From the IMG/VR virus record IMGVR_UViG_3300023252_000178, positions 1 to 33,495 of that record: 33,495 nucleotides of DNA. The stretch is one strand, 5' to 3'. Below the pieces are notes generated by a model. It did no database searches. It saw only the letters and a program-made list of their open reading frames with translations, and was not told the origin of the DNA. Shown one piece after another: positions 1-33,495 of the stretch; position 1 is the stretch's first letter, and every line of letters starts with the position of its first letter. The DNA comes from a virus (lineage: Duplodnaviria > Caudoviricetes). The position numbers and the translations under genes are program-made.

Positions 1-552
1 TCCCTCGGCCGTCGACTCAATCGTGACGAAGCACTCAGCAGCAACAGCCTCGAAAGCGCCGGTGACGATCTCTCGCGCCTTGTGCGGGAACTTGGCGCAG
101 ATCTTTCCGAACTCGGAAACGTGCAGGTAGCGCAGCGTGCCGCCCCGGAAGGAGGTGCTGACATAGAGCGATCCGCCCTTGCTGAATACCAGTTCGCCCG
201 CTGCATCGTTGCGCGCCGGGTTGGCCGCTTTGATCTCGCTGGGGAGGCTGTCGTAGGCGTATTTGACCTTTTCCCGGAACAGGCGCTTGGCGTCGTTCAG
301 GGTGTGAGCGATCAGGGCGCACTTCGCCGCTTCAAACAGGGCCGCATCCAGCTGAACGATACAAACCAGCGTGGTGAAACCAAGCTGCCGCGCCTTCAGG
401 ATGATGTTGCGGGTGTGCATCCCTTGGAAGTAGTCGATCTGCTCCTGCGTCATGCGGAAGCGGACTTTCTTCCCGTTTTTGTCGGTGATGAAGTAAAGGT
501 TGTTCAGGCGCCAGAACCGGTCCCGGAGCAATTTCAGATGCTCGGGCTTCAT
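1..552 (-). CDS. terL: Terminase large subunit, N-terminal part (runs off left edge; absent from the ORF track)
   Basis: Manual translation from ATG at 552: MKPEHLKLLRDRFWRLNNLYFITDK...NIILKARQLGFTT (Walker A-like)...LRYLHVSEFG (Walker B-like)...VTIESTAEG; open to position 1; directly follows terS. Confidence 0.92.
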   Translation of the reverse strand, partial: MKPEHLKLLRDRFWRLNNLYFITDKNGKKVRFRMTQEQIDYFQGMHTRNIILKARQLGFTTLVCIVQLDAALFEAAKCALIAHTLNDAKRLFREKVKYAYDSLPSEIKAANPARNDAAGELVFSKGGSLYVSTSFRGGTLRYLHVSEFGKICAKFPHKAREIVTGAFEAVAAECFVTIESTAEG

Positions 553-555
553 CCG

Positions 556-1155
556 TCAGGCTTCCTTCGATAATTCATCCATCAGCTTGGAGAGGTCCTC
601 CGAGTCGTCGGTCTTCTCTTTCTCGTCCAGGCTGAAAGCTTGCCGCTCGAGCACCTGGAGATTCTTCATGGCCGACGAGAGTTGGAAAAGAGTCTTAGCG
701 TTGCTGGGCAGTGCAACGGCGGAGAGCATTGTCGCCCGGCGCATGCCGTTGGTGTCATCAGCAGTTTCGGCTTCAATCGCGTCTTCGATCTCGTCCCGCT
801 TGCTGATCGTGGAAAGCAGATCATCCATCAGCAGGTTCGCAAGGTTCGTGGCTTTGCGAATATCGCGGCGATGGCTGCGAACTACCGTGGCGCCTTCCTC
901 TGCGGCCTCTTCGATGATCTCAGCATCACGCTCTGGGTTCGCGCATTGGTCTTCGCGAACCTCGCCGCGAACCAGCTTGTTGCGAACCTCTTTGCGGACC
1001 TGCTCGGAAAGGTCTCGCTTCCATCCGGCGGCCTTGGCCTTCTTGCGGATGGCAGTGTCACTGACGCCATTTCGTTCGGCGATTGTTCTGATGGAAAGCG
1101 CACCCGCACGAAAGGCGCGTTCGATGGCCTCCCAGTCGGGTTGCTTTGCTGTCAT
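556..1155 (-). CDS. terS: Terminase small subunit-like protein (N-terminal HTH)
   Basis: PDWEAIERAFRAGALSIRTIAERNGVSDTAIRKKAK HTH; ends 3 nt before terL start. Confidence 0.8.
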   Translation of the reverse strand: MTAKQPDWEAIERAFRAGALSIRTIAERNGVSDTAIRKKAKAAGWKRDLSEQVRKEVRNKLVRGEVREDQCANPERDAEIIEEAAEEGATVVRSHRRDIRKATNLANLLMDDLLSTISKRDEIEDAIEAETADDTNGMRRATMLSAVALPSNAKTLFQLSSAMKNLQVLERQAFSLDEKEKTDDSEDLSKLMDELSKEA

Positions 1156-1228
1156 GGTTTACCTATGGCTTGAAATAGTGGCTGGTTGCCGGTATTGATG
1201 TGGATCCAAAATTAAGCAGGTACATAAC

Positions 1229-1441
1229 ATGGCTGAAGGCATCAAAAACATCGGTAACATCGTGTCCCACACCTACCGTTCTCAGAACGCTGACGGCAAA
1301 CGAGCAATGGCAATTGCCGCCGCTCTTGAGCTGATCGCCCTGAATGTAACCAACGCAGGTAACGGAGGACTGCTCGAGAACGAGCTCAATAGTCTGTCTG
1401 CCTATGCAGACAAGATTCAAGCTGCACTGGAAGGCAAGTAA
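1229..1441 (+). CDS. Hypothetical 70-aa helical protein, antisense to the late operon (moron)
   Basis: SD-like AGG(T) upstream of ATG, followed by a strong hairpin. Confidence 0.65.
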   Translation: MAEGIKNIGNIVSHTYRSQNADGKRAMAIAAALELIALNVTNAGNGGLLENELNSLSAYADKIQAALEGK

Positions 1442-1445
1442 CAGT

Positions 1446-1472
1446 AAGTGCCGCACTCCCCCTGCGGCACTT
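1446..1472. terminator. Hairpin between convergent genes
   Basis: AAGTGCCGCA-CTCCCCC-TGCGGCACTT, perfect 10-bp stem; weak U tract. Confidence 0.55.
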
Positions 1473-1510
1473 CCTCAGCCTTGAACATTGCCGTCTCAAG
1501 TCGTCATGGA

Positions 1511-1714
1511 TCAGCTCAGCAGCAGTTGGGTTTGCTTCAGTGCGTGAGCATGGAGCACGGCCACAATATAGCCATTCGGCAGGCCGCCAGCTTTGGCCGC
1601 ATTCAGTGCGGCAGTGATGGCCCGGTCGAGATTGCCGACCTCCGCGTTCACATCCACCGCTGGCGACACCTGGTGAGTTGCAGGCGGCAACACTTCTTTT
1701 AGTTTTCTGGGCAT
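1511..1714 (-). CDS. Hypothetical phage protein (67 aa)
   Basis: MPRKLKEV...YIVAVLHAHALKQTQLLLS, co-oriented with late genes. Confidence 0.6.
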   Translation of the reverse strand: MPRKLKEVLPPATHQVSPAVDVNAEVGNLDRAITAALNAAKAGGLPNGYIVAVLHAHALKQTQLLLS

Positions 1715-1778
1715 TTCTGATCTTCCAAGCAGCCGCGCCACCGAATGGACGCTTAGGGTTTTGTGGCGCGACTCTGGC

Positions 1779-1874
1779 TCAGAGAATTATCCAGGTCACC
1801 GCTGAGCAAATCGCGATCAGCAGCACGCACCCCAGAAACTCCAAATCAGTTACAAAATCCAGTTCTTCATCCAT
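1779..1874 (-). CDS. Possible 31-aa single-pass membrane peptide
   Basis: GGAG upstream; MDEELDFVTDLEFLGCVLLIAICSAVTWIIL has an acidic head and hydrophobic tail. Confidence 0.35.
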   Translation of the reverse strand: MDEELDFVTDLEFLGCVLLIAICSAVTWIIL

Positions 1875-1995
1875 CACAGCTACTCCATAGGATCGAGATG
1901 ACTGAATGGATGCTGGCGATGAGCCTGAGTTCAGAGAATTTTCTAACGAGAACGCTGAGTAATTTTCCGACCGATGAGTCGAGTTGGTTAATCCG

Positions 1996-2334
1996 CTACT
2001 GATTGGCCCGGTCAAGCACTTCGCCTGCCTTGTCAGCTGCCTTGTCGGCTTTCTCGGCGGCCTTGCTCGCACTATCAGCCGCGGCTTCAACCTTCCCCGC
2101 TGCCTCTGTGGTGCTGACGGCCAGCTTATTCAATCGAAGGTCGCGCTGTTTCAACGCTTCATCGTAAGCCGTCCGGATTGAGGCGACCTGCTGCATGTAG
2201 GAGCTGGCAAGCGACCACTGGCTGATCTGGAATCCGAAGAATCCGCCGCCAGTGATCAGCAGCATCGCGATCACCCAAACCTCTACCCGCCTCCACCATC
2301 GGCGAGCAATAAATTCCATCGCACATCTATCCAT
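1996..2334 (-). CDS. Membrane protein of the putative lysis (holin/antiholin-like) pair
   Basis: N-terminal TM (VWVIAMLLITGGGFFGF) plus coiled coil; TGATG overlap with upstream gene; lies between Q and terS. Confidence 0.7.
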   Translation of the reverse strand: MDRCAMEFIARRWWRRVEVWVIAMLLITGGGFFGFQISQWSLASSYMQQVASIRTAYDEALKQRDLRLNKLAVSTTEAAGKVEAAADSASKAAEKADKAADKAGEVLDRANQ

Positions 2335-2705
2335 CAGTTGGCACCTCCGAGCTGTGACCGTAGCCGCGCGATTTCCGCGCTCTGGCTTGTCACCTTGTCT
2401 GTGAGTTGTGCGACCTGGCTGGTAAGGGCTTCGATCTTCCCTTCCATCCGGCCAACTGCGGCAGCGAGTTCGTTTCGCTCTTTGGCGAACTGATCAGCTC
2501 TTGCTTCAGCCTCCTTGCGCGCGGTGCGTTCGGAGTCGAGCAATTCGTTGAGACGGCGGACTGTGCCGATATCGGCATTGTCCATTGCCCTGTCAGCGGC
2601 GTCCCGCGACAGGAATTTGCGTAGCCAAAGGAAGCCAGCGAGCAAAACAGTCCCAGTGCCGCCCAGCCAGGTAGCTGTGCCTGGGCCAAGGTCGGTTGGG
2701 TCCAT
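2334..2705 (-). CDS. Holin-like membrane/coiled-coil protein (123 aa)
   Basis: Likely start MDPTDLGPGTATWLGG with GAGG SD; one TM then a long coiled coil; holin position in the late operon. Confidence 0.7.
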   Translation of the reverse strand: MDPTDLGPGTATWLGGTGTVLLAGFLWLRKFLSRDAADRAMDNADIGTVRRLNELLDSERTARKEAEARADQFAKERNELAAAVGRMEGKIEALTSQVAQLTDKVTSQSAEIARLRSQLGGAN

Positions 2706-2771
2706 CTTTACCTCTGGAATTAAAGGACCGTTGGGGAAACGGCCAAGGGAGCGAAGGGATTCAAAAACGGC

Positions 2772-2800
2772 TTGACCACTAGGCCCAATGGGCCTAATAT
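2772..2800 (+). promoter_or_regulatory. Sigma70 promoter with an embedded 17-bp palindromic operator
   Basis: TTGACC(2772-77)-17 bp-TAATAT(2795-2800); TAGGCCCA-A-TGGGCCTA at 2780-2796. Confidence 0.8.
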
Positions 2801-2855
2801 ACAACACATGGGAAGCGCATATCGCCCGGCCCGACAGCCCCAAAGGGAAGAACAC

Positions 2856-3074
2856 ATGAGCATCGAAATGACCACCGCCGAACTCGAAAAGATTCACTCC
2901 GAGATTGCGAAGCTGATGGCAGAGACCAGCAAGCTGAACGCGGAGACCACCAAGTTGCGCAGCGAGGCGCACAAGCTGAGCCGCGAAGCCCTCTGGTATC
3001 CACTGGCGATGGCATCGGGTCTGGTGGGCGCGGTAGCCGCAGCCACATTAGCACTCACCAAATACCTCTCCTGA
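2856..3074 (+). CDS. 72-aa coiled-coil protein with a C-terminal TM anchor
   Basis: AGGGAAG SD; heptad-like KLMAETSKLNAETTKL followed by WYPLAMASGLVGAVAAATLAL. Confidence 0.8.
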   Translation: MSIEMTTAELEKIHSEIAKLMAETSKLNAETTKLRSEAHKLSREALWYPLAMASGLVGAVAAATLALTKYLS

Positions 3075-3079
3075 TTTCA

Positions 3080-3104
3080 AAACCCCGCGAAAGCGGGGTT
3101 TCTT
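3080..3104 (+). terminator. Intercistronic GNRA hairpin / attenuating terminator
   Basis: AAACCCCGC-GAAA-GCGGGGTTT-CTT. Confidence 0.7.
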
Positions 3105-3115
3105 ATAAGGCCGAC

Positions 3116-3397
3116 ATGAAAATCATCAAGCACTATGCGCCGCCATCACCGTCCGATCTGGAAGCGCTGAAGACACGGCTGAACAAAACCGGGAACGACA
3201 TGGCGGATATCGCAGGCTTGTCAGATGGTCGCCAATGGCGCAAGTACACTGGCGGCGCCAAGCCGCGCGAGGTGAGTGCTCAGATGCTGTTCTTCATCGC
3301 GGCCCGACTCACACTTCCCTCTGAACAGCTTGAAGCGCTGTACGCACAAATGCGGGAGATGGGTGCAGACCTGGAGTTTGAGGAGCAGGTCAGCTGA
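3116..3397 (+). CDS. XRE/KorC-like HTH transcriptional regulator
   Basis: PSPSDLEALKTRLNKTGNDMADIAGLSDGRQWRKYTGG HTH pattern, reminiscent of IncP KorC. Confidence 0.75.
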   Translation: MKIIKHYAPPSPSDLEALKTRLNKTGNDMADIAGLSDGRQWRKYTGGAKPREVSAQMLFFIAARLTLPSEQLEALYAQMREMGADLEFEEQVS

Positions 3398-3614
3398 AAT
3401 CCGATAACTCAGCGCCCGCTGTCGCTCGTCTTTCCTGAAGGGTCAGCTCTCCCAGCTTGCGAGGGTTGCAACACATCCAACAGGAACAAACCTTGCCATG
3501 GTTGGCGAAGATGCCAGCATCCCGGGCGGATGCATCCCACTGCTTGCCCTTTTGGGCTTCGTAAAATTTAGATTTGATGCGGCGTGTGTCGTGCCTTCGC
3601 TGTGCTCTCGTCAT
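3390..3614 (-). CDS. Small basic Cys-rich phage protein, first gene after the late promoter
   Basis: GGAGG SD; MTRAQRRH...CSCWMCCNPRK. Confidence 0.7.
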   Translation of the reverse strand: MTRAQRRHDTRRIKSKFYEAQKGKQWDASARDAGIFANHGKVCSCWMCCNPRKLGELTLQERRATAGAELSDFS

Positions 3615-3710
3615 ATCAGCCTCCAATAGCCAGATATGACGAAGCCCCGGCAAATTTCTCTGGCGGGGCTCGCGACGCACTCCTACACACGCAGGAATGA
3701 CAGGATGGGA

Positions 3711-3742
3711 ATATATTCGGCCATCCGGCCATGCACTGTCAA
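3711..3742 (-). promoter_or_regulatory. Candidate late promoter (pR'-like) with a tandem repeat in the spacer
   Basis: TTGACA (3742-3737) overlaps the Q-like stop codon; ATGGCCG x2 in spacer; AT-rich -10 region GAATATATT. Confidence 0.55.
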
Positions 3743-4275
3743 GCTGCCATTACAGGAAATAACTCCTGCTCATCGAGCAAGTGAAGGCCCGCCCTAATCG
3801 CTTCATCGAGCATGGCATTCATCGTTTCGTGAATGCCCGCCCGCCAGCGTCTACGTGTGCGCTCTGGCGTGCCTCGATTGTCATCCCATTTGTTCATGTC
3901 GTAGATGTCGGCCTGCAACACACCGGTAGAACGCTTCCCCTCTATGCCTGGCTTCTGCGGCTCGGCCCAGGTGAGAACGGCGTAGAACTTGAAGTGCTGG
4001 TGCGCATGCGTGGCCACGATTCGGCCCAGCGCCTTAATGCTCTGCCCACGCTCGGCAGTGTCCAGCGTGTATCGCGCGATCAGGGCATCCCAGTGACGCG
4101 GCAGCAGGTGCTGATGCAAGTGACGGCGGTAGTCGCAGTCCAGTTCAAACCGCTCCTGCCGGCTCAGACCGCCGTAGCCCGAGCAACCCTGATCAGCGTC
4201 AACCCACCCTGCCGAAGCGGTCTTGCCCTCAGAGCCTGCAAGTAGGATGCGGACCAATACGGATACTTTGTTCAT
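3739..4275 (-). CDS. Putative late-gene antiterminator (Q-like), 178 aa
   Basis: Sits after ninG and before the lysis genes; ATGA overlap with ninG; basic C-terminal HTH-like PERTRRRWR. Confidence 0.65.
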   Translation of the reverse strand: MNKVSVLVRILLAGSEGKTASAGWVDADQGCSGYGGLSRQERFELDCDYRRHLHQHLLPRHWDALIARYTLDTAERGQSIKALGRIVATHAHQHFKFYAVLTWAEPQKPGIEGKRSTGVLQADIYDMNKWDDNRGTPERTRRRWRAGIHETMNAMLDEAIRAGLHLLDEQELFPVMAA

Positions 4276-4874
4276 GCCTGCGCCCTCTTCAGTTCTCTGG
4301 TCAGTGCCCTGTAATGCGCGGTAAGCGCCTTCAGGTCGTCTATCGTGTATTTCTTTGGCTCGTGTGGGCCTTCCAGCCATTCCACCTTCTCAGCGCCGAT
4401 CCGCTGCACCAGGCAGATCCGGTAGTTCACGATGTCGCCGGACTTGTGCGTGTTGCATGGCGAGCACTGGAGGTGGCAGTTCAGCGGCTCAAAGCGGAGC
4501 TCTGGTGCACTCGCTACCGTGCGGTAATGTCCGGCGTCATTCTTGCCCTGGTGGAACCGGCCGCAACTGATGCAGGGCTGCGCGGCGTCTCGGGCACGCA
4601 CCCATGCGTTGAATGCGACTTGAGTGTCCTTCATGTGGTCCGCGCGGGTTTTCAGCTTCTCCTTGCGCGCCTTGACGTCCTGACGGTCCAGGTCAGCCAG
4701 CGCCTTTCGGACTTTCGCCTGATTCACTGGGTTCTTGGCTTCAGCCAGTGCACAGGATGGGCTGCACACTTTCTGGCCCAGGCGCTGGGGAATGAAATTG
4801 GTGCCACAGGCGACATTCACGCAGCGCTTATTCCGGCGCGTCGGCGCCGACTTCTTGATTGCCTGTCCGATCAC
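4272..4874 (-). CDS. ninG: NinG/Rap family recombination endonuclease
   Basis: CSPSCA N-terminal Zn motif; RARDAAQPCISCG...DAGHYR...LRFEPLNCHLQCSPCN HNH-like core. Confidence 0.92.
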   Translation of the reverse strand: MIGQAIKKSAPTRRNKRCVNVACGTNFIPQRLGQKVCSPSCALAEAKNPVNQAKVRKALADLDRQDVKARKEKLKTRADHMKDTQVAFNAWVRARDAAQPCISCGRFHQGKNDAGHYRTVASAPELRFEPLNCHLQCSPCNTHKSGDIVNYRICLVQRIGAEKVEWLEGPHEPKKYTIDDLKALTAHYRALTRELKRAQA

Positions 4875-4969
4875 AGCCCAACTCCGAACTGAACTGCGTT
4901 AGGGTTGGAGTGGTAGCTGTGCTCGAGCATTGTGGAGATGGCGCTGATGAGGGCCTTAATGGTCTTCAT
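4871..4969 (-). CDS. Small hypothetical protein (32 aa)
   Basis: MKTIKALISAISTMLEHSYHSNPNAVQFGVGL; 4-nt start/stop overlaps on both sides. Confidence 0.5.
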   Translation of the reverse strand: MKTIKALISAISTMLEHSYHSNPNAVQFGVGL

Positions 4970-5292
4970 GCTGGCACTGCCTCCTTTTTTGGAGTGCCGA
5001 TCCCTTGCACCAAGTCTTGAAAAGTCATATCGCCAGGGAAATGCTTCTTGCGCAAAGCGCCTTCATACCAAAGCGCCGACGCTTCGTTCCCGTCACCATC
5101 TTTTAGGACCAGATTCACGCCCTCAAGGAAGTAGCCAAGAATTTCTGCCCGTAGCGCCTGACCAAAAACCGGATCTAGATACACTTCATGGGCATGAATG
5201 CATTGAGACACGGCGTATTCTCCGTTGAGGTGCGGATAATCACGGCACTGAAGAATTACAACCTCGCCAACGCTGAACTTGAACTGGCTCAT
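4966..5292 (-). CDS. Hypothetical phage protein (nin region)
   Basis: ATGA-coupled ORF; FKFSVGEVVIL SH3-like start. Confidence 0.7.
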   Translation of the reverse strand: MSQFKFSVGEVVILQCRDYPHLNGEYAVSQCIHAHEVYLDPVFGQALRAEILGYFLEGVNLVLKDGDGNEASALWYEGALRKKHFPGDMTFQDLVQGIGTPKKEAVPA

Positions 5293-5759
5293 GCCGCCAC
5301 CTCGCCCAGCAGGTCGCCGAAGTACACGCCCTTGCTGCTGAAGTCCGCCACGATGCGATCGGTATAGGCGATGCCCTGGGCGCGGTTGAACAGCCGTGTG
5401 ACCGGGAAACCGTCAGGGCCGAACAGAGTGCAGGCTCCCATCAGATCAAGCTTGTCGGCGTAGGACAGGTGCCGCATGGTCTTGAACCAGCTCGCCCGAA
5501 AGTCCTCGTCGTCAGCGGTAAGGATCGCGACGCCGAAGTGCAGCTTGCAGTAACGCCGCGCGTCCTCGATGTCACCGATCTGGGTCATCTCGGCGATACG
5601 CTTGTAGAACGCGAACCACAATGCGTTCTGATCCAGCGTGCGGTCCTTGCCCGGGCGCAGCGAGACCACGACAAACTTCTTGTCGCGGTACATCGCCGTC
5701 ATGCGGGTGATCGCTTCGATGAGCTTGGACTGGCAGTTGATGCTGATCTTGTCAGTCAT
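5289..5759 (-). CDS. NinB-like protein
   Basis: RTLDQNALWFAFYKRIA matches the NinB RSxxQNxxxW pattern; nin-region position. Confidence 0.7.
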   Translation of the reverse strand: MTDKISINCQSKLIEAITRMTAMYRDKKFVVVSLRPGKDRTLDQNALWFAFYKRIAEMTQIGDIEDARRYCKLHFGVAILTADDEDFRASWFKTMRHLSYADKLDLMGACTLFGPDGFPVTRLFNRAQGIAYTDRIVADFSSKGVYFGDLLGEVAA

Positions 5760-5869
5760 TTGAACAGCACCCCTGAAGGCTTTGGAGCAACGCGCTCAAC
5801 TTTGTGATGCAGGCCATAACCGGTCACAAGGACGATGATGGTCAGAACGATCCAGATCCGGTTGGTCAT
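5756..5869 (-). CDS. Small membrane protein (37 aa)
   Basis: MTNRIWIVLTIIVLVTGYGLHHKVERVAPKPSGVLFK; ATGA overlaps at both ends. Confidence 0.55.
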   Translation of the reverse strand: MTNRIWIVLTIIVLVTGYGLHHKVERVAPKPSGVLFK

Positions 5870-6651
5870 GCTGTAGTCCTCCGCCTCTGAAGCTCTTCGA
5901 TAGCTGCCATGTGCTTGATCACGCGCTCATTGAGGTCGCGACGCCCCTGGCGGCGACGGTGAGCCTCGACCAGCTTGCGTTTGGTGTTTTGCAGGTGCAT
6001 GGCCTGCTTCAGCTCGCGGATTTTGAGAGCGACGTTTGCGGACGGCTTAGCTACGGTGCCGGTCAGCAAGCCCGCGATAGCGCGTCCGTCTTCGGTAACA
6101 GGCTCGTGGCTCATGTCGGCGATCAGCAGCTGCGCACGCTCTTGCGGAATACGCTGTAGCTCGGCGGCCTTGTTGATGGCGGCCACGCGGCGACCAGCGT
6201 CGAACCCGAGCGAGATGTGCCAGTTCACCGCCTGGGCGTTGGTGCGAGCCTCAGTGACGAACCGGTCGTAAGCGCTGATGAACGCCATGCGGGCGCCGAT
6301 CTTGTCGCCCGCGTCCAGCACCGGGCGAGCAGCATTCAGGGCCAGTTGGATTTCGTCGGTCATCACGACAGTGTCGAATTCATCGTTCGAGGCCAGCGCG
6401 ATCGCCCATGCCTCATCACGACCTGGACGGCCGTCCTTGACCTCGATCCGCTGCAGAATCGCTTGCAGCGAAAGTTTGCCAGCCACTTCGCGACGGCAAG
6501 CCTGCAGCGCGTCGATCAGGGTCCCGGCGTCGTAGATTTCAAGGTCATTGGCGATCATCGCGGCGGCAGTGGCCGACAGAGTTGAACCCATTGCCTCGGC
6601 TGTCGCGCACAGTGCATCAACGAGGCCCAGCTTATCGGCGGAGGAAAGCAT
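5866..6651 (-). CDS. Replication-associated protein (helicase-loader/P position)
   Basis: Overlaps the end of the initiator gene; PGRDEAWAIAL motif; function inferred from position. Confidence 0.65.
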   Translation of the reverse strand: MLSSADKLGLVDALCATAEAMGSTLSATAAAMIANDLEIYDAGTLIDALQACRREVAGKLSLQAILQRIEVKDGRPGRDEAWAIALASNDEFDTVVMTDEIQLALNAARPVLDAGDKIGARMAFISAYDRFVTEARTNAQAVNWHISLGFDAGRRVAAINKAAELQRIPQERAQLLIADMSHEPVTEDGRAIAGLLTGTVAKPSANVALKIRELKQAMHLQNTKRKLVEAHRRRQGRRDLNERVIKHMAAIEELQRRRTTA

Positions 6652-7606
6652 TCTGGACGCCCCCGCTCAGGATGATCGCCTTAGCCTGTTCGGCGGCGTT
6701 CATGTTGGCCTGGGTGTTTTCCATCTGGCGGGCCGTGGTCCCGTTCATCTGGGTCTTGGTGGCCCACTGGGTGTGGTAGGCCTCGGCCTTGGCGATCAGG
6801 TTGGTCAGGCTGTGGCAGTCGTTGATCAGGCGGGCGTCGTTGATGGTCAGGTAGTACGCCGCGACACTGTGGGCGACATCGATGCCGAGACGGTCAACCA
6901 GCTTGCCGAGGATTCCACCAGCGGTAGCGTTCCAGACCGGCCAGCACTGGTAACGCTTGCGGTAGGCCATGGCGTAGTTGGCCCATGCCTTGAAGGTTTT
7001 GCAGGTCTGGTCTTTGGGGCCCGGCATGTCGGCAGGGATCTCGACACGGGGAGCGTCTGGGCGATCCACCACAAGCACCAAACTCCCGGACTGGGTCGGC
7101 AGCGCCGCACCCTCCGGCAAGTCCTGACTTGTACCCTGACTGGTATCCTGATGATTGGTATCCTGATTTGTCGGAGATTTTTCCGACCCTTGCTCGGATT
7201 TTTTTCCGACCTTGCTCGGAGATTTATCCGAGGTAGATCGGATATTTTTCCGACCTTTGTTTTCAGGTGGGGTCGGATATTTTTCCGACCCATCGAGTTT
7301 CTGGTTCCATTCGGCAGCTTTCGCGGTCAGGCGGAAAAGCGTGATGTTCGCGGTGCTCGACAACTGGATCAAACCTGCTTCGTCCAGCGCCTTCAGCATG
7401 CGGTAAGCGGTGTCAGGTTTATCCGTGAGCAGCGGGAGTTCTTCGACGATCTTCGCCTTGCTCAGCGCAAAGAAAACGCCGTCGTCAGTGGTGACCGGCT
7501 TGGTCCAGCTCGGGCAGCCGTAGATGAAGGCGAACAGCAAGGCTTGCTGAGAATTCAGCCCCCACTCCAACGCTTTCACCTGGTTGATGGTTACGGTGAA
7601 TTGCAT
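6632..7606 (-). CDS. Phage replication initiator (O-like)
   Basis: N-terminal wHTH-like region; central low-complexity linker encoded by iterons. Confidence 0.85.
   Translation of the reverse strand: MQFTVTINQVKALEWGLNSQQALLFAFIYGCPSWTKPVTTDDGVFFALSKAKIVEELPLLTDKPDTAYRMLKALDEAGLIQLSSTANITLFRLTAKAAEWNQKLDGSEKYPTPPENKGRKNIRSTSDKSPSKVGKKSEQGSEKSPTNQDTNHQDTSQGTSQDLPEGAALPTQSGSLVLVVDRPDAPRVEIPADMPGPKDQTCKTFKAWANYAMAYRKRYQCWPVWNATAGGILGKLVDRLGIDVAHSVAAYYLTINDARLINDCHSLTNLIAKAEAYHTQWATKTQMNGTTARQMENTQANMNAAEQAKAIILSGGVQNAFLRR
7121..7290. repeat. Replication origin: five palindromic iterons plus adjacent short repeats
   Basis: TCGGA-N6-TCCGA at 7171, 7194, 7216, 7238, 7273; TGGTATCCTGA at 7141 and 7156. 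Confidence 0.88.
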
Positions 7607-7607
7607 G

Positions 7608-8408
7608 TCAGGCCTTCCCGACCAATTTGGCCAATTCGAGGAAGCGATCGACGTACCAGTGAGGCTGCGTTTCGCGGGGGGATTGGGGGCTGGTGAGGTT
7701 CTTGCCGTAGGCGAGGCCCTTATCAGTGATCGACCAGAACGGAACGACCTCCTGCTTCGAGTTCTTGCGGGTCAACACCTTGAGGTAGCCGGCGGCTTCG
7801 AGCTTCTTGTTGAAGGACACGACTGAGCCGCCCAGGCCGAAGTCTTTCAGCAGTGCGGTCGCAGACTTGGTGGGCATCGAAGAGCCGCCAGCGGAATCCG
7901 GCGCGGCATCGACGGCGTAGCCTGGGAGAAACTTCGGATCAAGGCCGTTGTTCTCGGCGATCTTCGTCAGCATGAGCATCTGGCTGGACGGTGCAGGCTT
8001 CAGCAGGCGCGTGAAGCACTCCATGATGGCGATCTCGCCGATCACCTTCGTTCCATTCGCCGTGACGGCTTCTCGTGACGCGGACTGCTGCTCGAGTTCG
8101 TGCCAGCGACGGATGACCCTCATGCGCAGGCCGGCGCTGTAACCGGTGAGCAAGCAGTCTGTGTGCTCACGATCAAGCAGATATTCGGTTTGCTCGCGGT
8201 TACGGCCGTCGAGGTAGATGTGAGCAAAACTGCTCACATTAACTTTCAGCTCGGAAGCCATGGTTTGGATGTCGCGCTTGACGTCTGGATGACGCTTACC
8301 AGTCAGGTTCGCGATCTCACGCGAAGACATAGTGCGCGCCACGTTTTGTTGAGTATGAAAACGTGGCGCGGCTTCTGGGGTATTGATCAAGGTTTGATGG
8401 CTGTGCAT
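7608..8408 (-). CDS. Rha-family regulator fused to an antirepressor-type C-terminal domain
   Basis: MSSREIANLTGKRHPDVKRDI (Rha N-terminus); SATALLK...FNKKLEAAGYL...WSITDKGLAYG C-terminus; GAGG SD before 8408. Confidence 0.85.
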   Translation of the reverse strand: MHSHQTLINTPEAAPRFHTQQNVARTMSSREIANLTGKRHPDVKRDIQTMASELKVNVSSFAHIYLDGRNREQTEYLLDREHTDCLLTGYSAGLRMRVIRRWHELEQQSASREAVTANGTKVIGEIAIMECFTRLLKPAPSSQMLMLTKIAENNGLDPKFLPGYAVDAAPDSAGGSSMPTKSATALLKDFGLGGSVVSFNKKLEAAGYLKVLTRKNSKQEVVPFWSITDKGLAYGKNLTSPQSPRETQPHWYVDRFLELAKLVGKA

Positions 8409-8432
8409 ACTTGCCTCACTCGTTTTGCAAAT

Positions 8433-8457
8433 AGCCACCCTGCCCGGTGGCTTTTTT
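8433..8457 (+). terminator. Intrinsic terminator on the antisense (+) strand between cII and rha
   Basis: AGCCACC-CTGCCC-GGTGGCT-TTTTT. Confidence 0.7.
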
Positions 8458-8468
8458 GTGTCTGAAAC

Positions 8469-8891
8469 TCAGGCGACCTTTACGGACTGCTTGAATACTT
8501 CCAGGCTGACGATCACCTCGTCGGCTTCCTTGATCAGCTCCGACTTCTCACGCGAGCACACATGGCCATCGGACTGCGCGTCATGAGCCAGACGAGTGAC
8601 GTCAGCCAGGTCGACGTGCAGACGCATCAGCGCTGAGTTCAGATCTGTCGGCTTCGGCTTATCGCGAGCAACCAGGTCGAACCCGAATTCGGACGCCAGC
8701 GCGATCAGCGGCCGCATATCGCCCGTGTGCAGCAGCACGCCATACAGGTGCTCAATGGTCAGGTGATGGGCATCGTTGTCCGGGTTCGCGCGTTGCAGCA
8801 GGCTCACGTGCGGAACACCCATCTTCGCGGCCAGTGCCTTGGGCTCGTTGCCCTTCACCGCCGACTGGCACGCATCCAGAAAGTCTTCCAT
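8469..8891 (-). CDS. Phage regulatory CII-family protein
   Basis: KALAAKMGVPHVSLLQRANPDNDAHHLTIEHL; lies downstream of cro. Confidence 0.8.
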   Translation of the reverse strand: MEDFLDACQSAVKGNEPKALAAKMGVPHVSLLQRANPDNDAHHLTIEHLYGVLLHTGDMRPLIALASEFGFDLVARDKPKPTDLNSALMRLHVDLADVTRLAHDAQSDGHVCSREKSELIKEADEVIVSLEVFKQSVKVA

Positions 8892-8974
8892 TCGTAAAAC
8901 CCCGTTACGTTTTCAGTGGTGGCTCAGTGCCAACACCGGGATGATTCGGTTATCAACTGATCAAGGACGTATCC

Positions 8975-9181
8975 ATGACCAACTCTTCCGAACTGCAAGG
9001 CGAGATAACCGCCCTCTGCTGCTTTGTGGGTGCCTTGGCATCCACCCTGCCCCTGTCTTCTCAGATGAGGCTCTGGCCTGCGTTCGAGCAGAAGGCCAGT
9101 CAGTTGCGTGATCAGTTGAGCCAAGAGGCTCTGCGCGGCTTCGAACTGGCGACGATCTCGCTCAGCTCGAAGCGCGGTTAG
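8975..9181 (+). CDS. Hypothetical 68-aa protein, convergent with cro
   Basis: AAGGA SD; 4-nt tail-to-tail overlap with cro. Confidence 0.6.
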   Translation: MTNSSELQGEITALCCFVGALASTLPLSSQMRLWPAFEQKASQLRDQLSQEALRGFELATISLSSKRG

Positions 9182-9372
9182 GCTGCCGTCCTCTGGGATG
9201 GAAACGGACGCTGCTCCAGCGCCGTAAGACTTCCGTCCTCATTACAGAAAACAACGACGTCTCGGCCGACTCTGATGGCCTTGCTCAAGGCTCCTTGAGT
9301 GCAGCCAAGCATCTGCGCGGCCTTGGTATGGCCGTGCTCTTTTGCGAATTCAGAAAGCGGGATACGGCGCAT
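9178..9372 (-). CDS. cro: Cro repressor (lambda Cro family)
   Basis: MRRIPLSEFAKEHGHTKAAQMLGCTQGALSKAIRVGR...RPFPS closely parallels lambda Cro; GAGGA SD. Confidence 0.92.
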   Translation of the reverse strand: MRRIPLSEFAKEHGHTKAAQMLGCTQGALSKAIRVGRDVVVFCNEDGSLTALEQRPFPSQRTAA

Positions 9373-9403
9373 TGCGACGTCCTCTATGTGTTTGCTCAAT
9401 GCC

Positions 9404-9475
9404 AGTATGACCGCCGGTATTGTTTGCAGTCAATACCGGCGATATTGGTTGCGCGAATACCGCAGGTATTATGAT
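9404..9475. promoter_or_regulatory. OR region: three 15-bp operators, pR and pRM
   Basis: ATGACCGCCGGTATT 9407-21, AATACCGGCGATATT 9432-46, AATACCGCAGGTATT 9456-70; pR (-) TTGACT-18-CATACT; pRM -10 TATGAT 9470-75. Confidence 0.88.
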
Positions 9476-9481
9476 TTGTGG

Positions 9482-10288
9482 ATGACTAAAGACTCTCGAA
9501 GACTGCCGCTTGCCGATTGGCAACTGGAAGACAGCGACCGCCTGAAGGAAATATTTCAGAGCAAGCGCGCGGCCTTAAAGCTCACTCAGGAAAAGCTCGC
9601 TGAGGGGTTGGGTGACGGCGTTACGCAGGGCGCGATCAGCCATTTCATGAATCGCAGGACTGCTCTCAGCCTCAAGGCTGTTGCAGTGTTTGCGAAAATG
9701 CTTGATGTGAAAATCGAAGACATAAGCCCTACCTTGGCGCGCCAGATCGGCGAGCTGGGCCTTGCCGCTCCTGCCGACGCGAAACATTCGCTCAGCACAA
9801 ACTCAAGAACAGCCGCAAACACCCCCTTCCCTGTCGGCGGCGACACTGAAGCGGCCGATGACAAGTACGCTCACATTCCTCAGTACAGCGCAAAGGCTGC
9901 TGCTGGTCTGGGTCACGAAAACCCGCACGTTGAAACACTGGCCACGCTCGCTTTCAAGCTGGACTGGCTGCGTACCAAGGGTGTGAAGGCTGAAAACCTG
10001 CTGGTGATCTATGCCGAGGGCGAGAGCATGTGGCCGACCATCAATGACCATGACGTGCTCTTGGTGGATAAGTCGAAGATCGAGCCGGCCGACGGGCATG
10101 TGTTTGTCCTGACGAGCACCGATCGAGGCGCGATCGTGAAGCGCCTGGTCCAGTCACCTCTGGGTGGATGGATCATCCGGAGCGACAACGAGGACAAGGA
10201 AGAGTACGGCGATCTGCTGCTGTCGCGGAGTGACGTGAACGAGCATCGCATCATTGGCAGAGTCATATGGCGTGGCGGTGACTTGTGA
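9482..10288 (+). CDS. cI: CI repressor (HTH + S24 peptidase)
   Basis: LTQEKLAEGLGDGVTQGAISHFM HTH; AAAG cleavage site; GESMWPTI catalytic Ser; IVKRL Lys; divergent from cro. Confidence 0.95.
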   Translation: MTKDSRRLPLADWQLEDSDRLKEIFQSKRAALKLTQEKLAEGLGDGVTQGAISHFMNRRTALSLKAVAVFAKMLDVKIEDISPTLARQIGELGLAAPADAKHSLSTNSRTAANTPFPVGGDTEAADDKYAHIPQYSAKAAAGLGHENPHVETLATLAFKLDWLRTKGVKAENLLVIYAEGESMWPTINDHDVLLVDKSKIEPADGHVFVLTSTDRGAIVKRLVQSPLGGWIIRSDNEDKEEYGDLLLSRSDVNEHRIIGRVIWRGGDL

Positions 10289-10317
10289 TTCCTTGTAAAT
10301 ATACCTAGGACGATATA

Positions 10318-10740
10318 TTGTACGAGCTTATCGTTGGTGATGAGGCCACGCAGGATCTAGAGGATCTTTTGCTTCTGAAGCCGGAAGCCGGCTACCGGTT
10401 GGCTGTCCTGCTTGAAGAGATGTCCGGCAGCCAGGATCTCTTGGAGAAGCTGTCGTGGGACCACTACGGGGGAAAGCCTCACGCCCCAGAAAAGGGAGCG
10501 ATCCTTAGCGTTGCCAAATGGCTCGGCCCATACAGGAACGGAAAGAATATTTGGCGGCTAAGGGATTTTGAGCTGTCAAAGCTTGGTCATGAGTATCGAA
10601 TTATCTACGCATACATCCCGGCAAAAGATCTCTATTACGTACTCGCGATTGTCGAAAGGGCATTCAACTATGATTCAGCACATCCAATCTCACAGCGCGT
10701 CTTCGCAACCTATGACCGCCTTGAGGCAGACGGCTGGTAG
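10318..10740 (+). CDS. RelE/HigB-like toxin
   Basis: YELIVGDEATQDLEDL...IWRLRDF...EYRIIYAY...YYVLAIVER fits the RelE/ParE pattern; TTG start with AGGA SD. Confidence 0.75.
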   Translation: MYELIVGDEATQDLEDLLLLKPEAGYRLAVLLEEMSGSQDLLEKLSWDHYGGKPHAPEKGAILSVAKWLGPYRNGKNIWRLRDFELSKLGHEYRIIYAYIPAKDLYYVLAIVERAFNYDSAHPISQRVFATYDRLEADGW

Positions 10741-11152
10741 TCCATCAGGCACTGCTACCACTGGCGTTGTGGTGAGAATAGAAAAGGCAGTTCTGCCGAT
10801 CCCATTGGCGCAGAAGAACACTGCTTTTTCGAAACTAATGAATCGTCTCAATTCCGCCGATGAGCATAAAGCGGGCATGGCTGAAGCTAGGACCTGGGTT
10901 GCCGAAAAGGTTTTGGCTGAGGAAGGCGATACCATCAGAACCCTCCGACTCAAGAAAGGGCTGAATCAAACCCAGTTCGCCTCTCTGTTAGGCACCACCC
11001 AGGCGCAGGTTGCACGCATTGAGAAAGGAAACACAGACCCTCAAAGGTCGACGTGTAAGAAGCTGCGCGAGGTCCTTGGTATCTCGGCAGACAAGCTAGA
11101 AGAAATCATGGACCGACAAGAACAGGCTTACCAATTGAAGGCAAGAAAATGA
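10670..11152 (+). CDS. XRE-family HTH antitoxin (HigA-like); start uncertain (10670/10712/10838)
   Basis: TIRTLRLKKGLNQTQFASLLGTTQAQVARIEKGNTDP is a classic HTH_3; lies downstream of the toxin. Confidence 0.8.
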   Translation: MIQHIQSHSASSQPMTALRQTAGSPSGTATTGVVVRIEKAVLPIPLAQKNTAFSKLMNRLNSADEHKAGMAEARTWVAEKVLAEEGDTIRTLRLKKGLNQTQFASLLGTTQAQVARIEKGNTDPQRSTCKKLREVLGISADKLEEIMDRQEQAYQLKARK

Positions 11153-11583
11153 CACGCTTCGCTCATGCTATTTATTGCGACGACATCAGAAACGAGGTCA
11201 ATGGCAAGCATTCTCTGATGGGTATCTTCGGAAACCTGATGTATCTGAGCGCCTTCCCTTCAGTACTCCCTAAGCTGTGCGCGGTGATCACTGCGTGCAC
11301 AACCATAGATCGACCGTTTGAGTCGATCACGTTTACAGGAACGATGGATGGCACCGTTGTTTTTGAAATGGGTCTTGATAAGGATCAAATGGAGCAGATG
11401 CGTAAGGCCGGCGGCGTAATTGAAGATGCTAAGGGGTCCGAAGCAAAGGCGATGATCGTCCTTTCACCAATGCACATTACTGGCCCAACAAAGCTGGAGA
11501 TAACCATCCTGGCTGATGGGGAGACAATCCCTTGCGCCGGGCTCCAGATTTCGCAAGCGCCGGAAGGTTTAGCAATTTTGTGA
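11149..11583 (+). CDS. DUF6941-like beta-rich protein
   Basis: AIYCDDIRNEVNGKHSLMGIF N-terminus recalled as the DUF6941 signature; ATGA overlap with the antitoxin. Confidence 0.7.
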   Translation: MTRFAHAIYCDDIRNEVNGKHSLMGIFGNLMYLSAFPSVLPKLCAVITACTTIDRPFESITFTGTMDGTVVFEMGLDKDQMEQMRKAGGVIEDAKGSEAKAMIVLSPMHITGPTKLEITILADGETIPCAGLQISQAPEGLAIL

Positions 11584-11599
11584 GCAAACGAGTCTATCC

Positions 11600-11624
11600 A
11601 AAGCCCGCCTTGAGCGGGCTTTTT
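11600..11624 (+). terminator. Intrinsic terminator ending the cI-accessory transcript
   Basis: AAAGCCCGC-CTTGA-GCGGGCTTT-TT. Confidence 0.8.
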
Positions 11625-11661
11625 AGTGCCCGTCTATTGCCAATCACTTGGATCCTTTTTA

Positions 11662-11677
11662 CTGTATATCCATACAG
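11662..11677. promoter_or_regulatory. LexA (SOS) box
   Basis: CTGTATATCCATACAG matches the gammaproteobacterial CTGT-N8-ACAG consensus. Confidence 0.85.
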
Positions 11678-11696
11678 CTAACCAAGGAGGAACCAT

Positions 11697-11948
11697 ATGG
11701 CAAAGCAGAAATCCCAAGCACCGAAAGAACCGACTTCCTACGAATTGCTCGGCATGCGCGTACAGCGCGCCATCAACACGCCCAAGGCTCAGTTATCGAA
11801 ATCCGTACTGCTCGAACGATCTGCGAATGATGATCCGGCCGACTGGGATCGCATCCTGGATGAGATCGCTGAGAACGACAACGTGACCATCGCCCATCGA
11901 GACGACGGCCTGATACAGCTCTTCTGGACTGTGCCGAAAGAAGATTGA
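11697..11948 (+). CDS. DUF1654-family protein
   Basis: SYELLGMRVQRAINTPKAQ...DWDRILDEIAENDNVTIAHRDDG; strong AAGGAGG SD. Confidence 0.8.
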   Translation: MAKQKSQAPKEPTSYELLGMRVQRAINTPKAQLSKSVLLERSANDDPADWDRILDEIAENDNVTIAHRDDGLIQLFWTVPKED

Positions 11949-11964
11949 TCAGATTCCATCAAGG

Positions 11965-11990
11965 AGCCCGCCTTTGCTGCGGGCTTTTCT
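11965..11990. terminator. Terminator between DUF1654 and the convergent lipoprotein gene
   Basis: AGCCCGC-CTTTGCT-GCGGGCT-TTTCT. Confidence 0.7.
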
Positions 11991-12004
11991 GTAAAAACAG
12001 GTTT

Positions 12005-12652
12005 CTACTTATCCTGGAGGACAACGATCCCTTTGAGCTTCTGTTTCTTTTCCAGGCTTTCACGCCTTGCTTCTGCCACATTGCGGTCGTCAAATGGCCC
12101 TGCAAAAACCCTGATAACGCCATCCTTCTCTGATCGGTAAGCATTGACGCCTGCAGACTGGAGCTCTCTTTCGACTGCAAAGGCTTTGCTTGTGCTGCTC
12201 AGCGAAGCGATCTGAATCGACCACTTGCCAGTATTTGCCTGGCTTGCTGACGTCGCGGCTAGCTCCCCTAAATCACACACGCCAGACCAGTAGTACTTCT
12301 GAAAAAATGTCCTTCCATCCCCAGAATCATGCGCATTAATCCCCTCCTCAAGCTGAACATCGCTCACGCTAATGCTGCCCTGCTTGGAATAGCTGATGTT
12401 CGCCGAAAAGCGGCGCTCGCCCGAATAGCCGCCGAACGAATTCTTAGAATTCACCGCCCCGCACAAACGGCCATAGTGTGTATCTCCGATGGACTTATCC
12501 TCCTTCAAGAAAGCACCGCTGAACTTCGCGGAATCCGAATCCTTTAGCACTGAGGCGACCATATCCTGGCCCTTGCTAACCGCCATCCCCTGATCCATAT
12601 CACAACCTGATAGCGCAAGCATCGCGCAAATCATTAATCCATGAGCACGCAT
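12005..12652 (-). CDS. Lipoprotein with a C-terminal SPOR domain
   Basis: Lipobox LALSG-C; CGAVNSKNSFGGYSG motif; WSIQIASLSS...RVFAGPFDDRNVAE (SPOR); GAGGA SD. Confidence 0.85.
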   Translation of the reverse strand: MRAHGLMICAMLALSGCDMDQGMAVSKGQDMVASVLKDSDSAKFSGAFLKEDKSIGDTHYGRLCGAVNSKNSFGGYSGERRFSANISYSKQGSISVSDVQLEEGINAHDSGDGRTFFQKYYWSGVCDLGELAATSASQANTGKWSIQIASLSSTSKAFAVERELQSAGVNAYRSEKDGVIRVFAGPFDDRNVAEARRESLEKKQKLKGIVVLQDK

Positions 12653-12737
12653 ACGCGGCCCTCCTCTGGCCAAATTCGAGCCCGGATATTACCAGTTTAC
12701 CTTTCTGAGGCAGTTTCAATGCTTTTGAAAAAAATAC

Positions 12738-12780
12738 ATGACCGGAGGTATTGACCTACCCACAATACCGGCGGTATTGT
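12738..12780 (+). promoter_or_regulatory. OL operators and pL promoter
   Basis: ATGACCGGAGGTATT 12738-52 and AATACCGGCGGTATT 12764-78 share the OR consensus; TTGACC-18-TATTGT. Confidence 0.88.
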
Positions 12781-12833
12781 TTACCCATCGCAGCGACAAA
12801 CCAACGGTGCGACAGGGACTCAAGAGACCCGCA

Positions 12834-12845
12834 GCTCTTTAACAA
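12834..12845 (+). promoter_or_regulatory. boxA antitermination element
   Basis: GCTCTTTAACAA about 50 nt into the pL transcript, after two hairpins. Confidence 0.8.
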
Positions 12846-13107
12846 CATGCGCCATGAACGACTACCCGGCCAAACCGGTTAGGTCACTCCCGGCACCATC
12901 GGTGGGAGGTCAGTAAACCGAAGGAAACAAACCGCTGCGCTTGTGAGGCGACCGGCACCAGATGAAAGCCATTGAGGGGCTCAGTCTGGTGAGGTGATGA
13001 CCGAACTGTGCGAATGACCCTGACGGGCGCAGTGAGTGACAAGACCGAGAGATTCACTGAAGCACCTGGGCGACCGGGTGCTTTGGGAATCCACTGGAGG
13101 CAACAAC

Positions 13108-13350
13108 ATGAGTACGTCCGCATTTGAAGCAAGCGACGAGACGGTCAGCGAAGCTGCAGCGTCCTGCGCAAGGCTGTTGGAAAAGTGGTTCGGTGGCGTC
13201 GACGAGGCGATTGCAGCACTTGAGGCCGACCCTGCCGACTTGGCTGATCTTGTGATGCGCAGCCACATCAAGCAGCGCCGCGACATGACGGTTAAAACGC
13301 ACATGAACATTCAGGCTTTCAGCCGTGAGGTTCTAGGACAGGTCGCATGA
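13108..13350 (+). CDS. Hypothetical early protein (80 aa)
   Basis: GGAGG SD; first ORF of the pL operon. Confidence 0.7.
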   Translation: MSTSAFEASDETVSEAAASCARLLEKWFGGVDEAIAALEADPADLADLVMRSHIKQRRDMTVKTHMNIQAFSREVLGQVA

Positions 13351-13410
13351 CGATTTCACTGGCTGGCCATGGAGACAGGGCCAGACGGGAAATCAAACGG
13401 AGTCAGCAGC

Positions 13411-13683
13411 ATGCAAATCAGCCAAAAGAAAACAGTTCAGGGCGACGTGACCTTGCTCAAGTTGCACCTCAAGGTCAGCGATCGCTTCACCGCAGGCTTG
13501 TTCGATGCACAGGGTGGCGAGGTCGGAAGCTTTGAAGGTTACGTGCCTGACTTCTTCCCCGGCAATCACTACGGCGATTACGTGATGCTGGATATCGATT
13601 TGGAAACGGGCCAGATCAAGAATTGGAAAAAGCCCGCGGCCGACGACATCGAAAAGATGCTCGATGCGGGCGATGAAGACTGA
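13411..13683 (+). CDS. Conserved-looking phage hypothetical protein (90 aa)
   Basis: GGAG SD; GYVPDFFPGNHYGDYVMLDIDLETGQIKNW. Confidence 0.75.
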   Translation: MQISQKKTVQGDVTLLKLHLKVSDRFTAGLFDAQGGEVGSFEGYVPDFFPGNHYGDYVMLDIDLETGQIKNWKKPAADDIEKMLDAGDED

Positions 13684-13692
13684 ACCATCCTC

Positions 13693-14056
13693 CTGCGCAT
13701 TCCCAGAGTGCGCAGTAAATAACACCGACAGCGCTAACAGACCGTACTGGGTGCCTAATCCGGGTGAATGTCTGTTCCGATCACCTCGAAAGAGGCTGCA
13801 TCGGAGAGCGCCTCGAATCGTCCGGATCAAATGTCGTTACCGGCGAGACGCTCTACCGATGCAGATGAAGCAACAAGCGCAGGCTGATGCGTGGGTTTGA
13901 AAACTAACAGTTCCCGAGAGTGATCGCTGACCGGCTAAGTACTATTTTATGCCCGCGCGGTACCGGCTCGTAATAACTGGCATTGCGGTAGCCGAAAGGC
14001 GTTGACCGCGGCATGACTCTCAACCCGGAGATCAGCACCGGGCTCTGCATCACCCA
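13693..14056 (+). ncRNA. Candidate structured RNA cluster in the pL operon
   Basis: Several perfect stems, two GAAA tetraloops, complementary loops GCTGA/TCAGC; no credible ORF. Confidence 0.55.
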
Positions 14057-14074
14057 TCAAAAACGGAGACTCAC

Positions 14075-14218
14075 ATGCTCCAAATCATCCTGATCGGCGC
14101 AGCGCTCAGCCATGTGCGGCCAGAACCGCACTCTGAAAGCGGCCAGCCAACCGATCCACAGCGCTTCATTCGTGAACGCTGGCGAACGATCACCGGGGTC
14201 GCAGCGTTCTGGAGCTGA
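14075..14218 (+). CDS. Small hypothetical protein (47 aa)
   Basis: GGAGA SD; MLQIILIGAALSHVRPEP...GVAAFWS. Confidence 0.5.
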   Translation: MLQIILIGAALSHVRPEPHSESGQPTDPQRFIRERWRTITGVAAFWS

Positions 14219-14486
14219 CTTCCCCGCCAAAAAAACCCGTGTGGTGCCGTAAGCCTGAAGGCGGCGCCCATCATCTGGCAGGCAGCGGACAGTAGGGCCG
14301 TCGATGTCACCGCGCATCGGCCGAAAGGTAGGCCCACCCCTCGCAGCACATCGAAACAGTGCCCGCACATGCGGAACTCCTACCCCATATCGAACACACC
14401 CACATGCAACCCCTCCGCTGCCCCTTGGCCGTTCGCGTTCTTGTGGTTGCAGCTGAGTGTGTTTGGTCAATCTCAGAGAGAGAACC

Positions 14487-14651
14487 ATGAGCGTTAGCGA
14501 ATGCGTGGCCAGGGCCCGAAGCCAAAATTACCGAGTGTTGTTTGGAAAAAAACACGGCCCAGACTCAATGGTTCTGCGGGCAAGGGTCAGTCGCGATTAT
14601 TGGATGGCCATGGCTCGACACCAAAAACTTAATACTCCAATCCCTGCCTGA
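14487..14651 (+). CDS. Small basic hypothetical protein
   Basis: GAGAG-rich SD, co-oriented with the pL operon. Confidence 0.55.
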   Translation: MSVSECVARARSQNYRVLFGKKHGPDSMVLRARVSRDYWMAMARHQKLNTPIPA

Positions 14652-14673
14652 TCCAGCGCCTACGGAGGCGACG

Positions 14674-15090
14674 ATGAACTCATTCGCAATAGCGCAAGCG
14701 CGCTGGGACAACATGCAGCCGGATGAAGGCTCCGGGCATGAAGAAGCGGCGCGAGTCTGGATTGAAAACACGGCTGAGAACCTGATGCGCGGCTGTGACC
14801 TGGTGATTCGGCGTCGGTATTCGGCGCCGATCGTGGTTGAGTATTCGGCCTATCTGAACGCCGTTCAGCTGCATCTGAATAAGCGCCAAGAGGACGGCGA
14901 CGACTCAGAAGACTGGTTCGCCCAGTTGGTCATCGCTGCTATTAGCGGCGGACCAGTCAAGACGTTTGGGGAGGCGCTGCTCGGCGAAGGCGACACGTCG
15001 ATGGGCAAGCTGTTCGATATCGCCGTTGCGCTGGTTGCGCCGCACGCCGAGGCGGGTCTACAGGCTGAAGCAGAGGATGCGGATTTATGA
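14674..15090 (+). CDS. Hypothetical phage protein (138 aa)
   Basis: GGAGG SD before MNSFAIAQARWDNMQP. Confidence 0.75.
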   Translation: MNSFAIAQARWDNMQPDEGSGHEEAARVWIENTAENLMRGCDLVIRRRYSAPIVVEYSAYLNAVQLHLNKRQEDGDDSEDWFAQLVIAAISGGPVKTFGEALLGEGDTSMGKLFDIAVALVAPHAEAGLQAEAEDADL

Positions 15091-15284
15091 ACAGCCCGCA
15101 CGTCCACATCAGCAAGCAGCTGGACCAGCTTGAAACTCTGGATTATCCACCCTTCTACGAAGCCATCATAGAGCGCCAGATCATCAACCTGTTCACCACC
15201 AACGAAATCAACCCGGAAGAATTCGCCTACTACTGTGAGCGCTTCAGGCGCTTGGCTGGGCGTGAAGCGAGGATAGCGGCATGA
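15087..15284 (+). CDS. Hypothetical phage protein
   Basis: ATGA-coupled on both sides. Confidence 0.7.
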   Translation: MNSPHVHISKQLDQLETLDYPPFYEAIIERQIINLFTTNEINPEEFAYYCERFRRLAGREARIAA

Positions 15285-15823
15285 TTGATATTGATTGGAG
15301 CAAGTGTCCGCAGGCTACGCACTTCGCACCCAAGCCAGAAGCTGACGATATGTGGTGCGACGTTTTCTGGCGTGTTGTTGATGGCGTAGGTGTTGAGGCC
15401 TGGGCATTGGTATCTGGCGGTCTCGAGCACTACAGCCGACCAACCTGGAGAAAGGAAACTGCCGAAAGGCTTATAGCTCGACCTCCGCAATGGAATGGCG
15501 AGGGTTTGCCGCCAGTTGGCATAGTGTGCGAGCACCAAGTTTTCGGCTGCGCCAGTTGGACCAAAGCCATCGTGCTTGCCTACGGCGAAAGGAAAACCTT
15601 CTACCGCGATCAGGACGGGCATGAGTGGTCACGGCTGTCCGATGAGATCAAGTTTCGCCCTCTGCGAGCTGAGCAGGCCTTAGGCGATAATCTAGAAAAG
15701 GACGCCGAGGCTCTTTTCGGCTTCGTTAATCCGAACGGAAAGTGGAGGAAGGCAGACACAGAGTACAAGGATCGCTTCCGCAATGCTGTCAGGGCTGGCT
15801 ACCGCAAGCAGGTGCAGCCATGA
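15281..15823 (+). CDS. Hypothetical phage protein
   Basis: IDWSKCPQATH...WNGEGLPPVGIVCE, a motif seen in Pseudomonas phage early proteins (recall). Confidence 0.75.
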   Translation: MIDIDWSKCPQATHFAPKPEADDMWCDVFWRVVDGVGVEAWALVSGGLEHYSRPTWRKETAERLIARPPQWNGEGLPPVGIVCEHQVFGCASWTKAIVLAYGERKTFYRDQDGHEWSRLSDEIKFRPLRAEQALGDNLEKDAEALFGFVNPNGKWRKADTEYKDRFRNAVRAGYRKQVQP

Positions 15824-15999
15824 CAACGCCTCTTGTTCCATCCCTGATAGACGAGCAGGTCGAGGATGTTCAGCAGCGAGTTCAAGTGCGCGGCGTCATT
15901 CAGTTGCGCCGCGACATGCTGGTGTCTGAGCTTGAGCATCCGATTAAGGCTGACTGGCTAAAGCGTCGGCCCATGCCAAAACCAAGGCCCTGCCAATGA
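15820..15999 (+). CDS. Hypothetical phage protein
   Basis: MTTPLVPSLIDEQ; ATGA overlaps. Confidence 0.6.
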   Translation: MTTPLVPSLIDEQVEDVQQRVQVRGVIQLRRDMLVSELEHPIKADWLKRRPMPKPRPCQ

Positions 16000-16103
16000 C
16001 CCGCTACCAGCACGCCAAGCGCTGGGCCTTCTGGCGCGGCAGCTTCTTCACCCTGCTGTTCTGCTCTGCCTGGATGATCGCCAGCGCTTACGCACCGCAA
16101 TGA
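15996..16103 (+). CDS. Small membrane protein (35 aa)
   Basis: MTRYQHAKRWAFWRGSFFTLLFCSAWMIASAYAPQ; ATGA overlap. Confidence 0.55.
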   Translation: MTRYQHAKRWAFWRGSFFTLLFCSAWMIASAYAPQ

Positions 16104-16163
16104 TTTAACCACTACCCCATTCAATCGCAGCGCCCCGGTAACGGCATGGCGCAAGGAGCTTCC

Positions 16164-17051
16164 GTGTCCGCACATAACCCCGCGCCAGTTGCGCACGAGC
16201 AACAGCTTCACATCATTCCGCACGCGGCAACCAGCACCAGTGCGCTCGTGCTGGATGGTGACAGCCTGGACAAGATGATGCGCTTGGCAGATGTCATGGC
16301 CACGGGCCGCGCAACATTGCCGAAGCACTTCAACGGTAACTCCGCTGACTGCCTGGCCGTGATCATGCAGTCGATGCAATGGAAGATGAATCCCTTCGCG
16401 GTAGCGCAAAAAACGCACCTGGTGAACGGGGTCCTTGGGTACGAGGCCCAGCTCGTTAACGCCGTAATCACCACCTGCGCGCCGGTCATGGATCGTCTGC
16501 ATTACGAGTGGTTTGGCGAATGGGAAAAAGTGATTGGCAAGTTCACGATCAAGAGCGGCGATAAAGGCGAATACCGCGTCCCCGGTTGGAAGATGCAGGA
16601 CGAGGAAGGCTTGGGCGTGAAGGTCTGGGCCACCTTCCGCGGTGAAGACGAACCGCGCGTGCTGGAGCTACTGCTGGCTCAGGCACGAACCCGCAACAGC
16701 ACGCTTTGGGCAGACGACCCTCGCCAGCAACTAGCGTATCTCGCTACCAAGCGCTGGTCCCGCCTCTACTGCCCTGATGTGATCCTCGGCGTTTACAGCC
16801 CTGATGAACTGGAGGAAAGCGCCCCGCGTGTTCGCGACGTCTCTCCGACTCGTGAAGCGGAGCCCGCCGGCCTGCCGCCCTACCCCGATGACAAGCTCGC
16901 TGAGAACCTGCCCAAGTGGCAGAAATCGGTCGACGTTGGCAAATCGTCGCCTGAGCACCTGATCGCAACCATCAGCAGCAAATACACCCTGAGCGAGCAG
17001 CAGATCGAGCAGATCAAAAACCTCGCGCCCATCGAAGGAGAATCCGCATGA
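16164..17051 (+). CDS. recT: RecT-family single-strand annealing protein
   Basis: DCLAVIMQSMQWKMNPFAVAQKTHLVNGVLGYEAQLVNAVI...WADDPRQQLAY...WSRLYCPDVILGVYSPDE; GTG start after AAGGAG. Confidence 0.9.
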   Translation: MSAHNPAPVAHEQQLHIIPHAATSTSALVLDGDSLDKMMRLADVMATGRATLPKHFNGNSADCLAVIMQSMQWKMNPFAVAQKTHLVNGVLGYEAQLVNAVITTCAPVMDRLHYEWFGEWEKVIGKFTIKSGDKGEYRVPGWKMQDEEGLGVKVWATFRGEDEPRVLELLLAQARTRNSTLWADDPRQQLAYLATKRWSRLYCPDVILGVYSPDELEESAPRVRDVSPTREAEPAGLPPYPDDKLAENLPKWQKSVDVGKSSPEHLIATISSKYTLSEQQIEQIKNLAPIEGESA

Positions 17052-18706
17052 AGATTCATAACGTCGCCCAGGGGACTCCCGAGTGGCATGCGCTGCGCGC
17101 CAATTATCACACTGCATCCGAAGCGCCCGCCATGATGGGTGACTCAAAGCAGATGAAACGCACCGAGCTGCTGCACGCCAAGAAGACCGGGCTTGATCGG
17201 GACATTTCGTGGTGGGTCCAGAAATACCTGTTCGATAAAGGCCACGATTCAGAAGCGCGCGCTCGGCCGATCCTTGAAGCGCGTATCGGCGAAGACCTCT
17301 TCCCAGTTGTCGGCACCGAAGGCGACCTGCTCGCGTCCCTGGACGGCTGCACCATGCTTGGCGAAATTCTGTTCGAGCACAAAATGTGGAATGAACAGCT
17401 CGCCGCCGACGTGCGCGCCGGCGATCTGGACGCCCATTATTACTGGCAGCTGGAACAGCAACTGCTTGTGTCCGGCGCTGAGAAAGTGATTTTCGTCTGC
17501 TCCGATGGCACTGAGGAGAACTTCGTCTCGATGGAGTACTTCCCCGTTCCCGGCCGCGCCGAAAAGCTTGTTGCAGGCTGGAAGCAGTTTGAAGCCGACC
17601 TCGGAACGTACCAACCCGTCGAGGCCGCCCCAGAGGCAGTCGGCACTGCGCCGGAAACCCTGCCCGCTCTACGCATCGAAGTCACCGGCATGGTGACTGC
17701 CAGCAACCTTGAACAGTTCAAGGCTCGGTCATTGGCCGTCATTAGCGCCATTAACACCGACCTGCAGACCGATCAGCACTTCGCTGACGCGGACAAAACT
17801 GTGAAATGGTGCGGCGAAGTCGAATCGAAGCTGGCAGCGGCGAAACAGCACGCCCTCAGCCAAACAGAGTCGATCGACCTACTCTTCCGCACAATCGACC
17901 AGATCAGCGAACAAACTCGGACAAAGCGTCTGGAGCTCGAAAAGCTGGTCAAGGCTCGAAAGGTTGCGATTCGCGATGAGATCGTCACAAAGGCACAAGC
18001 AGCTCTAAGGGCGCATATTGACCATATCAATGCATCGCTGGGCGGCCGCGTGTTGCTGCCTCAAATCTCATCTGACTTCGCCGGCGCCATCAAAGGCAAG
18101 AAGTCGATAGCCAGCCTGCGCGACGCTGCCGAAAGCGAACTCGCCCGCGCGAAGATCGACGCCAGCCAAAAGGCCGACGCGATCCGCCTCAACCTCGCCA
18201 GCTTGGCTGAACTGGCCGTCGACCATAACTTCCTGTTCAACGATATCCAGCAATTGGTGATGAAGGCCAACGATGACCTGGTGACGTTGATCAAGGTCCG
18301 CATCGACGAGCACAAGAAAGCCGAGGAAGACCGGCTAGAGAAACAGCGCCAGCAGATCCGCGAGGAAGAAGCTAAGAAGCTCGCGGATGCCGAGTCCGCA
18401 AAGGTTGCTGAGCAAAACAAGGCCGCTGAGCAAGCAGCATCGGCCCTATCGGCTTCAACACCAATGTCAAAACCCCCATCTGCGGCGCGGGTATCGACGG
18501 TAGCGCCATCTGCCAAGGTACCGCCGAAGCCAATGAAGCTCGAAGCTCAGGTGACCGATCTCGAGGCGCTGGTAAAGGCTGTCTACGAAGGCCGTGCACC
18601 CATTTCGGTGCTCACCGTCAACTGGGGCGCACTCGACGACCTCGTTCACATCCACGGTGAAGCGTTCAGCATGGACGGGGTCGTCCTGCAGCAGGTGGCG
18701 GCATGA
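17048..18706 (+). CDS. YqaJ-like viral recombinase/exonuclease with a long coiled-coil C-terminus
   Basis: QGTPEWHALR...TASEA...LLASLDG...FEHK...YYWQLEQQLLVSG. Confidence 0.9.
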   Translation: MKIHNVAQGTPEWHALRANYHTASEAPAMMGDSKQMKRTELLHAKKTGLDRDISWWVQKYLFDKGHDSEARARPILEARIGEDLFPVVGTEGDLLASLDGCTMLGEILFEHKMWNEQLAADVRAGDLDAHYYWQLEQQLLVSGAEKVIFVCSDGTEENFVSMEYFPVPGRAEKLVAGWKQFEADLGTYQPVEAAPEAVGTAPETLPALRIEVTGMVTASNLEQFKARSLAVISAINTDLQTDQHFADADKTVKWCGEVESKLAAAKQHALSQTESIDLLFRTIDQISEQTRTKRLELEKLVKARKVAIRDEIVTKAQAALRAHIDHINASLGGRVLLPQISSDFAGAIKGKKSIASLRDAAESELARAKIDASQKADAIRLNLASLAELAVDHNFLFNDIQQLVMKANDDLVTLIKVRIDEHKKAEEDRLEKQRQQIREEEAKKLADAESAKVAEQNKAAEQAASALSASTPMSKPPSAARVSTVAPSAKVPPKPMKLEAQVTDLEALVKAVYEGRAPISVLTVNWGALDDLVHIHGEAFSMDGVVLQQVAA

Positions 18707-18945
18707 TCAGTTTCAGCCTGAGTCCTGACGCTCCGACCCTCAGCAGATCAGCCGAACTCGCAGCCGCGATGGCAGCTTACGAACAAAGCGGAGGCCGAAT
18801 CACCCAAGGCGCGTGCTTCACCGGAACGCCAATCTCGCCCATACGCCGGGACTGGGTAGACCCTGAAACGGTGCTCAAGCGCAAACCGCCGCGGATCTCG
18901 GCAGCGGAGCGCAAACGCCTCCGGCAAATGACGGAGGCGATATGA
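18703..18945 (+). CDS. Hypothetical phage protein
   Basis: ATGA-coupled ORF. Confidence 0.7.
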   Translation: MISFSLSPDAPTLSRSAELAAAMAAYEQSGGRITQGACFTGTPISPIRRDWVDPETVLKRKPPRISAAERKRLRQMTEAI

Positions 18946-19403
18946 GCAAACGCAAACCCTGTAACCGCAAAGCCCAGATTGAGCGCAGTCTTCGGGCTCT
19001 GCTGGGCACCAACCATGCCGCCGTGATCAGCATCGATCCAAGTGGACTGCAGGTCATGATCAACTGGAAGAACGGTAAGCAGATCACCTCGCGGCAGGTC
19101 GCCGACGCGCTCTGCGATATCTCGCACCGCTGGACGATGCACATCGCTGGGATCTGCATTCAGAGCGACGGCGGCCAGTACATCAAGATGACTGTCTTTA
19201 CGCCCGATGGCATTCATCGGGTGGAAAAGCTGTCGGACGTCGTCGAGCACTTCTATGACGAAGTGAAGGCTGAATGCAATGCGAACCATCTGGTGGGAAT
19301 GGGCTGGCTGGCAGTGCCTGGCACGGTTGAGGTGAGCGAAAGGGAGGTCGCTGCCCTGCTCTCGTCAATTGGAGCCTGGAACCAGGTCAAGGTCGCAGCA
19401 TGA
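18942..19403 (+). CDS. Hypothetical phage protein
   Basis: GGAGG SD, ATGA-coupled. Confidence 0.75.
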   Translation: MSKRKPCNRKAQIERSLRALLGTNHAAVISIDPSGLQVMINWKNGKQITSRQVADALCDISHRWTMHIAGICIQSDGGQYIKMTVFTPDGIHRVEKLSDVVEHFYDEVKAECNANHLVGMGWLAVPGTVEVSEREVAALLSSIGAWNQVKVAA

Positions 19404-19494
19404 GGCGCTTGTTCAAATCCCCGCAACAACGAAAACGCAATTCTCAACACCAACTCCCACCCAGCGGGCTGCAGCCCATCTCGGAGAAAGCACC

Positions 19495-19842
19495 ATGCCT
19501 ACCCCAACGGATACCACCGAGTTCTTTGAAGAACTGAATGGTGGCGCCTTCGCCAGCCAGATCGGTCACGCCCTTTCCGAAGTCGCCGCGGGCGTCGTCG
19601 ATCACGGCAAGGCCGGGAAGCTGGTCATCACCTTGGACTTCAGCCAGATCGGCGAATCTCATCAGGTAAAGATCAAGCACAAGCTCGACTACAAGGTGCC
19701 GACCAAGCGCGGCACGCGTAGCGAGAACACCAGCCTCGACACGCCGATGCACGTCGGCACCGGCGGCAAAATCTCGCTGTTCCAGGAGAAGCACGACCAG
19801 CTGTTCACGCGCGACGAAGCACCAATCAAACCGCGCGACTGA
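19495..19842 (+). CDS. Conserved phage protein upstream of DUF2303 (YfdP-like position)
   Basis: FFEELNGGAFASQIGHALSEVAAGVV...TPMHVGTGGKISLF. Confidence 0.8.
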   Translation: MPTPTDTTEFFEELNGGAFASQIGHALSEVAAGVVDHGKAGKLVITLDFSQIGESHQVKIKHKLDYKVPTKRGTRSENTSLDTPMHVGTGGKISLFQEKHDQLFTRDEAPIKPRD

Positions 19843-19884
19843 TCCACCCTCTGCACTCCCTCCCCTCACGAAGAGAACTGACGA

Positions 19885-20697
19885 ATGTCACTGACCAAAG
19901 AAGCTATTCAACTCATCACCGACACCGCGCTGGAAGCAACGGGCAAGGCGCTGCCAACGTTCACGCCCACCGCGGTCCTACCGGAAGGCGCGAAGGTGCT
20001 GGATTTGGAAAAGTACCAGCAAGGGCGTAGCCGTTTCCGTGGCATCTACTCCACCCATGCCTTGGCAGATTTCAGCGCTTACGTTGCCGACCGCGCCGAA
20101 GCTGGCGCCCGTGGTTTCATAAATCAGGACGAGATGAGCTGCGTGTTGCTGTTCAACTTGGGTACCACCGAAGAGCCAGGCCATGCCGACGACCGCGCGG
20201 TGCTGAAGCTTAAGGCCACGGCCGGTTACGCTGCTGCACAGGCGATCGCCGATACCCGCTTGGCGCAGAAGGACCTGAGTGATTGGATCGAGGACTGGCA
20301 CCAGTATCTCACGCCGGTGGACGACGAAGGCAACAAAATCCCTGTGGCCAAGGCCATCGCTGCGGTTCGCACGATCACGGTGAAGGCCACCAGCGAGTCA
20401 GAAACCACCGTGGGCGACACAAGCGCCAGCCGCAGCGCGATGGATCAGATCGAAGCGCGCAGCAAAGAAACCCTGCCAGCAGCCCTGCTGTTCAACACGA
20501 TCCCCTTCGAAGGCTTGGTGGAACAGCAGATCACCTTGCGCCTTTCCGTGATTACCAGTAGTTCGGTACCAGTACTGAAGCTGCGCTGGGTTGGCGAGGA
20601 AATGCAGCGCGAGGCGATAGCCCAGGAGTTCAAGGCGGTCTTGGAAGCGCAGATCGGCGACGCTGCAAAGCTGTCCCTGGGCAGCTTCTCGGCCTGA
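19885..20697 (+). CDS. DUF2303 (YfdQ-like) family protein
   Basis: DLEKYQQGRSRFRG...FNLGTTEEPGHAD...QKDLSDWIEDW. Confidence 0.85.
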   Translation: MSLTKEAIQLITDTALEATGKALPTFTPTAVLPEGAKVLDLEKYQQGRSRFRGIYSTHALADFSAYVADRAEAGARGFINQDEMSCVLLFNLGTTEEPGHADDRAVLKLKATAGYAAAQAIADTRLAQKDLSDWIEDWHQYLTPVDDEGNKIPVAKAIAAVRTITVKATSESETTVGDTSASRSAMDQIEARSKETLPAALLFNTIPFEGLVEQQITLRLSVITSSSVPVLKLRWVGEEMQREAIAQEFKAVLEAQIGDAAKLSLGSFSA

Positions 20698-20794
20698 TAA
20701 AAAATCCGCGCCACGAGATAGAGGCTTCGCCAGTCGAGGCGCGGAACTCGATACTGCATAACAAAGCGAGGCATTGATACTAATCCGCAACTAA

Positions 20795-21337
20795 TTATTT
20801 GACCGGCATGCCGGTGATAACTCTGACGATCTCTGCGAAAATGTAAAGGTGCTCATCGGCTAAATAAAAACAAGTGGTTGAGAAGTCCTCATTGCTGCCT
20901 ATCGCTAGCGTTAACCCTGGGTATATATCCTCTTTCCGACAGTGCTCAAAAGCTTGGAAAGCTCTTTTTCGCTTGACCGAGGTGATACCTGGCGCGGAGT
21001 AATCGGCAAGGTAGTCGCCCTTTCGCGGAGCGTCTACCTGCCTGTGAGCGCTGTATTTCATACGGAATTTAGTTGCATTCCAAAAGCTAGGCATGCTGTT
21101 AAAAGTGGGCTCCAGGCCCATCGACCTAAAGTAATAGTGAATCTGGCCAAGCCGGTTTAGGTAAGCAGTCGTTTCATGATGCCAGGCATAACTAGATGCC
21201 CAGCAAGTATTCATGTAATTGCGATAGTGGTAATCCAAAGCCTCTATTGCAAGCTTAATACCTTTATGACGGCCGTATTGATACGATTTCTGCGTATCTT
21301 CGAGATTATCCAAAACAGCTGAAATTGCTCCCATCAT
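20795..21337 (-). CDS. AT-rich antisense moron; hypothetical protein with a HEPN-like R-X5-H motif
   Basis: GGAG SD; FRMKYSAH; opposite strand to the operon. Confidence 0.7.
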   Translation of the reverse strand: MMGAISAVLDNLEDTQKSYQYGRHKGIKLAIEALDYHYRNYMNTCWASSYAWHHETTAYLNRLGQIHYYFRSMGLEPTFNSMPSFWNATKFRMKYSAHRQVDAPRKGDYLADYSAPGITSVKRKRAFQAFEHCRKEDIYPGLTLAIGSNEDFSTTCFYLADEHLYIFAEIVRVITGMPVK

Positions 21338-21464
21338 CGATTGGCTCCAGACTTAGCTCAGCAACAATGAACCGCCGACCCCATGCCGGTCACCACGTAT
21401 AGCCCACCACCAACCTATTCGCCACCGAACTTTCGGAGGCTTGATTCTGCACGGAGAAAAAAGC

Positions 21465-22205
21465 ATGAAAGTCGCAACTGACGTCATGGCGCTGCTGAGC
21501 GCATCTAGAACTGAAGGCAACAAACTGTTCATAACCGGCGGCCAGCTTGAGCGCGGGCTTTATTCCCGCCTAGACAAAACACTGAAGGCCGCTGGCGGGA
21601 AATGGAACACCAAAGCGAAAGCCCACCTGTTCGACGGCGATGCGGCTGACGCGATCGAGAACATCATCATGACCGGCGAAGTCACCGTGCCTCAGGACTT
21701 CGGCTACTTCCCTACTCCGCCACCAGTCGTAGAGAAGCTGCTGGAGCTTGGACAGATCTCCGAAGGGATGGTCGCGCTGGAGCCATCCGCCGGACGTGGT
21801 GCAATTGCTTCGGCGCTGGAGGCGGCTGGCCTGGTGGTGGACTGCGTTGAGTTGCTTCCAGAAAACGCCAAACATCTCCACGGTTCAGGTTACCGCTCGG
21901 TTCACCTCGGCGATTTTCTGGCCGTAGAGCCCGCCCCTCAATACGATCGTGTGGTGATGAACCCGCCGTTCGACAAGAAGCGCAGCGATATTCACCACGT
22001 CCTGCACGCCCTGAAATTCTTGAAACCGCGTGGACTGCTGGTTGCAGTTATGCCGACTGGCGTCATGTTCCGGGAGGATGCATTGTCGCGTGACTTCCGA
22101 GGTATCGTTTCGGCGCGCAGCGGCAGCATCTTGAATTTGCCGGATGCCTCGTTTAAAGCGTCCGGCACCTCGGTTAGCACCTGCATCGCGGTCATACCGG
22201 CCTGA
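21465..22205 (+). CDS. Amino (N6-A/N4-C) DNA methyltransferase-like SAM-dependent enzyme
   Basis: YFPTP; LEPSAGRGAI (motif I); VMNPPF (motif IV). Confidence 0.88.
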   Translation: MKVATDVMALLSASRTEGNKLFITGGQLERGLYSRLDKTLKAAGGKWNTKAKAHLFDGDAADAIENIIMTGEVTVPQDFGYFPTPPPVVEKLLELGQISEGMVALEPSAGRGAIASALEAAGLVVDCVELLPENAKHLHGSGYRSVHLGDFLAVEPAPQYDRVVMNPPFDKKRSDIHHVLHALKFLKPRGLLVAVMPTGVMFREDALSRDFRGIVSARSGSILNLPDASFKASGTSVSTCIAVIPA

Positions 22206-22466
22206 TCAAACCACGGCATCAGCCCGCTCAATCAGCGAATGAGCGACCGCATCCTCCATGGATATCCAAGGCGGCTGCTGGCTCTGGGTGCGGGACTTCA
22301 AGAAGGCTTTGGTTCTTTCGACATTGAGTCGCTGACCGGTCGCCTGAAGCTGCTGAAAAAGCTCTTCAGGCATCCCGTAATAGCCGCACTCCTTGCACTG
22401 CCGGACCGAGAATTGGCCAACAGTCGAAATCTCCCTGTCCTTCAACTCACAAATGACGCAGGTCAT
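22206..22466 (-). CDS. Small Zn-ribbon-like hypothetical protein
   Basis: CVIC...CKECG; AGGAG SD. Confidence 0.65.
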   Translation of the reverse strand: MTCVICELKDREISTVGQFSVRQCKECGYYGMPEELFQQLQATGQRLNVERTKAFLKSRTQSQQPPWISMEDAVAHSLIERADAVV

Positions 22467-22545
22467 CACCAGTTCTCCTTGATTGGTTGAGTTCGACCAT
22501 AGCGAATTTTTTTGAGCAGAATCAACGGGCCTCGGACGAACTGCA

Positions 22546-22761
22546 TCAGCCGCTCGCAGACTCACCGTAGTCCAAAGCATCAGCAGCAACCTCTATCTCC
22601 CTGATCGCCTCAACAACGACGGGCGACACTCTGCTGGGCACAACGAGCAGTGATTCGATTGCCGCCTCACACAGCTCTTCAACGTCTACGTGCAGTGATC
22701 TCGCTGCGTTTATGACCGCCTCAAGCGCGACTGTAAGCGCTAACTCCCGGTTATTGCTCAT
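22546..22761 (-). CDS. Small acidic helical hypothetical protein
   Basis: GGGAG SD; MSNNRELALTVALEAV. Confidence 0.65.
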   Translation of the reverse strand: MSNNRELALTVALEAVINAARSLHVDVEELCEAAIESLLVVPSRVSPVVVEAIREIEVAADALDYGESASG

Positions 22762-22863
22762 GACCTTCTCCCTTCCTGTGGAGCGGTAATCGTAGGCCAT
22801 TCCTGGCTTCGGCACCGAGCGTTTTGATGATCTAGCCCGCCACCAAGCTTTCAGCCCGCCGGC

Positions 22864-23505
22864 TCATCGAATGCTGTCTTGCCGCAGCCTAAGGATCGAA
22901 GTTTTAGCCTGATCAATTTCTTCTCTGAGACCCAGCGCACGCTGTAAAGCATACGTTCTGGCGTCTTCGTCTTCTGGATTAGATGAATAGCTCAGAAGTA
23001 TAATCGACTGGATCACTGTACTAACCTTCTCGCTGAAGCAGTCTTCGGATTCCAGTATTCCTTCTCTGCAAACGTCGCCAAGCAGCAACCGGACGTCCTC
23101 TAGTGCTGATCGGAACTCTTTCGCCGCTGTAACATACGCGATTTGATTTGCTTTATACAAAGCTTCAAGTTGAGGCACCTTGTCCACTTCACTGACAGTG
23201 GCTGAAATATAGTCCGCATAGCTACGAATGTAACGATACGCTACGGTCAAATCGCCCAACGCGAGACTGAGCTTTTTAAGCGCGTTATATCTTTCTCCGT
23301 GCTCCCACTGTAAGCGCCAAGCAGTCAATGTAAAAGTAGCAACAACGGCCGCGCCGATGGTAGCTATAAAGCTGAGCAGCTCAAAAACGGCTTTGAATTT
23401 TTCCAATGAGATCTTTTGATAGATACCCATATAAGCGACACCTACACAAAAGAATCCTAAGCAAATAGCCAGATCCTTAAAGTTTGAACTTGAGCGCATA
23501 TTCAT
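22864..23505 (-). CDS. AT-rich membrane protein (2 N-terminal TM + helical domain)
   Basis: LAICLGFFCVGVAYMG and LLSFIATIGAAVVATFTLTAW hydrophobic segments; GAGG SD. Confidence 0.75.
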   Translation of the reverse strand: MNMRSSSNFKDLAICLGFFCVGVAYMGIYQKISLEKFKAVFELLSFIATIGAAVVATFTLTAWRLQWEHGERYNALKKLSLALGDLTVAYRYIRSYADYISATVSEVDKVPQLEALYKANQIAYVTAAKEFRSALEDVRLLLGDVCREGILESEDCFSEKVSTVIQSIILLSYSSNPEDEDARTYALQRALGLREEIDQAKTSILRLRQDSIR

Positions 23506-23553
23506 TCCGCCTCGGACCCGTCATTTTATTAATAATACATTTGGGGAGCTGAC

Positions 23554-24477
23554 ATGCCCACTGCAATCGATTTGTTCGCCGGTCTCGGCGGATGGTCTAC
23601 CGGTGCCCGCGCGGCGGGTGTCGAAGTCCTCTGGGCTGCAAACCACTGGCCGGTCGCGGTCGAGTGGCACGCCGCCAACCACCCGGACACCCAGCACATC
23701 TGCCAAGACCTGCACCAAGCCCGCTGGGAGCAAGTGCCCGCCCACGACATGCTGCTGGCGTCGCCGTGCTGCCAAGGTCATTCGAAGGCTCGCGGCCAAG
23801 CAAACGGAAACCCGCAGCACGATGCCTCACGCTCTACAGCCTGGGCTGTTGTGTCGGCTCTGGAGTTTCACCGGCCGGGCGTGGCATTGGTTGAAAACGT
23901 TCAGGAGTTCACCGACTGGGCGCTCTACCCTGCCTGGGTCTCCGCTGTTCAGGCGCTTGGATACCAGGTCGCGCCGCACGTCGTGGACTGCGCAGATCTG
24001 GGCGTTCCTCAGCACCGCGTCAGGCTGTTCCTAGTGCTGACCCGCAGCAGGGCGCCTTTGATGCTCGAGCTGCACCGGCGCCAGCATGTGCCAGCCGCCA
24101 GCTTCCTTGACTTCAACGCTGGGAAATGGTCGCCGATCGAGCGGCCGGGCCGCGCGCAGGCCACGCTCAATCGAGTTCGTAACGGGCGCGAGCGCTTCGG
24201 CGACCAGTTCATCATGCCCTACTACGGCAAAGGCTCCGGGCTGACCGGGCGCGGCATGGACCGGCCTATCGGGACGATAACCACGCGCGACCGATGGGCT
24301 TTGGTGCGCGGTAACGAGATGCGAATGGTGAGCGCCGACGAGGCCTTGGCCGCCCAGTCCTTCCCCGCCGACACCCTGCGACCCAAGAGCCACAAGCTGA
24401 CCATGCACATGGCCGGCAACGCTGTTCCCCCACTCGCTGGCCAGCGCGTAATCGAAGCGCTGATGGCCGCCGCCTGA
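23554..24477 (+). CDS. C5 DNA cytosine methyltransferase
   Basis: DLFAGLGG (I), SPCCQGHS (IV), ENV (VI), PQHRVRLF (VIII), GNAVPP (X). Confidence 0.95.
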   Translation: MPTAIDLFAGLGGWSTGARAAGVEVLWAANHWPVAVEWHAANHPDTQHICQDLHQARWEQVPAHDMLLASPCCQGHSKARGQANGNPQHDASRSTAWAVVSALEFHRPGVALVENVQEFTDWALYPAWVSAVQALGYQVAPHVVDCADLGVPQHRVRLFLVLTRSRAPLMLELHRRQHVPAASFLDFNAGKWSPIERPGRAQATLNRVRNGRERFGDQFIMPYYGKGSGLTGRGMDRPIGTITTRDRWALVRGNEMRMVSADEALAAQSFPADTLRPKSHKLTMHMAGNAVPPLAGQRVIEALMAAA

Positions 24478-24485
24478 CCAACCCC

Positions 24486-24535
24486 AAAGTAACCTCCAAG
24501 GGTTACATTCCGGAAAGTAACCTGAATCGGTTACA
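24486..24535. repeat. Tandem palindromes GTAACC-N6-GGTTAC
   Basis: Copies at 24489-24506 and 24517-24534, each preceded by AAA and followed by A. Confidence 0.85.
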
Positions 24536-24546
24536 GGGATATCGCC

Positions 24547-24861
24547 ATGCGAATCTACCTCAGCGGGCCCATGACGGGCCTGCCCGATTACAACTACCCA
24601 GCATTCAACGCAGAGGCCGCCCGGCTCCGCGCACTGGGCTACGCCGTCGAGAACCCCGCAGAGAATCCACTGCCCGCCGACGCGCCTTGGCACCTCTGCA
24701 TGCGAGACGCCATACGCCAGATGCTGACCTGCGACGCCGTGGCCTTTCTGCCTGGCTGGCAGGTCTCGCGCGGCGCCAACGTCGAAATCGAACTTGCCGG
24801 GCATCTCGGCATGGAAGTCATTCAAGCGAGCGGCATTGTTTCGCCGCAGGAGGGGTTATGA
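24547..24861 (+). CDS. DUF4406 family protein (nucleoside deoxyribosyltransferase-like fold)
   Basis: RIYLSGPMTGLPDYNYPAF...NPA...CDAVAFLPGWQVSRGANVE. Confidence 0.9.
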   Translation: MRIYLSGPMTGLPDYNYPAFNAEAARLRALGYAVENPAENPLPADAPWHLCMRDAIRQMLTCDAVAFLPGWQVSRGANVEIELAGHLGMEVIQASGIVSPQEGL

Positions 24862-25436
24862 GTCAGGAACTTCGAGTGGTCCCAGCAGCGCTGCTGGAAT
24901 CGGCCTTGAAAACATTAGCCGGTGTCGCGCCGGGCCGGTTCGCCGTAGAAGCCGAGCTGCGCGCTATCGTTGATGCACCTGTGCCGCCTGCTGGCGGAGA
25001 GGTGGAGGTGCTGGCGGTGGTCACGCTTGGCAGCTTCAGCCCTGAAGAGCTCGGGGATATAGACGTTGAGCCTCAGATCAAAACTCTGGAGCGCCTTCAG
25101 CAGCAACTCGTCACAAGCGAGGATGTCAGCCTTGAACTGGTAGACGGGGCACACGTCACCCGCCTCCAAACCGAGGTCGCCGCCCTGCAGCGGAAGCTGA
25201 CTAAGGCCAGCCTCAGTTGCCACGACCTGGCTCACAAGCTGGCGGACAAGTGGGGTTCCGTCCAGGGCGCTCAGTTCGAGACGGTAAAAGCCCTTCGCCA
25301 CTTGAACGAGGAGCTGCAGCAGCGCCTAAACACCGCCGATCAGCGGGTTGATGATCTGCAAACAGCATTGCAGGCAGCTCAGACTCCCTTCCCTGGCTAC
25401 CCAGATCGTCACCCCGATGAAGTGGTTAAGTCATGA
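24858..25436 (+). CDS. Hypothetical phage protein with coiled coil
   Basis: GGAGG SD and ATGA overlap at 24858. Confidence 0.7.
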   Translation: MSQELRVVPAALLESALKTLAGVAPGRFAVEAELRAIVDAPVPPAGGEVEVLAVVTLGSFSPEELGDIDVEPQIKTLERLQQQLVTSEDVSLELVDGAHVTRLQTEVAALQRKLTKASLSCHDLAHKLADKWGSVQGAQFETVKALRHLNEELQQRLNTADQRVDDLQTALQAAQTPFPGYPDRHPDEVVKS

Positions 25437-25639
25437 TAAAAATCGTCCAGATCATCCTCGAATGCGATGGCGAGCTGTGCCAGGCGTCAGTGCCTGAGCA
25501 CATGGATCTGCTGATTCTCGACTTCCTCAGAGCCGAGGACGGCAAGATCAAAGCAGTGAAGCTGCCAGCCAGCGTCGTGAAAACCTCGTACTCGGCACTG
25601 TCGGGCATCACCGACGCCAGCCTCTCCACCAGGCAGTAA
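25433..25639 (+). CDS. Hypothetical phage protein
   Basis: ATGA-coupled ORF. Confidence 0.65.
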   Translation: MIKIVQIILECDGELCQASVPEHMDLLILDFLRAEDGKIKAVKLPASVVKTSYSALSGITDASLSTRQ

Positions 25640-25744
25640 CCCTCAGAAAATCTTACCCCAGCCCGGAAAATCTTACTTTCCGCCCTACCGGCTCGGATTT
25701 ATTTACTCATTGCCTGCTGCGCCTGAGCGCGGCGAGGAGCAACA

Positions 25745-25996
25745 TTGTGCGAAACAAAAGAACGCCTGATCCTGTTCTCGGCGCCGTTGGTGCGCGCCAA
25801 CTGGAAGCGCTCCAAGACCCCGAGAAGCGATGGAGATCGAGCGCGCCGAAGCAATCGCCGACGTAGCGAAGGTGCTGGTCGACTCTGCAAAGTCGAGGTC
25901 ATGTCCATCATCGCGACGAATGGCGACGCATGGTCGACTGGTTTCATAGAGTCAGAAAGTGCTTCGCCGGCGCTTGCACGCACCGCCATTCAGTAG
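25745..25996 (+). pseudogene. Fused, frameshifted remnants of two phage genes
   Basis: KERLILFSAPLVRA, then LEALQDPEK / MEIERAEAIADVAKVLVDSAK / VEVM...STGFIE spread over three frames. Confidence 0.65.
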
Positions 25997-26015
25997 CGCA
26001 TCAAAGCCTCCACCA

Positions 26016-26435
26016 TCATGGCTTCGCATAGCTATCAAGCGCCTTACGAAATAGCCTTGCTATATAGCGTGTTCTGCCGGCCATCGTATTCGTCTTCAAC
26101 GTACCCTTGATAGAATTCCTGTCCTTTTCCGCAAGATCGTTTAGCGCCTTGTAAAGAACGCTTTGAGCCTCAGCGGTGCTACCAACTGACTTGAGTGCGT
26201 CTCGATAAATCGCGCGCACAAGCACGGGATCATGGTCGCCTATCCTCTCACCTTCTGCAGTTAGGTCTACTATACTTCCAGATTCACTTTTCCTTACAAT
26301 TTCCTTTTGTAGTTCCACCTGCAATGCCTCAACCAAACTTTTCTCGGCTTTTACCCTATCTTTTAGGCTGAACAAAGTAGCCACCAGGGAGACAGTAGCG
26401 AGTAACAACGGGATAATACCGATAAGATCTTCCAT
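26016..26435 (-). CDS. AT-rich moron gene 2: N-terminal TM + soluble helical domain
   Basis: LIGIIPLLLATVSLVATLFSL; TAATG overlap with the upstream gene. Confidence 0.75.
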   Translation of the reverse strand: MEDLIGIIPLLLATVSLVATLFSLKDRVKAEKSLVEALQVELQKEIVRKSESGSIVDLTAEGERIGDHDPVLVRAIYRDALKSVGSTAEAQSVLYKALNDLAEKDRNSIKGTLKTNTMAGRTRYIARLFRKALDSYAKP

Positions 26436-26827
26436 TAGTCGTCCCCCAGCGAAAAATCAGTGTATTTCCGAAGCTCAATAACGTGATACCAAAACTTCAC
26501 GGCAACGTTCGTGGCAAATAAAACAACTAGAACTATTGAGGCGTAGAAGCTGGGTGCCTCCTTACCAGGATCAAGAGACAACAAATGCCCAAACATAGCC
26601 GCATAGAAAACACAGATCAACATGGATGTGACAAAGACCAATCTATTCTTTGAAACGACACCCGTTGTCACGGAATACATACTTGCTGCCAAGACAAGGT
26701 TAGACGAGCTGATCGTGTTGGTAATCGCATACTCGACAAATAACGGCAACATTGGCAGTAGAAGATTTAGACCAACGCTTGCCAGCCAATGCCCCACAGC
26801 CTCATGGCGTTTTAAAGACTGGTTCAC
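26435..26827 (-). CDS. AT-rich moron gene 1: about 4-TM membrane protein
   Basis: AAGGAG SD, GTG start; four hydrophobic segments. Confidence 0.75.
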   Translation of the reverse strand: MNQSLKRHEAVGHWLASVGLNLLLPMLPLFVEYAITNTISSSNLVLAASMYSVTTGVVSKNRLVFVTSMLICVFYAAMFGHLLSLDPGKEAPSFYASIVLVVLFATNVAVKFWYHVIELRKYTDFSLGDD

Positions 26828-27038
26828 CAGCCACTCCTTCTGCAGTTTGGATCCTAGCCCAAGCCTGGTATGACGATGGGTTTGGGTAATTTACAGGAGA
26901 TGAAAGCCTGAGCCTATCGGCAGATGCTCCGTTACAAAATAAAACCTCAGTACGATTCCAGTCGAAGCAGTCGACCACGAGTTTTTATCCCGTACCATCC
27001 ACATGCCTGCCGGTGTACGGCGGGCGGGAGAGTCCTGC

Positions 27039-27467
27039 ATGTCTCAAGCACTTGATGAGCGGCCGCTTCTGGATCGCCTGAAAGCCCGCATCCAAAAATA
27101 CCTCGGCGCCACAACGAAGCCGATCGCCACGGATATCGCCCTGCACCAGCAGTCCGCGGATGAAATCACCAAGCTGGAGCTTGAGCTGAAGAAGGCGAAA
27201 AACCTGATCAAAGAGATGGACCTCCTGTTCGGCCGAAACCTGCTCGCGATGCGCTGTGCCGTCATCGAATGGGATCGCGGCGCCGGTGCCAAAGCGGGTA
27301 TGTCGTGGATCTACAACACGCTGCGTGGTCCTGGCGAGCTTCCCCCGCGGGATGCCACCGTGGCGCAGGCCTACTTCGACAAGGAAATCATCGCTATCCA
27401 GCGAGGCCTGGACGAAGTGCATGTCGCGCGCGAAGCGCTGCGACCAAAACCAGTCAACCCCGCATAG
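27039..27467 (+). CDS. Hypothetical phage protein upstream of xis
   Basis: GGGAG SD; AGMSWIYNTLRGPGELP. Confidence 0.7.
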   Translation: MSQALDERPLLDRLKARIQKYLGATTKPIATDIALHQQSADEITKLELELKKAKNLIKEMDLLFGRNLLAMRCAVIEWDRGAGAKAGMSWIYNTLRGPGELPPRDATVAQAYFDKEIIAIQRGLDEVHVAREALRPKPVNPA

Positions 27468-27485
27468 ACCCCGGAGGTAGTAAAC

Positions 27486-27698
27486 ATGAAGCGCGAACTG
27501 ATCAAAATCAGCGAGTTCCAGCGCCGCCGCTGGGGTGAAAACGGCACACCGCCCTGCTCCCAGGCGATCCGCAACTACATTCGAGACGGCAAGCTTCCGG
27601 GCGAGCAGATCGGCAAACTCTGGTATATCGACTGGGCGGCCTTCAACAAGTCCGCCGGCAACGAGCTCGTAGCGATGGTATTGAAAGGAGCTGCATGA
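27486..27698 (+). CDS. xis: Excisionase
   Basis: Small winged-helix-like AIRNYIRDGKLPGEQIGKLWYID; overlaps the int start. Confidence 0.8.
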   Translation: MKRELIKISEFQRRRWGENGTPPCSQAIRNYIRDGKLPGEQIGKLWYIDWAAFNKSAGNELVAMVLKGAA

Positions 27699-28810
27699 TG
27701 GTCCCTCGGCCGCGCAACAAGTCGAACAGAGGCTTGCCGCCTAACCTCTACCTGGATGACCGGCGCGGGACTTACCGGTACCGCAGGCCGACGGACGGCA
27801 AATGGTTTCCGTTCGGGCCCGACCGGGTTAAAGCGGTCGACGCGGCCAAGCAGCTCAACCTCGCGTTCATGCAGGGCGCTGACCTCGTTGGCGCGGTGAT
27901 GGGCGAATCTGCCGAGCTGTTCACCGCGTTCCTGACCCAGTATGAGGAAAAGGTTCTGCCGCCCCGCGAACTCTCCGCGGGGACACTCGGCTTATACGCA
28001 GTCCACTTCCGGCGCTTCCGGAAGGAATTTGAAGGAAAGGCAATCGATCAGATCACAATCCGCATGATCGCCGAGCTGCTGGACGCAGTGACACCTCGGA
28101 CCGCAAACCAGTACCGCGCGCTGCTGATCGACATATTCAATCATGCCGCGGCGAAGGGTCTGTGCCCTGACAACCCCGCCATGAGCACGATCAGCCGAAT
28201 CGAGAAGAAGGCCCGCAAACGGCACACGATCGAAGGCCTGAAAGCCATTCGGGAAAAATCCCCGGCCTGGCTGCAGAACGCAATCGACCTGGCGCTGATC
28301 ACCGCGCAGCGGCGCACTGACATCCTGTCCATGAAGTTCGAGGACGTGAAGGATGGCTACCTGTACGTGGTCCAGCAGAAAACCGCCAAGGCGTCAGACA
28401 TGGCCTGGATCAGATTCAAGGTGACGGCCGAGCTTCAGCGGGTCATAAGTCATTGCCGAGACAACGTCGTGTCGCCGTTCCTCATCCACCGGCGACCAGA
28501 TCGGAAGAAGCAGAAGCAAGCGGAGAAGAAAGAGCACTGGACCAAGATCGAGGAGCGGTATCTGACCAGGGCTTTCAAGGAGGCGCGCGAAGCGGCGGAT
28601 TGTTACAAGGGATGGAAGGAAGAAGAGATGCCGGGCTTCCATGAGGTCAGAGCGCTATCGCTGCACCTGTACAAGAAAGCCGGAAAGGATGGGCAGAAGA
28701 TCGCCGGCCACGCCAGCGAGGAGATGACCAAAAACTACCAGAAGGACCATGCGGAAGTGGTCTGGTCAGACGCAGTTCCGGACCTCGATATCAGCGAAAT
28801 CGCCGGATAG
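27695..28810 (+). CDS. int: Lambda-type tyrosine integrase
   Basis: Arm-binding N-terminus (LPPNLY...YRYRRP); TAQRRTDI (R), QQKT (K), FHEVRAL (H-x-x-R), AGH, TKNY (Y). Confidence 0.95.
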   Translation: MMVPRPRNKSNRGLPPNLYLDDRRGTYRYRRPTDGKWFPFGPDRVKAVDAAKQLNLAFMQGADLVGAVMGESAELFTAFLTQYEEKVLPPRELSAGTLGLYAVHFRRFRKEFEGKAIDQITIRMIAELLDAVTPRTANQYRALLIDIFNHAAAKGLCPDNPAMSTISRIEKKARKRHTIEGLKAIREKSPAWLQNAIDLALITAQRRTDILSMKFEDVKDGYLYVVQQKTAKASDMAWIRFKVTAELQRVISHCRDNVVSPFLIHRRPDRKKQKQAEKKEHWTKIEERYLTRAFKEAREAADCYKGWKEEEMPGFHEVRALSLHLYKKAGKDGQKIAGHASEEMTKNYQKDHAEVVWSDAVPDLDISEIAG

Positions 28811-28841
28811 TTTTGCGCCAGTTTTGCGCGGATTTTGCGCG
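28811..28841. repeat. Three tandem TTTTGCGC repeats (probable Int arm-type sites)
   Basis: TTTTGCGC at 28811, 28822, 28833 (11-bp period) between int and att. Confidence 0.7.
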
Positions 28842-28854
28842 GGCCAAAAATGAA

Positions 28855-28890
28855 AAAGGGAATCAAGCCTGTAAGTGGCTGATTCCCTTT
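28855..28890. terminator. Hairpin between int and the tRNA fragment
   Basis: AAAGGGAATC-A-AGCC-TGTAAGT-GGCT-GATTCCCTTT. Confidence 0.65.
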
Positions 28891-28898
28891 ACAAAATA

Positions 28899-28943
28899 TG
28901 GTCGGGACGGAGTGATTCGAACACTCGACCCCTAGCACCCCAT
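28899..28943 (-). other. att core: 3' half of tRNA-Pro(GGG), anticodon loop to CCA; 5' half absent
   Basis: Reverse complement ATGGGGTGCTAGGGGTCGAGTGTTCGAATCACTCCGTCCCGACCA has the TTCGAAT T-loop and CCA; no D-arm or 5' acceptor strand to the right. Confidence 0.9.
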
Positions 28944-29103
28944 CTCCTTTTTCATACTTCTTGAAAGCTTCCAAAATTTTACTCTGGATTTTTATAAGCT
29001 AGTATTTACTTGAGCTCCAGCGGTGTTCTGCTCTACGAGAGTCCAGCAACGTCCATCAAGAGCCGACGTTTTTGTGGGGGTAAAAGTAGGGGGAGTCCGT
29101 TTC

Positions 29104-30558
29104 ATGGCCAAAATCACCATCAAAGAACTCGAGTCGCTGACCGCCAACGATGCCGGCCGAATCCTTAGGGAGGATGGCAATCTGGCCGGTCGAATCTCAG
29201 TCCGTAAGGACGGTGTGTCGGTCAGCTTTTTCTATCGCTATCGCTGGGGCGAGCAGAATAAAGAGTACTCCTGCGGGTCCTGGCCGCGCAAATCCCTGAC
29301 GGACATCCGCAAGGCGCGCAACCAGGCCCGTGCGCTCATCGATGAGCAGATCAATCCCAACGAGCACAAGAAAACCGCCAAGGCACAGGCTCATGCCGCG
29401 ACGAACGCAAAAGCCGATCAGGAAAAATCGACGAAGGTCCAAACTCTGACCGTCCAGGATCTGGCCAAGGCCTGGCTGCTGGATGGCGTCGCGCGTAAAG
29501 ACGGCAATGCCGAGTTGCAACGGCGCTTTAACAAGGACCTTTTGCCAGCACTCGGTAGGACAGCGGTGAACAATGTTTCCGAACACGATGTTCGGGCGCT
29601 AATCCGGGCCGTGGTCAACCGCGGCGCTCACCGGCAAGCCATCAGTTTCTTCGCCGACCTCACCCAGATGTTTAGCTGGGCTAGAAAGCGTCAGCCCTGG
29701 CGGACCTTATTGATCGAGGGCGATCCGACTGAGTTGGTCGACATTTCCCCTCTGATCCCCGCCGACTACGAGGCGGAAAGAAGCCGTATCCTTTCCCCGG
29801 CGGAGCTGTTGGAACTGCACAACCGTTTCCAGCAAATGACCGCCGATTACGACGCCCTCCCCGCGGGCCAAAAATACGACGGCATTCGTCCGCTAAAGAA
29901 GGAAACGCAGCTCGCGCTCTGGATTAGCCTGGGCACGCTGTGCCGAATTGGTGAATTGCTGCAGGCCGAATGGAAAAATGTCGATCTGGACCAGCAAACC
30001 TGGTTCCTCCCCAGCGAAAACGTCAAAGGCACCCGCGGCAAGAAACAGGACCACCATGTCTTCCTCTCCTCCTTCGCCTTGCATTTCTTTCAGGAACTCA
30101 AGACCCTGACGGGAGACTCCCTGTGGTGCTTTCCGAACAAGCAGGATGATGGGCATGTGGACGTGAAAGTGGTGAGCAAGCAGGTGGGTGACCGTCAAGC
30201 CCGGTTCAAAAACCGCAAGGCCCTCTCCAGACGGTGCCATGACGATACCCTGGTCCTTGCCGACGGCCAAAACGGCGACTGGACGCCGCATGACTTGCGC
30301 CGTACGGGGGCGACCATGATGCAAGCCTTAGGCGTTAGCCTGGACGTCATTGATCGCTGCCAAAATCATGTACTGGCCGGCTCTCGGGTGAGACGCCACT
30401 ACTTGCATCACGACTATGCCGACGAGAAGAAAAACGCCTGGAACCTGCTGGGCGATCGACTCAGTGCGGTGCTGTCCTCGACCTACGAGCACACGCCAAA
30501 CGAGTCGATATTGTCTTTTCCAGTGTACACGACGAAAGAGACCCGGGCGTCCTCATAG
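29104..30558 (+). CDS. P4-like tyrosine integrase with N-terminal arm-binding domain
   Basis: FFYRYRWG...CGSWPRKSLTDIR; LCRIGEL (R); TPHDLRRTGAT; QNH; HYLHHDY. Confidence 0.92.
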   Translation: MAKITIKELESLTANDAGRILREDGNLAGRISVRKDGVSVSFFYRYRWGEQNKEYSCGSWPRKSLTDIRKARNQARALIDEQINPNEHKKTAKAQAHAATNAKADQEKSTKVQTLTVQDLAKAWLLDGVARKDGNAELQRRFNKDLLPALGRTAVNNVSEHDVRALIRAVVNRGAHRQAISFFADLTQMFSWARKRQPWRTLLIEGDPTELVDISPLIPADYEAERSRILSPAELLELHNRFQQMTADYDALPAGQKYDGIRPLKKETQLALWISLGTLCRIGELLQAEWKNVDLDQQTWFLPSENVKGTRGKKQDHHVFLSSFALHFFQELKTLTGDSLWCFPNKQDDGHVDVKVVSKQVGDRQARFKNRKALSRRCHDDTLVLADGQNGDWTPHDLRRTGATMMQALGVSLDVIDRCQNHVLAGSRVRRHYLHHDYADEKKNAWNLLGDRLSAVLSSTYEHTPNESILSFPVYTTKETRASS

Positions 30559-30694
30559 GGCTATTTCACCCTGCGTTCACCGGAATTTAACGTCCCCACG
30601 CTGTGATCCACAATTGGCGATGAGCAAAGGTTGCAGATTGCATGTACACATTCGTGAGCTTTACCGTCAAGGTACTGTTCGAAAAAGTATGGCA

Positions 30695-31453
30695 AACTGC
30701 ACCGACTCCTCCACCATCCGGATGGCCGCTACAAAATCTTTGGGGCGATGCAGCAATAACTCGTTTTTCAAAATCCCGTTCACACGCTCAGCCAACCAAC
30801 GCATTTTGGTAGCAGTCGTAGCAATCGGTCATTGAGCAGGTGATGCCGTGCTTGGCATGCAGCCGCTGATAAAGCTCGGAGCAGTATTGGACGCTTCTAT
30901 CCGAGTGATGCACTAGGCGTTGCTCCGTTGTCCGCTGCCTGAGGGCTTTGTTGAACGCCTGGTTCACCGATTCGATGTGCAAGCTTTCATGGACATGGTG
31001 CTCCACGATTTTTCGGGAGTACACATCGGTGATCAAACTCAGATAAGCCACACCCGTTTGCGTCGATAAGTAGGTGATGTCCGCACCCCATACTTGCTCT
31101 GGCGCCTTGGCGACTACCTGAAACGGTCCATCTTTGAGCAGGTTTGGACGCCGGCGAAAGCGATGAGGGCTGTCTGTCGTTTTGTGACAGGCCCGTCTGC
31201 GGGGAACCAGTTCGCGCCGATCTCGCAAGCTGTCGAATAAACGGCCTCGACCAACCTTGACGGACACTTCTGGCTCAGCGCGCATTAGATTGTGGAGTTT
31301 TCGGGTGCCAAGGCGGGGTTGCCTAAGTCGCTTTTCCCTCACGAATCCCATCACTTCCTGTGCATAACGGGCCCGGGCATCACATGCCCGGTTGCGCTTG
31401 TAATAAGCCGGACGGAAAATCCTCATGAACTGGCAAGCCCTACTGATACTCAC
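30695..31453 (-). pseudogene. IS3 orfB (DDE transposase), frameshifted and truncated
   Basis: VWGADITY, LITDVYSRKIV, HHSDR..QYCS; a 4-bp CAAC duplication at ~30793-30800 shifts NALAERVNGILKNE out of frame. Confidence 0.85.
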
Positions 31454-31850
31454 GCCTTGGATCTGCCCTTGGGAGAGGACTTGCCGGATCGCTCTTTTAC
31501 GACAGAAACACCGAAGTCGTTCTTCAAAACGTCAACGCCGGTTTCGAAAAAAACTGAGCTTTCTGGTTGGCTTGGGCAAGCTTTTCTTCAAGCTCTTTGA
31601 TTCGCTGTTCGGGTGTCAGGTTATCAGGCTCATCCATGGAACGGGGTCTCTTGGAGCGAATGGACGCGCCTTGACTCCAGTCCTGCCGACCATGCCCGCG
31701 TAACCAGTTCAGTACGGTCGTTTTACCCTGAATGCCCTAGCGCTCTTAAGCCTCTTTATAACTCAACTCGCCTTTTTCGACCTGATCGACGAACGACAAC
31801 TTAAAGGTCAGCGTGTAATCACGCTGACTGCGCCTTTCTCCCGAATTCAT
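31450..31850 (-). pseudogene. IS3 orfA, inactivated
   Basis: MNSGERRSQRDYTLTFKL...KEA*ER*GIQGKTTVLNWLR: two in-frame stops, plus an apparent extra base in an A7 run near 31550. Confidence 0.85.
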
Positions 31851-31911
31851 TACTCCCTCCTGAGAATGGGTCAGAAGGCGTGAACCTTATTCAGGACGGG
31901 ACATATCTAAC

Positions 31912-31937
31912 AAAAAGGGCCCTTAAAAGGCCCCTTT
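31912..31937 (-). terminator. Probable terminator downstream of mmsA
   Basis: AAAAAGGG-C-CCTT-AA-AAGG-C-CCCTTT; U tract on the minus strand. Confidence 0.55.
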
Positions 31938-31998
31938 GTACTTAGATTGATATCAGCAAATTCGAAGCTTGCACCCAAGTCGCCTCAGATAAAGATAC

Positions 31999-33495
31999 TC
32001 ATTTCATCGTCGGCATAGAGAACTCGACTCCCTCCCGAACTCCCGAAGATGGCCAGCGCTGAGTGACCGTTTTACGCCTGCTATAGAAACGAACGGCATC
32101 CGGCCCGTAGGCATGCAAATCGCCAAATAACGAACGTTTCCAGCCACCAAAGCTATGATAGGCGACAGGTACAGGTAGCGGTACGTTGACACCGACCATG
32201 CCGACCTTGATGTTGTCAGAGAAGTATCGGGCAGCTTCACCATCGCGAGTGAAGATACAGGTGCCATTACCGTATTCATGAGCATCGATCAGTTGCATCG
32301 CCTCTTGCATGCTCTGCGCACGTACGATCAACAGCACCGGCCCGAAGATCTCTTCCTTGTAGCAGCGCATGCCGGGTTTGACTTGATCAATCAATGTCCC
32401 CCCAACAAAAAAACCGCTCTCGCAAGCTGAAACCTGAATGCTTCGACCATCCACTACGACCTCTGCGCCCTCCTCTTCTGCACTGTCGATGTACCCGATC
32501 ACTTTTTGCTGATGTTGACGAGTGATCAAAGGGCCAAAGTCGTTGCTCTTGTCTTGATAGGCGCCGACCTTGAGACTGGTCATTGCTTCGCGCATTTTGC
32601 TGATCAAGGCATCGGCTGTTGCATCACCTACTGTGACCGCTACCGACAGAGCCATGCATCGTTCCCCTGATGATCCAAATGCAGCCCCTACCAACTGGTT
32701 GACCGCATTATCGATGTCCGCATCTGGCATGACGATGGCGTGGTTTTTTGCTCCACCCAATGCTTGGCAACGTTTGCCATTTGCCGCAGCTGTCCGGTAG
32801 ATGTACTCAGCGATTGGTGTCGAGCCTACAAAACTTACCGCCTGGACACGATGGTCGTGGAGTAAGGTATCAACGGCTTCCTTGTCACCATTGACCACGC
32901 TCATGACGCCATTCGGTAAACCAGCTTCCTGCAGCAGTTGGGCGATGAACAGGGTTGAACTTGGATCGCGCTCGGAAGGCTTCAGGATGAAACAGTTACC
33001 GCAGGCAATCGCCATAGGAAACATCCACAGTGGCACCATCGCTGGGAAGTTGAATGGCGTGATTCCAGCAACTACACCCAGCGGTTGAAACTCACTCCAA
33101 GAATCGATATTGGGGCCAACATTTTTGCTGTGTTCCCCTTTGAGCAACTCGGGCACACCACACGCATATTCAACATTTTCGATGCCCCGCTGAAGCTCGC
33201 CCATTGCATCGTGGACAATTTTCCCGTGCTCTTCACCAATCATTTGGCAGATACGTTCGGCATTCTGCTCAAGCAGTTCTTTGAAGCGAAACATCACCCG
33301 CGCGCGCTTGATAGGTGGTGTGTTGCGCCACTCAGGAAAAGCCGCTTCAGCGGCAGCAATGGCTTTTTCGACCGTTAGTTTCGAGGCCAGCGCAACCTGT
33401 TTGGTGACTTCGCCCGTCGCAGGATTGAACACGTCCTGAGTGCGCTCAGTGTCAGTGACAATCTGGCCGTTGATCAGATGACCTACAGTAATCAT
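31999..33495 (-). CDS. mmsA: CoA-acylating methylmalonate/malonate-semialdehyde dehydrogenase (start codon at window edge)
   Basis: ITPFNFPAMVPLW, KPSERDP, SFVGSTP, LGGAKNH, GSSGERCMA (catalytic Cys), EEIFGP, VNVPLPVP. Confidence 0.93.
   Translation of the reverse strand: MITVGHLINGQIVTDTERTQDVFNPATGEVTKQVALASKLTVEKAIAAAEAAFPEWRNTPPIKRARVMFRFKELLEQNAERICQMIGEEHGKIVHDAMGELQRGIENVEYACGVPELLKGEHSKNVGPNIDSWSEFQPLGVVAGITPFNFPAMVPLWMFPMAIACGNCFILKPSERDPSSTLFIAQLLQEAGLPNGVMSVVNGDKEAVDTLLHDHRVQAVSFVGSTPIAEYIYRTAAANGKRCQALGGAKNHAIVMPDADIDNAVNQLVGAAFGSSGERCMALSVAVTVGDATADALISKMREAMTSLKVGAYQDKSNDFGPLITRQHQQKVIGYIDSAEEEGAEVVVDGRSIQVSACESGFFVGGTLIDQVKPGMRCYKEEIFGPVLLIVRAQSMQEAMQLIDAHEYGNGTCIFTRDGEAARYFSDNIKVGMVGVNVPLPVPVAYHSFGGWKRSLFGDLHAYGPDAVRFYSRRKTVTQRWPSSGVREGVEFSMPTMK

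Follow-up and report, generated by a model that had tools for sequence, protein, structure and literature searches.

A conserved cassette of a RelE/HigB-like toxin gene, an HTH antitoxin gene and a DUF6941 gene next to cI in a lambdoid phage: a candidate TAC-like system

In phage lambda, the slot right after cI holds rexAB, which is expressed in the lysogen and has an internal promoter, pLIT. The phage record analyzed here (33,495 bases, in the following referred to as the window) carries three small genes at the equivalent position, and the question arises what a toxin-like gene, an antitoxin-like gene and a gene of the DUF6941 family would do there. The surroundings are those of a lambdoid early region, with cro, cI, recT and integrase, and the close homologs bearing names are from Pseudomonas. 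The features concerned are the following:

9178 to 9399, minus strand: cro (Pfam Cro, E 9e-21), context gene
9482 to 10288, plus strand: cI-like repressor with HTH and S24 peptidase domains (Pfam HTH_3 and Peptidase_S24; phrog_4, E 6e-42)
10293 to 10319, plus strand: predicted sigma70-type promoter (-35/-10 match), overlapping the toxin start
10318 to 10740, plus strand: gene 1, RelE/HigB-fold toxin-like, TTG start, 140 aa
10670 to 11152, plus strand: gene 2, XRE-HTH antitoxin-like, probably 160 aa; longest ORF from 10568
10670 to 10804, plus strand: S/T/P-rich N-terminal tail of gene 2 (composition and motif VVVRI), candidate DUF6941-binding element
11149 to 11583, plus strand: gene 3, DUF6941, 144 aa (Pfam and model)
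11600 to 11624, plus strand: intrinsic terminator-like hairpin with T run (folding energy -15.1 kcal/mol)

The start codon of the cI-like repressor is not fixed, a second ATG being found at 9470. Between its stop at 10288 and the start of gene 1 lie 29 nt, where the scan found no terminator-like site and where the fold amounts to only -4.0 kcal/mol. Gene 2 overlaps gene 1, and the start of gene 3 overlaps the stop of gene 2 (ATGA). Behind gene 3, the hairpin at 11600 to 11622 leads into the T residues at 11620 to 11624. The GC content of the cassette is 51.3%, versus 56.5% for the window, and its GC3 values are 55 to 60%, versus 68 to 78% for cI, recT and integrase. An initial annotation of this DNA had described three tightly coupled, more AT-rich ORFs just after cI, a terminator-free gap of 29 nt and a terminator at 11600 to 11624; all of this is borne out, albeit the hairpin is not listed by the terminator consensus scan.

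Some further genes of the window may be mentioned. The cassette is followed by a DUF1654 gene (11697 to 11948) and a convergent SPOR-domain lipoprotein-like gene (12005 to 12673). Two DNA methyltransferase genes are located at 21441 to 22205 and 23554 to 24477 (a weak match to the N6 type and a C5-type match with E 2e-36, resp.). A tandem pair of tyrosine integrases and an rve transposase occupy 27695 to 31453 and are succeeded by a host-like aldehyde dehydrogenase gene at 31999 to 33495; from this arrangement, one end of a prophage is probably contained in the record.

The three gene products

For gene 1, searches of Pfam, NCBIfam and PADLOC returned no match, and phrog_5869, of unknown function, is the only phage family matched. 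A profile search yielded 398 clusters at E <= 0.001, and an alignment of 136 homologs was used for modeling. The best 22 structural matches of the resulting model (pLDDT 96) are all members of the RelE superfamily (RelE, HigB, ParE, YoeB, YafQ), unrelated rows scoring below 5. The top match is 6af3 (Z 9.9, rmsd 2.7, 103 aligned); HigB2 (5mje) and HigB1, the toxin of the M. tuberculosis TAC (7nbu), follow with Z 9.1 and Z 9.0. Comparison of the profile with the PDB gave weak matches to RelE and YoeB (RelE 9g12, E 0.0044), and 28 of the 136 homologs match PF05016 and five match Gp49. The residues R80, R94, Y97, R114, Y118, and R127 are conserved at 90 to 100% among these homologs. By modeled fold and sequence signature, the gene 1 product is a member of the RelE/HigB (BECR-fold) toxin superfamily, in line with the RelE fold initially annotated, and by analogy with the family it is predicted to be a ribosome-dependent mRNase. 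PADLOC (2023) gave a single weak match when searched with the 136 homologs.

The gene 2 product contains an HTH_3 domain (Pfam, E 2.6e-13) and is composed of an N-terminal tail (residues 1 to about 45), a predicted helical middle region and the HTH at about 89 to 143. The longest ORF, starting with TTG at 10568, would encode 194 aa; it was rejected in favor of the ATG at 10670, which is supported by the starts of the homologs. Among 52 distinct homologs of the window's type (type A, see below; the window's own included), an ATG is present at this position in 40 and four codons downstream in the remaining 12, so that gene 2 probably encodes 160 aa. In the former 40, the in-frame ATG is supplied by the codon of the invariant Tyr118 of the toxin; of the 389 other Tyr codons of the toxin homologs, 168 are TAT. 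With this start, the overlap with gene 1 is 71 nt and the tail comprises about 45 aa. Hence, the initially annotated XRE HTH with an N-terminal extension overlapping the toxin gene stands, while the start of the protein lies later. A toxin gene in first position followed by an overlapping XRE-HTH antitoxin gene is the arrangement of a HigBA-type II TA system.

Ser/Thr account for 24% and Pro for 8% of the first 45 residues of the type-A antitoxins, as compared to 12% and 3% of the remainder, and in the window's tail these residues include no aromatic one. The conservation of the first approximately 23 residues is partly imposed by the overlap with the toxin reading frame. Residues 33 to 37 form a short hydrophobic motif of beta type, VVVRI; motifs of this kind occur in 31 of the 52 tails versus a mean of 15 and a maximum of 24 in 200 shuffles, which is modest support, since the motif was picked after viewing the alignment. 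A complex prediction of DUF6941 with residues 1 to 60 of gene 2, run without controls, gave a score of 0.08 and a mark of 0.32, values that speak neither for nor against binding.

Gene 3 is assigned to DUF6941 (PF22091) with 35.1 bits against a gathering cut-off of 27 (E 2e-8), and its atlas matches are DUF6941 clusters only. It was modeled with pLDDT 88 as a beta-sandwich to which a single helix is added, and the best 50 structural matches of this model are Ig/FnIII-like with a highest Z of 7.6; the Ig-like domain of Pycsar AGS-C (9ard; Z 7.0, rmsd 3.3, 107 aligned) is among the tied top matches. These scores are too low for a specific relative to be named. PDE6D and UNC119, the best Foldseek rows, were considered and rejected as too weak (E 2e-3 or worse, TM 0.3 to 0.4), and a PDB sequence search revealed no DUF6941 relative. 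The gene 3 product is thus predicted to be an Ig-like beta-sandwich rather than a SecB protein, as the beta-rich, non-SecB-like protein of the initial annotation had implied. This follows from the positive assignment by Pfam, atlas and model; that SecB is not among the best 50 structural matches nor among the Foldseek rows listed is not proof in itself. In PADLOC (2023), gene 3 is not represented by any model (0 of 48) and gene 2 gave only generic HTH matches, so that the trio has no counterpart in this catalogue.

Linkage and distribution

A scan anchored on DUF6941 by a single motif gave 108 loci, a biased sample that includes several duplicates and three loci with less than 240 nt of upstream DNA. 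The window's type, termed type A, accounts for 57 of them; here, the gene 1 homolog ends 396 to 466 nt ahead of DUF6941 with the HTH gene in between. In 16 loci of type B, a second toxin-like gene and an HTH gene with a C-terminal tail stand in line with DUF6941, while in 18 loci of the Bradyrhizobium type, the type-B pair is convergent and 2 to 3.5 kb away. In the convergent loci inspected, a curlin gene lies between the pair and DUF6941. The 18 loci form one clade in a DUF6941 tree, a quick tree with long branches that was used for this point only. Other loci comprise two with an MqsA-like partner, eight with an HTH gene only, and four with DUF6941 alone. The upstream protein of type B has no Pfam or NCBIfam match; its RelE/Gp49 likeness (atlas 0.79) is a lead only, and its hhalign probability against the type-A toxin profile is 16%.

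An even, unbiased sample of 401 genomes, searched with the DUF6941 profile, provided nine new matches. Eight of these genes are located directly behind an antitoxin-like gene, with four pair types in all: four belong to type A (for one of these the match is short and no toxin was seen), two are of type B, one is MqsA-like, and one follows HicA and a HicB with a C-terminal tail of about 50 aa. The ninth lies behind membrane-protein-like genes. The HicAB form of the trio (locus L164, 1300 to 2463, minus strand) includes a HicA above the Pfam cut-off. In the MqsA-like form (L106, 2957 to 4464; L163, 1183 to 2532), a small unknown gene is followed by a zinc-finger/HTH gene with a C-terminal tail and by a DUF6941 relative; the designation "MqsRA-like" is provisional, since the MqsA match is below the cut-off (E 4e-5 and 0.018, with no PDB match) and the upstream genes gave no meaningful family match. 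Type-B, MqsA-like and HicB partners thus have their tails at the C-terminus. An association of DUF6941 with TA pairs, raised in the initial annotation, is wider than was guessed there. Apart from such pairs, DUF6941 was encountered in 4 of the 108 loci and in locus L167.

Anchoring on the toxin gave a corresponding picture. In a search of 401 genomes, seven matched; all five strong matches are accompanied by HTH and DUF6941 genes (one is the centre genome, and in one the toxin is frameshifted), and the two weak ones resemble unrelated RelE genes. The DNA pattern of promoter plus toxin start retrieved 22 viral loci, each of them with the three genes, and in 20 a co-directional ORF of at least 150 aa ends 57 to 392 nt upstream. 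A cI-like gene precedes the trio in 21 of the 57 type-A loci, a count from a profile by which at least one was missed. These 21 are for the most part viral contigs; the remaining loci are mostly from beta- and gammaproteobacterial genomes, with no cI found in the available flanks.

Two observations on individual loci are added. In L041, L042, L047, L060, L073, and L076 (at about 4600 to 8000) and related alphaproteobacterial loci, the type-B pair and DUF6941 lie within a curli-like cluster with Curlin_rpt and CsgH matches. In L092 (3126 to 3571), L133 (783 to 1173), L069, L033, L039, and L050, the toxin is frameshifted or missing and the HTH and DUF6941 genes are retained.

Among cultured phages, the toxin homolog is present in MD8, phi2, MR13 and MR15, and the full trio is confirmed in MD8 and MR15. 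The homologous trio of MD8 (gp52/gp51/gp50, KX198612; toxin 41% identical) follows cI and is labeled in GenBank as HigB-like toxin, HigA-like antitoxin and putative Ig-domain protein. In the text of the MD8 paper as available, a two-gene HigBA system is predicted by HMM comparison alone and gp50 is not linked to it (PMC8508860). No paper was found for "DUF6941" or "PF22091" in a search that covered neither subscription journals nor bioRxiv supplements, and no such three-gene system is mentioned in the available portions of PMC11980606, PMC10865869, PMC13069673, PMC12186493 and PMC13056530; supplements of large screens may list it. The cassette is real and conserved, and within the scope of this search the three-gene system appears to be new, as initially proposed, the TA pair alone having been noted in print for MD8.

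Promoter and transcription

The predicted promoter consists of a -35 box TTGTAA (10293 to 10298) and a -10 box TATATT (10314 to 10319), the latter extending into the start codon of the toxin. Between the boxes, the spacer is 15 nt in the window (poor) and 16 to 18 nt in most homologs; it contains an imperfect palindrome, which is a candidate operator, as well as a Shine-Dalgarno-like AGGA (10307 to 10310). Across loci, approximately 30 nt ahead of the toxin are conserved, while the DNA further upstream differs. In 46 of 53 scored rows, one of them a perfect 12/12 match, the -10 box of the best sigma70-like match coincides exactly with the toxin start, and a fixed promoter test was positive at 44 of 50 toxin starts versus 0 of 52 starts of gene 2 and 0 of 52 of gene 3. 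Such a promoter would begin the transcript inside gene 1, and therefore mostly antitoxin and DUF6941 would be made. In E. coli hicAB, an autoregulated promoter gives a transcript from which the toxin cannot be translated, and an upstream promoter gives the full message (PMC7167474, in its available part); in the present case, the -10 box is predicted from sequence to overlap the start codon itself.

Not all data agree with an antitoxin-biased promoter. At the codon-1 equivalent, ATG, GTG or TTG is present in 35 of 50 toxin homologs and no standard start codon in 15. Of 42 loci in which the upstream DNA was long enough, 13 have no same-strand ORF of at least 120 aa ending within 400 nt upstream, from which toxin mRNA could be supplied. 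In Neisseria, a distance of 23 nt separates the -10 box from the toxin start codon downstream of it, and the toxin is thus on the transcript. Four contigs from RNA runs (out of 13; three studies), placed on a phi2/MD8-type locus, span cI and the trio, while 1 to 1038 is left uncovered; three bridge the cI-toxin junction, albeit neither starts nor levels can be read from contigs. In one, the break is located 13 nt ahead of the toxin start, whereas according to the promoter model it would be expected within the ORF.

The gonococcal homolog allows for comparison with published transcripts. A relative of gene 1, P0059, matches an N. gonorrhoeae protein (35%, E 8e-9), whose locus has the order cI, toxin homolog (profile E 1.5e-24), HTH gene and DUF6941 relative (hhalign probability 96.7%; no Pfam match). 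From order, lengths and cI start, and not from direct alignment to strain MS11, this trio is NGO0478-0477-0476 of prophage Ngo-phi1 (PMC1931599, as far as available). According to Table S1 of PMC4176332, the three genes share a single transcript, which has a start of its own 14 nt ahead of the toxin, the RPKM values being 3367, 1569 and 1472 for toxin, antitoxin and DUF gene, versus 219 for the separately transcribed cI; the next three downstream prophage genes are at 0 to 2. The same source gives transposon sites of 6 in 452 nt (toxin), 10 in 501 nt (antitoxin) and 2 in 414 nt (DUF gene), i.e., 13, 20 and 4.8 per kb, as compared to 16 for cI and 22 for dnaA, the DUF gene having the lowest density of the protein-coding rows compared. 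All three genes are called transposon-depleted there; this call is weak and noisy, since silent prophage genes at 11 to 34 per kb are also significant and the toxin gene itself is depleted against a simple model. As a side observation, the gonococcal locus (L128, 3950 to 4003) contains a TA-dinucleotide run between the predicted -10 box and the toxin start, whose length could vary between strains.

As regards the comparison with rexAB drawn initially, the slot after cI and expression in the lysogen, the latter seen for the gonococcal homolog, are common to both, and so may be an internal promoter favoring the protective downstream gene or genes, as pLIT does. Expression is not simply cI read-through, given the cassette's own promoter-like element and the own transcript of the gonococcal homolog; most type-A loci are without a cI found upstream, and homology to rexAB is not expected.

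A TAC-like reading and its alternatives

The cassette was compared with the toxin-antitoxin-chaperone (TAC) systems, i.e., HigBA1-SecB(TA) of M. tuberculosis, HigBAC and CmdTAC of E. coli, and those with HicAB or MqsRA. The pairs described for SecB-TACs are HigBA, HicAB and MqsRA, the antitoxin having a tail (PMC5105189), and the tail-dependent control of the antitoxin is ascribed to a SecB-type chaperone in the accounts available (PMC5105189; 10.1101/2024.02.24.581848); recognition of the ChAD in HigBAC depends on aromatics (10.1101/2024.02.24.581848, part of the text). Common to these systems and the cassette are the order toxin-antitoxin-third gene, the RelE/HigB-fold toxin, the HTH antitoxin with an unstructured-looking tail, the prophage location, the three-gene operon (overlapping genes here, a single transcript in the gonococcal homolog), and the reuse of the third gene across HigB-like, HicAB and MqsA-like pairs. 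In contrast to the TACs, the third protein models as an Ig-like DUF6941 instead of a SecB-like protein, the tail is N-terminal, S/T/P-rich and aromatic-poor instead of a C-terminal ChAD with aromatic motifs, and the promoter overlaps the toxin start. Other DUF6941 partners carry C-terminal tails, as TAC antitoxins do. With DUF6941 as third gene and an N-terminal tail, the cassette is TAC-like in layout but not a TAC member.

It is likely, with a probability of roughly 55%, that the cassette also works in a TAC-like manner, with DUF6941 in the place of SecB binding the antitoxin tail and keeping the toxin neutralized until its titration during infection frees the toxin. According to this scenario, gene 1 would encode a ribosome-dependent mRNase, which would be neutralized by the gene 2 product; the latter would also repress the promoter via the palindrome in the spacer. 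DUF6941 would bind the tail, probably by adding its short hydrophobic strand to the beta-sandwich, and would thereby keep the antitoxin soluble and stable. The promoter over the toxin start would yield mostly antitoxin and DUF6941, the toxin being derived from upstream (cI) read-through. Titration of DUF6941 by a protein of the infecting phage, or loss of synthesis, would let the antitoxin fail, and the freed toxin would stop translation and abort the infection. An anti-phage function is suggested by the position, the lysogen expression of the homolog and analogy.

The main argument for the TAC-like role is that DUF6941 partners HigB-like, HicAB and MqsA-like pairs just as SecB does in its TACs. 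The sensing of a phage protein by an Ig-like domain in the bacterial Schlafen pSlfn5 (PMC13056530, available part) also counts in its favor. The Ig-like beta-sandwiches of pSlfn5 and Pycsar AGS-C (9ard) are likewise in an anti-phage setting; unlike DUF6941, they are fused to an effector or a cyclase, and the likeness is generic (Z 7). Against it count the aromatic-free tail in view of the aromatic-dependent ChAD, the fact that no more than 21 of the 57 type-A loci have a cI found upstream, the 35 of 50 standard toxin starts together with the poor 15-nt spacer, and the DUF6941 genes away from pairs.

With much lower probability, but still as the best of the alternatives, DUF6941 would work in the opposite sense and not as a chaperone required for neutralization: as a sensor or adaptor that, triggered by the binding of a phage protein, removes the antitoxin from the toxin or passes it on to a protease, or else as a second antitoxin in contact with the toxin. 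The linkage data would fit equally, direct phage sensing by the Schlafen Ig-like domains (PMC13056530, as above) and the Pycsar AGS-C match (9ard, Z 7.0) would be in keeping with it, and so would a gene 2 tail without ChAD-type aromatics. It is disfavored by the retention of a tail, N- or C-terminal, in four types of antitoxin whose toxins differ, which indicates that DUF6941 has its partner in the antitoxin and not in the toxin; in addition, transposon depletion in the gonococcal trio is strongest for the DUF gene (PMC4176332 Table S1), and this fits a protective role, the data being weak.

It is rather improbable that an ordinary HigBA-like addiction or prophage-stabilizing pair shares its promoter with an independent DUF6941 cargo gene, the tail being a by-product of the overlap. 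DUF6941 stands alone in some loci, gene 2 does overlap gene 1, and the MD8 paper, in its available text, treats the pair as plain HigBA (PMC8508860). Strong toxin homologs without DUF6941 were not seen, however (22/22 and 5/5 carry it); DUF6941 is found behind four different pair types, and the C-terminal tails of the type-B, MqsA-like and HicB partners are unexplained by a toxin overlap. A domesticated non-toxic module of RelE-fold co-regulator, HTH and Ig protein tuning lysogeny or neighboring genes is the least probable: the weak or non-canonical toxin starts, the location next to cI, the high transcription of the gonococcal toxin gene (PMC4176332, Table S1) and the stability of the alphaproteobacterial type in curli gene clusters would suit it, but the RelE-type core Arg/Tyr residues are nearly invariant across the 136 homologs and the HicA partner in L164 is above the Pfam cut-off.

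Beyond the individual cassette, we tentatively propose, at somewhat less than even odds, that DUF6941 is a second, independently evolved Ig-fold chaperone/sensor family that has been grafted via N- or C-terminal antitoxin tails onto HigB-like, HicAB, MqsRA-like and other TA pairs, giving a widespread, parallel class of phage-sensing tripartite systems which includes those of Pseudomonas phages and of the gonococcal prophage. If true, this would mean convergent evolution of tail-dependent antitoxin control by a structurally different protein across toxin families, and it would provide both a first function for DUF6941 and a new swappable phage sensor.
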